NCBI GenBank assembly: GCA_041640815.1
Contig: JBEPZO010000003.1
Location: 21-64,020, forward strand
Origin: Thiobacillaceae bacterium
GTDB lineage: Bacteria; Pseudomonadota; Gammaproteobacteria; Burkholderiales; Thiobacillaceae
DNA length: 64,000 nucleotides
Direction of reading: 5' to 3'
Shown: in pieces, positions 1 through 64,000 of the stretch
Layout of the letters: the number at the start of each line of letters is the position of its first letter
How positions within the stretch are numbered: position 1 is the stretch's first letter
The notes under the pieces: generated by a model
Databases searched by the model: none
Seen by the model: only the letters and a program-made list of their open reading frames with translations
What the model was told of the DNA's origin: nothing
Position numbers and translations under genes: made by a program

Positions 1-494
1 TTGAAACGACTCAATCGCTCCAGGTGCTCATCCACGTCACTGCTGCTCAAGCGGCTTTTGCATTCCACCGCCACCGCATGATCGCCATCGATGACCAATA
101 GATCGATTTCCATCAGCACCACGCCGCGGTCGTCGCGCGCTTGGGCGTTGGGATAGACGCGGTGCACCGGAATGCCTTGCGCTTGAAACAGCTTCACCAC
201 CGCCGGCATGACCATGTCTTGCACAAAGTCGCCCAGGCGATTGCCCAGGTTGCCAATCTGCCGCTGGAGCTCACGCATGCGCCGGTCGGTCTCTTGCATG
301 CGGCGGTCGAATTCTCGGCTGCTTTCGCGGTTGCTTTCGCGTAGCTCGCGGATCAAACGGTCGGTCTCTTGCAAACGCCGGTCAGTCTCCTGCATCCGCC
401 GGTCGGTCTCCTGGCCCTGCAGGGCTAGGCTAGCCACCAGCGCCCGGATGTCTTCCCAGCTCATCTCAGAAGGGTCACGTGTCGGGGTGGTCAT
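1..494 (-). CDS. Partial CDS (3' end leaves the window): coiled-coil protein with a PD-(D/E)XK-like nuclease core (DUF3782-like)
   Basis: Absent from the ORF track because it is open at the edge. Reverse complement from ATG (494-492) reads MTTPTRDPSEMSWEDIRALV..QETDRRMQETDRRLQETDRLIRELRESNRESSREFDRRMQETDRRMRELQRQIGNLGNRLG..GVVLMEIDLLVIDGDHAVAVECKSRLSSSDV.. with no stop down to base 1. D..D..ExK arrangement is present (EIDLLVIDG..AVECK). Confidence 0.55.
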   Translation of the reverse strand, partial: MTTPTRDPSEMSWEDIRALVASLALQGQETDRRMQETDRRLQETDRLIRELRESNRESSREFDRRMQETDRRMRELQRQIGNLGNRLGDFVQDMVMPAVVKLFQAQGIPVHRVYPNAQARDDRGVVLMEIDLLVIDGDHAVAVECKSRLSSSDVDEHLERLSRF

Positions 495-744
495 CGGCTT
501 ACTTGCTTGCGCTCGTTCACTAAGTGTCCAAGTATACGCTTACTTCCTCGCCGGGCGCGTACGTTGAGAAATTCCGCCCCCTCACCTGCCTGCAAGGATG
601 ACCACAGCGGCTAGAAGCAAATGAGGGGTGACTATCCGGACCTAAAGCTGCGCGCAAAACGCACGCGCACGTGTGCGTTTTTGCGCGTCGCGCCATGGCG
701 CCCCTACCGACCTAAGTACCTAAGACCGCGCCAGCGGGCAGGTA

Positions 745-927
745 CCCTTTGCGGTAGAGGAACTGCGGATCAGTCACTTTTCGGAATCCGGCATGTAGGC
801 ACAGGCGGTGGTGAACATGCCGCTACTGGCCAAGTTTGTCGGGCTAGACCTAGGAGAGGATATCGTCCCGAACGCGCGCATCATCCTGGGCTTCCGCTAC
901 CTGCCCAAGCGGCGTGGCTTGGCCTGA
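745..927 (+). pseudogene. Remnant of an IS5-family transposase N-terminal (DUF772-type) region
   Basis: Reads ..PFAVEELRISHFSESGM*..MPLLAKFVGLDLGEDIVPNARIILGFRYLPKRRGLA*. This resembles the ..RRFVGL.L.D.VPD..TI..FR..L..GL.. block of IS5-type transposases. It has an internal stop, no DDE domain follows, and no inverted repeats were seen. Confidence 0.45.
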
Positions 928-1068
928 TCCTTATGGTCAATATAAATAGGCGTGAGCGGGCCAATCGGTGCGTTGGGAGGATGGCAGCTGCAGCCGCGCA
1001 GCTTGATCGGCTGCGCCGATGTTAGCCTATGCCCAAACTTCGTTTTCACTCACCAGGCTAGCTTTGTT

Positions 1069-1794
1069 ATGTCTCGCAGCGAGCACTCCGTGCGCCAGGC
1101 TCTCCTTCCCCCTCGCAGCTTTCTTTGGCGTTTTCTTAAAGCCCTGCTTTTTCTTGTCTCTTTACTCGGCTCGATCTATCTCTTGCGTTGGCTCGGGCTG
1201 GAGCTCGACCAGGGCTGGATCGACCGCGCGGTGCGCGGCCGCGGTGTCATCGGGGAGATGGTGTTCATCGGCGCGGGAGCCATGGCCATGGCATTGGGCC
1301 TGCCTCGCCAGCTCATTGCCTTTCTCGGCGGCTATGCCTTCGGCGTCCTCACGGGCACCGCTTTCGCCCTGCTGGCAGCGGTGCTGGGGTGCGCGCTCAG
1401 TTTCTACTATGCCCGCCTGTTCGGTCGTGCCTTGGTCAGCGGCCGTTTTCCGAACAAGGTTAAGCGTTTGGATGCGATTCTCAGCCGACATCCCTTCCAC
1501 ATGGCCTTGCTCATCCGGCTCCTGCCCGTCGGCCACAACTTGAGCACCAACCTCATCGCCGGCGTGTCCAGCGTGCGTGCCCTCCCCTTCCTCGCCGGCT
1601 CTGGGCTGGGCTACCTCCCCCAGACCCTCATCTTCGCCCTTGCCGGCAGCGGCGTGCATCTCGACCCTGGCTGGCGCATCGGCGCAGCAGTGGCGCTGTT
1701 TGTGCTCTCCGCCATCCTGGGTGTGTGGCTGTATCGGCGCTTTCGCCAGGAAATGGCTGCCGTGGCCATGCTCGAGTCCAAGTTAGACCAGTAG
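1069..1794 (+). CDS. TVP38/TMEM64 (DedA-related) family inner-membrane protein
   Basis: Multi-TM protein with GLPRQLIAFLGGYAFG..G..LSFYYARLFGR..LIRLLPVGHNL..N..AG, typical of the family. Start taken at the internal ATG (MSRSEH). Confidence 0.7.
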   Translation: MSRSEHSVRQALLPPRSFLWRFLKALLFLVSLLGSIYLLRWLGLELDQGWIDRAVRGRGVIGEMVFIGAGAMAMALGLPRQLIAFLGGYAFGVLTGTAFALLAAVLGCALSFYYARLFGRALVSGRFPNKVKRLDAILSRHPFHMALLIRLLPVGHNLSTNLIAGVSSVRALPFLAGSGLGYLPQTLIFALAGSGVHLDPGWRIGAAVALFVLSAILGVWLYRRFRQEMAAVAMLESKLDQ

Positions 1795-1914
1795 AGGCCA
1801 GCCTGTTACCGCCCCTAACCGGCAGGGGAGGGGAGCGAAGGACCCCCTTTGCCCCTTGGGAAACGCAACTCGACCCCCATTTGCTCGTCAATTGATCGTC
1901 TAGGAGCCGATGCC

Positions 1915-2349
1915 ATGCTTGATCCGCTACATATCGTCTGTCCGCATTGCCAGGCCGTCAATCGGGTGCCGGCCACTCGCCTCGCGCAAGGCCCGAAATG
2001 CGGCCAGTGCCACCGGCCCTTGTTCACCGCCCACCCGGTTGAGCTCAACATGGCCAGTTTCGAGCGCCACCTTGAGCGCGACGACATCCCGCTGCTGATC
2101 GATTTCTGGGCCCCCTGGTGCGGCCCCTGCCGCATGATGGCGCCTCAATTCGAGTTGGCGGCCGGCATGCTCGAGCCCCACGTGCGCCTGGCGAAAGTGA
2201 ACACGGAGGTGGAGCAGGCGCTGGCTGTACGTTACGGCATTCGCAGCATCCCCACCCTGGCCCTGTTCCGAGGTGGCCGCGAAATCGCCCGGCAGGCGGG
2301 TGCCATGGGGGCGCAGGACCTGGTGCGCTGGGTCAGGGCTCACCTCTGA
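1915..2349 (+). CDS. trxC: Thioredoxin 2 (N-terminal zinc finger plus WCGPC thioredoxin fold)
   Basis: CPHC..(16)..CGQC zinc-finger motif followed by FWAPWCGPCRMMAP active site. Length is about 144 aa. Confidence 0.9.
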   Translation: MLDPLHIVCPHCQAVNRVPATRLAQGPKCGQCHRPLFTAHPVELNMASFERHLERDDIPLLIDFWAPWCGPCRMMAPQFELAAGMLEPHVRLAKVNTEVEQALAVRYGIRSIPTLALFRGGREIARQAGAMGAQDLVRWVRAHL

Positions 2350-2367
2350 ACCCGCCGGAGGGTGGAC

Positions 2368-3780
<1,413 letters not shown>

Positions 3781-3803
3781 GCACCCTGAGGCGGGGGCGA
3801 GGA

Positions 3804-5663
<1,860 letters not shown>

Positions 5664-5693
5664 GTTTCGATCTCCCCTTTGCAAACGTGGGGA

Positions 5694-5721
5694 AAATGAG
5701 GTTCGGGAAGCTGGCTTCAAG
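5694..5721 (-). promoter_or_regulatory. Candidate sigma-32 (heat-shock) promoter of htpG
   Basis: The minus strand reads CTTGAA-N14-CCTCATTT, against the consensus CTTGAAA-N13-15-CCCCATNT. It lies about 30 nt upstream of the htpG ATG. Confidence 0.3.
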
Positions 5722-5837
5722 AGGATGGCTAGCTCGCTTCCGGCTCAGACGCGCTTCTGGCCGACTTGCTACGTAAAAAAGCGCCAACGACGTCGCTAGC
5801 CTAGGGAAGATGCCATAAGTTAGCCAGGGAGCCATTT

Positions 5838-7004
<1,167 letters not shown>

Positions 7005-7213
7005 TCATCCAACTGGTCCCTGCCGGTGGAACGCCCCCTTTAGGCAGTGGGTGTAGGGGTAGCGCATGACTCGCCGCGCCGACGCCTTGCTGGGCGGTAG
7101 CCTTCACGGGCATGGGTCTGCCAGCGCGAGCGAGCGTTTTCTCGTTTTTAGGGCCGCTTATTTGGGGCATCATTCGCGCTATGATAGCGCGCGTCCAATA
7201 GCTCAGTCACGCC

Positions 7214-7654
7214 ATGGCCGACGGCAATCAACTGAAGAGCATGGGTTTGAAGGCGACCGGGCCGCGTCTGCGCATCCTGGGTCTGTTCCAACAGGCGGAG
7301 AAACGCCATCTCACCGCAGACGAGGTCTACCGCATGCTGCTACAAGAACATGAGGACGTCGGCCTGGCCACGGTCTATCGCGTGCTGACGCAGTTCGAGC
7401 AGGCCGGGCTGCTGATCCGGCACCATTTCGACAACGAAAAAGCGGTCTATGAACTCAACCAGGGTGGCCACCACGATCACCTGCTTTGCATGCAGTGCGG
7501 CCGCGTGGAGGAGTTCTACGATGCGCAAATCGAGCAGCGGCAGCGCCAGATCGCCGAGCAGAGAGGCTTCCGCCTGCACGAGCACTGCCTTTACCTGTAC
7601 GTCGATTGCCTCAAGGAGAATTGCCCCTACCGGACGCAGGGCGGTGAGGGGTGA
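7214..7654 (+). CDS. fur: Ferric uptake regulator
   Basis: LK..GLKATGPRLRIL..H..A.EVY..L..GLATVYRVLTQFE.AGL..HHDHLLC..CG.V.EF motifs. Sits in the classic fur/bamE/recN neighbourhood. Confidence 0.9.
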   Translation: MADGNQLKSMGLKATGPRLRILGLFQQAEKRHLTADEVYRMLLQEHEDVGLATVYRVLTQFEQAGLLIRHHFDNEKAVYELNQGGHHDHLLCMQCGRVEEFYDAQIEQRQRQIAEQRGFRLHEHCLYLYVDCLKENCPYRTQGGEG

Positions 7655-7664
7655 GGCAGGCGCA

Positions 7665-9332
7665 TCACGCCTGCCGTGCGTGACGCGCAAGCATCTCGCG
7701 AGCATGCTGGCGTGTGGTCTCGGTCAGCTCCACGCCGCCGAGCATACGGGCGATCTCTTCCACCCGCGCCGCTTCGTCGAGCCGTCGGACGCGGCTGAGG
7801 CTACGCCCGTCGACCTCCTCCTTACTCACCTGCCAGTGGTGCGTGGCGCAGGCCGCCACCTGCGGCAGGTGGGTGACACAGAGCACCTGCCGGTCGCGCG
7901 CAATCTGCGCCAGCAACCGACCGACCACCTCGGCCACGCCGCCGCCGATGCCGGCATCCACCTCGTCGAAGATCAACGTGCGGGCACCGCTTCGTCCCGA
8001 CAACACGGTCTGCAACGCTAGGCCAAGGCGCGACAGCTCACCGCCGGATGCAGTGCGCGCCAGTGGGTGCAACGCCTGGCCCGCATGCGGTGCAACCCAG
8101 AACTCCACGCGCTCGCGCCCGCTCGCCTCTGGCGCACAGGGATCCAGCACCACCTGCAAGCGGCCGCCCTGCATCGCCAGCTGTTGCATGGCAGCGCTCA
8201 CCGCCTTGCCTAAGGCCTCGGCAGCCTGGCGGCGGCAGGCGCTCAAGTCTGCAGCGGCGGCCTCGTAGGCCGCCAGCGCTGCGGCCTCAGCCGCCGCCAT
8301 GGCCTCGATGTCGGCCGCCGCGTCCAGCGCCGCGAGCTGTTCACGGGCATCCGCTAGCAGACGCGGCAATTCCTCTGGGGCACAGCGCAGCTTGCGTGCC
8401 ACCGCCATCACCTGGCCGATGCGCGTCTCGGCGGCGGCCAAGGCCTGCGGGTCGAGCTCCACGCGCTCGGCATAGCGGCTGAGCTCCCGCGCCGCCTCTT
8501 GCGCCTGGATCAAGCCCTCTTCCAGCATCTGCACGCCGTCGGCGAGGCGGGTGTCGAAGGCGACGAGCGCATTCAACTTGGCCTTGGCCTGCTTGAGCCG
8601 GTCAATGATGCCATCGCCCTCGGCCTCCAACAGCTCGATCACCGCCTGAGCGCCGTTGAGCAGTTCGGCGGCATGGGCAAGACGGCGGTGGGTCTGTTGC
8701 AGCTCCTGCCATTGCTCGGCGTGAAAGTCCAGCGCGGTCAATTCCTCCACCAGCCAGGCCAGGCGCTCGCGCTCGGCGGCCTCGGTATCGGCTCGCCGCT
8801 GCGCCGCCTCGCGCTGCCGCACCGCTTGCTGCCAGGCTCGATAGGCAAGGGCGGTGCGTTCGGCCAGCGGCTTGCAGCCGCCGTAGGCATCCAACAGATC
8901 GCGTTGCATGCCGGGCTGCAAGAGCGAGTAGTGCGCGTGCTGACCATGGATGTCGACGAGGTGGCTAGTCAGCTCGCGTACCTGCTGCAGGGTGGCCGGC
9001 CGGCCGTTGATGAAGGCGCGTGAGCGTCCCTCGGCCTCCACCGTGCGGCGCAATAGCAGCTGCTCGCCTCCCCCCTCGAGGCCAGCCTCGGCTAGCCACG
9101 CTTGCAGCTGCGGCATATCGGCGAGGGAGAACTCCGCCACCACCTCGGCGCGCTTGGCCCCGGCGCGAATGACCGAGTTATCGGCACGCTCGCCAAGCAC
9201 CAGCCCGAGCGCGCCCAACAGGATCGACTTGCCTGCCCCGGTTTCTCCCGTCAAGACGGTAAAACCCGGTTGCAGCTCTAGCTCCAAGTGCTCGATGAGC
9301 ACGTAGTCGAGCAGGGTCAGGCTGACTAGCAT
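7665..9332 (-). CDS. recN: DNA repair protein RecN
   Basis: N-terminal Walker A (LTGETGAGKSILLGAL), long coiled coil, C-terminal SGGELSRL..LIFDEVDAGIGG. 555 aa. Confidence 0.95.
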   Translation of the reverse strand: MLVSLTLLDYVLIEHLELELQPGFTVLTGETGAGKSILLGALGLVLGERADNSVIRAGAKRAEVVAEFSLADMPQLQAWLAEAGLEGGGEQLLLRRTVEAEGRSRAFINGRPATLQQVRELTSHLVDIHGQHAHYSLLQPGMQRDLLDAYGGCKPLAERTALAYRAWQQAVRQREAAQRRADTEAAERERLAWLVEELTALDFHAEQWQELQQTHRRLAHAAELLNGAQAVIELLEAEGDGIIDRLKQAKAKLNALVAFDTRLADGVQMLEEGLIQAQEAARELSRYAERVELDPQALAAAETRIGQVMAVARKLRCAPEELPRLLADAREQLAALDAAADIEAMAAAEAAALAAYEAAAADLSACRRQAAEALGKAVSAAMQQLAMQGGRLQVVLDPCAPEASGRERVEFWVAPHAGQALHPLARTASGGELSRLGLALQTVLSGRSGARTLIFDEVDAGIGGGVAEVVGRLLAQIARDRQVLCVTHLPQVAACATHHWQVSKEEVDGRSLSRVRRLDEAARVEEIARMLGGVELTETTRQHAREMLARHARQA

Positions 9333-9390
9333 CGCTTTCAGGGCTCAGCGACCAGGGCATGTCAAGCTCGTGCACGCCTAGCGATTGGCT

Positions 9391-10266
9391 TCACGACAGC
9401 TTTTCCCCCCAGTGCAATTTTTGGCGTAAGGTGTGATAGTAGTTGTGATTTTCCGGGTGCAATAACCGGACGGTGTTTTCGGCGCGTTGGATGACGACCC
9501 GATCGCCGACCTGCATGTCGGCGTGTTGCTGGCCATCGAAATGCACGCGCGCATCATCCGCCTGGATCAGGTTGATCTCGATCTCTGACCGGCTATTCAC
9601 GGCGATCGGACGTGCGGACAGGGTGTGCGGGCAGATAGGGGTGAGGACGAAGGCTTCCAGCGTCGGATGCAGGATGGGCCCTCCAGCGGACAAGGCATAG
9701 GCAGTGGAGCCGGTGGGTGTTGCCACCACGAGGCCATCTGCCCGCTGGTTATAGACGAATTGGTTGTCAATGTAGATCTCAAATTCTATCAGCCGCCCGA
9801 GGGTGCTCTTGCTCACCACCACGTCATTGAAGGCATAGCTTCTATAGCACACCTGCCCCTGACGCCAGAGCTGAGCAGATAGCAGAATACGATCCTCGGC
9901 GATATATCTACCAGCTAACACCCCATCTAGGGTGGTGAACATCGAGTCCACTGCCACATCAGCCAGGAAGCCCAGCCGCCCATGATTAATCCCAATCATG
10001 GGCACACGATGGTCAACCAAAGTCCGTGCCACATTCAGCATAGTGCCATCACCACCTAACACGATGACTAAATCGGCTAGGCGGCCGATTTCTTCTAAAG
10101 TGGCTGAATTAAGATCATGGATCTGGCCGATCTCTGCGGTGTGAGCAGTGATGATGACCTCATGGCCCCGACCGATCAAATACTGGGCCAGTTGGCGCAC
10201 AGTATGACTCGAACCGATGCCATAATATCTGCCGACGATGCCGATCGTCTTGAAATTCGAGTTCAT
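9391..10266 (-). CDS. nadK: NAD(+) kinase
   Basis: GGDGT motif (VIVLGGDGTMLN), NHGRLGFL, and TPTGSTAYALSAGGPI. Confidence 0.9.
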   Translation of the reverse strand: MNSNFKTIGIVGRYYGIGSSHTVRQLAQYLIGRGHEVIITAHTAEIGQIHDLNSATLEEIGRLADLVIVLGGDGTMLNVARTLVDHRVPMIGINHGRLGFLADVAVDSMFTTLDGVLAGRYIAEDRILLSAQLWRQGQVCYRSYAFNDVVVSKSTLGRLIEFEIYIDNQFVYNQRADGLVVATPTGSTAYALSAGGPILHPTLEAFVLTPICPHTLSARPIAVNSRSEIEINLIQADDARVHFDGQQHADMQVGDRVVIQRAENTVRLLHPENHNYYHTLRQKLHWGEKLS

Positions 10267-10317
10267 GGCATGAAATTATATGGATAGTTGGTAGTTCATT
10301 GCCCTGTCCGTGCTTGC

Positions 10318-11337
10318 ATGCTCAACGAGCGCGCGCGCATCCTACTCAAGGCCTTGGTCGAGCGTTATATCGAGGACGGTCACCCCGTCGGCTCGCGTAC
10401 CCTCTCGCGCCAAGCTGGGCTCAATCTCTCACCAGCCTCCATCCGCAACATCATGGCGGATCTGGAGGAAAGCGGCTACATCGCCAGCCCGCATACTTCC
10501 GCCGGCCGCATTCCCACACCACGGGGCTATCGCCTATTCGTGGACTCGTTGCTGACCGTCAAACCCATCGAGGGTCCGCTGCTGTTCCAACTCCAGCACA
10601 GCCTCACCCCCGGCGATCCACAGCGCCTGGTGAACACGGCGTCACAGTTGCTCGCCGAGCTTACCCACTACGCCGGCATCGTGCTCACGCCCAAGCGGCG
10701 CAACCAAAAACTGCGTCAGATCGAGTTTCTCAAGCTCTCGGACAAACGTATCCTCTTGATCATGGTGACCATGGACGGCGAGGTGCAAAACCGCGTCATC
10801 CTTACGCCGCGGCCTTACACCGCTAGCCAGCTCACCCGCACGGCCAATTTCTTCAATCACCATTTCTCCGGCTTGAGCTTCGAGCAGGTTCGTCCCCGCT
10901 TACAGAAGGAGCTCCGAGCGCTCAAAGACGACATCAGTAAACTGATGGAAGCTGTCGTACAAACAGGTACCGAGGCCTTTATCGAGGCCAACACAGACTG
11001 CGTCGTCGCCGGTGAGTCCAACCTGCTTAAGACCCCAGACTTAGTAGCCAACATGGCACGGCTACGTGAGCTTTTCACCCTCTTTGAGCAGCGCACTGAA
11101 CTGCTGCAACTTCTTGAAGCGAGCCATCAAGCCACGGGGGTGCAGTTGTTCATCGGCGCGGAGTCCGGAGTGGCGCCACTGGACGCTTGTAGCGTCATCA
11201 CTGCCCCGTACACGGTCAACGGCGAGGTGGTCGGCACCCTGGGAGTGATCGGCCCGACGCGCATGGACTACCCGCGCATCATCCCCATCGTCGACATCAC
11301 CGCGCGACTGCTGTCCAACGCGCTGTCCTACCACTGA
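10318..11337 (+). CDS. hrcA: Heat-inducible transcription repressor HrcA
   Basis: [53 protein letters not shown]. Start at the internal ATG. Confidence 0.9.
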
Positions 11338-11390
11338 TCGGGATCGGTCGCCGTCTCACTCACCGATCCTCCGTTCGCTGCCACACGCGC

Positions 11391-12494
11391 ATGGCCTTCC
11401 TGCCCGAACCGCCCCATCGTCACGACCAACCCCGCCGCATCGGCATCCTCTTGATCAATCTGGGCACCCCAGAAGCGCCCACGCCGGCGGCCCTGCGGTC
11501 CTACCTACGCGAATTCCTCTCCGACCAGCGCGTAGTCGAGCTACCTCGCCTGCTCTGGTGGCCGATCCTCTACGGCATCATCCTCAATGTCCGGCCGCGT
11601 AAATCGGCCGCGAAATACGCCAGCATCTGGACGCCGGAGGGCTCGCCGCTCAGGCTGCATACCGCACGCCAGGCCGAGCTGCTGCGTGAGGCACTAGCCC
11701 GTCGCACGCCGGTGCCGCTGGTGGTGGAATACGCGATGCGCTACGGCCAACCCTCGGTTGCGGCAGCCATCGCTCGGCTCAAGGCGCAGGGCTGCAATAG
11801 GCTGCTTGCCTTCCCCCTCTACCCGCAGTATGCCGCGAGCAGCACCGGCACGGCCTTGGATGCGGTCTACCGAGTATTGCTCCAAACGCGCAACATGCCG
11901 GAATTACGCACGGTGCGCCATTTTCACGACCACCCCGGCTACATCGACGCCCTGCGCCAGAGCGTGCAGAGCTACTGGGCCGAGCACGGCCGTCCGGATG
12001 TCTTGGTGATGAGTTTCCATGGCGTGCCCCGCCGCAGCCTGGAGCTGGGCGATCCCTATCACTGTGAATGCCAGAAGACCGGCCGCCTGCTGGCCGAGGC
12101 CCTCGGTTTGGCGGCAGAGCAATATCGCGTGACCTTCCAATCCCGTTTCGGGCGGGCAGAGTGGCTCAAGCCCTACACCGCCGAGACCCTAGAGGCCCTC
12201 GGCCGCGCCAAGACACGTCGCGTCGACGTCATTTGTCCGGGCTTCGTGGCCGATTGCCTGGAGACCCTGGAAGAAATCGCCATGGAGGGCAAGACGCTGT
12301 TCCTCAAGGCCGGCGGCGGCGCCTATCACTACATCCCTGCCCTCAACGAGCGACCGTTGTGGATCGAGGCATTGGCCGACCTCACCCTCACCCATCTGGC
12401 CGGATGGTTGCCGCCGACATGGGACCCTGCCGGCCAACAGGAGGCATTGGCCCAGACATTGCAGCGGGCCCGTGCACTAGGCGCAATGAACTAG
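11391..12494 (+). CDS. hemH: Ferrochelatase
   Basis: [11 protein letters not shown]....YL.EFLSD.RV..LYPQY...TT..SFHG.P motifs. 367 aa. Confidence 0.9.
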
Positions 12495-12660
12495 TAAGCT
12501 TTCTGTTTCAAAAGCGCATGAATATTAGCGTTCGCTTGTTGACTAGTATTCCTGGCTCATGCACATTTAGCGCTAGCTCGGGCAGGTCCACGCAATAGGC
12601 CTGCGGGGCAGGTTTGTATCGGTGGTTCGCCACTGTTTTTCTTTTTGTTTGGAGGAGCGC

Positions 12661-12966
12661 ATGCATAAAAAAATCCTGAGCGCGGGCCTATTTGGTGTCG
12701 GCCTGTTTGCGATAGTGGGCGCCACCATGGCGGCTGATGCCCATATTCGTACCATCGCCAGCACTTGTATGAGCTGCCACGGTCCAGATGGCAAGAGCAA
12801 ATCGGCAATGCCCACGCTTGCCGGTCTCGACAAGACCTACTTCGTTACCCAGATGAAGGCCTTTAAGTCTGGTCAACGCCCTGCCTCGGTGATGCATCGC
12901 CATGCGCAAGGCTACACGGATCAGGAGATCGAAAAGATGGGCGAATATTTCGCCGCGTTGAAGTGA
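12661..12966 (+). CDS. fccA: Monoheme c-type cytochrome, small subunit of flavocytochrome c sulfide dehydrogenase
   Basis: Signal peptide, a single CMSCH heme motif, Met ligand region SVMHRHA. GGAGGAG Shine-Dalgarno just upstream of the ATG at 12661. Immediately precedes fccB. Confidence 0.7.
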   Translation: MHKKILSAGLFGVGLFAIVGATMAADAHIRTIASTCMSCHGPDGKSKSAMPTLAGLDKTYFVTQMKAFKSGQRPASVMHRHAQGYTDQEIEKMGEYFAALK

Positions 12967-13003
12967 TATCGAACGACGCCAACCTGATGCGAGGAGAACG
13001 CAC

Positions 13004-14272
13004 ATGAATTTCAATCGCCGTGATTTCCTGACAGCCGGTGCAGCCATTGCCGTTGCTCACAGCATGCCCGGATGTGCAAGCGTTGGTGGCAACGCAGCAC
13101 CACACGTCGTAGTTGTTGGCGCTGGTTACGGGGGGGCCACCTGTGCCAAGTACATCCGCAAGTGGGATCCCAAGATCAAGGTCACCGTGATCGAGCCGAA
13201 CGACAAGTTCGTCTCCTGCCCCATCTCCAACTGGGTACTGGGCGGGCTGAAGACCATGGCCGACATCACGCATAGCTATGACACCCTGATCAAGAAATAC
13301 AACCTCAATTGGGTAAAAGACACGGTCATCGGCATCGATGTGGACAAGCGCACGGTCAGGACGGCAGGCGGTCAGACCATCGCCTACGACCGCTTGGTGC
13401 TGGCGCCGGGCATCGAGGTGCGGACCGACACCATCGAGGGGTATAAAGAGGCATATGCTGCGCAGAAGGTGGTGCATGCGTGGAAGGCCGGTCCTGAGAC
13501 GGCCCTGCTGCGCAAGCAACTCGAGGCGATGCCCGACGGCGGCGTGTTCGTGATGTCCGTGCCCATGGCCCCCTATCGCTGCCCGCCTGGGCCCTACGAG
13601 CGGGTGTGCATGGTCGCGAGCTACTTCAAGAAGCACAAACCGAAGTCGAAGATCATCCTGCTCGACGGCAACCAGGATGTGGCTTCCAAGCCGGCCTTGT
13701 TCAAGTGGGCATGGAAGACCTATTACGACGGCATGATCGATTACCGTCCCAACAACGCGCCGAAGAAGGTCGACCACAAGACCATGACGGTCTCCACCGA
13801 ATTCGACGACGTCAAGGGCGACGTCCTCAACGTCGTGCCGATCCAGCGTGCGGGCGAGGTGACCGCCTTGGCTGGGGCCCGCAACGACAGCAACAAGGTC
13901 TGGTGCGTGGTCGATTTCGTCACCTTCGAATCCACCACCGCCAAGAACGTGCACATCATCGGCGACTCGGTGCTCTCCAACCATCCCAAATCCGGGCACA
14001 TGGCGACCAACCACGCCAAGGTCTGCGCCAGCGCCATCGTCGAGCTACTCAACGGCCGGCAGCCGGACCCGGTGCCCGTGGTGGCCAACACCTGCTACAG
14101 CGCGGTATCCGAGACCACGGCGGGTCACGTCGCCACCGTGTTCCGCTACAACCCCGAGAAGAAACAGTGGGATGCGCAACCGGGCGGCGGCGCGAGCGCC
14201 CAAGGCGACGAGATCAACTTCGTCTTCAACTGGGCCTGGGCGGAATCGATCTGGGCGGAAGTGCTGAGCTAA
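13004..14272 (+). CDS. fccB: Flavocytochrome c sulfide dehydrogenase flavoprotein subunit (FCSD/SoxF family)
   Basis: Tat signal (NRRDFL), FAD dinucleotide fold VVVVGAGYGGATCAKY, about 420 aa, partnered with an upstream cytochrome c. Confidence 0.85.
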   Translation: MNFNRRDFLTAGAAIAVAHSMPGCASVGGNAAPHVVVVGAGYGGATCAKYIRKWDPKIKVTVIEPNDKFVSCPISNWVLGGLKTMADITHSYDTLIKKYNLNWVKDTVIGIDVDKRTVRTAGGQTIAYDRLVLAPGIEVRTDTIEGYKEAYAAQKVVHAWKAGPETALLRKQLEAMPDGGVFVMSVPMAPYRCPPGPYERVCMVASYFKKHKPKSKIILLDGNQDVASKPALFKWAWKTYYDGMIDYRPNNAPKKVDHKTMTVSTEFDDVKGDVLNVVPIQRAGEVTALAGARNDSNKVWCVVDFVTFESTTAKNVHIIGDSVLSNHPKSGHMATNHAKVCASAIVELLNGRQPDPVPVVANTCYSAVSETTAGHVATVFRYNPEKKQWDAQPGGGASAQGDEINFVFNWAWAESIWAEVLS

Positions 14273-14293
14273 GCCGCCAAAGTCTACCCATGC

Positions 14294-14315
14294 GGGGCCC
14301 TGCGGGGCCCCTTTT
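14294..14315. terminator. Hairpin plus T-run between the convergent fccB and lexA-like genes
   Basis: GGGGCCC-tgcg-GGGCCCC stem-loop followed by TTTT. It is also a tandem copy of tgcggggccc. Abuts the lexA-like stop codon. Confidence 0.5.
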
Positions 14316-14908
14316 CATTTCGGGGCCGAACGGCTGCCGTACTTGCGGACGATACCGACGACGACGCCGAAGACCTCTAAGCTGCCGCGCGGGCGGATGA
14401 CGGGGTAGGCCGGGTTGGCGGGCTTGAGGACATAGGCCCCCTGTTCCTTGGCCAAGTATTTCAGGGTGAACTCGTCATCGACGATGGCTACCACCAGGTC
14501 GCCCTCCCGCGCCTGCCGGCCGCGCTCGACGATGGCGATATCCCCCGGCTGGATGCCGGCATCCTGCATGGAGTCCCCCTTCACCCGCACGAGCACGGTG
14601 CGCGACGGGTGTTCGATGAGATATTCGTCCAGGGTCAGGGTCTCCTTCACCGAATCATCGGCGGCATGCGGGAAGCCGGCGCGAACGGATTCGGCCAGCA
14701 CGCGCTCGAAGAAGCGCGGACCGGGCTTCAAGCGCCGGTCTGGCATGGCCTCCAGATAGCCATTGAGGCGCAGCCGCGCCACCAAGGCAGCAACGGAAGA
14801 CTTGGATTTGAGCCCCAGCAATTCACCGATGCCGGAATAGGGCGGAAACACGCGGTGGCGGGCGTAATAGTCTTGCAGCTTGGCGAGATAGGCGGCGTCT
14901 TGAGCCAT
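14315..14908 (-). CDS. LexA-like S24 peptidase transcriptional repressor
   Basis: N-terminal winged-HTH-like region, Ala-Gly cleavage context (VRAGFP), Ser nucleophile (KGDSMQDAGI) and Lys (FTLKYL). Start at the internal ATG (MAQDAAYL). Confidence 0.8.
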   Translation of the reverse strand: MAQDAAYLAKLQDYYARHRVFPPYSGIGELLGLKSKSSVAALVARLRLNGYLEAMPDRRLKPGPRFFERVLAESVRAGFPHAADDSVKETLTLDEYLIEHPSRTVLVRVKGDSMQDAGIQPGDIAIVERGRQAREGDLVVAIVDDEFTLKYLAKEQGAYVLKPANPAYPVIRPRGSLEVFGVVVGIVRKYGSRSAPK

Positions 14909-14941
14909 GGCAGGCACACTCCCAAGTTGAGCTGCCTCAGT

Positions 14942-14959
14942 ATAGAACGATCGTTCTAT
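14942..14959. promoter_or_regulatory. Perfect 18-bp palindrome, candidate operator of the LexA-like repressor
   Basis: ATAGAACGATCGTTCTAT (GAAC-N4-GTTC core) lies 33 nt upstream of the lexA-like ATG, in the short lpxH/lexA spacer. Confidence 0.5.
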
Positions 14960-14973
14960 GCTGACAACTACCG

Positions 14974-15711
14974 CTACGTGAGATGAACCAGATGGCAGCC
15001 CGCTTCCTGGCAGACCAGATAGCCGCCACCTGCGTACCACTCGGGCAGGACCCAGCGTTCGCAGGGTTGATCGTCGACCAGCAGCCGGTGGTGGGCCGGG
15101 CGATGGGTATGACCGTGGATGATGCGCCGCACCCCATGCTGGCGGAAGGCGTTCAGCACCGCATCAGGGTTGGCGTCCATGATCTCGAGGCGCTTGTCGC
15201 CTTTCGCCTGCTCGCTCTGCTCCCGCAGCTGACGCGCCAGAAGTAGCCGCTGCGGCAGCGGACGGGAGAGAAAATCGGCCTGCCAGGCCGGATCGCGCAC
15301 GAGGCGGCGGAAGCGCTGATAATCGAGATCGTCGGTGCAGAGGGTGTCGCCATGCATGAGGAGCGTGGGTTGGCCGTACAGATCGACCACCTGCGGCTCC
15401 GGCAGGAGGCTGCCGCCGGTTGCCTCGGCAAAGGCGGCACCCAGGAGAAAATCCCGGTTGCCATGCATGAAGTACAAGCGCACACCTTGTGCGACCAGCC
15501 CGCGCAGGGCGGCGACCACCTGCGCAGGGAAGGGCTCGGTCAAGGCGTCATCCCCCACCCAGGCCTCGAAAAAATCGCCCAGGATGTAGAGCGCCTCGGC
15601 AGACGTGGCGACGTGTGCCAGGAAATGGAAGAAGCGATCGACCGCCGCCGGCCGCTCGGCCGTCAGATGCAGGTCGGAGATGAACAGGCAGTGGCGCTGC
15701 TCCCCGGCCAT
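14974..15711 (-). CDS. lpxH: UDP-2,3-diacylglucosamine diphosphatase
   Basis: LFISDLHL..ALYILGDFFEAWVGDD..GNRDFL..LMHGDTLCTDD..YQ.FR calcineurin-like motifs. Start at the internal ATG (MAGEQRH). Confidence 0.85.
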   Translation of the reverse strand: MAGEQRHCLFISDLHLTAERPAAVDRFFHFLAHVATSAEALYILGDFFEAWVGDDALTEPFPAQVVAALRGLVAQGVRLYFMHGNRDFLLGAAFAEATGGSLLPEPQVVDLYGQPTLLMHGDTLCTDDLDYQRFRRLVRDPAWQADFLSRPLPQRLLLARQLREQSEQAKGDKRLEIMDANPDAVLNAFRQHGVRRIIHGHTHRPAHHRLLVDDQPCERWVLPEWYAGGGYLVCQEAGCHLVHLT

Positions 15712-15988
15712 GGCACCTGCGTAAGCATCGCCCTTCCCTGCCATGGGCGGTGTGGACATTAGCCGCGCAGCGGCAGATTGAGGCGGGTTGGCCGACTTGC
15801 CAGCGACGTGGTGAGACATGAGGTTTGGTTGTGTATGGGGTAGCAGCGTAAGTGATAACGGTAAAGCCGCGCCGACAAGTGGGGAGGAAGAGCAGATAGA
15901 AGGCATCCACCTTGCCTTACTAGGCGGGGCGCTATGTTCCACCGCGTCGACCCTATGGTGGTCAAACGGTTCCTAGGCGAGTGGCGAT

Positions 15989-16495
15989 TCACGCTGCATT
16001 TGGCTCTTGCACATCGATACGCTCAATCACCACCGGTTCCAAGGGCACATCCTGATGTCCAGCAAGGATACCCGTTCTGACCTTTTTGATCCGGGCGACT
16101 GTGTCCTGTCCGGCGACAACCCGGCCAAAGACACAGTAGCCATACCCCTGTGGGGTTGGCTCGGTGTAATCGAGAAAAGGGTTGTCCGCGACGTTGATAA
16201 AAAACTGGCTAGTCGCCGAATGAGGGTAAGGAGTGCGCGCCATAGCAATCGTATAAGCGGTGTTTTTTAGGCCATTATTGGCCTCGCTTTGAATAGGCGC
16301 GTGGGTTGGCTTTAACTGCATATCCTCCGTATAGCCCCCACCTTGAATGATGAAGCCGTCGATGACGCGATGAAAGATGGTCCTGTCGTAGTACCCTTCC
16401 TTGGCGTAACGCAAAAAATTGGCCACAGTAAGCGGCGCCCGAGCGGCGTCAAGTTCCAGGGTGATCGGGCCGAAATTGGTGTGTAGGATAACCAT
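15989..16495 (-). CDS. ppiB: Peptidyl-prolyl cis-trans isomerase, cyclophilin type (cytoplasmic)
   Basis: [21 protein letters not shown]...[24 protein letters not shown] motifs. No signal peptide from the chosen start. Confidence 0.85.
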
Positions 16496-16637
16496 AGCCA
16501 AAGTCTTTTTATGATTTCGCTTCGGCAACAAGGCCGGGGCAAACGGCGAATACAAGATACTCTTCTGGCGGAAGATAACCCCGGTGATTTACGGACTGCG
16601 CTTGAGTCGGTATTAGCTCTACTCCATACTCCATAGG

Positions 16638-17873
16638 TTATCGGCGTGCCAGCACCATCGCTACTGACCGGTTAGCAGACGATGTATGTTCCATGGCAAT
16701 GCGCCATTGACCGTCACTAGCACGCAAGTACAGCCGTTTGGCCGTGGTGTCGCGCAAGCGATCACTTTGGTACTCCTGGGTGAAAGCGACTACAGCAACT
16801 TGCGTATCAGGTAGAAACACACTGATATTCGACAACGCAATGCGTATCCAGTCCTTGTTTTCAATATTACGACGCTTGGTTGTCGCCCAGGTCTTGTTCA
16901 ACATGTCAGGTAGATAATGGCGGAAGAATCGTGCCACGTCGCGTGCTTCCCAGTCCGTACGCCATTGCTCCAGTATAGTAAGCAGCTCCTGCCGCTGCAT
17001 CTCCCAGCTCACGGGATCCAGCCAATCACTGCGTTCAGCGATAATGACTGGTGTTTTACCAACTTCGATAAATTGCGCCAGATCGGTTAGATCAGGATTC
17101 GCCAGTACTAGACAGCCGTCGCTCGCGCGTGGCGGCCTGCTATAGGTGCCGGATGGTGTGCCATGAATCCAGATGCCATGCCCGCTACGACCGTGCAGAC
17201 GATCCCACTCATTCGGATAGTCCAGGGGATAAGCGCCAGCGCCGTAGAAATCGCTCAATTGGCTTCGTGGTAAATAGCCGGAAATGGTATAGACGCCGAC
17301 CGGCGTTTTCTTGTCTCCCTCCACCCGTTTATCGGTCCCGTTGCGACCAATGGTCAGGTAATAATCGCGCACGAGCCGAGGTACGCCATTGACATTTTCA
17401 AACACATACAAGCGCGCGCGACTGGCATCGGCGAGCAAGGCGTACTTGTGTTCAGGTGACAGCATAAGCAGCTGTCTGGGCAAATGATCCGGACGGGGTT
17501 GATCGAGGTAGCGCATGAGCCTCATGCGCGCCTCTTCTCGGAGGTCGTTCAGCGATACTGGTGAAGCCCGAGGCACCTCCCCCATCGTAGAGAGCGGGCG
17601 AACGCGGGCAAGTAGCAGGTCGCCGCGTATCAGATGGGCTAGCCTAAAATCGGGACGAATGGAAATAAGCTGGTTGATGCTATTGAGCGCAGTATCCAGT
17701 CGGCTAGCACGGATCTCCAGCAAGGTCTGGGCCAACAGGACATCCGGCGAGAGCAAGCGGCTAGGCGCTTCGGTAGATGCTAGACGCAGAACAGATTCAT
17801 TGGCCTGCGACGATACGCCGATAGCAATCAAAAAGAGCAAAAACCAGAAGGACTGGGAGAACCTGCCGTGCAT
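16638..17873 (-). CDS. L,D-transpeptidase (YkuD domain) with a C-terminal NTF2/SnoaL-like (Cds6-type) domain
   Basis: Signal peptide and catalytic HGIWIHGTP..SDGCLVLAN motif. The C-terminal ~100 aa are paralogous to the C-terminus of the upstream TPR protein. Confidence 0.8.
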   Translation of the reverse strand: MHGRFSQSFWFLLFLIAIGVSSQANESVLRLASTEAPSRLLSPDVLLAQTLLEIRASRLDTALNSINQLISIRPDFRLAHLIRGDLLLARVRPLSTMGEVPRASPVSLNDLREEARMRLMRYLDQPRPDHLPRQLLMLSPEHKYALLADASRARLYVFENVNGVPRLVRDYYLTIGRNGTDKRVEGDKKTPVGVYTISGYLPRSQLSDFYGAGAYPLDYPNEWDRLHGRSGHGIWIHGTPSGTYSRPPRASDGCLVLANPDLTDLAQFIEVGKTPVIIAERSDWLDPVSWEMQRQELLTILEQWRTDWEARDVARFFRHYLPDMLNKTWATTKRRNIENKDWIRIALSNISVFLPDTQVAVVAFTQEYQSDRLRDTTAKRLYLRASDGQWRIAMEHTSSANRSVAMVLARR

Positions 17874-17877
17874 CACC

Positions 17878-19014
17878 CTAGCGTTCGCTAATGATCTTCC
17901 ACTGCCCATCTTGGAGCTCCAATTCTAGCGTCTTGTTATACGTGCCTTGGAGATGCTCGGCCTCATAACGCTGTTTGAACTTGGCCGTAGCCTTGCCTTC
18001 GGTGACAGTGAGACTAAGGTTGCTAACCTGGACTTTGATCTGTTTCGGAGCGAGTAAGCGCTGACGACGTTGCGCTTCCCACGCAGATCGATCTATGCCA
18101 TGCGGGGGGACGAAATTCTTGCCATAAAAAGCTAGATATGCTGCCACATCCTGCCTGCTCCAGGCCTGGGCCCAGTCGCGGATCGTCTTCTCGATCGCCG
18201 CCTTGGCCTCTGCCGGGGGAGAGGCGGCTGCGGCAGGCAAAGGCGTGACCCCTGCTGGCGTCTCAGGCGTTGACTGGGTGCGCGCGCCGGTGGCGTCGGC
18301 GAGCGCCGCGTCGGGCCTGACCTCCTCGCTGTCGGCGACCACCGCCTTCCTCGCCTCGCCGCTGCCCGCTGGCTCCGGGCTGGTGCTGGTGGCCTCTTTC
18401 CCCGGGGCAGGCACCGTCGCACTGCCAGCTGGCGCCCTGGCCGCCGGCTTGGCCGCGGACCGCGTCGCGCTAGGCCTGGCCGCCTCTGCCTTGGCAGCAT
18501 CGGCCACCCGGGTCGGGCTGAACAATTCCCGTATCAAGGCCAGCTTGGTCTGGGCCGAGACGTTGGACGCGTCGAGTTGTAAGGCCTTGTCGTAGGCCAG
18601 CGAGGCCATCTTGGCATAGACGTCGCCTAGGTTTTCGTGCGCCGTGGCATAGCTCGGGTGGGTGCGAATGGCCTGCTCCAGACTCTGTTTCGCCCGCTCG
18701 TATTGACCCTGGGCGGCATACAGCACGGCGAGATTGTTGTAGGGCTCGGGCAACTGCGGATAGTCGGCGGTGAGGTCGGAAAAGACCTTGATCGCCTCCT
18801 GGTAACGATTGAGTTCGGTGAGGATAAGCCCCTTCAGGAAACGGCCCTGCGCGTCCTTGGGGTTAGCCGCCAGATAGGCGTCGATCTTGGCGAGCGCCTG
18901 GGTATGCCGGCCTTGACGGAACAGCTGACTGGCGTCCTGCCAGCCTTCGCTGCTGGCACCGACCAGTGCCGGCAAGCAGACGAGGAAGATGAGCGCGAAT
19001 CGGGTGATTGACAT
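17878..19014 (-). CDS. Secreted TPR-repeat protein with a low-complexity Ala/Pro linker and a C-terminal NTF2/SnoaL-like (Cds6-type) domain
   Basis: Signal peptide [23 protein letters not shown]-like repeats (..[17 protein letters not shown]..), then [29 protein letters not shown]. Confidence 0.7.
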
Positions 19015-19101
19015 CGGTGCTATACTCTCAACCGCAGCGTACAGTTGATGACCGCGCCAATTCTAGCAGACGGCCAAACCCATCGCAGCCCACCCCTAGC
19101 C

Positions 19102-20778
19102 ATGAGCGACAGCGCCCCGGTGCAGCATTTCATCCGCTCGATCATCGAGCACGACCTGGCCAGCGGCAAGCACACCACAGTCGTCACCCGCTTTCCGCCG
19201 GAACCAAATGGCTACCTGCACATCGGTCATGCCAAGTCCATCTGCCTGAATTTCGGCCTCGCCCAAGATTACGGCGGCCGCTGCAACCTGCGCTTCGACG
19301 ACACCAACCCGGAGAAAGAGACGCTGGAATACGCCGAGGCGATCCAGGAGGACGTGCGCTGGCTCGGTTTCGAGTGGGATGGACCGGTGCGCTGGGCGTC
19401 GGACTATTTCCCGCAGCTCTACGAATATGCCGAAGAGCTGATTCGCAAGGGCCTGGCCTATGTGGACGAGCTCACCCCCGAGCAGATGCGCGAATATCGC
19501 GGCACCCTCACCGAGCCAGGCCGCCCGAGTCCCTGGCGGGAGCGCAGCGTCGAGGAGAACCTGGATCTCTTCCGCCGCATGCGCGCCGGCGAGTTTCCCG
19601 ATGGCTCCAAAACACTGCGCGCCAAGATCGACATGGCCAGCCCCAACATCAACCTGCGCGACCCGGTGCTCTACCGCATCAAGCGCACGCAGCACTTCCG
19701 CACCGGCAATGCCTGGGTGATCTACCCCATGTACGACTACACCCACTGCATCTCCGACGCGCTGGAGGGCATCACCCACTCCCTATGCACCCTGGAGTTC
19801 GAAGACCACCGACCGCTCTACGACTGGGTGCTGGACCACATCAGCATCGACTGCCACCCGCAGCAGATCGAGTTCTCACGCCTCGAGCTGCGCTACACCG
19901 TCACCAGCAAGCGCAAACTCAACCAGCTCGTCGCCGAAGGCCACGTCGCCGGCTGGGACGACCCGCGCCTGCCGACGCTCAGGGGGATGCGCCGGCGCGG
20001 CTACACGCCCGCGGGGATACGCGAGTTCATCCGCCGCATCGGCATCTCGAAATCGGAGAACATCGTCGACCTCTCGGTGCTCGAGGGCTGCATCCGTGAA
20101 GACCTCGAGGCCAAGGCGCCGCGGGTGATGGCGGTGCTTAAGCCACTGAAGGTGGTATTGACCAATTATCAAGAAGGGGTAAGCGGAAGCCGCGAGGCGG
20201 ACTTCCATCCCAACCGTCCCGAATTCGGCCGCCGTGCAGTACCCTTACACCGCGAGATCTGGATCGAGCGCGACGATTTCACCGAGACGCCGCCCGAAGG
20301 CTGGCAGCGCCTCACCCCTGGAGGAGAGGTGCGACTGCGCTACTCCTACGTCATCCGCTGCGATGAGGTGATCAAGAACGCCCAGGGCGAGGTGGTGGAA
20401 CTGCGCTGCAGCATCGACCACGACACCCTGGGCAAGAACCCGCAAGGTCGCAAAGTCAAGGGGGTCATCCACTGGGTCTCCGCACTGCATGCCCTGCCGG
20501 CCGAGATACGGCTCTATGACCGGCTGTTCACCGACCCGGAGCCGGATGGCCACAAGGATCGCGATTTTCTCGACTTCCTCAACCCGCACTCCCTGGAGGT
20601 GGTGCAGGGTTGGGTAGAGGCTTGCGTGCGCGACGCGCCACCCGAGACCCACTACCAATTCGAACGCCTGGGCTATTTTTGCACTGACCGGCACGACCAC
20701 CGCCCAGGCGAGCGGCTCGTGTTCAACCGCACCGTGACGCTGAAGGACTCCTGGGCGAAGGGACAGACGGGGCCCTGA
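19102..20778 (+). CDS. glnS: Glutamine--tRNA ligase
   Basis: [17 protein letters not shown] (HIGH) and VTSKRKL (KMSKS-like) motifs. About 558 aa from the internal ATG. Confidence 0.95.
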
Positions 20779-20793
20779 CGCGGGAGCGATCCG

Positions 20794-21237
20794 ATGTTCA
20801 GGCGCATTTTGGTGGCCATGGATGGCAGCGACGCGGCACGGCGCGGCCTGGACCTCGCCATTCAGCTGGCGCGCGAGGGCAATGGCGAGCTGATGCTCTT
20901 GCATGTCTGCCAGCCGCCTTTACCCCTGGCGGTCAACGGCGACTGGACCATGCCTGCCCTCCCACCGCAGCCGCAGCGTGAGGTGGGCGCGCGCCTGTTG
21001 AAGGCTGCGCAGGAGACTTGCCGCCACGCAGGTGTCCGCGCCGAAACCCGCCTCGTGGATGCCGACGGGCGCGGTATCGGCCCCCTCATCTCGGAGACGG
21101 CAGCCGCTTGGCAGGCCGACCTGATCGTCGCAGGCAGCCATGCACGGCGCGGCCTGGACCGCTTGCTACTGGGCAGTGTGGCAGAGGGCATCCTGCGCAC
21201 GGCACGCCTCCCCGTCCTGTTGCTGCCCTTAAGCTAG
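20794..21237 (+). CDS. Universal stress protein (UspA family)
   Basis: [43 protein letters not shown]. 147 aa. Confidence 0.8.
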
Positions 21238-21244
21238 GATCGTC

Positions 21245-22621
21245 ATGCTCACCCTTTACAACTCCCTTAGCCGTAAAAAAGAGGTCTTTACCCCCATCAC
21301 GCCCGGGCAGGTACGCATGTACGTCTGCGGCATGACCGTCTACGACTACTGCCACCTGGGACATGCGCGCGTGTTGGTGGTGTTCGACATGGTCGTCCGC
21401 TGGCTGAGGGCCTCGGGCTACACGGTCACCTATGTGCGCAACATCACCGACATCGATGACAAGATCATCAAACGCGCGCAGGAAAACGGTGAGCCCTACA
21501 CCGCCCTCACCGAGCGTTACATTCGCGCCATGCACGAGGACGAACAGGCCCTCAATGTGCTGCCGCCGGATCGCGAGCCGCGCGCGACCGAATACATCGG
21601 CAAGATGCTGGACATGATCCAGCGCTTAATCGACCGCGGCCACGCCTATATCGCTGAAAATGGCGACGTCTATTACGCCGTGCGCAGCTATCCGCCCTAC
21701 GGCCAACTGTCCGGTAAGTCGCTCGACGACCTCATTGCCGGTGAGCGGGTCGAGGTGGACCCGCACAAGCGCGACCCGCTCGACTTCGTGCTCTGGAAGG
21801 CGGCCAAACCCGGCGAGCCGTCCTGGCCGTCGCCCTGGGGACCGGGGCGGCCCGGCTGGCACATCGAGTGCTCGGCCATGGGCACCGATCTGCTCGGCCC
21901 GCACTTCGACATCCACGGCGGCGGCCAGGACCTGCAATTCCCCCACCACGAAAACGAGATCGCCCAGTCGGAAGGGGCCTACGGTTGCAAATTCGTCAAC
22001 TACTGGCTGCACAACGGCTTCGTGCGCGTGGACAACGAAAAGATGTCCAAGAGCCTGGGCAATTTCTTCACCATCCGCGAGGTGATCGCCCGCTATCACC
22101 CAGAAGTCGTGCGCTTTTTCATCCTGCGCGCCCACTACCGTAGTCCGCTCAATTATTCCGACCAGCACTTGGCGGATGCTAAGAGTGCCCTGTCGCGGCT
22201 ATACCTAGCGCTGCGTGGCTTGGAGGCCGAGGTCGCGCCGATCGACTGGCAATCACCCTATGCCGCACGCTTCAAAGCGGCCATGGACGACGACTTCAAC
22301 ACGCCCGAGGCCCTGGCCGTGCTCTTTGAACTTGCCAATGAGCTCAACAAACACCGCAGCGCCGAGCTCGCCGGGCAGCTCAAGGCATTGGGCGGCGTGC
22401 TCGGTCTGCTGCAACGCCCCCCTGAAGAGTTCTTACGGGCAGCGAGCGCTAAAAGCGGCTCGGATTACTCCGAGGTGCGCATCGAGGCGCTGATCCGCGA
22501 GCGTCTCGAGGCGCGCCGCGCCAAGGACTACAAGCGAGCGGATGCCATCCGTGACGAGCTGAAGGCAGCCGGCATCGTGCTCGAAGACACGCCCTCCGGC
22601 ACGACCTGGCGGCGCGCCTAA
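21245..22621 (+). CDS. cysS: Cysteine--tRNA ligase
   Basis: [18 protein letters not shown] (HIGH), [17 protein letters not shown] motifs. 458 aa. Confidence 0.95.
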
Positions 22622-22634
22622 GAAAACGCTAAAA

Positions 22635-22669
22635 AAGCCGCAAGCGGGATGGAGGACCCGCAGCGGCTT
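22635..22669 (+). terminator. Compound stem-loop downstream of cysS (atypical terminator; no downstream T-run)
   Basis: AAGCCGC..GCGGG-(8)-CCCGC..GCGGCTT nested hairpin, preceded by A6. Confidence 0.3.
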
Positions 22670-22739
22670 GCCGCGAGACACTAGCGTTTCCCTTAGACTT
22701 TGAGACTAACAAGGTCATCAGTTGGTGCGCACATAAGTC

Positions 22740-23417
22740 ATGCGTTATCGCATCCTGCCTGTCACCCCCTTCGCGCAGAACTGCACCCTCCTGTGGTGCG
22801 AGGCGACCGGCCGCGCCGCGCTCATCGATCCAGGCGGCGAGGCAGAACGACTCCTGGCTGCGGTCGCCAGCGAGGGGGTGACCCTGGAGCGGCTGCTGCT
22901 CACGCATGGCCACTTGGACCACGTGGGCGCTGCGTTGGAATTGTCGCGGCGGCTTAACCTGCCGATCGAGGGGCCGCATGCCGCCGACGCCTTCTGGCTG
23001 GAGCAGCTGCCGCAGCAGGCGGCCTTGTTCGGTTTCCCGCCCGCAGAGCCCTTCGAGCCTCACCGCTGGCTTGCGGATGGCGATACGGTGCGCATTGGCA
23101 ATTTGTGCCTTGACGTGATCCATTGCCCGGGCCACACGCCCGGCCACGTCGTCTTTTACCACCCGGCCAGCCGCCTCGCCTTCGTCGGCGACGTGCTCTT
23201 TAAGGGCAGCATCGGTCGCACGGATTTCCCCTTTAGCGACACTCAAACACTGCTTCGGTCCATTCACGATAAGCTTCTCTCTTTGGGAGATGACATCAGC
23301 TTCGTACCCGGGCACGGTCCACAGTCATGCTTCGGCGATGAGCGTCGACATAATCCCTACCTGCAGAAATCGTTGCCTGCTCAGCATCTAGCCTCTAGTA
23401 CGGGTGCAAACGCTTGA
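22740..23417 (+). CDS. MBL-fold metallo-hydrolase (glyoxalase II/YcbL-like)
   Basis: THGHLDHVG metal motif, CPGHTPGH and later His/Asp ligands. 225 aa. Confidence 0.8.
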   Translation: MRYRILPVTPFAQNCTLLWCEATGRAALIDPGGEAERLLAAVASEGVTLERLLLTHGHLDHVGAALELSRRLNLPIEGPHAADAFWLEQLPQQAALFGFPPAEPFEPHRWLADGDTVRIGNLCLDVIHCPGHTPGHVVFYHPASRLAFVGDVLFKGSIGRTDFPFSDTQTLLRSIHDKLLSLGDDISFVPGHGPQSCFGDERRHNPYLQKSLPAQHLASSTGANA

Positions 23418-23510
23418 AAGCTGCCTAGGCGCGCGGTTTCCCTGTAGGTTGGTCTGCTACAGTATCTCCCCCACGCAGGCGCCACCTAGTTTACGATTGC
23501 GATCAGGACT

Positions 23511-23567
23511 ATAAGAACATAAGAATATTAATAGATTACTAGATTTTCTTTGCTGGTAGCAGTAGCA
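23511..23567. promoter_or_regulatory. AT-rich upstream region with three adjacent pairs of short direct repeats
   Basis: ATAAGAAcATAAGAA (23511-23525), TAGATTacTAGATT (23532-23545), GTAGCAGTAGCA (23556-23567), directly upstream of the tetraheme cytochrome gene. Confidence 0.3.
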
Positions 23568-23585
23568 TAAATAGGATTGTTATCG

Positions 23586-24743
23586 ATGACTGCACCCAAA
23601 ATGATTAAGACTGCCTCTGTTTTGTTGTTCGCGCTGCTTCTTGTTGCCTGCAGCAAGGAGCAACAGGCTACGCATGCAACGCAAACGCCCGCTATCAACG
23701 CTGACATCACTCAAGGTCGTAATCTCGCACAAGCCAAGTGCAGTAACTGTCATGGGCTTGATGGGCGTGGGCGAGAGCCACGCATCCCACACTTGGCGGG
23801 GCAAAAGCTAGGCTATCTCAAGCTGGCCATGCGCGAATATCGCACTGGTGATAGATCGCACATTGCGTTAAAGCAGCTTTTCTCTGAGCTTTCCGAAACC
23901 GAACTCGATAGCGTGGCCGCCTACTATGCCAGCCTCCCGCCAATCGCCCCGGCTAAGATTAACAGCAAAACGGCCGCAGCTACGGATGCTCTCCAAGCTG
24001 GCCGGGCCGCCGCTGCTGCCTGCGGCGTGTGCCATGGTGAGGACGGTAACTCTAAGCTAGCTGGCACGCCTAGCTTGGCCGGTCAACATCGCGACTACCT
24101 CCTCGCTGCGATGCAGGCCTACATAGACGGTACGCGTAAGCACACCGTAATGTACACACAGCTGACCGCTCTGGATACGGCGACGCTGCAAAATCTGGCC
24201 CAATACTATGCCGCGCAGCCGGCCAAGGCTGTGCAGCGTGTAATCACCGGTGATGTGAAAGCGGGTGAACGTCTAAGCGCCGCCTGCGGTGGCTGCCATG
24301 GACTGCAAGGTCAGACCGTAGATGCGCATACCCCAGCCTTGGCTGGACAAGACCCGGAATACCTCATCGCCAGCATGCAAGCCTACCGTGATGGCAGTCG
24401 TATCCATGCCGAGATGAAGGAATTACTCCAAGCCATGAACACCACTGAACTCGGACACATCGCAGCCTACTATGCTGCTCAAACACCGCGCCAAGGACAT
24501 GCCATCGCCAGCCTCTCCGCCAGCGAGTGGGTCAAGCGCTGCGATCGCTGCCATACACCGGCTGCTGACAATCCCCTCGTCCCCCGCATCGCGGGCCAGC
24601 AGCACGATTATTTGGCCCATGTATTGCGCGATTACCGTGAGAGTAAGCGCAAACAGTCGGTCATGCATGCCATGGTGGCGCCGTTAAGCGACGCAGATAT
24701 TGAGGGTATCGCTGCCTACTATTCGAGCCTTGGCCCGCGCTAG
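23586..24743 (+). CDS. Lipoprotein tetraheme c-type cytochrome (four tandem class-I / c4-half-like modules)
   Basis: Lipobox LLLVACS. Four CxxCH motifs (CSNCH, CGVCH, CGGCH, CDRCH), each followed by ..LAGQ...YL...M..Y..G.R......L......AAYYA. AGGA lies 9 nt before the ATG at 23586. Confidence 0.8.
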   Translation: MTAPKMIKTASVLLFALLLVACSKEQQATHATQTPAINADITQGRNLAQAKCSNCHGLDGRGREPRIPHLAGQKLGYLKLAMREYRTGDRSHIALKQLFSELSETELDSVAAYYASLPPIAPAKINSKTAAATDALQAGRAAAAACGVCHGEDGNSKLAGTPSLAGQHRDYLLAAMQAYIDGTRKHTVMYTQLTALDTATLQNLAQYYAAQPAKAVQRVITGDVKAGERLSAACGGCHGLQGQTVDAHTPALAGQDPEYLIASMQAYRDGSRIHAEMKELLQAMNTTELGHIAAYYAAQTPRQGHAIASLSASEWVKRCDRCHTPAADNPLVPRIAGQQHDYLAHVLRDYRESKRKQSVMHAMVAPLSDADIEGIAAYYSSLGPR

Positions 24744-24934
24744 AAGACTCTGACATGGATCGCCAAGCGCATTAGCTGTGAATGCCGTTATGCTACCGCG
24801 CTCGAGCGCATGCGTCTGACCGCACCCCAAAAAACCAGTAGGTACCAATGCTCTATTGACACCCCTCTACCCCTCTCCAATGGCCGGGGAAGAAACTCTG
24901 CTCATTTCCGCCGAGGTATTGGTGATCGACGGCC

Positions 24935-25588
24935 TTATGTATCGCCGAGCAATAGCTTCACCTCGCGCAGCAGCGCTGCCACCTCTAGACTGGCAATGGC
25001 TGCACGGTGGCCTAAGGCGTTAATCGTGCAACCAAGTGCGGCAGCCTGGCGGTAGGCGGTGCGGCTTTTGAGCTGGGCGGCAAGCATCGGGATGCCGAAC
25101 TCGGCCAGCATGCCCAGTACCTCTTGCGCCAGCAGGGTGTTGAGCTGTGCCTGGTTGACGACGAGGCGTGCCTGAAGTGTGGGATTTTTGTGCCGGGCGC
25201 GGGCGATGGCCTCGCGGATGCGCAGGCTGGCCCACAAGTCGAGTGGCGAAGGGATGACTGGCACCAAGGCGAGATCGGCCAAGCGCAGGGCGCTATCGGT
25301 GACCGGAGCGCTGGCGTGCGGCGGGCTGTCGATGACGATGTAGTCGTAATCGGCGAGGCGCTTGCGTAGTTGTTTGTGCAGCTTGCCCGCCTCGTCTGAA
25401 AAATCCTCGACCGTGGCGGGGAAGCCCCTGCCCGCCCGCGCCCAGTGCAAGGCGGTGTTCTGCGGGTCGGCATCGGCAACGAGGACCTTGGCGCCCGCGT
25501 CGGCCAGGGCACCGGCCAGCAACATCGCCAGGGTGGACTTGCCCGCGCCACCTTTCTGGTTGACGACGGCGATGACGCGGGCGGTCAT
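24935..25588 (-). CDS. Small ParA/MinD-family P-loop ATPase (deviant Walker A)
   Basis: MTARVIAVVNQKGGAGKSTLA..VLVADADPQ..YDYIVIDSPP..LVVNQ. About 217 aa with no N-terminal HTH extension. Its ATG overlaps the stop of the upstream gene (ATGA). Confidence 0.85.
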   Translation of the reverse strand: MTARVIAVVNQKGGAGKSTLAMLLAGALADAGAKVLVADADPQNTALHWARAGRGFPATVEDFSDEAGKLHKQLRKRLADYDYIVIDSPPHASAPVTDSALRLADLALVPVIPSPLDLWASLRIREAIARARHKNPTLQARLVVNQAQLNTLLAQEVLGMLAEFGIPMLAAQLKSRTAYRQAAALGCTINALGHRAAIASLEVAALLREVKLLLGDT

Positions 25589-27039
25589 GGGATGGCTTCG
25601 CCGTGCCAGCCGAGCGGTGAGAGTCCTCTGGCCATGGCCCCGTCGCGCAGGTGGTGCAGGAACTCCGAGGGACCGGCAGCGTAGAGGTCGGCATGGCTCA
25701 AATCGCTGTGTGCGGCGAGGATGCGTTCGGCGGCATGGCGGGCACCGCCTTCGGCCCTGAGGGCGGTGTAGCTGAAATTGTCCAGCGCGTCGGCCCAGGA
25801 GCGGCATAGATTGTCCTGATAGTGAGGAAGAGTATCTGCCACCCAGTACAGCTGCATGCGCTCGGCCATCTCCAGCGACATGGCGTGTTGCACGAGGCTC
25901 TTGATGGGGGCGAAACCCTCGTCCCAGGCCGCGAAGATCACCGACCGGCGAGAATCCATGTTGATGACGAAGCTGCCATGCGGCCCTTCGATGATGACAG
26001 GGGCCTCCTTGCGCAGCTCCTCGAACACCTTGCGCGCGAAGGGGCGGTTGTCGCGGCGCACATGCAGCTCGATGTGCCGGTCCTCGCAGGGGCAGCTGGC
26101 GATGTAATAGTCGCCGCTCACACCATCGGCGGTGAGGCGGATACGCTGGCCGGCCAGGAAACGCAGGCGCTGGCTGCGCGGGGTGGTCAAGTGCAAGGCG
26201 GCGACAGCCTCGTCGAACAGCTCGATGGCCTTGACCTTGGTGGGGATGCGTTGCAGGGGGATGTCGCTGGCGCCGGCGACGCTGGCCTCGATGACGATAT
26301 CCGTCACCGCCGTGTAAGCGCACATCAGAAAAACGTTGTTCGCCTTTTCCGACGCTTTGAGCGCGAAGTCGTGCGGATGCACCTTCTTGATCTCGCCGGC
26401 GAGCAAGCGCGCCCGGCACTCGCCGCAGTTGCCGTTGCTACAGCCGTAGTTGAGCGGGATGCCGGCGCGCAAGGCCGCATCCAGGATGGTGTCGGCCCCC
26501 TCGACGAAGAACTCGTGACCCGAGGGTTGAACCTTGACTTGCGCTGAGACGATGCGCATTGCGCTCTCCTTCTCTAGCAGGAGCCGTTGCCGCTCCGCCT
26601 GCTCGGGCGCGGCCTGGAGCTGGCCGCGCAACCACTGTTTGAGTGCGCTCACCGCCTGGGCCGTGTCCGTGCCGCCGGTATCGACCAGATCGTCGAGCTT
26701 GCGCAGCGTCCAGTCGAAGAGTTGTTCATAGTGCGTCAGCAAGGACTTGGCGGCGGCATATTCGCTGGACAGGTCGAACAGCCGGTCCGCCAGCACCTCG
26801 CGGTCTGGCAGCGCCCGCTCGAAGATGCGCTTGGCGAAGGCCTTGCGCTTGATCTCTTCGACGCGCTGATATTCGCCGTCGTCCTCCCATTTGACATCGG
26901 GGAAGACGCGCAGCAGCTCATCCATCTCCACCTCGCCATCGTAGGTCTTGAGCTCGCCGGTCTTGATCATGTGCTGCAAGGTCGCACGCGGGATGCCGAC
27001 CAGGCGGGCGACGCGGGATAAGGAGAAGGTGTGCGCCAT
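25585..27039 (-). CDS. Fusion protein: N-terminal HTH (MerR/excisionase-like), coiled coil, plant-type [2Fe-2S] ferredoxin, FNR-like (FAD/NAD-binding-fold) module with degenerate cofactor motifs
   Basis: SLSRVARLVGIPRATLQHMIKTGEL (HTH); aa ~60-160 charged and helical; C200-x4-C-x2-C..x31..C240 (YGCSNGNCGECRARL..FLMCAY); FNR-like beta-barrel plus Rossmann region, but GDYYIAS in place of RxYSxxS and AAWDEGFAP in place of GGTGxAP. Confidence 0.7.
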   Translation of the reverse strand: MAHTFSLSRVARLVGIPRATLQHMIKTGELKTYDGEVEMDELLRVFPDVKWEDDGEYQRVEEIKRKAFAKRIFERALPDREVLADRLFDLSSEYAAAKSLLTHYEQLFDWTLRKLDDLVDTGGTDTAQAVSALKQWLRGQLQAAPEQAERQRLLLEKESAMRIVSAQVKVQPSGHEFFVEGADTILDAALRAGIPLNYGCSNGNCGECRARLLAGEIKKVHPHDFALKASEKANNVFLMCAYTAVTDIVIEASVAGASDIPLQRIPTKVKAIELFDEAVAALHLTTPRSQRLRFLAGQRIRLTADGVSGDYYIASCPCEDRHIELHVRRDNRPFARKVFEELRKEAPVIIEGPHGSFVINMDSRRSVIFAAWDEGFAPIKSLVQHAMSLEMAERMQLYWVADTLPHYQDNLCRSWADALDNFSYTALRAEGGARHAAERILAAHSDLSHADLYAAGPSEFLHHLRDGAMARGLSPLGWHGEAIP

Positions 27040-27100
27040 ACCTCGATGATAGTACGTCAGGCCAGGCTAAGGGGATTCCCCAAGTGCGGCGGATACGCTT

Positions 27101-27150
27101 TAATCCCCTCCCATCCCCCATCACCCTGCCCTCCATGTCCCATCCCCCAT
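27101..27150 (-). repeat. G-run cluster (potential G-quadruplex) in the divergent promoter region; contains a 12-nt direct repeat
   Basis: The minus strand reads ATGGGGGATGGGACATGGAGGGCAGGGTGATGGGGGATGGGAGGGGATTA, with seven G3+ runs and loops of 1-7 nt. On the plus strand CCCATCCCCCAT occurs at 27110-27121 and 27139-27150. Confidence 0.5.
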
Positions 27151-28864
27151 GCTGAATCTCGTCACCCGCCCTTGCCCGGCTCACGTGTTCGAGCAGCTGC
27201 GCCGCGGCGGCCTGCCGCCCTTGCTGGCGCGGCTATACGCCAGCCGGGGGGTGAAACGCCAGGAGGACTTGAAGAGTCGGTTGACGGAATTGCTCCCCTA
27301 CACCGGCTTACTCAATTGCGAGGCAGCTGGCGCGCGGCTGGCCGATGCCATCCAGCGTGCGCAGCGTCTCTTGGTGGTGGCGGACTACGACGCCGATGGC
27401 GCCACCGCCTGCGCCGTGGCCGTGCAGGGACTTACGGCCATGGGGGCAGAGGTGGATTACCTGGTGCCCAACCGCTTCGAGTACGGTTACGGGCTCACCC
27501 CCGAGATCGTCGCGCTCGCCGCCGAGCGACGGCCGGACGTCATCATCACTGTCGACAACGGCATTGCCTCTCACACCGGTGTGGAGTCAGCCCGCCAGCT
27601 GGGCATCGAGGTGCTCGTCACCGATCACCACCTGCCGGCACAAGGCGGTGAACTGCCGCAGGCACTCATCGTCAACCCCAACCAGCCCGGCTGCCCCTTC
27701 CCCAGCAAAAGCCTGGCTGGGGTGGGGGTGATGTTCTACGTGTTGGTTGCGGTGCGGGCCGAACTGCGCCGGCGCGGCTGGTTCATGGGGGGACGCGCCG
27801 AGCCCAATCTCGCCGAACTGCTCGACCTGGTGGCTCTGGGCACGGTAGCCGACGTGGTGCCGCTGGATGCCAACAACCGTCTGCTGGTGCAGCATGGCCT
27901 CAAGCGCATGCGCGCCGGCCAGGCTCGGCCGGGCATCGAGGCCTTGTTCCGGGCAGCGGGGCGCGAGTCGGCGCGCGCCAGCGTCTACGACCTCGGTTTC
28001 GTCCTGGGGCCCAGGCTGAATGCGGCAGGGCGGCTGGCCGACATGAGTGTGGGTATCAATTGTCTGCTGGCGCGTGATCTTTCCGAGGCGATGCCGCTGG
28101 CGCGCGAACTCGACCGCTTGAATCGGGAGCGCCGCCAGATCGAGGCCGACATGCAGGAGCAGGCCCTGGCACTGCTGGAGACGAAGGACGTGGACGACGG
28201 CTGGAGCCTGACCCTGTACGATCCCAGCTGGCATCAAGGCGTTGTGGGCCTGCTGGCCGCGCGCCTGAAAGAGCGCCATCACCGCCCAACCATTGTATTC
28301 GCTGATGGCGGCGACGGGCTGCTCAAAGGGTCGGGCCGGTCCATCCCGGCGCTGCACCTGCGCGATGCCCTCGACCGGGTGGACAAGCGGCACGCCGGCC
28401 TCATGCTCAAATTCGGCGGGCACGCCGGCGCTGCGGGTCTGATCCTGCGCCAGGAGGACCTGCCCGTGTTCGCCGCCGCCTTCGAAGCCGTCGCACGCGA
28501 GCTGCTCACCCCCGCGGATCTGAAGCGGGTGATCGAGACCGACGGCCCGCTGCGCCCCGAGGAATGCCAGCTCGATCAGGCCCTGTTGCTGCGCGACGCG
28601 GTCTGGGGTCAGGGCTTTCCGCCGCCGCTCTTCCACGGCGAGTTCCGCGTCGATAGCCAACGCCTGGTCGCGGACAAGCACCTGCGCTTGCGGCTCTCAG
28701 GTGGGGGGCTCAGCGCCGAGGCCATGCTGTTCAACCATGACGCCCCCCTGCCGCAAGGCATCCAAGCGACCTACCGGCTGGAGGTGAACGAGTGGAACGG
28801 CAAGATGAGCCCGCAATTGACCCTTGAACAGTGGTGCCCGCTAGACGAAGATGGCCGGCCGTGA
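27149..28864 (+). CDS. recJ: Single-stranded-DNA-specific exonuclease RecJ
   Basis: DHH-family motifs (VVADYDADGATA, VTDHH, GGHAGAAG). 571 aa. Confidence 0.95.
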   Translation: MLNLVTRPCPAHVFEQLRRGGLPPLLARLYASRGVKRQEDLKSRLTELLPYTGLLNCEAAGARLADAIQRAQRLLVVADYDADGATACAVAVQGLTAMGAEVDYLVPNRFEYGYGLTPEIVALAAERRPDVIITVDNGIASHTGVESARQLGIEVLVTDHHLPAQGGELPQALIVNPNQPGCPFPSKSLAGVGVMFYVLVAVRAELRRRGWFMGGRAEPNLAELLDLVALGTVADVVPLDANNRLLVQHGLKRMRAGQARPGIEALFRAAGRESARASVYDLGFVLGPRLNAAGRLADMSVGINCLLARDLSEAMPLARELDRLNRERRQIEADMQEQALALLETKDVDDGWSLTLYDPSWHQGVVGLLAARLKERHHRPTIVFADGGDGLLKGSGRSIPALHLRDALDRVDKRHAGLMLKFGGHAGAAGLILRQEDLPVFAAAFEAVARELLTPADLKRVIETDGPLRPEECQLDQALLLRDAVWGQGFPPPLFHGEFRVDSQRLVADKHLRLRLSGGGLSAEAMLFNHDAPLPQGIQATYRLEVNEWNGKMSPQLTLEQWCPLDEDGRP

Positions 28865-28930
28865 AGCTCGCGATCTAGCCCCGCCACCTCGCCCGGCGTC
28901 GGCCTGCCGCCACGGCGACACCCAAGACCA

Positions 28931-30205
28931 TTGCCCATGACCGGGGTGACGCATATGCAAGCGTGGCTTAGCGCGGAATTGGAACCCCTGGCGCTGTTTC
29001 TCACCAGCATGGGGCTGGGGCTGTTGATCGGTCTGGAGCGCGAACGCTCGCCGGCAGCCAAGGCGGGGTTACGCACCTTCACCCTGGTGGCCTTGGCCGG
29101 CACGCTGGGCGCCATGCTCGCGGAACAGACCGGCGCGCCCTGGATCCTGGGCGCCGGGCTGATCATCCTGGGCGGCATGATGGTGGCGGCCTATTTCCGG
29201 GTGCCGCAGGAGGCAGACCCGGGCACCACCACGGTCGCCGCCATCGTCGTCTGCTATGGCTTAGGCGCCTTGGTCTGGTACCGGCATACCCAACTGGCCG
29301 TCGCCCTGGCGGTCACCACCACGGTGCTGCTCTATTTCAAGGCCGAGCTGCGCGGCGTCACCCAGCACCTCACCCGGCAGGACCTGGTGTCCTTCCTGCA
29401 GTTCGCCGTGCTCTCCCTGGTCATCCTGCCCGTATTGCCGGATCAAGGCTATGGCCCCTACGCGGCGCTGAATCCCTATCAGATCTGGTGGATGGTGGTG
29501 CTGATCTCGGGCCTGTCGCTCGCTGGCTATGCCGCCCTGCGCCTGGCAGGCGAGCGACAGGGGGCGCTGCTCACCGGCCTGTTCGGCGGTGTGGCCTCCA
29601 GCACCGCCACCACCCTCACCTTTGCCCGACACGCGCGCCGCCGGCCAGAGCTCATGAGCGTGGCCGCCTTGGTGATCCTCACCGCCAACTGGGTCGTGCT
29701 GGTGCGCTTGAGCCTCCTGGTTGGGCTGGTCGCACCCGCCTTGCTGCCTCAGGCCGTGCGCATGCTCGGGCTCGCCGCCCTCGTCGGTGTGCCGCTACTC
29801 TATTGGCGCTGGCGACACTTGCAGCGTCAGGAACTGCCCGAACTGACCTTGAGCAACCCGACCGAGATCCGCGCCGCCCTGGGCTTTGGCGCCCTCTATG
29901 CCGGCGTGCTGTTCGCCGCCGCATGGCTGTCGGACTGGGCCGGTAGCCGTGGCGTCTATGCCGTGGCGCTCGCCTCGGGCCTGACCGACGTCGATGCCAT
30001 CACCCTGTCCAGCCTGCGCCTGTTCGGCCTCACCACCTTGAGCGGTGAGGAGGCCTTGACCAGCATCCTGCTCGCCTTGCTGGCCAACATCGCCTTCAAG
30101 GCGGGGCTGACCGTGGTCATCGGCGGCGGCCGGCTGGCGCTGCGCACCTTGCCGGGATTCACCGCCGTGGCCTTGGGCGCATGCGTCGGTTGGTGGTCGC
30201 TGTGA
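28931..30205 (+). CDS. MgtC/SapB-family N-terminal domain fused to a DUF4010-type polytopic membrane domain
   Basis: About 12 predicted TM segments. N-terminus LGLLIGLERE..AGLRTF.LVALAG is typical of MgtC. The long hydrophobic C-terminal half resembles DUF4010 proteins. Confidence 0.7.
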   Translation: MPMTGVTHMQAWLSAELEPLALFLTSMGLGLLIGLERERSPAAKAGLRTFTLVALAGTLGAMLAEQTGAPWILGAGLIILGGMMVAAYFRVPQEADPGTTTVAAIVVCYGLGALVWYRHTQLAVALAVTTTVLLYFKAELRGVTQHLTRQDLVSFLQFAVLSLVILPVLPDQGYGPYAALNPYQIWWMVVLISGLSLAGYAALRLAGERQGALLTGLFGGVASSTATTLTFARHARRRPELMSVAALVILTANWVVLVRLSLLVGLVAPALLPQAVRMLGLAALVGVPLLYWRWRHLQRQELPELTLSNPTEIRAALGFGALYAGVLFAAAWLSDWAGSRGVYAVALASGLTDVDAITLSSLRLFGLTTLSGEEALTSILLALLANIAFKAGLTVVIGGGRLALRTLPGFTAVALGACVGWWSL

Positions 30206-30768
30206 ACAAGGTCCCCACCCATGCCATCGGCTTCGACGACGCCCCCTTCCAGCGCCGCCACCGCGGTGACGTGCTGGTGGTGGGCGCTGTGCATGCCGGC
30301 GCGCGGCTGGACGGCGTGGTCGTCACGCGGGTGCGGCGCGACGGGGTGAACGCCACCGAGCGCCTGATCGCCAGCGTACTGGGCAGCCGCTTCTACCCAC
30401 AACTACAACTCGTCTGGCTCCAAGGCATTGCGCTCGCCGGTTTCAACGTCGTGGACATCCACCGGCTGAACGCCGCCACCGGCCTGCCCGTGCTGGTCGC
30501 CGCGCGCCGGCGGCCAGATCTGGAGGCGATCCGTCGCGCCCTGCTGGAAAACGTGCCCGGCGGCCGGCACAAGTGGCGGCTCATCGAAGCGGCCGGCCCC
30601 ATGGAGCCCTTGGGCGGTATCTGGATCCAACGCGCGGGGATGGGGGCAGAGACTGCCGCCGCTGCGGTGGCCTTTTGGCAGCTCCATGGCAAGCTGCCGG
30701 AACCGCTGCGCACCGCCCATCTCATCGCCGCTGGCGTGACCGGCAGCCAAAGCCGCCAGCGCGCCTAG
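30202..30768 (+). CDS. DUF99 (UPF0215, endonuclease-V-fold) family protein
   Basis: IGFDDAPF......V.VVG.V....R.DGV....V..DG.NAT..L......S.....L..V.L.GI...GFNVVD. A GTG at 30202 overlaps the upstream stop (GTGA). An alternative ATG lies at 30181. Confidence 0.6.
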   Translation: MNKVPTHAIGFDDAPFQRRHRGDVLVVGAVHAGARLDGVVVTRVRRDGVNATERLIASVLGSRFYPQLQLVWLQGIALAGFNVVDIHRLNAATGLPVLVAARRRPDLEAIRRALLENVPGGRHKWRLIEAAGPMEPLGGIWIQRAGMGAETAAAAVAFWQLHGKLPEPLRTAHLIAAGVTGSQSRQRA

Positions 30769-30854
30769 GGAGGGTAACTCCCCCAGGGGATCCCCAACGA
30801 AGCCCCGCTAGCGGCCGGGCTGCACGTCGATAGAGGAGGCGCCGTTTTCGCGGC

Positions 30855-31151
30855 TCACGCAAAACGCACGGGCAGAAACTGCTCGATCAGCCACATGGCG
30901 GTCTCGGCATGCAGGCTCACCTCGCGCACGCTGAAGCGGCTGTTACCCTTGGCCAAGGCGGCGTAGACCAGGAGCTGGTCGGCGGCGTGCAGGTCGACCC
31001 CGGCAGCGTTTTGCAGATCGGCGCGTAGCGTCCCTCCCGCCTGCTCCCCCAAGGCTTCGGCGCTGACGCCGCGCTCGGCCACCACCGCCGCGCCCAGGCG
31101 GCCGTGCCCAACGCCAACAGACGGGCCAGCTGCGGCGTGACGCGGCTTCAA
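30855..31151 (-). pseudogene. rtcA: C-terminal remnant of RNA 3'-terminal phosphate cyclase
   Basis: ..ADQLLVYAALAKGNSRFSVREVSLHAETAMWLIEQFLPVRFA* matches the RtcA C-terminus (..DQLL...AL..G...F..G.LSLH..TN..VIE.FLPVRF). The ~250 N-terminal residues are missing, and the SDR gene promoter and start occupy that space. Confidence 0.5.
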
Positions 31152-31270
31152 ACAGACGCTGCGCCTGCGGGCGTAGCGTCCCCTGCCTTCCCTCTAGCCA
31201 GCCCGATCGGACGATGCACGCACGCATCCGGTCTAACATGAATGCGGATAGACCTACGGGAGGGCCAAAC

Positions 31271-31966
31271 ATGGAGAGTATTCTCGTCACCGGTGCCAAT
31301 CGGGGTCTGGGGCTCGAATGGTGCCGTCATTATGCCGCACGCGGCTGGCGCGTCTATGCCACCTGCCGCCACCCGGCGGATGCCGACGCTCTGCAGGCGC
31401 TCGCCCAGGCGCATCGCCACCTGAGCGTGCACCGGCTCGACGTCACCGACGCCGACAACATCTATGCCCTGCGCGCCGAGCTGGGGGAGGAACCCATCGA
31501 CGTTCTGGTGAACAACGCCGGCGTTTATTTGGAGAAATACGCCCCCGATCCGGCCATCCGCTACGAGGAGTGGCTGAAGACCCTGGCGGTCAACACCCTG
31601 GGGGCCGTGCGGGTGAGCGAGGCCCTGGCGCACAACGTCTCCCGCAGCCAGCGCCGCTTGATCGTGGCCATCAGTAGCCACATGGGCTCGATTGCCGACA
31701 TCTCCACCCCAGGCAGCTATTATTACCGCTCCAGCAAGGCGGCGCTCAACGCCGCGATGAAGGGCCTGGCGCTTGCCTACCGGCCGCTAGACATCGGCGT
31801 GCTGATCCTGCATCCCGGTTGGGTCAAGACCCGCATGGGCGGCTGGCAGGAGGCACCGTTGACGCCCGAGCAAAGCGTGGCCGGCATGAGCCGCTTGATC
31901 GATGGCTACACGCCGGAGATGAGCGGTCGCTTCTTCCGCTACGACGGGCGCGAGCTGCCGTGGTAA
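31271..31966 (+). CDS. Short-chain dehydrogenase/reductase (SDR) family oxidoreductase
   Basis: ILVTGANRGLGLE (TGxxxGxG), NNAG, and Y..SKAA catalytic motif (YYYRSSKAALN). Confidence 0.85.
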   Translation: MESILVTGANRGLGLEWCRHYAARGWRVYATCRHPADADALQALAQAHRHLSVHRLDVTDADNIYALRAELGEEPIDVLVNNAGVYLEKYAPDPAIRYEEWLKTLAVNTLGAVRVSEALAHNVSRSQRRLIVAISSHMGSIADISTPGSYYYRSSKAALNAAMKGLALAYRPLDIGVLILHPGWVKTRMGGWQEAPLTPEQSVAGMSRLIDGYTPEMSGRFFRYDGRELPW

Positions 31967-32946
31967 TTGCCTCGCCACGCCGCCTGGAGCTCAACTCGCA
32001 GTGCGTGCTCCTGGCCACGATAGATGGGCGAGAAGTGGAAGGGGACGACGTTTCTCGCCCCCGCCTCCCGCGCCAGCCGGCCGGCCTGGGCGGCGGTGAG
32101 GTGTTTTTTCTGCCGCGCGCGCTCGGCCAGCTCGTCCAGAAAGACGCATTCGATGAACAGCCAGTCGGCATCGCGCGCCAGTTCCACGATACGCTGGGCG
32201 TTCTCGGCGTGATAGACGACATCGGTGACGTAGGCGATCTTCACCCCGGGGGTGATCTGCACGCAGTGCATCAGCGCGCCGAGGGGGCGCTCGCCGGCGG
32301 GGGTGGCGATCGGTGTGTCGGCGGACGCCCGCGCCAGCACCGCCGCCTTCAAGCCCTTGAGCCAAGGCCCCACGGGCAAGCCCAGTTCGGCCAGGCGGTT
32401 TTTCCAGATGTTGACGTGCCGCTCTTCTTCCAGGGCAAAGCCCAGGCAGGGCGTGCCGTGGTCGAGAAAGGCTGCGCGCACGCGAAACCCCGACTCCTCC
32501 CATACCACACCCCCTTCGATGCGCAGTTTCGCCTCGGCCTCGCGGCGAAAGCCCGTCTGCACCCGGAAGCGGGCCTGGCTGGCGGACCCGTCTGGATGGA
32601 GCTCCAGCACCGTCAGGGTGAAGTCGTTCGCGTAACGCTGCACGAGGTTCCAGGTATAGGCGGCGAGCTTGGCCTCGACCTGCTTAACAAAGCCAGGCGG
32701 GCCATACAGGCGTACCCCCCGGTCGCGACCCAGACAGATGCGCAGGAACCAGTCGAAGCCCATGAAGTGGTCCATGTGGCAGTGACTGACGAAGATGTCG
32801 CTCACGCGCAGGATCTTGCGCGGCGGCAGGGCGTTGAGGTTGCCGAGGTCGAACAAGAGCGCCCGCGCCTCGAACATCATGTCGACGAACAGGGCTGGGT
32901 CGCCGAAGGGATCGTTGACCAGCTCGGGCAAGAAGGCGGGGCGCAT
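31939..32946 (-). CDS. MBL-fold metallo-hydrolase, RNase Z/ElaC-like
   Basis: LFDLGN..ISDIFVSHCHMDHFMGF (HxHxDH), ..VTDVVY.. later metal ligands. Start at the internal ATG, which overlaps the NUDIX stop by 1 nt (TGATG). Confidence 0.7.
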   Translation of the reverse strand: MRPAFLPELVNDPFGDPALFVDMMFEARALLFDLGNLNALPPRKILRVSDIFVSHCHMDHFMGFDWFLRICLGRDRGVRLYGPPGFVKQVEAKLAAYTWNLVQRYANDFTLTVLELHPDGSASQARFRVQTGFRREAEAKLRIEGGVVWEESGFRVRAAFLDHGTPCLGFALEEERHVNIWKNRLAELGLPVGPWLKGLKAAVLARASADTPIATPAGERPLGALMHCVQITPGVKIAYVTDVVYHAENAQRIVELARDADWLFIECVFLDELAERARQKKHLTAAQAGRLAREAGARNVVPFHFSPIYRGQEHALRVELQAAWRGNYHGSSRPS

Positions 32947-33401
32947 CAATGCCTGCCGTGGAGGATGCCGACCGCCCAGGCGAGGACCGGCTTGAGGCGC
33001 GGCGGCAGCAGCCGCGCTGCCTCGTTGACGTTGACCCATCGCCACTCGTGGTGCTCAGGCCGGCCGAGCGCTGGGGAGACGGGTAGCCGGATGCTCACCT
33101 GATCCGTTGTGGCCAGGTAGTAGCGGGCGATCTTGTGACGCGCGCCATAGGGGCCGACGTCGATCGAGACCTCGCCCCAAGGAAAGTGGAGATCGGTCAG
33201 CCCCGCCTCCTCCGCCGTCTCGCGTAGCGCCGCGGCAAACGGTGTTTCGCCCGGCTCGAGCTGGCCCTTGGGGAAGTCCCAGTTGCGCCAGGCGCGCAGC
33301 AGGAGCAGGCGCCAGCCGCTGCCGACCCGGCGGACGACCACACAGCCAGCGGAGGTGGGCAGGGAAGCGTCTGTCGGCATGTCGGTTATCATAGCGGTCA
33401 T
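32946..33401 (-). CDS. NUDIX hydrolase
   Basis: Nudix box GQLEPGETPFAAALRETAEEAGL. Start uncertain (ATGs at 33401, 33392 or 33380). Confidence 0.75.
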   Translation of the reverse strand: MTAMITDMPTDASLPTSAGCVVVRRVGSGWRLLLLRAWRNWDFPKGQLEPGETPFAAALRETAEEAGLTDLHFPWGEVSIDVGPYGARHKIARYYLATTDQVSIRLPVSPALGRPEHHEWRWVNVNEAARLLPPRLKPVLAWAVGILHGRH

Positions 33402-33990
33402 GGACGCGGAAAAATCACGCGCGTGGGACGAGAAATACCACACCGGTACGCCCGGCTGGGACCGTGGCAGCGTCAGTCCCGCCCTGCTGCACTGGCTGAG
33501 CGCAGGTATGCTCACGCCCTGCCGCATCCTCATTCCCGGTTGTGGTCATGGCCACGAGGTGGTGGAGCTTGCCCGGCGCGGCTTTGCCGTCTGCGCCGTC
33601 GACATCGCCCCGACGCCGCTGGCGCGCCTCGATCGCAGGCTCGGCGAGGAAGGGCTCGAAGCGCAGCTGATTCAGGCCGATGTGCTACATTGGCAGAGCG
33701 CAGCCCCTTTCGACGCCATCTACGAGCAGACCTGTCTGTGTGCCCTACCGCCGCAGGAGTGGCCCGCCTACGAGGCCCAGTTGCATGGGTGGTTGCGGCC
33801 CGGCGGCCGGCTCTTTGCCCTGTTCATGCAGACAGGTCGGCCGGGTGGGCCGCCCTGGCATTGCGAGTTGGGTGAGATGCGCGCCCTGTTCCCAGCCGAG
33901 CGTTGGCATTGGGTGGAGCCGCCGCAGCGCGAGATCCCCCACCCCAACGGGCTGTTCGAGTACGCAGCGGTCCTCGAGCGGCACCGGTGA
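33400..33990 (+). CDS. Thiopurine S-methyltransferase (TPMT/Tmt) family SAM-dependent methyltransferase
   Basis: W...Y..G.PGWD.G..SP.L..W......RILIPGCGHGHEV..LA.RGF.V.AVDI.P motifs. An alternative ATG lies at 33379. Confidence 0.75.
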   Translation: MDAEKSRAWDEKYHTGTPGWDRGSVSPALLHWLSAGMLTPCRILIPGCGHGHEVVELARRGFAVCAVDIAPTPLARLDRRLGEEGLEAQLIQADVLHWQSAAPFDAIYEQTCLCALPPQEWPAYEAQLHGWLRPGGRLFALFMQTGRPGGPPWHCELGEMRALFPAERWHWVEPPQREIPHPNGLFEYAAVLERHR

Positions 33991-34058
33991 GGCGGGATGG
34001 TTGAGGCTGGTGAGGCCACGGCTCGACCGCTTCGACCCCCCCGTAGCGCTACGCCCAC

Positions 34059-34556
34059 CTATTGGGCCAGGTCGAGGTCCATCTGGATGGCCTCCAGCCC
34101 CTTGCGCGCGCAGGCCTCGTCCTGGGCGCCACTCGGTGCGCCCGACACGCCGATGGCGCCGATGATATTGCCCGCGGCCTCGATCGGCAGCCCGCCGGCG
34201 GAAAACACCAGGCCGTCCACCTTGCCGACGGAGAAGGGCTTGGTGAAGCGGTCCTCCAGCTCGGACAGGGGGGCATTGAAGTTCACCGCGGTGTAGGCCT
34301 TCTGCCGGCTCACTTCCAAGGTGACGGGCGGGGCGAGGGTGTCACGCAGCACCGCCATCGGCAGTCCGCCGCGATCCACCACGGTCACGCCGACCTGGAT
34401 GCCTTCCTTGCGGCAGGCCATGACGGCGGCATGCGCCACCTTTTCGGCAGCCTCCATGGTCAGGCGCGGGATGCGCACGATGACGGAGGTATCGGCCAGG
34501 GCTGGCACGGCAACGGTGACGAGCAGGCTGGCGGCAAGGAACTTGTCTAGCGGCAT
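34059..34556 (-). CDS. GlcG/HbpS-family (DUF336) heme-binding protein, secreted
   Basis: Signal peptide followed by ..VTVVDRGG......D.......S..KA.TA..F......GG.PI...G..IGAIGVSGAPSG..DE.CA. Confidence 0.8.
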   Translation of the reverse strand: MPLDKFLAASLLVTVAVPALADTSVIVRIPRLTMEAAEKVAHAAVMACRKEGIQVGVTVVDRGGLPMAVLRDTLAPPVTLEVSRQKAYTAVNFNAPLSELEDRFTKPFSVGKVDGLVFSAGGLPIEAAGNIIGAIGVSGAPSGAQDEACARKGLEAIQMDLDLAQ

Positions 34557-34684
34557 GGTCTTCCTCCTTCTTCAGGCAACAGTTGGTGTTCGGGGATGGG
34601 CCCCCTGAATTGGGCGAACAAGGCGCTGAACCAGCTCCCCTGATAGCCGGCAGCGCTTTGCCGATGGTATGCCGGCAACTGCCA

Positions 34685-34976
34685 TTAGGCTAGGCCCGGC
34701 CGCGCGTGATGGGCGCCGTGCAGGTTGAGATTCAGGATCAGGCGCGCCCCAGGTCGGCAGGGCCAGATTGCGAGCATATTTGGTGTCCCCAAGCGGCGTG
34801 CCGTAATGGAAGGCGTTGTCCACGACGCTGATGAGGAAGGCCCGCCCCAGCATACAGGCCTGCTCGCCATAAAGGGTGAAGGCAAGCCCATAGAGCAGGA
34901 CGACAAGCCAACCATCTTGGCGCACGGCGCGCAACGTTGCCGGCAACAACAGTTTGTCGGTGAGGGCCTGCACCAC
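34685..34976 (-). pseudogene. Frameshifted C-terminal remnant of a fatty-acid-desaturase-family membrane protein
   Basis: One frame reads ..LLYGLAFTLYGEQACMLGRAFLISVVDNAFHYGTPLGDTKYARNLALPTWGA. A second frame continues ..ARLILNLNLHGAHHARPGLA* (last His box HxxHH). The N-terminal two-thirds, including the other His boxes, are absent. Confidence 0.35.
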
Positions 34977-35119
34977 GTTGTGCTCGCTCGCAAGGCGACG
35001 TGCAAGCCACTTTCGATCAATTTGTCATGTCATCGGAGCAGTCGTGCAGCTCTCTTTGTTGCTCCCTGTGAGGTGATATTGTATGCTGCTCTTGCGGATG
35101 GCCAACCCGCACACAGACT

Positions 35120-35140
35120 TTTGAGGAGAATTTGAGGAGA
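35120..35140 (+). repeat. Tandem duplication of the Shine-Dalgarno region in front of soxX
   Basis: TTTGAGGAGA-a-TTTGAGGAGA (35120-35129 and 35131-35140). The ATG is at 35146. Confidence 0.6.
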
Positions 35141-35145
35141 CAACT

Positions 35146-35679
35146 ATGCGTAAATACTTGCTTGCTGTGGCCACTGGCCTAATGGCCAGCGCGCAGTGCC
35201 AAGCCGCTGAGCCGGTACCGTCAAATATTCTGTATGACGCGACTAGAACAAATAAAACCATCTGGCCACTTCCGGTGAAAAACAGCGGCGAACTCATATA
35301 CAACGAGCATCGTCAGGATTTATCTAGATGGCCTAGCCTGAGCTACGAGGATAAGCGGCCTACACGCAGACCAGAGAAAGTCGATCTGCAAGGCCCGCAT
35401 AACGGCAATGCTGAAAATGGCAAGAAAATCGCCATGAATACTCAGCGCGGTAACTGCTGGGCTTGTCACATTTTGCCAGGTGATACACAAGGTGGAACTG
35501 GCGGGCCACCGCTGTTGAATGTCGGTGCCTGGGGTTACAGCGACGCGTATTTGTATCAGCAGATATATGACCGACGCGTGGCAAATCCCGACACTGTCAT
35601 GCCGCCTTATGGAACGAATGGCGTTTTGAGCGACCAGGATATTCGTGATATCGTTGCCTATCTGCAATCATTGAAATAA
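35146..35679 (+). CDS. soxX: Sulfur-oxidation c-type cytochrome SoxX
   Basis: Signal peptide, GNCWACH heme motif, ..MPPYG.NG.LS.QDI.D.VAYL. Directly followed by soxA. Confidence 0.8.
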   Translation: MRKYLLAVATGLMASAQCQAAEPVPSNILYDATRTNKTIWPLPVKNSGELIYNEHRQDLSRWPSLSYEDKRPTRRPEKVDLQGPHNGNAENGKKIAMNTQRGNCWACHILPGDTQGGTGGPPLLNVGAWGYSDAYLYQQIYDRRVANPDTVMPPYGTNGVLSDQDIRDIVAYLQSLK

Positions 35680-35693
35680 GTATGGAGCGAGAC

Positions 35694-36587
35694 ATGAAAG
35701 TTACTACCTTGGTTTGCGCCGTCAGTGCACTGTCAGTTATCACAGTGGCGACCGCCCAGAATACCGGTGAACCATACCGGGAGTACACCCATTATATCGA
35801 TTATGGGAAAAATCCGAAGGCCAGCGATGATATCAGGCATACCGGTACCTGGAAATATTGGAAAGACCGTGCGAAACTTGATCCAAAAAGAGTTAACAGC
35901 GCCGACGAGCAGTGGACAACCAATTGGAAGTTCATGGATCCACCCTATAACGATACTTTGCATGGCGGCCACGAAGCTTTGGAGCGCGGCGAAGAGTTAT
36001 TCAAGCAACTAAATGCAAAAGGAACGTTTGCCGCATGCCTAGGTGCAAAAAATGGGAATTTGAAAGGTTTGCGCTTACAATATCCAAAATATCGCGAAGA
36101 CATGCAAAGAGTCATAGGACTGGAGGCCGCGATCGAGTACTGTGCCGCCAAGGAAGGTATGAAGCTAGAGAATGGCAGCTACGACAATAGCTCCGTGTCT
36201 GTTTATATTGCCTCGTTCAGCAACGGCATGCCTATTAGTATCGATGTGACCAAGGGGCCATTGAAAGAGGCTTTCGAGCGGGGTAAGAAGCTGTTTCACA
36301 CTAAAGCAGGGTGGGTGAATTTCTCATGTGCTACTTGCCATGTCTCATTAGTAGGCAAGCGACTGCGTGGACAAATACCTACTACTCATTACGGTGACGT
36401 TGCCCACTGGCCTACTTACAGGACGAAAGATGAATTACAGTCATTGCATGTCCGCTTTACTGAATGCAATCGGAATTCCGGAGTACAACCGCTTAAGGTA
36501 GGAAGTCAGGAATACACCGACATCGAGGTGTTTTTGACGGCGCTCAGCAACGGTTACCCCGTGGCCGTACCAAGTGCTCGCGACTGA
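35694..36587 (+). CDS. soxA: Sulfur-oxidation c-type cytochrome SoxA, monoheme type
   Basis: Signal peptide, a single CATCH heme motif, and a conserved distal Cys context (RFTECNRNSG). The N-terminal heme motif is replaced by AACLGAK. Confidence 0.8.
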   Translation: MKVTTLVCAVSALSVITVATAQNTGEPYREYTHYIDYGKNPKASDDIRHTGTWKYWKDRAKLDPKRVNSADEQWTTNWKFMDPPYNDTLHGGHEALERGEELFKQLNAKGTFAACLGAKNGNLKGLRLQYPKYREDMQRVIGLEAAIEYCAAKEGMKLENGSYDNSSVSVYIASFSNGMPISIDVTKGPLKEAFERGKKLFHTKAGWVNFSCATCHVSLVGKRLRGQIPTTHYGDVAHWPTYRTKDELQSLHVRFTECNRNSGVQPLKVGSQEYTDIEVFLTALSNGYPVAVPSARD

Positions 36588-36593
36588 CCAACA

Positions 36594-36640
36594 GGGCCGC
36601 GTGGGTATGCCACGCGGCCCGGAAGTTAATTTTTCTTTTT
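36594..36640 (+). terminator. Rho-independent terminator after soxA
   Basis: GGGCCGCGTGG-gtatg-CCACGCGGCCC perfect 11-bp stem, followed by a T-rich tail (..TTAATTTTTCTTTTT). Confidence 0.7.
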
Positions 36641-36799
36641 CGCGCCACAGCTGACCGTTTGTCAAGTCTTGCGGTAAATCGAACCGCAAACCGGGCCATA
36701 CAGCCGCTCACGGCTTTCTTCAACGCACCTTAACTATGTCGAGAATGTCGTAGGGCCACACCAACTGAAATGAGTGCCGGATACGGTGTTTTAGGCGCC

Positions 36800-37618
36800 C
36801 TAGCGCCTTTGTGGGTCTTCTGAGGCTACGAGCTGCTTAATCACACGCGCGGCGGCCAGTAAGCCGAAGGTCGCCGTTACGCACACCGATGAGCCATAGC
36901 CGGCGCAGTTGAGGCCGTGGATACGGCCATCCGCCGGGCGTTCGTAACAGACACCACCCTCCCCCCGGGGATAGCGCAAGGGTTCGGTAGAGTAGACGCA
37001 CTCGACACCGAAGCGGCGTCCCGCTTCGCGCGGGAAGCCGTGCCGACGGCGCAGGTTGGCGCGCAGCTTGGCGAGCAGCGGGTCGCCGCTGGTCAAGGCC
37101 AGATCGCTGACCCTCACCTGGGCGGGGTCGGTGCGTCCGCCCGCGCCGCCGACACAAGTCAGCGACAGGCGCGCGCGCAGACAGTACACCACCAGGGCGG
37201 TCTTGGCGCGCGCATTGTCGATGGCGTCGACGACATGGTCGTAACCGCCGGCGAGCAATGCGGCCACGTTGGCCTCGGTGAGGAATTCTTCCACACAGTT
37301 CAGACGGCAACCCGGATGAATCTGCTGGATGCGTGCGGCCATCGCCTGGACCTTGGCCATGCCCAGGGTGACATCGAGGGCATGCACCTGGCGGTTGATG
37401 TTCGACTCCGCCACATGATCCGGGTCGATCAGGGTCAGGGCGCCGATGCCACTGCGGGCTAGGGCCTCAGCCACCCAGGAGCCGACGCCGCCGATGCCGA
37501 TCACGCACACCTTGGCGCGCGCCAGCCGCTCCAAGGCCCCGCTGCCATAGAGGCGACGCACGCCGGCGAAACGGCGTTCCATGTCGAGGGTAGGCGGGCT
37601 GGGATAGAGGTCGCTCAT
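36800..37618 (-). CDS. tcdA: tRNA cyclic N6-threonylcarbamoyladenosine(37) synthase (ThiF/HesA family)
   Basis: RF.G..RLYG...LERL....V.VIGIGGVGSW.AEALARSGIG.LTLID.D.V..SN.NRQ. 272 aa. Confidence 0.8.
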   Translation of the reverse strand: MSDLYPSPPTLDMERRFAGVRRLYGSGALERLARAKVCVIGIGGVGSWVAEALARSGIGALTLIDPDHVAESNINRQVHALDVTLGMAKVQAMAARIQQIHPGCRLNCVEEFLTEANVAALLAGGYDHVVDAIDNARAKTALVVYCLRARLSLTCVGGAGGRTDPAQVRVSDLALTSGDPLLAKLRANLRRRHGFPREAGRRFGVECVYSTEPLRYPRGEGGVCYERPADGRIHGLNCAGYGSSVCVTATFGLLAAARVIKQLVASEDPQRR

Positions 37619-37848
37619 GCGCGGCTAGGCAAAAAGCGGGCTGCTCATATGGTGCAGCCCCTGCCAGCGGGCGTCCATAGGCCATGTCTTGAGCGGAGGG
37701 AGGGCAAGGGAAATGCGCATGAGCCGGCCATGGCTTAAGTGCAGAAAACGGCGGCAGTAGGCGAAAGAGCGCCTGCGTGGCATCATGCGGCACCGATGGC
37801 TAGCGTGCCTGTCCAACTCTGCAACGCCTGCCTGCATCACCTTCGAGC

Positions 37849-39156
37849 ATGAACCACACCGTCCACCGCCGCCGCTGGCGCGCACTGCTGCTCAGCCTGC
37901 CAAGCGGCCTGTTGGCCATTGCCAGCGCGCCGCTACACGCGCAGGCGACACTCGACCCATTCGCCGTATGGCTACAGGAGGTGCGCAAAGAGGCCCTGGC
38001 GCGCGGCATCAGCCCTGCGACCCTCGATCGGGTGCTGACTGGACTCACCCCCATCCCGAGCGTGCAGGAACTCGATCGCCGGCAACCGGAATTCGTCGAG
38101 ACCTTTCTCGATTATCTCGAGCGTCGCGTCACCCCTGCCCGCATCGAGGAAGGACGCAAGCAGCTCCAACAGCAGCAGGCCCTGCTGGCCGAGATCCACA
38201 GCCGCTATGGCATCCCCCCCCAGATCCTGGTCGCCTTATGGGGGCTTGAGACGAATTACGGCGCCCACCTGGGCGATTTCCCGGTGCCTGCCGCCCTGGC
38301 CACCCTGGCCTACGACGCGCGACGCAGCCAGTTCTTCCGCGAGCAGCTCTTCAGTGCCTTAAGCATCCTGGATGCCGGTCACGTCCTACCCGAGGCGATG
38401 AAGGGCTCCTGGGCCGGAGCGATGGGGCATCTGCAATTTATGCCCACCACCTTTGTCGCTTACGCGGTAGATGCCGACGGCGACGGTCGCAAGGACCTCT
38501 GGCGCTCACTGCCAGATGCCTTCGCCTCGGCCGCCAACTACTTGAGGCGCCTGGGCTGGCGCGGTGAGGAGCCCTGGGGGCGCGAGGTACGCCTGCCCGC
38601 CGGCTTCGACTGGGAGTTGGCGCAACCCGGCGTGAGCAAGCCGGTCGACGCCTGGTCTGCCCTGGGGGTGACCCAGGCCGACGGCAGTCCTCTGCCGCCC
38701 TCCGATCCCGCAGGCGCCATCGTCGCGCCGCAAGGCCACAAGGGCCCTGTTTTCCTGATCTACCCGAACTTCTACCACCTGCTCTCCTGGAACAGGTCCA
38801 TCCACTACGCACTCGCGGTCGGTCACCTGTCCGACCGTCTGCGTGGCTTGCCGCCGCTGCGTTTGGGCCAGGAGGCGCGGCATGAACGGCTCAGCCGCCG
38901 TGACATCGCCGAACTGCAGCGCCAGCTCACCGCCTTGGGGTTCTCGGCCGGTGAGCCCGACGGGATCGTGGGCGCACGCACGCGGATGGCGCTCCAGGCC
39001 TTCCAGCGCAGCGTCGGCCTGCCGCAAGACGGCTATCCCTCTGCCGAGGTGTTGGCGCGTGTGCGCGAGGTGGCGGTGCAGCGCGGCCTCACTGCAGCGC
39101 GCGTCGACCCGCCGAGCGAGGCGGTCATGACCATAACCCCCGTTAGCGTGCAATGA
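37849..39156 (+). CDS. Lytic murein transglycosylase (MltB family) with C-terminal peptidoglycan-binding domain
   Basis: Signal peptide, ..LWGLETNYG...G......ALATLAYD.RR..F....L..AL.IL..G......GSWAGAMGH.QFMP, and a C-terminal PG_binding_1-like LQ..L..LGF..G..DG..G..T..A...FQ. Confidence 0.85.
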   Translation: MNHTVHRRRWRALLLSLPSGLLAIASAPLHAQATLDPFAVWLQEVRKEALARGISPATLDRVLTGLTPIPSVQELDRRQPEFVETFLDYLERRVTPARIEEGRKQLQQQQALLAEIHSRYGIPPQILVALWGLETNYGAHLGDFPVPAALATLAYDARRSQFFREQLFSALSILDAGHVLPEAMKGSWAGAMGHLQFMPTTFVAYAVDADGDGRKDLWRSLPDAFASAANYLRRLGWRGEEPWGREVRLPAGFDWELAQPGVSKPVDAWSALGVTQADGSPLPPSDPAGAIVAPQGHKGPVFLIYPNFYHLLSWNRSIHYALAVGHLSDRLRGLPPLRLGQEARHERLSRRDIAELQRQLTALGFSAGEPDGIVGARTRMALQAFQRSVGLPQDGYPSAEVLARVREVAVQRGLTAARVDPPSEAVMTITPVSVQ

Positions 39157-39302
39157 GCTTGACGCGAGGGGGCATCGCGCGCATGCTGGCGGACATGCAC
39201 GGCCCCCAGCATCCTCCCGCAAGCGCAGCCCACCGCACACGCGGCGGCCGCTTGCCGTGATGGGGTGGTCAGTGCGTTGCGAACCCTTTATAGCGAGCTG
39301 AC

Positions 39303-39860
39303 ATGCTACCTGCCCTCCCGCACGCTTTAAGCCAGGCAGAGCTCATGCGACTGGATGACTTTCTGCACTCGCCTGCCTGCGGGCGCGACGCCATGGGGCT
39401 ATCCTATGCGCATGGCTTCCTCACGGCCATGGTGAGCGGCCCCGAGCAGCTTGAAACCGGCGAGTGGCTGCGCCTGGTATTTGACGAGCCGGTGTTCGAA
39501 GACGGCGCCCAGGCGCAGGAGGTGCTCGGTCTGGCGCTACGCCTCTACCAAGATATCGAGACCAGACTCGACGCGCCGGGGGGCTTCCAACCGATTCTCC
39601 AACTGTACCGCGACGCGGCTGGACAAGCGCACGTCGATGCCGCCGCGTGGTGCCAGGGTTACCGTGCCGGCATGAGCCTGTGCGCAGAGCAATGGGCAAG
39701 CGGCAGCGCCGGGCGGCTCGGGGCCATGCTCGCCCCCATCGTCACCCTGGCAGGTCAGCCGCCGGCGCTGCTCGGGCCGCGCTACCCCCAGCTCTGCGCC
39801 CAACTGCCACTGGCCGTGCAGGCCATCTACCGCTACTGGCGCGCGCAAGCCTCGACGTGA
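39303..39860 (+). CDS. UPF0149 (YecA/YgfB-like) family protein
   Basis: L...EL..LD.FL.S.......M.....HGFLTA...GPE......W......  N-terminal pattern. No SEC-C motif was seen. Confidence 0.6.
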   Translation: MLPALPHALSQAELMRLDDFLHSPACGRDAMGLSYAHGFLTAMVSGPEQLETGEWLRLVFDEPVFEDGAQAQEVLGLALRLYQDIETRLDAPGGFQPILQLYRDAAGQAHVDAAAWCQGYRAGMSLCAEQWASGSAGRLGAMLAPIVTLAGQPPALLGPRYPQLCAQLPLAVQAIYRYWRAQAST

Positions 39861-39983
39861 TCGCCGGCTCCTGCGCCGCGGCGCGCCCGCCCTCGTCTTG
39901 CCGTGGGCCGTGCAAGGGGCTTGCCAAGCTGGATATGTTGCAACCAGCGCAGGCGACAATTCGCCGACCTGCCGTGCCGGCGC

Positions 39984-40472
39984 TCACTCGTAATGGATGA
40001 ACTCCTCGGCCGGGGTGTCTTCGCCGTAGCGGTCGATGAGACCCTCGAGCTCCTCGTATAGGGTCTCGTCCTCATCCTCGTCGAGCACGCCCTCGCCCAC
40101 GAGATGGGCCACCAGCCCGTCGTCCATGGCCTCGATCACGTCGCCGAGGGTCGGCGGCCGACCCGACTGTTCCATCACCGCCTCGATCACGCGGCTCAAC
40201 GCCTCGCTCGCAGTTGGCCGGATAAAGTCGCTTGCCGGCGCCTCGACGCCGAATTCGTCGATGAGACGATCCAACTCGGAGAGCAGCGTTTCACTCGTCT
40301 CGGGATGCAGGAGGTCGGCATCGTAATGCTCACCCGCCTCGCCGGTGGCCAAGGCTGCGCGCACCGATCCCAGCGTGGCGGGTTCGAGGGCATCTGGATT
40401 GCTGGCATGGGCCTCGAGGATCTGGGCCAGCTCGGGAGAAACGCGACTGGCAACATCGATACTGCGGATCAT
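39984..40472 (-). CDS. Hypothetical, very acidic cytoplasmic protein with an internal duplication
   Basis: Rich in D/E. Repeat 1 is ETLLSELDRLIDEFGVEAPASDFI and repeat 2 is ETLYEELEGLIDRYGEDTPAEEFI. No family recognised. Start at the internal ATG (MIRSID). Confidence 0.5.
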   Translation of the reverse strand: MIRSIDVASRVSPELAQILEAHASNPDALEPATLGSVRAALATGEAGEHYDADLLHPETSETLLSELDRLIDEFGVEAPASDFIRPTASEALSRVIEAVMEQSGRPPTLGDVIEAMDDGLVAHLVGEGVLDEDEDETLYEELEGLIDRYGEDTPAEEFIHYE

Positions 40473-40579
40473 GCTGCATCTCCCTTCTTCATGGGCAAGC
40501 ATCGAGTCTTTACTTTCTTTGTAATCAGCGCCGCGGCGGCGTCAAGTCGTGCGCTCAACTCAGGCCACGGCAACGCCGC

Positions 40580-43500
40580 TTAACGCGGGCTGGAGGCCGT
40601 GGGCGCGGCGGGGAAGCGATACCGCCACCACTGCAGGACACGCCCGTGCAGGGACTCATAGAACGACAGCATGGCTGGCAGCCAAAACAGCGTGACGAGG
40701 GTGGTCACGACCAGGCCGAAGCTGATGCTGGTGGCCATGGGGATGAGGAACTGCGCCTGCAGCGAGCGCTCGCTCAAAAGGCCGGATAACCCGCCGATGG
40801 TGGTGAGCGAGGTGAGCAGGATGGCCCTGAAGCGCAGGCAGGCCGCATTGATCAAGGCCTCGCGCACGGCCACCCCCTGCTCGCGCTGATGCCGGTAGAA
40901 CTCGGTGAGGATGATGGAATCGTTGACCACGATGCCGGACAGCCCGAACAGGCCAAACAGCGACAGCACCGTCAAGTCGAGCCCCATCAGCCAGTGGCCG
41001 AAGACCGCGCCCGCCAGGCCGAAGGGGATGGCGAGCATGATGATCAGCGGCCAGCCATAGTGCGCGAAGACCCAGGTGAGGATGAGGTAGATGAGGGCAA
41101 GGCCGAGGATCATGCCCAGCCGCATGTCGCCGAGGGTTTTGCGCTGATCGGCAGCGCGGCCCTCGAATGACCAGCGTATGCCATGGCGCTCGCTCAGTTC
41201 GCGCAACGTGGTCTCGGCGAGCTGGGCCAGGATCTCGTTGCTATTGGCCACTGCGCTCATGACTTGGGCATTGACCTCTACCGCGAGCTGTGTCTCGGCG
41301 TGGCGCAGGGCCTCGAACCCCTGTCGGCTCTGCCAAGTGGCCACCGTCGCAAGCGGCACCCAGGAGCCGTCCGGGGCACGCACGGTCAGGCGATCGAGGC
41401 TCGCGAGGCTGTTGCGCTCTGCCGCCGGCAGGCGCAGGCGAACCTCCACTTCCTCGGTGCCGTCCTGGAACAACTGGACCAGGCGGCCATCGTAGGCCGC
41501 GCGCAACTGCCGCGCCAGCTCCTCCACCGTAAAGCCGAGCGCCTCGCCGGCGGGAGTGAGGCGAAACAGGATCTGCTCGCGCCCATAGGGCATGTCGTCC
41601 TCGATGCCATAGACGCCGGGGATCTTGCGCAGCACCGCCATGAGCTCCAGCGCTGCCTGTTTGAGCGTGTGGGCATCGCGGCCGGTGAGCCGCACCTGGA
41701 TGTCGGAGCCAGGCGGGCCGGCGCGGCGTGGCGCGACCACGAAGGTCTCCATCCCCGCCGGCAGTTGAATGCGCGACTGCCAAGCCTGCACGAATTGATC
41801 GGTACGCACGGTGCGCGCATCGGAAGGGATGAGCTCCACCGTCAGCGAGCCGAACTGATCCCCTTGCCGCAGCAGCAGATCGCCCGACAAGGCGCCGCTG
41901 CGCAGCACCGACTGGGCGACAAGCCCGCCACCTAGCGCCTCCTCGGTCTCGGCCAAGGTCTGGCGTAGGTGCTCGAGGAAGGCATCGACCTGCGCGCGCG
42001 GTGTACCGCTGGCGAAGGTGGCGTTGGCGAAGATCATGTAGGGTTCGGGGGTGGGGAAGAAGGTGAATTTCACCCGCCCGCCGACGATCAGCCCCACCGC
42101 CAGGATCAGTAAGGCAATCCCCGCCACCACCGTGCTGGCACGCCAGTCAAGCGCCTGCGTCACCAGGCGGCGGAAGGGCCCATCGCGCAGCCGGTCGAAA
42201 CCGCGCTCCAGGCGCGCGCGCAGGCGGCTAGCGCTGGCGGCCGATTCGCGCGCGAAGGCGCTGCGCAGGTGCGCGGGCAGCACCAAGAAACACTCCACCA
42301 CCGAGGCCAGCAGCACGCACACCATGATGAAGGGGATGTCGAACATGATCTTGCCGATGGGACCGGAGACCAGCATCAGCGGGATGAAGGCCGCCACGGT
42401 GGTGAGGCTGGAGGCGATGACCGGCCAGAACATCCGCCGCGCCCCGCCCTCGGCGGCAGCAAGCGGCGGCTCGCCCATGCGCCGGTGGGCGTAGGCATCT
42501 TCGCCCACGACGATGGCGTCGTCGACGATGACGCCTAGGGCCATGATCAGGGCGAACAGGCTCATCATGTTGATCGTGCCGCCCATCGCCCAGAGCACGG
42601 CCAACGTGGCCATGAAGGCGGTGGGGATGCCCATCGCCACCCATAGGGTGACGCGACCGTTGAGAAACAGCAGTAGGATGCCCACCACGATGACGAGGCC
42701 CAGCAGGCCGTTCTTCAGCAGCAGGCTGATGCGTTCGTCGATGAGGCTCCATTGTTCGTCATAGACCTTGAGCTCGACGGACTTGGGTAGCCGCGGCCGC
42801 GTATCCTTGAGCCACTGGTGCAGGATCTTGGCCGCCTTGAGCGAGTGCCCCTGCTCCGCACGCTTCAGTTGCAGCTCGACGGCTGGACGTCCAGCCACCT
42901 CCAAGAACTGGCTGCCGTCGCGCGCCTGGCGCGTGATCTTGGCCACCTGGCCGAGCTCGATGCGGGTCCCGGCCTCGGTGACCAAGGGCAGGTCGGCATA
43001 GTCGCGCGGGTCCTTGCGCAGGTTGACGCCACGCACCTCGCGTTCGACCTCCGCCTCACCCAACCTGCCTGCCGGGGCGTCCCGGTTGATGGCCATGAGG
43101 CGCTGTGCGACCTGATCCAGTGAGAGCCCCAGGCGCTCCAGCTCGCGCGTCGGGATCTCGATGGCTATCTCTTCCTCCGGCAGGCCAAGGACGTCGATCT
43201 TGTCGACGCCGCGCGCGAGTAGCTCGGCCTCGAAACGGCGCGCCAGGGTGCGCAGTTCGGTGAGGTTGTCGCCGATGATGAGCAGGCGCGCGATCGGCTC
43301 GTAGCGCACCACCCGGGTGACCTGCGGCGGCTCGGCATCGGCCGGCAGATTGCGGAATTCGCTCACCGCCTGCTTCACCTCATCGAGGGCGGTGATGGGA
43401 TCCGTGCCCTCTTTCAGTTCCAGCGTGATGCTTGCCAGGCCCAGGGTCGAGGTGGAGGTGAGCTTGTCCAGGCCGGCTACGGTTTTGAGCCGTTGCTCCA

Positions 43501-43708
43501 ACGGCGTGGTGATCGCCTCCTCCACATCCTCGGCCGCCGCACCGCGCCACTCCACCCGCACGCTGATGACGTCGAGATCGAAGTTGGGAAAGAACTGGAT
43601 GTTCAGCCTGCTCAAGGCAAAAAGGCCCGCCACGATCAGCATGATCATGAGCAAATTGCCCGCCACTGGGTGGCGGGCAAAGGCGGCGACGAGATCGCGG
43701 CGAGGCAT
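40580..43708 (-). CDS. RND-superfamily efflux transporter permease (AcrB/AcrD/AcrF-like)
   Basis: 1042 aa, 12-TM architecture with two large periplasmic loops. N-terminus ..NLLMIMLIVAGLFALSRLNIQFFPNFDLDVISV.V.W.GA.AEDVE..IT.P.E is typical. Confidence 0.9.
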   Translation of the reverse strand: MPRRDLVAAFARHPVAGNLLMIMLIVAGLFALSRLNIQFFPNFDLDVISVRVEWRGAAAEDVEEAITTPLEQRLKTVAGLDKLTSTSTLGLASITLELKEGTDPITALDEVKQAVSEFRNLPADAEPPQVTRVVRYEPIARLLIIGDNLTELRTLARRFEAELLARGVDKIDVLGLPEEEIAIEIPTRELERLGLSLDQVAQRLMAINRDAPAGRLGEAEVEREVRGVNLRKDPRDYADLPLVTEAGTRIELGQVAKITRQARDGSQFLEVAGRPAVELQLKRAEQGHSLKAAKILHQWLKDTRPRLPKSVELKVYDEQWSLIDERISLLLKNGLLGLVIVVGILLLFLNGRVTLWVAMGIPTAFMATLAVLWAMGGTINMMSLFALIMALGVIVDDAIVVGEDAYAHRRMGEPPLAAAEGGARRMFWPVIASSLTTVAAFIPLMLVSGPIGKIMFDIPFIMVCVLLASVVECFLVLPAHLRSAFARESAASASRLRARLERGFDRLRDGPFRRLVTQALDWRASTVVAGIALLILAVGLIVGGRVKFTFFPTPEPYMIFANATFASGTPRAQVDAFLEHLRQTLAETEEALGGGLVAQSVLRSGALSGDLLLRQGDQFGSLTVELIPSDARTVRTDQFVQAWQSRIQLPAGMETFVVAPRRAGPPGSDIQVRLTGRDAHTLKQAALELMAVLRKIPGVYGIEDDMPYGREQILFRLTPAGEALGFTVEELARQLRAAYDGRLVQLFQDGTEEVEVRLRLPAAERNSLASLDRLTVRAPDGSWVPLATVATWQSRQGFEALRHAETQLAVEVNAQVMSAVANSNEILAQLAETTLRELSERHGIRWSFEGRAADQRKTLGDMRLGMILGLALIYLILTWVFAHYGWPLIIMLAIPFGLAGAVFGHWLMGLDLTVLSLFGLFGLSGIVVNDSIILTEFYRHQREQGVAVREALINAACLRFRAILLTSLTTIGGLSGLLSERSLQAQFLIPMATSISFGLVVTTLVTLFWLPAMLSFYESLHGRVLQWWRYRFPAAPTASSPR

Positions 43709-43780
43709 GGAGGTGGCCTAGAGAAAACGTGCGGTGGGCGTCCGTTCAGGATGTGCGCAGCGCTGGCATGCCTGGACGGA

Positions 43781-44974
43781 CTAGCCGCTTGCCAGGGCGG
43801 TGCCAAGCGCCTGCGCCAGATCGGCCTTGAGGTCGTCAGGGTGTTCCAGGCCCACTGCGATGCGGATGAGGCCATCGCCGATGCCGGCCGCCGCCCGCTG
43901 CTCCGCCGTCATGCGGCTATGGGTGGTGCTGGCGGGGTGCGTGATGGTGGTCTTGGCATCGCCCAGGTTGGCGGTGATGGACATCAGGCGCGTGGCGTCG
44001 ATGACCCGCCAGGCGGCGGCCTGGCCCCCCTCGACCTCGAAGGAGAGGATGCCGCCGCCACCCGACTGCTGCCTTTGCGCCAGCTCGTACTGGGGATGCG
44101 AGGGAAGCCCCGGGTAGTACACCCGGGTCACACCGGGCTGGCGCTCCAACCATTGCGCCAGCTCAAGCGCGTTGCGCGTATGGGCCTGCATGCGTAGCGG
44201 CAGGGTCTCCAGGCCCTTGAGCAAAACCCAGGCATTGAAGGCAGAGAGGCTAGGGCCAGCGGTGCGCAAGAAGGCAAAGACCCCCTCCATCAGCTCCCTG
44301 CTACCCAGAACGGCGCCGCCCAACACCCGCCCCTGGCCGTCGAGATACTTGGTGGCAGAGTGAATGACGATGTCCGCCCCCAGTTGCAAAGGGCGTTGCA
44401 GGACGGGGGTGCAAAAACAGTTGTCCACCGCCAACACCGCACCGGCTGCGTGCGCGATGTCGGCCAGGGTGCGGATGTCGCTCACCTCGGTGAGCGGGTT
44501 GGATGGCGACTCCAAAAAGAAGAGGCGGGTGTTGGGCCTCACCGCTGCCTGCCACTCGGCCGGCTCGGTGGGGGAGACGAAGCTCGTCTCGATGCCGAAG
44601 CGCGCCAGGATGGTGGTAAATAACTGCACCGTGGAGCCGAAGATGGCGCGCGAGGCGACCACATGTTCGCCGGCGCGCATGAGCCCCATCACTGTGGCGA
44701 GGATGGCCGCCATGCCGGAAGCGAAGGCCACGCAGCGCTGCGCGCCTTCCAGTGCGGCCAGCCGTGCCTCGAACATGGACACCGTCGGGTTGGTGAAACG
44801 GGAGTAGATGGGGCCCGGTTCGGTGCCGGCGAAGCGGGCCGCCGCCTCCGCCGCGCTGGTGAAAACGAAGCTGGAGGTCAGAAACATGGCCTCCGAGTGC
44901 TCCATGAACTGGCTGCGCGCGGTCCCCGTTCGGATGGCCATGGTCTCTGGGTGCAAGGTGTGGGTCACGGTCAT
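43781..44974 (-). CDS. metZ: O-succinylhomoserine sulfhydrylase (Cys/Met-metabolism PLP enzyme)
   Basis: ..YSRF.NPT....E.RLA.LEG......F.SGMAA......HSATKY.DG.. PLP-lysine motif. metZ-purF adjacency is as in many proteobacteria. Confidence 0.8.
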   Translation of the reverse strand: MTVTHTLHPETMAIRTGTARSQFMEHSEAMFLTSSFVFTSAAEAAARFAGTEPGPIYSRFTNPTVSMFEARLAALEGAQRCVAFASGMAAILATVMGLMRAGEHVVASRAIFGSTVQLFTTILARFGIETSFVSPTEPAEWQAAVRPNTRLFFLESPSNPLTEVSDIRTLADIAHAAGAVLAVDNCFCTPVLQRPLQLGADIVIHSATKYLDGQGRVLGGAVLGSRELMEGVFAFLRTAGPSLSAFNAWVLLKGLETLPLRMQAHTRNALELAQWLERQPGVTRVYYPGLPSHPQYELAQRQQSGGGGILSFEVEGGQAAAWRVIDATRLMSITANLGDAKTTITHPASTTHSRMTAEQRAAAGIGDGLIRIAVGLEHPDDLKADLAQALGTALASG

Positions 44975-45029
44975 GCCTCCCGCAGCAAAGGGCTGATGTT
45001 AGCGCAACGCGGCGGCCACCACTCAAGCG

Positions 45030-46544
45030 TCAGTGCGCCAGATTGAGATGCAATTGCCGCGTGGGCAAGGACTGGCGCGCAGGGATGAGGCCGTTGCGCT
45101 GCGCCTCGAGCAGGGCGAGGTACTCCTCTGTCACGTCGCCGGTGATGTAGCGGCCGTCGAAACAAGAGGCCTCGAAGGATTGAAGCCGTGGGTTGACCGA
45201 CTGCACCGCCTGGATGAGGTCGGGCAGGTCTTGGTAGATGACGGCATCGGCACCGATCTCACGGCAGATCTCTTCCTCGGTGCGGCCGTTGGCCAAGAGC
45301 TCGCTGCGGGTCGGCATGTCGATGCCATAGACATTGGGGAAGCGCACCGGCGGGCTCGCCGAGGCGAAATACACCCGATGCGCGCCTGAATCCCGCGCCA
45401 TCTGGATGATCTCTCGGCTGGTGGTACCGCGCACGATGGAGTCGTCCACCAGCAGCACGTTCTTGCCGCGAAACTCCAAGGCCATCGCGTTGAGCTTCTG
45501 GCGTACGGATTTCTTGCGCACGGCCTGGCCGGGCATGATGAAGGTGCGGCCGATGTAGCGGTTCTTGATGAAGCCCTCGCGGTAGGGCAGGTTCAGGCGC
45601 ATGGCGAGCTGCAAAGCGCTCGGCCGGCTGGTGTCCGGGATGGGGATCACCACGTCGATGTCCAGGTGGCGATATTCACGCCGGATCTTGTCGGCCAGCA
45701 TCTCGCCCATGCGCAGCCGCGTCTCGTAGACGGAGGTGCCGTCCAGAACCGAATCCGGACGCGCGAAATAGACGAATTCGAAGATGCAGGGGTTGAGGCT
45801 GGCGTGCTCGGCACAGGGGTGGCTATGAAACTGGCCGTCGAGGGTGACGATGACGGCCTCACCCGGCGCCACGTCGCGCACGGGGCTGAAGCCCAGGGCA
45901 TCGAGGGCCACGCTCTCGGAGGCCACCATCCAGTCATGACCCGTCGGCGTCTCCAAACGCCCGATGATCAGCGGCCGGATGCCGTAGGGGTCGCGGAAGG
46001 CCAGCAGACCGAAACCCGCGATCATCGCCACGACGGCATAGGCGCCGCGGCAGCGGCGATGCACGCCGGCAACCGCAGCGAATACATCCTCCACCGTGAG
46101 GCGGTGGCCGTGCACCGCCTCATGCAGCTCGTGCGCCAGCACGTTGAGCAGGACCTCTGAGTCCGAACCCGTGTTCACATGCCGCAGGTCCTCCCGAAAC
46201 AACTCGTCCTGGAGCTCGGCGGTGTTGGTCAGATTGCCGTTATGCCCCAGCACGATGCCGAAGGGGGAATTGACGTAAAAGGGCTGGGCTTCTGCCGGGC
46301 TCGACGGGGTGCCTGCCGTGGGATAACGCACGTGGGCAATGCCGGCATTGCCCACGAGGTTACGCATGTCACGCGTGCGGAAGACGTCCCGGACCATGCC
46401 GGTGGACTTGTGCATGTGGAACATGCTGCCATCGGCGGTGACGATGCCGGCCGCATCCTGCCCCCGGTGCTGCAGCATCTGCAAGCCGTCGTAGAGGAGC
46501 TGGTTGACCGGCTGGTTGGAGACGATACCAAGGATGCCACACAT
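45030..46544 (-). CDS. purF: Amidophosphoribosyltransferase
   Basis: MCGILGI N-terminal nucleophile, RGQDAAGI, and PRPP motif [13 protein letters not shown]. 504 aa. Confidence 0.95.
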
Positions 46545-46640
46545 GATTTACCCTCTTGCGTCAGAGGCGGGTCGCGCCCACGATCGATTTTCCACCGCCT
46601 GGTCCGGCCAGGGGCTGTATGGAGCGATGCGCATGCTCGA

Positions 46641-47126
46641 CTAATAGCGGATGTGCTGCACCAGCTGCGCTGGCAGGAAGGCCATGACGGTCCTGGCGCC
46701 CGTTTCGAGCGCTTCATTGAGCAGCGCGTCCTGCCAAAACCGCGTCTGCGGCAGCGCGGTCAGCCCCGCCAGCAGCGTGAACAGAAGCACGACCAAGCCA
46801 CCGCGTGCGAGCCCAAACAGCAGGCCCAGCAATTTGTCGTAGAAGCCGAGTCCAACCCATTTCACCATCCCTGCCAGGACTGCGCCGCCCAAGCTGGCTG
46901 CCCCGACGGTGACGACGAAGACCAAGATGACCGCGGCGAAGTGACGCAAGGCCTCGCTCGCCACGCCCGGCACCAGCGGTGCCACCAGCGGCGCAAGCGA
47001 CTTGGCGAGGATGAAGGCAAGCACCCAGGCCCCGAGGGAAAAGACCTCGCGGATCAGGCCGCGCATCAGGCCAATCACCGCCGAGGCGGCGAGAACGCCG
47101 AGGACGATGAGGTCGAGCGCGGTCAT
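46641..47126 (-). CDS. cvpA: Colicin V production protein CvpA (membrane)
   Basis: M.ALD.IVLGVL..S...G..RG.IREV.SL..W..AF motif, four TM segments. Sits in the dedD-cvpA-purF context. Confidence 0.85.
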   Translation of the reverse strand: MTALDLIVLGVLAASAVIGLMRGLIREVFSLGAWVLAFILAKSLAPLVAPLVPGVASEALRHFAAVILVFVVTVGAASLGGAVLAGMVKWVGLGFYDKLLGLLFGLARGGLVVLLFTLLAGLTALPQTRFWQDALLNEALETGARTVMAFLPAQLVQHIRY

Positions 47127-47133
47127 CCCCGAC

Positions 47134-47760
47134 TCAAGGCCCCAGCAGAATCGGTCCGAACCCCTTGGCGCGCAGCTTGGCCTGCACCTCCAGGGCCTCG
47201 CTGCGCTGCGCATAGGGGCCCATGCGCACCCGCACCTGGCCGCCGACATGCTGGACCACGACGGCGAAACCCGCCGCCCGCGCCTTGTCGGCCAACTGCT
47301 GGGCGTTGGCCGCGTTGCTGAAGGCGCCCAGCTGCAGATAATAGCCGCGCGCAGCAAAGGCCTCCGACGCCGGCGCGGCGCCCTGGTCGCGTGTCTGCGC
47401 CACCTTGGGGGCGGCAGGGGCGCGAGGAGTGGCGGGGGCGGGCTCGGACGCCGTGTCAGGGGGGGTCTTGGCGGGCGCAGGGTTGACCGTTGGCGCTTGC
47501 GGTGCGGTCTGCGCGATAGGCGTGGCCGGCTCGACCGCCTCCTCGGCCGAGGCGGCAGCGGGCGCTTGGGGATCAAACGGCGTGGACTGATCGGGGATGC
47601 GGATGTCCACGCCTGGCCCCAAGGGTTTGGGCTCCGGGTTGAATAGCATGGGCAGCACGACCACGGCGAAAAGGGCCAAGGCGATGGCCCCTACCAGCCG
47701 CCGCCGCGCCCGCCGGCGCAGTTCCAACTCCTCATTCGTCAGCGTATCGCTCTCGGCCAT
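47134..47760 (-). CDS. SPOR-domain cell-division protein (DedD-like)
   Basis: N-terminal TM anchor, Pro/Ala-rich linker, C-terminal SPOR domain (YYLQLGAFSNAANAQQL...L...GF......VRVR.GPY). Confidence 0.75.
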   Translation of the reverse strand: MAESDTLTNEELELRRRARRRLVGAIALALFAVVVLPMLFNPEPKPLGPGVDIRIPDQSTPFDPQAPAAASAEEAVEPATPIAQTAPQAPTVNPAPAKTPPDTASEPAPATPRAPAAPKVAQTRDQGAAPASEAFAARGYYLQLGAFSNAANAQQLADKARAAGFAVVVQHVGGQVRVRMGPYAQRSEALEVQAKLRAKGFGPILLGP

Positions 47761-47922
47761 GCCCCCTCGCCTCCCTCCGCCTCGCCCGACAGCGGCGCGG
47801 CCAGTGCCCACCGCCATGCAGGCCGTATTCCCGCCGCGGGCATAAGCCCACTCGGCACCCCGGGCCGCTTCCCGCCGCTTTCCGACCGATCCGCCTTTGC
47901 ACCGCTGTCCTCGCGCCCGGCT

Positions 47923-49263
47923 TCAGGCCGCCAGGTCACGCTTGCCAGATCTTGCGGCCAAGACACGGGTGGCGGCAGCCACGGTGTGGAAGGAACCGAA
48001 AATGACAATTATATCGGCTGGGCCGGCGCTCGCACAGGCCGCATCTAGTGCGTCGGCGACCTCGGCATGCGCCTGGGCGGCCTCGATCTCGGCGTCTTTG
48101 AGCAACCCGAGCAGGGCGTCAGCGGACAGCCCGCGCGGACCAGGCAGGCCGGCGACGTACCAGGCATCGATGTGGGGACGCAGCGCGCGCACGACGGCGC
48201 GCACGTCCTTGTCACGCAGCATGCCGAACACGGCGAGGCGGCGGCCCCCGGCGCCGAGGCCGGACAGATTGGCCGCCAGTGCCCGCGCTGCCTGCGGGTT
48301 GTGCGCCACATCCAGGATGAAGGTGGGCGCACCAGGCAGGACCTGAAAACGTCCGGCTAGACGCGCCTGCGCCAAACCCGTGCGCAGGGCCTGCAGGCTC
48401 ACCGGCAGGCGGTCGCGTAACGTCTCCAGGGCGGTGATCGCCGCCGCCGCATTGGCGAGCTGAAACGCACCGGGCAGGGCCGGCGGCGGCAGCTCCGCAT
48501 AGCGCCGATTGCCGACACGGCAGGTCCAGCTGCCCTGCTGGGCCTCGATGCCGATCTCATGGCCCAAGCGGTAAAGCTTCGCGCCCACGGCATGGGCGTG
48601 GTCGAGCAGACTCTGGGGGGGCTCGGGGTCGGTCACCACGGCGGGGCGTCCAGGGCGGAAGATGCCGGCCTTCTCTCGGCCTATGGCCTCGCGGCTATGC
48701 CCCAGATAGTCCTGATGATCGAGGTCCACCGAGGTGATCACGGCACAATCGGCATCGAAGACATTGACCGCATCCAGGCGGCCGCCCAAGCCCACTTCCA
48801 ACACCGCGGCCGTCACGCCGAGTCGGTTGAACAGCCAGACGGCAGCCAGGGTGCCATGCTCGAAATAGGTCAAAGGGATGTCGCCGCGCGCGGCTTCGAC
48901 CGCGGCTAAGGCAGCCATATGCATGGCGTCGGGCAGCGCCGCGCTGGCCACGCGCACCCGCTCGCCGTAGTGCAGCAGGTGGGGCGAGGTGTAGCAACCC
49001 ACGCGATAGCCCGCCTCGGTGAGCACGGCCTCCAGATAGGCGCAGGTCGAGCCCTTGCCATTGGTGCCGCCGACGGTGATCACCGGACAGGAGAGGGTCA
49101 AGCCTAGACGGCCGCGCACCGCCTCCACCCGCTCGAGTCCGAGCGCGATGCCGACCGGGTGTCTGACCTCGAGCCAGGTCAGCCAGTCAGACAGGCACTT
49201 CGGCTCAGCCCGCCGCTTCGTGCTGCCGGCAGACCGACCTGGACGGGTCGTCTCTTGCTTCAA
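47923..49263 (-). CDS. folC: Bifunctional folylpolyglutamate synthase / dihydrofolate synthase
   Basis: L.DWL..LE......I.LGLERV, P-loop VGGTNGKGST, ..DHQ..LG.. motifs. Confidence 0.9.
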   Translation of the reverse strand: MKQETTRPGRSAGSTKRRAEPKCLSDWLTWLEVRHPVGIALGLERVEAVRGRLGLTLSCPVITVGGTNGKGSTCAYLEAVLTEAGYRVGCYTSPHLLHYGERVRVASAALPDAMHMAALAAVEAARGDIPLTYFEHGTLAAVWLFNRLGVTAAVLEVGLGGRLDAVNVFDADCAVITSVDLDHQDYLGHSREAIGREKAGIFRPGRPAVVTDPEPPQSLLDHAHAVGAKLYRLGHEIGIEAQQGSWTCRVGNRRYAELPPPALPGAFQLANAAAAITALETLRDRLPVSLQALRTGLAQARLAGRFQVLPGAPTFILDVAHNPQAARALAANLSGLGAGGRRLAVFGMLRDKDVRAVVRALRPHIDAWYVAGLPGPRGLSADALLGLLKDAEIEAAQAHAEVADALDAACASAGPADIIVIFGSFHTVAAATRVLAARSGKRDLAA

Positions 49264-49280
49264 CCCCGATCGACCGGACT

Positions 49281-50150
49281 TTACGCTTTGGGTACGGGTT
49301 TACGCATGAGGGCCGCGAGCAGGCGAGCGATGGTCTTACGCAGCTCGCGGCGATCGACGATCATGTCGATGGCGCCGTGCTCGAGCAGGAATTCCGAGCG
49401 CTGAAAGCCTTCCGGCAGCTTCTCCCGCACCGTCTGCTCGATCACCCGCGGCCCGGCGAAACCGATCAGCGCCCCGGGCTCGGCGATGATGACGTCGCCG
49501 AGCATGGCGAGGCTGGCCGACACGCCGCCCATGGTGGGGTCGGTGAGCACCGAGATGAACGGTAGCCGATGCGCGGCGAGCTGGGTGAGGGCGGCGCTGG
49601 TCTTGGCCATCTGCATGAGCGACAGCAGCCCCTCCTGCATGCGGGCGCCGCCGCTGGCGGTAAAGCAGATGAAGGGTTGTTTGCCCTTGATGGCGGCATC
49701 GACCCCGCGCACGAAACGCTCGCCGACCACCGATCCCATGGAGCCGCCCATGAAGCGAAACTCGAAGGCGGCCGCCACCACAGGCATGCCCATGACCTTG
49801 CCCGCAACCACCACCAGGGCATCCTTTTCGCCGGTCTCCTTGCTCGCCTCGGCGATGCGCTCGCTGTATTTACGGCTGTCCTTGAAGCGCAGGGTATCCA
49901 CGGGGGAGATGTTGGCGCCGATCTCGGTCTGCTCGCCGGCATCGAGCAGAAGCTCGAGCCGCTTCCTGGCACCGATGCGGTTGTGATAGCCGCACTGTGG
50001 ACAGACCTGGGCGTTGTTGTCCAAATCAGCGGCATAGAGCACGGCCTCGCAGCTCGGGCACTTGCTCCAAAGCCCTTCGGGCACGGTCTTCTTGGCCGCC
50101 TCGACCCGGCGCTGGATCTTGGGCGGCAGGATCTTCTGGAACCAGCTCAT
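49281..50150 (-). CDS. accD: Acetyl-CoA carboxylase carboxyltransferase beta subunit
   Basis: Zinc ribbon CPSC..(15)..CPQCGYH, followed by the GGSMG carboxyltransferase core. Confidence 0.95.
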
Positions 50151-50980
50151 TGCGGCGGCGAAAGGTGTTGGGTTGGCGGATCATGCGCGTCGATGGCGGC
50201 GCGCAGGCCGGCGACCAGGTCGCGCACGTTTTCGAGCAGGGTCGCGCGCGGTGAGCGCTCGATCTCTTGCACCACGCGGCTGCCGATGACCACCGCATCG
50301 GCAAGCTGCGCCACTCGGCGAGCAGTCTCGGCATCGCGGATGCCGAAGCCCACACCGATGGGCAGATCGGTGTGGGCGCGGATGCGCGGCAGCCTTGCCG
50401 CCACCTCGGCGAGATCGAGGCGATCGGCACCGGTGACCCCCTTCAAGGAGACGTAGTAGATGAAGCCGCTGGCCTGGCGGGCGATGGCTGCGACGCGCGC
50501 CTCGGGGGTGGTTGGCGCGAGCAGGAAGATGGCGTCCAGGCCATTTTTCATCAAGTTGGCGGCAAACTCGGCCGCCTCCTCGGGTGGGTAATCCACCGTC
50601 AGCACGCCGTCTACGCCTGCCGTGCGGGCCGCCTGGCAAAAGTGTTCCTGCCCCATGGCCTCGATCGGATTGGCGTAGCCCATGAGCACCACAGGGGTAT
50701 CGCTGTCGCTGCCACGGAATGCCTCAACCATGGCCAGGACCTGGCGCAGGCTCACGCCGTGCCGCAAGGCGCGCTCCGAGCTGCGCTGGATGGTCGGACC
50801 ATCGGCCATGGGGTCGGAAAAAGGCACCCCCAATTCGAGGATATCTGCCCCTGCCGCAACCAGGGTGTGCAGCAAGGGCACGGTGAGGGCGGGCTCGGGA
50901 TCGCCGGCGGTGATGAAGGGGATGAGCGCCTTGCGGCCCTGCGCCTTGAGGCTGGCGAAACGTTGGGCGATGCGCGACAT
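50147..50980 (-). CDS. trpA: Tryptophan synthase alpha chain
   Basis: [46 protein letters not shown]. Its stop overlaps the accD start. Confidence 0.9.
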
Positions 50981-50991
50981 GGGTCTGATGC

Positions 50992-52252
<1,261 letters not shown>

Positions 52253-52266
<14 letters not shown>

Positions 52267-52873
52267 TGCGCACCTCTCGAATGAATCTGGCGATCCGGCC
52301 TGCGTCCTTGATGCCCTTGTCGACCTCCACCCCGCTGGAGACATCGACGGCCCACGGCCGCACACGGCGAACCGCTTCGGCAACGTTGTCGGGGGTGAGC
52401 CCGCCGGCCAGGATGATCGGCCGGGGCAAGTCGGGAGGGATCAAGTCCCAGTCGAAGCGCTGACCGGTGCCGCCGGGGCTGCTGGGGTGATAGGCATCCA
52501 GCAGTAGGCCGCGCGCGCCGGCATAGACGTTGGCGTATTGTAGCAAATCCGTCTCTGGCCTCACCCGCACCGCCTTGAGGTAAGGGATGCCGAAAGCGGC
52601 GCAGAATGCGGGCGGCTCATCGCCATGGAACTGCAGCAGATCTGGGCGCATAAGCTGCAGCACCGCCCGCACCTCGGATGGCGTCGGATCCACAAACAGG
52701 GCTACGGTCGTCACGAAAGGCGGCAGCACTTGAGTGATCGCCGCCGCCTGTTCCACGCTCACCCGCCGCGGACTGGCGGCGGCGAACACCAGGCCGATGG
52801 CATCGGCCCCGGCATGCGCCGCCGCCAGCGCGTCTTCGATGCGGGTGATGCCGCAGATCTTCACCCGGGTCAT
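52253..52873 (-). CDS. trpF: Phosphoribosylanthranilate isomerase
   Basis: [13 protein letters not shown]...GADAIG.VF...SPR.V......LQFHG.E motifs. Confidence 0.9.
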
Positions 52874-52889
52874 GGCCTAAAAAAGCATC

Positions 52890-53687
52890 TTATGCGAATA
52901 GCGCCGGCATGAGGTCACGCGCGGCCGGCTCTGGCAAGCCCCACACAGGATCATAGCGCACGCCGGTGAGATAAAGGCCCTCCGCAGCAAAGGTCGCCGC
53001 CCCTAGGGTACGGTTGCGACTGGCAAGCAGCTCGGCAATCCAGTCAGGCGACCGACGCCCAAGACCGACCCAAACCAGGGCCCCCACCATGTTGCGCACC
53101 TGGTGGTGGAGGAAGGCATTGGCGCTGAATTCGAACACGACGAAGTCCCCAATGCGTTTGACGCTCGCCCGGCGTAGTTCGCGCACCGCCGAGCGCGCCT
53201 GACACTCCGCCGCCCGGAAGGCGGAGAAATCGTGCCAGCCCAGTAGATGGGCCGCAGCGGCCGCCATCTTATCGGTGTCAAGCCGCGCATGGACCCAGCC
53301 GACGCGGCCAGCGAGGACGGCCGGTCGCACCGGGTGATCGAGCAGAACATAACGGTAGCTGCGCTCTTTGGCCGCATGCCGGGCATGGAAGTGGTCGGCC
53401 ACCTGGCGCGCCCACAGGACGGCCACGCTGGCGGGCAGCAGGGCGTTGACCCCACGCACCCAGGCGCTATCCGGGCGCGCGTGGATGGCATCGAAATGCA
53501 CCACTTGGGCCAGGGCATGCACCCCGGCATCGGTGCGCCCTGCCACCACGGTCTGCACCGGCTGGCCATGGATATGGCTCAAGGCCTGCTCCAGGACGTC
53601 CTGGACGGCGCAGCCGGCGGGTTGGGTTTGCCAGCCGCAGAAGGCCCGCCCGTCGTATTCGAGCCCCAAGGCTATGCGTACAGCCAC
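52890..53687 (-). CDS. truA: tRNA pseudouridine(38-40) synthase
   Basis: RIALGLEYDG..F.GWQ.Q......GRTDAGVHA. Start assigned to the GTG at 53687. The ORF extends to 53723, so the start is uncertain. Confidence 0.85.
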   Translation of the reverse strand: MAVRIALGLEYDGRAFCGWQTQPAGCAVQDVLEQALSHIHGQPVQTVVAGRTDAGVHALAQVVHFDAIHARPDSAWVRGVNALLPASVAVLWARQVADHFHARHAAKERSYRYVLLDHPVRPAVLAGRVGWVHARLDTDKMAAAAAHLLGWHDFSAFRAAECQARSAVRELRRASVKRIGDFVVFEFSANAFLHHQVRNMVGALVWVGLGRRSPDWIAELLASRNRTLGAATFAAEGLYLTGVRYDPVWGLPEPAARDLMPALFA

Positions 53688-54223
53688 GCCACCCCCAGCA
53701 GCATGAGGCTGAGCACGCACCAATCAGTGAGGCGATAAGGCCGCACGGCAAGCTCGACGCTGCCGGGTTCGCGCTCGTCGGCTGCTCGAGCCGCGAGCAG
53801 ATCGCGTAGCGCCGCTAGACCCTCGGCGCGTTGCATCGCCGTGAGGGTGAGCATCAGGCGCACCGCCACGCGATCGCGATCGACCCCCACGGCCGTGAAG
53901 GGACGCAGCAGACTGTATAGCCCTGCCATGAGATCGACAAGCGGCATGCGCAGCACGAGGGCGTCGAGCAGCACGAGCAGCAAGCCAAGCCGCCAGGCCT
54001 GCACGAGACCCTGTAGGAGGCCCTCGCGGCTGGGTGAGTAGTGCGCTAGCCCCGCGACCAGGGCATCACCCGGCAGACTGTAGCCATACATGACGAGCGT
54101 GAGCATTAGCAGCCAACGGGTCCGCCGCAACAGGCGCATCACCTCCCCCGCCCGGCCATGGCTGACGATGCCCAGGGCCAGGCTCAAGCCCGCAAGCTGC
54201 GCCAAACCCAGCGCCGGGACCAC
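53672..54223 (-). CDS. Hypothetical membrane protein with weak CbiQ/EcfT-like character
   Basis: 183-aa ORF with a GTG start, hydrophobic segments, and a ..SREGLLQGL.QAWRL..L......T.P..L..GL..LL.P pattern reminiscent of ECF T components. No ECF ATPase or S component is nearby. Overlaps the truA start. Confidence 0.35.
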   Translation of the reverse strand: MVPALGLAQLAGLSLALGIVSHGRAGEVMRLLRRTRWLLMLTLVMYGYSLPGDALVAGLAHYSPSREGLLQGLVQAWRLGLLLVLLDALVLRMPLVDLMAGLYSLLRPFTAVGVDRDRVAVRLMLTLTAMQRAEGLAALRDLLAARAADEREPGSVELAVRPYRLTDWCVLSLMLLGVAWLYA

Positions 54224-54280
54224 CAGGGCGGCCAGTACAAAGCTTAAGATGCGGATGCCTGGGTGCAGCGTGGCAACGAC

Positions 54281-56899
54281 CTACGCAACCTCACTGAGTA
54301 ATTTCTTGGCCGTGTCGCGCTGCTGGCTGTCGCCATCGTTCAACACCTCTTGCAGGATCTCGCGCGCCCCCTCGAGATCCCCCATCTCAATATAGGCCCT
54401 AGCGAGATCGAGCTTGGTGTTATTTTCCTCCCAGATTTCCGGATCAATCTCGGTTGGCGCCTCCTCCGTGCGCACGCTCTCGGCCTCATCCTCCGCAGCC
54501 TTTTCAGAAGCGGCACTCTGGGTCTCGTCTAACTCACCGCGCGCGCCATTTCGCTCCGCTGGCTCACTGAGCTCCAAGTCAATGGCGCTAAGATCTAGAT
54601 CCCACGGTGCCAGCGAGTTTTCGTCCTCCTCAAGCATGGCTGTGGCCTCGGTGCTCTCTACCGTGGGAGCTGGTCCTTCTTCAGCAACGATCGGTTCGGC
54701 AGGCTTGGCCTCTGCTGTAGTCAGTTCGGCCCCCTCTTTTTCTTCATCTACAAGGTTAAGCGCCGCTGGGGAAGATGAGGTCGCACCTGTCTGAGCGGAT
54801 AATGGTTCGAGTGTGCTCGCCTCAATCACCGCTATATCATTCTCCAGGGGGCGATCGACAGGAGGCGCTGGCGCTGGAGTTTCCGCCTGCAACATCGCTA
54901 ATTCAGCTGGTGGCTCGATACCACCTTCAGTGCTGACCGCGGGGGCCACTAAAGGCTGCTCAGCCACTTTTTCCTCAGGGACTGTCTCAGCTGTAACCTC
55001 AGCCTCTGGCTCAACCAAAAGCTGGCTTGACGGTTCTTCTTCGGTATAGGGAAGCGTGTCGATGACCGGAGAAGTTGCTACAGGAGCATCCTGGGCTTGG
55101 GCGTATGCGTCTGCTTCTTTGGCGGCTAATCCAGCAACGGCCACTGCGGCAGCGGCCGCTGGTGCCGCCGAGCTAGCCTCGACCACTGCCATACGGTACA
55201 AGGGGTTGTCCGGATCTATGCTACGTCCCATCTCGGCGACTTTCTGCCAGATCTCGCTACCAGCACCCACCCTAGCATAGAGTGCCCGCGCCTGTGCCTC
55301 ATAGGCGAGCCGGTCCCTGCGCGCTGCGTAGATTTCCAGCAGCTTGAGCGCAATCTCGTGCCGATTGGGATCTTTATTTAGCGCTTCTTTCAGGATTTCT
55401 TCCGCCTGGGCATCACGGCCATAGGCGATATAAACCTCAGCCTCAGCGATGGGATCAACCTCATGCGCATCGATGGTCCCCATACCCAAGCGGCTAAAAT
55501 CGGTCATCAGCGCAGTCCCCTCTGTGGGCGCACCAGACGCTTTCGCATCTGCGCGCGTCTGAGCGCTATCCCTCGTCCGACCACTGACTCCTAGGGTCTT
55601 GCTCGGTTGAGTCTTCCGCTGCCGGTGCTTGTGCCAAGACATCCCCGCCAGCACGAGGGTGAGCAATCCCGCAGCGGTAAGACCAACAAGATATAGAGGG
55701 TTGTCAAACAAAATCGCCCACCAGGCCGACTCGGCCCCCCTAAGGTCTGGGGAGGGAGGTGTCAGTCCAGGGGTTGGCTCTTTCGCTGTTGCAGAGGGAG
55801 CAACCGGTGCCGGTGGGGGCGGAGCCACCTCCTCTCGACGGGCAGCCTGTTCCTCAGCTTTCAAGCGTAGAAGGCGTTGCAAATCCTTGATGGTGCGCTC
55901 AAGCTGGTCAATGCGCTCCTGTGCCTCTTTCAGCGCTCGAGCCTTGGCAGCAAGCTCCTCCTCTAGGGATTGGATACGCGCCAACGCCTTGCCAACCTGT
56001 GGCTCACCACGGGAGAGCTTAAGCACATCCTCAACAGGCTTTGCCGGTGTCAGCGTCCGGTTTTCAGACTTGGGCTGAATGCGACCGCCGGCGGCATCAT
56101 GGCTAAGACTGGCCGCTTGGGAGGCGGCCTCTGCCAACCGCGCCCGAGAGGACTTCCACGCCTTGACCTGCAGTTGCACCTCCCGGATGGCAACCATGGG
56201 ATCGATGAGCAGAACTTCTTCGCGCTCAGGGATGACGAGGGTTACCCCACGCTTGAGACGATTCATGTTCCCACCAAGGAACGCTGATGGATTTTGAGCG
56301 TAGATAGCCAGCATCATCTGCTCTGTGGATGCATCCGCCGGCCTGGTCTTATTGGCGATGGCGTTAAGGGTCTCACCACGGCGTACCGGCCCATAGCGCC
56401 CTGCCCGATCTGACTCAGCCGACTCCTTAGGTAAAGCATCCTCTTTGGCAGGTTGCTTGACTAAAGCAGCTGCGACTGGTGGTGCATCCTCTTTAGATTT
56501 GGCCTCGGCCGGTGGGTCAAGCAATAGCGTGTACTCACGAATAAGACGGCCAGCGCTCCAGTTCAACTCGATGAGCAAATCGAGAAAAGGCTCAGCGATC
56601 GGTGAGGTAGAGGTGATACGTATGACTGGCTGACCATCATGACGCCGTTCGACTTCAAAACGCAGCGCATTGAGAATCTCAGCGCGCTCGATGCGGGCCT
56701 GTCGAAAGGCTTCAGCGCTGGCGAGACGAGCACTCACCGTACCGAGTTCTTCACGCTGAACGTCGACTAACTCTATCTCAGCGCGTAATGGCTGCCCCAG
56801 GGCGGAAAAGATAGCCAGTTTGCCCAGACCAACCGCTTCCGCATGCAAAGCGATAAAGCCGATGAAAAGAAAGACACTATGCAGAACGAAACGGTACAT
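54281..56899 (-). CDS. fimV: FimV/HubP-family peptidoglycan-binding polar scaffold protein
   Basis: N-terminal FimV motif (LG.L.I.SALGQPL.AEIEL), LysM (YGPVRRGETLNAIA..), single TM, very acidic repeat-rich region, C-terminal TPR-like LDLARAYIEMGD.EGAREIL.EV. Canonical position between usg and truA. Confidence 0.8.
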   Translation of the reverse strand: MYRFVLHSVFLFIGFIALHAEAVGLGKLAIFSALGQPLRAEIELVDVQREELGTVSARLASAEAFRQARIERAEILNALRFEVERRHDGQPVIRITSTSPIAEPFLDLLIELNWSAGRLIREYTLLLDPPAEAKSKEDAPPVAAALVKQPAKEDALPKESAESDRAGRYGPVRRGETLNAIANKTRPADASTEQMMLAIYAQNPSAFLGGNMNRLKRGVTLVIPEREEVLLIDPMVAIREVQLQVKAWKSSRARLAEAASQAASLSHDAAGGRIQPKSENRTLTPAKPVEDVLKLSRGEPQVGKALARIQSLEEELAAKARALKEAQERIDQLERTIKDLQRLLRLKAEEQAARREEVAPPPPAPVAPSATAKEPTPGLTPPSPDLRGAESAWWAILFDNPLYLVGLTAAGLLTLVLAGMSWHKHRQRKTQPSKTLGVSGRTRDSAQTRADAKASGAPTEGTALMTDFSRLGMGTIDAHEVDPIAEAEVYIAYGRDAQAEEILKEALNKDPNRHEIALKLLEIYAARRDRLAYEAQARALYARVGAGSEIWQKVAEMGRSIDPDNPLYRMAVVEASSAAPAAAAAVAVAGLAAKEADAYAQAQDAPVATSPVIDTLPYTEEEPSSQLLVEPEAEVTAETVPEEKVAEQPLVAPAVSTEGGIEPPAELAMLQAETPAPAPPVDRPLENDIAVIEASTLEPLSAQTGATSSSPAALNLVDEEKEGAELTTAEAKPAEPIVAEEGPAPTVESTEATAMLEEDENSLAPWDLDLSAIDLELSEPAERNGARGELDETQSAASEKAAEDEAESVRTEEAPTEIDPEIWEENNTKLDLARAYIEMGDLEGAREILQEVLNDGDSQQRDTAKKLLSEVA

Positions 56900-57126
56900 C
56901 GTTACGCCCAGTGGCAATCCATCTCCATACTTAAACCTGGCGTGTAGCACTTTGAATCGCGCAATTGTAACCGCAGATGCCGACAAAACACGATGCAGTA
57001 ACGTAATCTTGCCCAGCGAGCGGTTCAGAGAGTCCTACGCGATTTGTTATTGCCGACGTCACAATTGCATCCGCAGCTATCACAGCTCTGTTGCTCTGCC
57101 GTAGGGTTCCTAATGCAAAGTTATCT

Positions 57127-58083
57127 TTAATTCCTCTGAGATTCAATCAGTTTTTCTACGCCTCGGCAGAGCTGTAAGGCCTCCAACCGGGAATGATCGT
57201 AGGTAAGCCAGAAAGAGAAACACCCTGCGTCCGCATCTTCCAGCCTGAGTCGCCCCAGCACGACATCCGTGCTATCGACGCCATCGGTGGCGGGCGTCGG
57301 CGCAGCCCCAGGCAGAGTACCCTCCATGACCAGCACGCCTGGTACCCGCGCCAGCCGCGCGCGTAGCCTTTCACGCTCCAGACCGCCAGCAGCGCGGCCA
57401 TGCAAGGCGACCACGCCGCCGTGGAAGGTGGGTATCCATGCCGCGGTGAGTTGCGCGACCATCTCCTCCCCCCAGATCCCTTGCAGCGCATGCGCAAGAC
57501 TACGCTCCAGGGCGCTTAGGCCATCCTCACCGATCTCCCCTACTTGCGGCAGCAGGTTGAAGGCGATCTGGACGGGGAAGACCTCGGGCTCGATCGCCTC
57601 CAGCGCGAACAGGGCACGCGACTGCCGCGCCAGTTCATCGACCCCGCCTCGCCCTCGCGCCGCGACGGGCAGGCCAATGAAGCCCGACAGACGCCGCAAG
57701 CCGGCATCGCCCACGAGCGGCAGGAGCACGCGCGCAATCGCCGCCATCGGTGCAGACTGCACCTCGATGAGCTGACCGGCGGGAGCGGTGGCAAGCCCCT
57801 CCACGGCCACCAGGCGACAGCCACGCGCGATAAGATCGCGCGCCAGACGCATCGCCGACGGCGTGCGTGCAGCGAAGATCACCGCCTTTAGCGTCGACCA
57901 GTCGACCTCGTCGGCACGCTGGCAGGGGAGCTCGGCTTCGCCGTAGCGGACACAGCCCTCTGCCTCTTCCAGGCTGACGGGCAGGATCGCTGCCGGCGCC
58001 TGGGCAGACTGCGCCAGCGCTTCCAGCAGCGCCTCGCCGACCGGGTCATCGGCGCCGACGACGGCGATGGGTCGAGGGTCCAC
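57127..58083 (-). CDS. Aspartate-semialdehyde dehydrogenase paralogue (USG-1-like)
   Basis: Asd-fold similarity and the conserved asd-usg-fimV context. Start assigned to the GTG at 58083 so that it does not overlap asd; the start is uncertain. Confidence 0.65.
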   Translation of the reverse strand: MDPRPIAVVGADDPVGEALLEALAQSAQAPAAILPVSLEEAEGCVRYGEAELPCQRADEVDWSTLKAVIFAARTPSAMRLARDLIARGCRLVAVEGLATAPAGQLIEVQSAPMAAIARVLLPLVGDAGLRRLSGFIGLPVAARGRGGVDELARQSRALFALEAIEPEVFPVQIAFNLLPQVGEIGEDGLSALERSLAHALQGIWGEEMVAQLTAAWIPTFHGGVVALHGRAAGGLERERLRARLARVPGVLVMEGTLPGAAPTPATDGVDSTDVVLGRLRLEDADAGCFSFWLTYDHSRLEALQLCRGVEKLIESQRN

Positions 58084-58094
58084 GCCGGCCAGCT

Positions 58095-59210
58095 TCAAGC
58101 CTCCAGCAGGATGCGCAACATGCGCCGCAGGGGCTCGGCCGCCCCCCACAGCAGCTGGTCGCCGACGGTGAAGGCGGCCAGGTATTCTGGGCCCATGTTG
58201 AGTTTGCGCATACGTCCCACGGGCACCGTGAGAGTGCCGCTCACGGCGGCGGGAGTAAGCTGCGCCATGGTGATCTCACGCTCGTTGGGCACCACCCGCA
58301 CCCATTGGTTGTGGCTGGCGATGATGGCGTGGATGTCGTCAAGGGGGACATCGCGGGTGAGCTTGATGGTGAGCGCCTGGCTATGGCAGCGCATGGCCCC
58401 GATGCGGACGCACAGGCCATCGATGGGGATGGGGTTGGCGCTGCGGCCAAGGATCTTGTTCGCCTCCACCTGTGCCTTCCACTCCTCCCTCGACTGCCCG
58501 GTTTCCATCTGCGCGTCGATCCAGGGGATGAGCGAGGCGGCAAGCGGCACGGGCCAGGCATCCAGGGGGAAGCGGTCAGAGCGCAGAAAAGCGGTGACCT
58601 TGCGGTCGATCTCCAGGATGGCGGCAGCCGGGTCGTCGAGCAGGGCTTTGACCTCGGCGTGGATGGCGCCCATCTGCTCGAGCAGCTCGCGCATGTTGCG
58701 CGCGCCGGCGCCAGAGGCGGCCTGGTAGGTCTGTGGCGCGATCCACTCCACCAGGCCGGCCTCGATGAGGCCGCCGATGGCCATCAGCATGAGCGACACC
58801 GTGCAGTTACCGCCGACATAGGTCTTCACCCCCCGGGCCAAGCCGTCCTGGATGAGCCTGCGGTTGACCGGGTCGAGGATGATGATGGCCTCCTCCTGCA
58901 TGCGCAGCGTCGAGGCGGCATCGATCCAGTAGCCGTTCCAGCCCGCCTGGCGTAGTCTCGGATAGACCGCCTTGGTATAGTCGCCGCCCTGGCAGGTGAT
59001 GATCACCTCCATCGCCTTGAGCGCGTCGATGGACATCGCATCCTTGAGCGGCGGCACCTCGCGGCCGATGTCCGGCCCCTGTCCGCCTGGGTTGGAGGTG
59101 GAGAAGAACACCGGTTCGATGAGGTCGAAATCGCCCTCCTCGCGCATGCGGCCCATGAGCACCGAGCCGACCATGCCGCGCCAGCCGACCAAGCCTACTG
59201 TCTTTTTCAT
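58095..59210 (-). CDS. asd: Aspartate-semialdehyde dehydrogenase
   Basis: [25 protein letters not shown] (active-site Cys). 371 aa. Confidence 0.95.
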
Positions 59211-59237
59211 GTCGTCAACCTCTATTGCCGTGATCGA

Positions 59238-60299
59238 TCACAACGCCGCCACGACGGCATCACCCATGGCGCTGCAGGAGACGCGCTCGCAGCCCTCGGT
59301 CCAGATGTCGGCGGTGCGCAGCCCACGGGCGAGGACGCGCTTGACCGCCGTCTCGATGCGCCCGGCGGTAGCCTCGTCGTCGAAGCTGTAGCGGAACATC
59401 ATCGCCAGCGACAAAATGGTGGCGAGCGGATTGGCCAGGTCACGACCGGCGATGTCGGGGGCGCTGCCGTGGATGGGTTCGTAAAGCCCTTTGTTGTGCG
59501 CGTCGAGCGAGGCCGAGGGCAGCATGCCGATGGAGCCCGAGAGCATGGCGGCCTCGTCGGAGAGGATGTCGCCGAACAGGTTGCCGGTGACGATGACGTC
59601 GAACTGCTTCGGATTGCGCACCAACTGCATGGCGGCGTTGTCCACGTACATGGAGGTGAGCTCCACCTCGGGGTAATCCTTCGCCACCTCGGCCACCACA
59701 TCGCGCCACAGCTCGGAACACTCCAGGACGTTGGCCTTCTCGACCGAACAGAGCCTTTTGCTGCGTTTCATGGCGATGCCGAAGGCCACGTGGGCCACGC
59801 GCCGGATCTCCGATTCCGAGTAGACCATGGTGTTGTAACCCACCCGTTCGCCATCTCTGACCTCGATGCCGCGCGGCTGCCCGAAGTAGACATCGCCAGT
59901 GAGCTCGCGCACGATCATGATGTCTAGCCCGGCCACCACCTCCGGCCGCAAGGTCGAGGCGCTGGCAAGCTCGGGATAGAGCAGCGCCGGCCTGAGGTTG
60001 GCGAACAGGTTGAGTGCCTTGCGGATGCGCAATAGCCCGCGCTCCGGGCGCAGCGGGCGCGGCAGCTGATCGTACTGCGGGCCGCCCACTGCCCCCAGTA
60101 GCACGGCGTCCGCCTGCTGTGCGAGCTTGAGCGTAGCCTCCGGCAAGGGGTCGCCTACTGCATCGTAGCCCGCGCCCCCGATGGGGGCGAGCTCGGTTTC
60201 GAGCTTGAGTCCATCGCGCCTGAGGGCGTCGAGCACCTTCATCGCCTGCGCGACGATCTCCTTGCCGATGCCGTCTCCCGGCAACACTGCAATCTTCAT
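59238..60299 (-). CDS. leuB: 3-isopropylmalate dehydrogenase
   Basis: [39 protein letters not shown] motifs. Confidence 0.95.
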
Positions 60300-60344
60300 G
60301 CACCGATCTCCAGATTTGCCTCGCTTCGCGCTAGTGGCAACGGG

Positions 60345-61010
60345 CTAGGCAGCTTGTGATGCCGCGGCCGGCGCCTCGAACAGCCAGGGCGCTTCCTGAC
60401 GGCGCCGCGCCTCATAAGCGCGGATCTTGTCGATATGCTGCAAGGTGATGCCGATGTCGTCCAGCCCGTTGAGCAGGCGGTGCTTGCGCTCGGCATCGAC
60501 CTCGAAATGGATCGTCTCGCCGAAGGGTGTGGTGAGGGTCTGCGCCTCAAGGTCTACCCGCAAGCGGTAACCGGGGTTGGCCTCGACCTCTTGGAACAGC
60601 CGCTCCACAACCTCGGCCGGCAGGACGATGGGCAGCAAGCCGTTCTTGAAGCAGTTGTTGTAGAAGATGTCGGCGAAGCTCGGAGCGATAAGGACGCGGA
60701 AGCCATAGTCCTGCAGGGCCCAGGGGGCATGCTCGCGCGACGAGCCACAGCCGAAGTTTTCGCGTGTGAGCAAGATGCTGGCGCCTTGGTAACGCGGCTG
60801 ATTCAACACGAACTCGGGGTTGAGCGGCCGGCGGCTACAGTCTTGCCCCGGCTCGCCATGGTCCAGATAGCGCCATTCATCGAACAGGTTGGGTCCGAAG
60901 CCGGTGCGCTTGATGGACTTGAGAAACTGTTTCGGGATGATGGCGTCGGTGTCGACGTTGGCGCGATTCAGGGGCGCCACCAGGCCCTCATGGCGGATGA
61001 AAGGCTTCAT
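60345..61010 (-). CDS. leuD: 3-isopropylmalate dehydratase small subunit
   Basis: [47 protein letters not shown]. Start at the internal ATG. Confidence 0.95.
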
Positions 61011-61165
61011 CGCGTCGATCTCTGGATGGCCTCGCCGGCCTTCTCGATGTCTTGGCCGATGCCGCGCACGGTGTTGCAGCCATAGAGGCCAACCACCACG
61101 CCGATGGCCAGGCCGATGAGCAGCAGTTTGATCACGCCCAAAACGATCAAGTTTTTCGGGGTCAT
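61007..61165 (-). CDS. Entericidin A/B-family small lipoprotein (52 aa)
   Basis: Below the ORF-track size cut-off. [52 protein letters not shown] has lipobox L-Y-G-C followed by CNT.RG.G.DI...G..I, as in EcnA/EcnB. Its stop overlaps the leuD ATG (ATGA). Confidence 0.65.
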
Positions 61166-61301
61166 GTGCCTCCCTCGACGTCAATACGACATGGCATTGG
61201 CCATGTCAGGCCCAAAGGACGTAAGCGCCGGGCGCCATGCGCCCGCCTTGCCCCCTCGCCCGGGCGGCAAGGGGGTGCCCATGCCGCGTGCGCTTCGCGC
61301 C

Positions 61302-62702
61302 TTACAGCGTGCGCACATCGACGAAATGCCCAAAGACTGCCGCGGCGGCGGCCATGGCCGGGCTGACCAGGTGCGTGCGCCCGCCAGGCCCCTGCCGTCC
61401 CTCGAAATTGCGGTTGGAGGTGGCGGCGCAGCGCTCGCCGGGCTCCAAGCGGTCGGCATTCATCGCCAGGCACATGGAGCAGCCCGGCTCACGCCATTCA
61501 AAGCCCGCCTCGCGGAAGATGCGGTCCAGCCCCTCGGCCTCGGCCTGTGCCTTCACCAGCCCGGAGCCCGGCACGACCATGGCCAGCTTGACATTATCGG
61601 CTAGCCGGCGCCCGCGCACCACCGCCGCCGCCGCGCGCAGGTCCTCGATGCGCGAATTGGTGCAGGAGCCGATGAACACCTTGTCCACCTTGATCTCGGT
61701 GATCGGCGTATGCGGCGCGAGGCCCATGTACTTCAGGGCCCGCTCCCAATCGGCGCGTTTGACCGGTGTGGGCGCCTCGGCGGGATCGGGTACGCGGCCG
61801 GTCACCGGCACCACCATCTCCGGCGAGGTCCCCCAGGTGACCTGGGGCACGATGTCGGCGGCAGCGAGCGTCACCACGGCATCGAAGCGGGCGTCCGGAT
61901 CGGAGACGAGCGTCCGCCACCAAGCGGCCGCGGCCTCGAACGACGCCCCTTTGGGGGCAAAGGGCCGGCCGCGCAGATAGTCGATGGTCTTTTCGTCCAC
62001 CGCCACCATGCCGGCGCGCGCACCGGCCTCGATGGCCATGTTGCACAGGGTCATGCGCCCTTCCATGGACAGGTCGCGGATGGTGCTACCGGCGAATTCG
62101 ATGGCGTAGCCGGTGCCGCCGGCGGTGCCGATCTTGCCGATCAAGGCCAAAGCGATGTCCTTCGCCGTGACCCCATGGCCGAGCTCACCCTCGACCTTGA
62201 CCAGCATGCGCTTGGCTTTTTTCTGCCAGAGGCATTGGGTCGCCAGGACGTGCTCGACCTCGGAGGTGCCGATGCCAAAGGCCAAGGCGGCGAAGGCGCC
62301 GTGCGTGCTGGTGTGCGAGTCGCCGCAGACGATGGTCATGCCCGGCTGGGTGAAGCCCTGCTCCGGACCGATGACGTGCACGATGCCCTGCCGGCGATCC
62401 TGCATCGGGAACTCCAGCAGATTGAATTCCCGGCAATTGGCATCGAGGGTCTCGACCTGCAGCCGCGACACGGGGTCGGCAATCCCCTGCGCCCGGGCGG
62501 TGGTGGGGACGTTGTGATCCGGCACGGCCAGCACCGATTCCGGACGCCATGGCCGGCGACCGGCGAGTTTCAGCCCCTCGAAGGCCTGCGGGCTGGTCAC
62601 CTCGTGCACCAAGTGGCGGTCGATGTAGAGGAGCGTGCTGCCATCGGGCTCCTCGTGCACCACATGCGCATCCCAGAGCTTGTCGTAGAGGGTTCGCGGC
62701 AT
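61302..62702 (-). CDS. leuC: 3-isopropylmalate dehydratase large subunit
   Basis: [35 protein letters not shown] aconitase-family Fe-S ligand motifs. 466 aa. Confidence 0.95.
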
Positions 62703-62762
62703 CGACGGTTAAATGAAGAAAGGCGGCGAGAGCATCACTCCCTACCGAGTCAAGAATTGCGT

Positions 62763-62791
62763 AGTATACCATTCCCGGTGATTGCAGCGAA
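62763..62791 (-). promoter_or_regulatory. Candidate sigma-70 promoter with extended -10 for leuC
   Basis: The minus strand reads TTCGCT-N17-(TGG)TATACT, about 60 nt upstream of the leuC ATG. Confidence 0.3.
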
Positions 62792-63119
62792 CCAAAAGCG
62801 CGAGCGAAAACCGCCTGGCGTAGTAGCATCTATCTGCGCCTTGTAGGGGGCCAGCGTTTCGCCGTATGGGCGGACAATCACTCCGATCTCGCGCCGTCTG
62901 CGCAGCCGCCTAACCGCCTAGGGGGTAAAAGGCGCTCAGGTGATGCTTTAATCGACATGCGACCTGCCATGTCATCTTGCGCATGTGCTGGCTCGTCAGG
63001 ATCGCGGCTTAGCCCCTCTTGTTCATCTTCTTCTGGGATGTAGGCTTCGTCTATTTGCAATACCTGGCCAGCCCGCTACCATCCCCCTGGCTTGATACGA
63101 TTGATGGAGCCAGTAAACC

Positions 63120-64000
63120 GTGCCTGACCTCGACAACATCCAACAATTGCGCGCACTCCTCTTCGAGATCAGCCTAACACTTGGGCAAGGGCTATTAGAG
63201 GAGGAGGAGATCCACCGTTTCCTCGCTGCCGTCTGTGATTACCTTACGCCAAAGGCTTGTGCAGTTGGCCAACTGCGTGCTGACGGCGGCTGGCAGCTTT
63301 ACAGTCATCCGCGCGAGCATGCCTGGTCTGACTGGTCCGAGCTGATGACCGCTGGACCCAGCCAGCTCTCTGGGCTACCCCCCGAGTCCTTTTGGAGTGT
63401 GGGGCGCGCTGAAGAGGGTACCATCCATCTCTGGCCATTGGACGATTTCGGTGTATTTGCCATGCACGTCATAAGGCCGTTGGACCCGGCGATGCTAATG
63501 GAGGTCGCGCGGCTACTGACGCGTTTTAAGTGGTCTTTGGCCGCATGCCGTCACCACGCCTGGGTGACAGAGTTAGTTTTGGCCCAGCGGGTAAGTAACC
63601 GAGTTTTCGAATTCATGCCGCAAGCCATGGTTTTCTGCGACGCTGACAATCGTATCGTCGATATCAACCCGGCCTTCACGCAGGTGACCGGCTACCGCCG
63701 CGAGGAGGTAGTAGGGCAATCTCCCAAGCTACTGTCATCAGGTCGTCACGACCAGGCCTTCTACGCGGCCATGTGGCAAAACATCAAAAGCAAGGGCTAT
63801 TGGCAAGGGGAGATCTGGAACCGGCGTAAAGACGGCAGCATCTACCCCGAAATCCTCACCATCGTCGCCATCCCCAACGAGGCGGGTGAGATCGAGCGCT
63901 ATGTCGGGCTGTTCCAGGACATCAGCGAGCTGAAGGCGAAAACAGCAGAGCTTGAGTCCTTACATGACCAGCTAAAGCAGAATAACGCCTACTTACAAGC
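63120..64000 (+). CDS. Partial CDS (3' end leaves the window): signalling protein with an uncharacterised N-terminal domain followed by a PAS domain
   Basis: Absent from the ORF track because it is open at the edge. The GTG at 63120 is the first start after an in-frame TAA. PAS core: FMPQAMVFCDADNRIVDINPAFTQVTGYRREEVVGQSPKLLSSGRHDQAFYAAMWQNI..GYWQGEIWNRRKDGSIYPE..I..I......YVGLFQDISELK, followed by a coiled-coil linker. Confidence 0.7.
   Translation, partial: MPDLDNIQQLRALLFEISLTLGQGLLEEEEIHRFLAAVCDYLTPKACAVGQLRADGGWQLYSHPREHAWSDWSELMTAGPSQLSGLPPESFWSVGRAEEGTIHLWPLDDFGVFAMHVIRPLDPAMLMEVARLLTRFKWSLAACRHHAWVTELVLAQRVSNRVFEFMPQAMVFCDADNRIVDINPAFTQVTGYRREEVVGQSPKLLSSGRHDQAFYAAMWQNIKSKGYWQGEIWNRRKDGSIYPEILTIVAIPNEAGEIERYVGLFQDISELKAKTAELESLHDQLKQNNAYLQ

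Follow-up and report, generated by a model that had tools for sequence, protein, structure and literature searches.

A conserved family of fusion proteins joining a helix-turn-helix, a [2Fe-2S] ferredoxin domain and a reductase-like fold without cofactor motifs, and its occasional neighbor, an orphan ParA ATPase

One locus in the window (the whole stretch of 64,000 nucleotides of Thiobacillaceae DNA that we analyzed) places a gene for a 484-residue fusion protein directly ahead of a gene for an orphan ParA-type ATPase (Table 1). The fusion protein consists of an N-terminal helix-turn-helix (HTH), a helical linker, a plant-type [2Fe-2S] ferredoxin domain, and an FNR-like two-domain fold. As originally predicted, its stop codon overlaps the parA start codon as ATGA. 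This arrangement raises the question of whether the ATPase finds its missing partner in the fusion protein or whether the latter acts on its own. Both are real genes rather than chance open reading frames, since each has hundreds of full-length homologs. The explanation that best accounts for the evidence, and that we hold with moderate confidence, is a one-component Fe-S/thiol redox-sensing DNA-binding protein that is co-transcribed with an independently conserved orphan ParA in one Thiobacillaceae lineage.

Table 1. Features of the fusion gene-parA locus and the adjoining recJ region (positions in the window)
Feature	Position	Strand	Basis or remark
Orphan type Ib (ParF-like) ParA ATPase, 217 aa from internal ATG	24935..25588	-	NF041546, ParF 4dzz, orthologs
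Walker A KGGAGKST of ParA	25532-25555	-	Sequence
ATGA stop/start overlap, fusion gene/parA	25585..25588	-	Sequence
484-aa fusion protein gene (HTH, helical linker, [2Fe-2S] ferredoxin, FNR-like fold)	25585..27039	-	ORF, Pfam/NCBIfam, homologs, AF2
FNR-like two-domain fold, aa 262-484, without cofactor motifs	25588..26256	-	Foldseek, profile alignment, family counts
Cys316-Pro317-Cys318 motif	26086..26094	-	Family counts, profile alignment
Plant-type [2Fe-2S] ferredoxin domain, aa 165-255	26275..26547	-	Pfam Fer2, four invariant Cys
Cluster Cys codons C200, C205, C208, C240	Within 26320-26442	-	Invariant Cys
Helical linker, aa 54-164	26548..26880	-	AF2 secondary structure, conserved positions
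HTH/winged-helix-like module, aa 1-50	26890..27039	-	HTH_17/HTH_8 matches, near-invariant residues, AF2
Divergent recJ/fusion-gene control region (putative)	27040..27148	.	Sequence, 64 intergenic regions
-10-like TACTAT	27049-27054		9 nt ahead of ATG
Palindrome GGGGAATCCCC	27071-27081		recJ/fusion control region
recJ, conserved divergent neighbor	27149..28864	+	Pfam DHH, DHHA1, RecJ_OB

Pfam profile searches of both proteins, comparison with homologs, and structure prediction agree on the four modules that had been read in the fusion protein by eye. Two Pfam models score above their cut-offs on it, Fer2 (residues 169 to 242, E value of 8e-12) and, barely, FAD_binding_6 (residues 268 to 357, 21.5 bits), while NAD_binding_1 (13.7 bits) and HTH_17 (residues 9 to 33, 16 bits) stay below theirs. 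The AF2 model built from a diverse alignment has a mean pLDDT of 89 and was used instead of one built from a shallow alignment (64 to 100% identity), which had a mean pLDDT of 69 and a poor ferredoxin domain. Motifs were counted in 138 cluster representatives (78 full-length and 60 short) reaching down to 33% identity. The complete plant-type ferredoxin cysteine set of the original prediction, spaced as C200-x4-C205-x2-C208-x31-C240, is invariant across all of them (78/78 full-length and 60/60 short relatives), and the domain is predicted to hold a [2Fe-2S] cluster.

Within the N-terminal half of the protein, the HTH is the best-conserved part. Residues R9, A11, L13, G15, R18, Q22, and G35 are near-invariant family-wide, and the Pfam models HTH_17 and HTH_8 match 24 and 19, respectively, of 30 family members. 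AF2 places strands at residues 4 to 6 and 36 to 38 and helices at residues 7 to 14, 18 to 27, and 39 to 45, with pLDDT values of 76 to 92. Membership in the MerR family was not supported by the Pfam MerR model, which gives an E value of only 0.11, and the SoxR-type C-terminal cluster motif CX2CXCX5C is absent from the fusion protein, the cluster motif being instead of the plant-ferredoxin type inside Fer2. The linker begins with a charged segment modeled at low confidence (residues 51 to 80) and continues in helices spanning residues 80 to 121, 124 to 142, and 148 to 164; its conserved positions include A67, P78, L83, and R86. Searching PDB sequences with a profile of the N-terminal part gave weak matches only, to coiled coils and helical bundles, and the linker is probably dimerizing.

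The original prediction described the cofactor motifs of the FNR-like fold as degenerate. Profile alignment to BenC, T4moF, GcoB, and CarAd indeed puts GDYYIAS in the place of RxYS and AAWDEGFAP in the place of GGxGxxP, and it strengthens the claim, showing that the canonical RxYS, GxxS, GGxGxxP, and CGP motifs are all lost family-wide. The RxYS position reads G-D-Y-Y in the fusion protein and A/G-E/D-L/Y-P across the family; Arg occurs there in 8/78 full-length and 12/60 short-form representatives (in the latter as the most frequent residue), and Ser is a minority residue at 14/78 and 13/60. The GGxGxxP position reads A-W-D-E-G-F-A-P, following a family pattern of A-[YWF]-[DGE]-x-G-F-A-P in which the GG of the NAD(P)H loop has given way to residues that are bulky or acidic (W-D, for example). 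Similarly, CGP has become A-G-P in 63 of the 78 full-length representatives. Since the loss spans 138 representatives, it marks a conserved, unnamed family rather than private decay. What the family has in place of these motifs is a new invariant CPC: C316 and C318 are found in 138/138 representatives and P317 in 137/138. The counterparts of CPC in the profile alignment are QPG in BenC and NPV in T4moF, which follow immediately on the RxYSxx of those enzymes.

The fold is nonetheless FNR-like, with a beta-barrel and a Rossmann-like domain predicted at a pLDDT above 90 over residues 260 to 484. Foldseek matches the model to CarAd, GcoB, T4moF, and BenC at E values of 1e-23 to 1e-25 (best, 4e-25) and to Fre with a target-normalized TM score of 0.81. 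Judged from the sequence, the motif loss may be compatible with non-canonical flavin binding.

Could the protein be an ordinary ferredoxin reductase of the oxygenase or AscD type whose N-terminal extension is fortuitous? The source annotations of its homologs, all of them generic (for example, "CDP-4-dehydro-6-deoxyglucose reductase"), agree with such a role, and BenC, T4moF, GcoB, and CarAd are its best NCBIfam and PDB matches. The scores, however, fall far below every equivalog threshold (91 bits against a cut-off of 430 for BenC, 73 against 338 for PRK05713, and 69 against 500 for MmoC), and no NCBIfam model reaches its cut-off on the fusion protein or on four other family members. An ordinary reductase is further contradicted by the family-wide motif loss seen in the profile alignment, by the retention of the N-terminal module with invariant HTH residues in 77 full-length clusters, and by the lack of oxygenase or deoxysugar genes nearby in the loci examined. 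We regard this identity as extremely improbable, and the public label "CDP-4-dehydro-6-deoxyglucose reductase" is almost certainly wrong. With literature searches yielding no characterized homolog, the generic names and the NCBIfam result also bear out the earlier impression that the architecture does not belong to a characterized system.

The family is large. Among the best 150 matches, which reach down to 33% identity, there are at least 77 full-length and at least 60 short-form clusters (at 50% identity), and at least 585 confirmed family stretches are present in species-representative genomes. Members occur in sulfur- and iron-oxidizing Beta- and Gammaproteobacteria, including Thiobacillus, Sulfuricella, Sedimenticola, Thiohalophilus, and Thioalkalivibrio. 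Most carry the HTH; the short forms, which are without it, occur as single genes. Scans for defense systems with PADLOC and for phage genes with PHROGs gave nothing meaningful.

We surveyed gene order in the 80 closest species-level loci (at least 51% identity; 76 of them informative), using an 11-sequence alignment as the query; more distant family members were sampled individually. The fusion gene had been placed outside the housekeeping synteny of the window, which is incorrect, as it lies in a conserved recJ/mgtC-DUF4010 neighborhood. The cytochrome gene is the sole lineage-specific part of that neighborhood. Of the 76 betaproteobacterial loci, 63 have a divergent recJ no more than 4 kb away, and in 59 it directly adjoins the fusion gene. 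Three gammaproteobacterial loci show no recJ linkage and nothing conserved nearby, and the linkage may therefore reflect a gene order passed down within a single order. In distant genomes the gene stands alone among unrelated neighbors, as is usual for one-component regulators. A promoter scan of the recJ/fusion control region found no canonical sigma-70 site, and when 64 recJ-fusion intergenic regions were compared for a shared operator, the palindromes that emerged were clade-specific, with none conserved between clades. No Rfam RNA elements were detected in positions 22000 to 30000.

The short forms and the recJ linkage also bear on a second alternative. Because the existence of HTH-less forms implies that the Fer2-FNR-like(CPC) part works alone, this module is possibly not a sensor but an enzyme or a carrier of electrons. 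The protein would then be a working electron-transfer enzyme, either with a non-canonical flavin or other cofactor or as a ferredoxin:disulfide-type reductase using the [2Fe-2S] cluster and the CPC, and the HTH would anchor it on DNA, conceivably for RecJ-associated repair. The FNR-like fold is intact and retains conserved blocks (NLCRAWxDALDNF, GFAPIKSL, and GP.G.F), and a small Rieske protein is encoded nearby in two unrelated lineages; along with the frequency of divergent recJ genes, these observations are consistent with catalysis. Set against them are the absence of all four cofactor motifs, including the replacement of GG by W-D and the like, the missing recJ linkage in every gammaproteobacterial locus of the three examined, and the fact that no conserved operon partner acting as a substrate protein was seen in the loci. 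On balance, we consider an electron-transfer enzyme unlikely.

Turning to the downstream gene, the prediction of an intact ParA proved correct. The protein scores 195.5 bits against NCBIfam NF041546 ("ParA family partition ATPase"; cut-off, 180), and its closest PDB entry is ParF of TP228 (4dzz; E value of 4e-22). It carries the deviant Walker A motif KGGAGKST along with the Walker A' and Walker B sequences DADPQ and YIVIDSPP, is small, and is without an N-terminal HTH. In its small size (~215 aa) and deviant Walker A, it resembles the ParF/ParG system of TP228. Orthologs with 73 to 89% identity are found in related Betaproteobacteria, and plasmid type Ib ParAs are 35 to 50% identical. These plasmid relatives have ParB or another partner encoded directly downstream, whereas the chromosomal ortholog group found here has none. 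The 190 nucleotides that separate parA from the convergent cytochrome gene contain no plausible open reading frame, and nine related loci have no partner gene downstream of parA, the downstream genes being variable, in agreement with what had been noted for the window.

We also considered alpha-McdA, the carboxysome positioning ATPase, whose gene lies in or close to the cso operon and is followed by that of McdB, a protein with V(I)WPD as its C terminus (PMC8359340). The neighbors here are glnS, cysS, an MBL hydrolase gene, a cytochrome c gene, recJ, and an mgtC-like gene, with no cso genes, and no small open reading frame ending in WPD lies near parA. This ParA thus does not resemble alpha-McdA. 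It is one of a chromosomal group of orphan ParAs that is strongly conserved, and the locus does not reveal a cargo for this group.

The original prediction proposed the fusion protein as the missing partner, which would bind DNA as the dedicated adaptor of the orphan ParA and allow Fe-S-gated positioning or a ParA-dependent localization of the regulator. Several observations point in this direction. Besides the ATGA overlap in the window, there are about 13 distinct loci, with fusion protein identities of 63 to 88%, where parA directly follows the fusion gene, at gaps of 2 to 90 nt in related loci (once, 531 nt); parA is never found with another obvious adjoining partner gene; and residues 60 to 75 of the fusion protein, which also carries an HTH, form a conserved basic segment. 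Only in this window do the two genes overlap, since the related loci have gaps.

The neighborhood survey, however, showed that the pair is not co-conserved, which leaves the proposed partnership unsupported. The parA gene is downstream of the fusion gene in 8 of the 76 informative species-level loci and absent from the other 68. ParA orthologs of 73 to 80% identity occur without the fusion gene, beside fabI and a histidine-phosphatase gene (His_Phos_1), and no ParA ortholog is encoded near distant family members; the ParA-like gene close to one of them (L181) was rejected as a 31%-identical paralog next to che genes. Fusion proteins of clades lacking ParA have equal or lower per-site entropy, indicating no relaxed constraint, and only four diagnostic substitutions, all conservative, separate them from the ParA-linked proteins. 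Further, ParA/MinD partners have been described with a disordered, positively charged N terminus (PMC10241942). In the AF2 model of the fusion protein there is no free disordered N-terminal tail: residues 4 to 45 form a folded HTH, and the basic flexible segment (residues 51 to 80) is internal and conserved in genomes without ParA, too.

A role as cognate ParA adaptor therefore appears quite unlikely to us. Because the large fusion family is usually found without an adjoining parA, a stand-alone redox-sensing regulator is more likely than a missing ParA partner. The two genes may still be functionally coupled in this lineage, since their adjacency persists down to 63% fusion protein identity, with gaps of 2 to 90 nt and a true overlap here. 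A scheme in which the fusion protein of this lineage serves as a DNA-bound adaptor or cargo of ParA, for redox- or iron-gated positioning or sequestration of a transcription factor, and the wider family uses the same ParA encoded elsewhere in the genome, strikes us as very doubtful.

We return to the stand-alone redox-sensing regulator as the preferred reading. In such a protein, the [2Fe-2S] cluster and the CPC dithiol would change state with redox conditions (or with Fe-S status, iron, or NO), the helical linker would relay this change to the HTH, and DNA binding by the HTH would be altered as the outcome. The compact recJ/fusion gene promoter region, and with it the protein's own expression, would be a possible target. 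The parA gene would have come to adjoin the fusion gene downstream on a single occasion, at the root of one clade; a single gain and a single loss of the adjacency are suggested by the tree, and the adjacency would represent shared transcription rather than a demonstrated partnership. If this reading is true, an uncharacterized and widespread family has taken a complete ferredoxin-reductase scaffold, stripped it of its flavin and pyridine-nucleotide sites, given it a CPC motif, and, in most members, joined it to an HTH. This would constitute a new architecture for Fe-S-based redox sensing and a clear case of an enzyme fold converted into a sensor.

Among known systems, the class IB and three-component oxygenase reductases are the best matches of the fusion protein in both sequence and fold, and the order of a ferredoxin domain followed by an FNR-like FAD/NAD fold is shared with BenC (1KRH), T4moF (4WQM), GcoB (5OGX), CarAd (7C3A), and AscD/E3. 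Relative to BenC, T4moF, GcoB, and CarAd, the fusion protein adds the CPC and a 165-residue HTH/helical module and has lost the cofactor motifs, and its scores lie three to five times under the family cut-offs. CPC and CxC motifs in Mia40 and CPx motifs in P1B ATPases serve as redox-active disulfides, Fe-S ligands, or metal ligands. The CPC of the fusion protein may be likened to these by analogy, although the folds are unrelated and here the motif is part of an FNR-like beta-barrel. Regulators such as SoxR (MerR family), IscR, NsrR, and RsrR (Rrf2 family), and FNR (CRP family) combine an HTH with a helical element and a Cys-ligated Fe-S cluster. The likeness to SoxR-like factors, again an analogy, is an HTH joined via helices to a cluster that could report redox state. 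Whereas SoxR binds its cluster through a short C-terminal Cys motif, the cluster of the fusion protein would sit in a complete plant-type ferredoxin domain with a whole vestigial reductase fold attached.

The fusion gene, which combines an HTH, a helical linker, a [2Fe-2S] ferredoxin domain and a ferredoxin reductase (FNR)-like fold, and the parA gene 3' of it have the layout, modules, and motifs of the original prediction, as judged by ORF, Pfam, and NCBIfam checks. The TGA of the fusion gene is contained in the ATGA that opens parA, and the 190 nt separating parA from the convergent cytochrome c gene contain no credible ORF, in line with the predicted lack of a small downstream ORF. Pfam assignments give the order glnS, cysS, MBL-fold hydrolase, tetraheme cytochrome c, parA, and fusion gene, followed by a divergent recJ, an MgtC/DUF4010 membrane protein, and an Endo_dU nuclease. 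This setting is an ordinary chromosome, and the nearest homologues of both proteins are from uncultured Thiobacillaceae (Betaproteobacteria). The cytochrome gene (four CxxCH motifs, Pfam Cytochrom_C) has a GC content of 0.50 at its 5' end versus about 0.65 in its surroundings. None of 82 related loci has a counterpart in the same position, and the gene resembles an insertion, specific to its lineage, between the MBL hydrolase gene and parA.

Features of the fusion gene locus in the window
Feature	Position	Strand	Basis or location
Fusion gene, 484 aa	25585-27039	-	ORF
parA, 217 aa counted from internal ATG	24935-25588	-	ORF
-10-like hexamer TACTAT	27049-27054		Fusion-gene side of recJ/fusion intergenic region
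Palindrome GGGGAATCCCC	27071-27081		recJ/fusion control region
Tetraheme cytochrome c gene	23577-24743	+	Pfam

ParA is small and intact, with the motifs KGGAGKST, DADPQ, and YIVIDSPP. It matches NCBIfam NF041546 ("ParA family partition ATPase") at 195.5 bits (cut-off, 180), and its closest solved structure is ParF of plasmid TP228. In plasmid relatives (40 to 50% identity), parA is followed immediately by a ParB or other partner gene, whereas no small partner gene follows it in the chromosomal orthologue group. Genes 3' of the orthologues vary (His_Phos_1, Glu/Leu-dehydrogenase-like, epimerase, and entericidin-like), and none of them follows the parA studied here. ParA is a true orphan; its assignment as an alpha-McdA was ruled out, since neither a cso operon nor a McdB-like ORF with a WPD end is present.

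The fusion protein had been proposed as the DNA-binding partner of this ParA. We compared 80 species-level loci (≥51% identity) from Thiobacillaceae, Hydrogenophilaceae, and Gallionellaceae, of which 4 were too short to score for parA and 76 were informative. parA lies 3' of the fusion gene in 8 of the 80 loci listed and is missing from 68, in each of which the sequence extends at least 800 nt past the fusion gene. Upstream, a divergent recJ lies within 4 kb in 63/76 and is directly adjacent in 59/76. Elsewhere, ParA orthologues of 73 to 80% identity occur in the order divergent fabI, parA, and a His_Phos_1 gene of about 203 aa, with no fusion gene inside 5 kb, and other loci have the alternative order recJ, fusion gene, parA, His_Phos_1. 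True overlap of the fusion gene and parA is found in the window only, the gap in other ParA-linked loci being 2 to 90 nt and once 531 nt. In a neighbor-joining tree of fusion proteins, the ParA-linked loci form the basal grade of one clade, in which one ParA-less clade is nested, and the whole Thiobacillus/Gallionella clade is ParA-less, a pattern consistent with parA adjacency having been gained once and lost once. Constraint is not relaxed in fusion proteins of ParA-less clades, whichever 20-residue window is considered, and only four diagnostic positions, with conservative substitutions, separate these proteins from the ParA-linked ones. ParA/MinD partners are reported to contact the ATPase via a disordered, positively charged N terminus (PMC10241942), unlike the fusion protein, whose N terminus is a folded HTH in the AF2 model. 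The original prediction had itself made the partnership depend on co-conservation of the two genes; because they are not co-conserved, it fails on its own terms, and a role for the fusion protein as a ParA adaptor is improbable. A partnership in trans is possible.

In most of loci L086 to L101 (e.g., L086 5001-6268; L091 5001-6269; coordinates here and below are those of each locus), the parA orthologue is followed by a His_Phos_1 gene (about 203 aa), with a gap of 0 to 30 nt or an overlap. This is so with or without a fusion gene upstream, making this pair more constant than the fusion-parA pair; the 64-kb window lacks a His_Phos_1 gene.

The object of interest is the fusion protein family rather than the operon. 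Pfam detects Fer2 at residues 169 to 242 (E = 8e-12) and FAD_binding_6 at residues 268 to 357 (21.5 bits, barely over the cut-off), with NAD_binding_1 (13.7 bits) and HTH_17 (residues 9 to 33) under their cut-offs. A search of 1.84 billion cluster representatives retrieved 376 proteins at E ≤ 1e-30. Among the best 150 of these, 77 are full-length (450 to 520 aa, aligned from residue 1 to about residue 480, identity down to 33%) and 60 are an HTH-less short form of about 330 aa, which begins at the equivalent of M161 and is 40 to 47% identical to the C-terminal two thirds of the fusion protein. A pattern scan run on a single genome of each GTDB species confirmed at least 585 family stretches, and members with a named source belong to Thiobacillus, Sulfuricella, Parasulfuritortus, Sedimenticola, Thiohalophilus, and Thioalkalivibrio. 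Their database names are all generic ("2Fe-2S iron-sulfur cluster-binding protein" and "CDP-4-dehydro-6-deoxyglucose reductase"), no NCBIfam model reaches its cut-off on the fusion protein or four other members, and literature searches found no characterized homologue. The fusion protein is a member of a large family without a name.

We aligned 78 full-length and 60 short sequences and compared the family profile with the reductases BenC, T4moF, GcoB, and CarAd. The FAD/NAD(P)H motifs are not intact in this profile alignment, and their loss extends across both sets of sequences.

Cofactor motifs in canonical reductases and in the fusion family
Motif	Canonical reductases	Family	Fusion protein
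[2Fe-2S] ligands	Four Cys	Four Cys, invariant	C200, C205, C208, C240
Flavin motif	RxYS	A/G-E/D-L/Y-P	G-D-Y-Y
FAD phosphate motif	GxxS	Absent	Absent
NAD(P)H loop	GGxGxxP	A-[YWF]-[DGE]-x-G-F-A-P	A-W-D-E-G-F-A-P
Nicotinamide-side motif	CGP	AGP	AGP

The Arg position of RxYS holds Arg in 8/78 full-length sequences. Directly past the RxYS position stands I-A-S-C-P-C-D/E, in which C316 and C318 are kept in 138/138 sequences and P317 in 137/138; GFAPIKSL and NLCRAWxDALDNF are also peculiar to the family, and C412 is present in 70/78 full-length sequences. An AF2 model from a diverse alignment (mean pLDDT, 89; pTM, 0.73) matches CarAd, GcoB, T4moF, and BenC (Foldseek E = 1e-23 to 4e-25) and Fre (target-normalized TM, 0.81), and the model thus retains the fold of FNR-family reductases. 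With the cofactor motifs gone and replaced throughout the family, the original idea of a pseudo-reductase is right; this is a conserved trait of the whole family, not decay of one gene, and bound flavin may be absent. The same family-wide loss excludes, at the sequence level, an ordinary reductase with a chance N-terminal extension, which we find hardly credible. A still-active redox enzyme tethered to DNA seems unlikely.

Within the N-terminal half, conservation is highest in residues 1 to 50, with the HTH consensus LSLSRAARLVGVSRGxLQKKIxxGELxTFEG and nearly invariant R18, Q22, and G35. This module matches HTH_17 in 24/30 members and the Fis-type HTH_8 in 19/30, always under the cut-offs, and is modeled as strand-helix-turn-helix-hairpin-helix (pLDDT, 76 to 92). 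A charged segment of low model confidence (residues 51 to 80) and three long linker helices (80 to 121, 124 to 142, and 148 to 164) follow; PDB sequence matches for the N-terminal part are weak only, to coiled coils and helical bundles. The HTH is under strong purifying selection.

Across 64 related recJ/fusion intergenic regions, the -10-like hexamer (TATTAT or TACCAT in other loci) ends 7 to 10 nt 5' of the fusion ATG in nearly all, which suggests a leaderless or near-leaderless mRNA; in the window, a GAGG in the 27040-27054 region lies only 2 nt from the ATG. No operator conserved across clades was found in these regions. The window palindrome and that of Thiobacillus-clade loci such as L040 and L055, GATTCAGAATC...GAATTGCCGATTC, are possible operators that are clade specific and not conserved between clades. 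In the 345-nt spacer of L006, the -10-like box is separated from the ATG by an insertion of about 240 nt that has terminal inverted repeats (TAAAAACCGCAGTTGA ... TCAACTGCGGTTTTTA) and looks like a MITE. In L032, L040, L047, and about 20 other Thiobacillus loci, independent MAG contigs end at the same distance, about 4 kb, 3' of the fusion gene; the three ends checked carry a tRNA, and L040 also the start of a 16S rRNA gene, so the shared breaks mark an rRNA operon.

In gammaproteobacterial loci, the family gene stands amid unrelated neighbors, with neither recJ nor an orthologous ParA nearby in those examined. A ParA-like gene 1.1 kb away in L181 was rejected as an orthologue (31% identity; beside MCP, cheW, and cheB). 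A conserved convergent ORF of about 95 aa lies directly past the fusion gene in two distant loci, L176 (6511-6801, minus strand) and L181 (6523-6807, minus strand), the two copies being 69% identical; it has no Pfam match, and no betaproteobacterial locus contains it. A small protein of Rieske_2 type (52% identical across lineages) is encoded just upstream of a full-length member in one lineage (L181, 4573-4884, plus strand) and 1.7 kb from a short-form member in the other (L177 to L179, 2984-3319, minus strand); it may act as a redox partner, or its proximity may be coincidental. In Thioalkalivibrio thiocyanodenitrificans (L174, 544-6020), a short form lies 66 nt 3' of an RND efflux pair (membrane fusion protein and ACR_tran) on the same strand.

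With an HTH, a helical connector, an intact ferredoxin domain, a motif-less reductase fold, and CPC encoded in a single-gene locus, we infer, at roughly even confidence, that the fusion protein is a one-component sensor. The [2Fe-2S] cluster would provide the signal through its redox state or its occupancy, perhaps with a CPC dithiol/disulfide or metal site as a second input, and this signal would be relayed through the helical linker to alter DNA binding by the HTH, with the compact divergent recJ/fusion control region as a candidate target. The existence of short forms shows that the Fer2-FNR-like(CPC) module can function by itself, and the full-length form would tie this function to DNA.

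CPC motifs are known in Mia40 and CPx ATPases, to which the CPC of the fusion family may be likened. Like BenC, T4moF, GcoB, and CarAd, the family joins a four-Cys [2Fe-2S] domain to an FNR-like fold; unlike them, it lacks RxYS, GxxS, GGxGxxP, and CGP and has gained an invariant CPC. It would represent either a novel form of one-component sensing based on Fe-S or a reductase fold put to another use.
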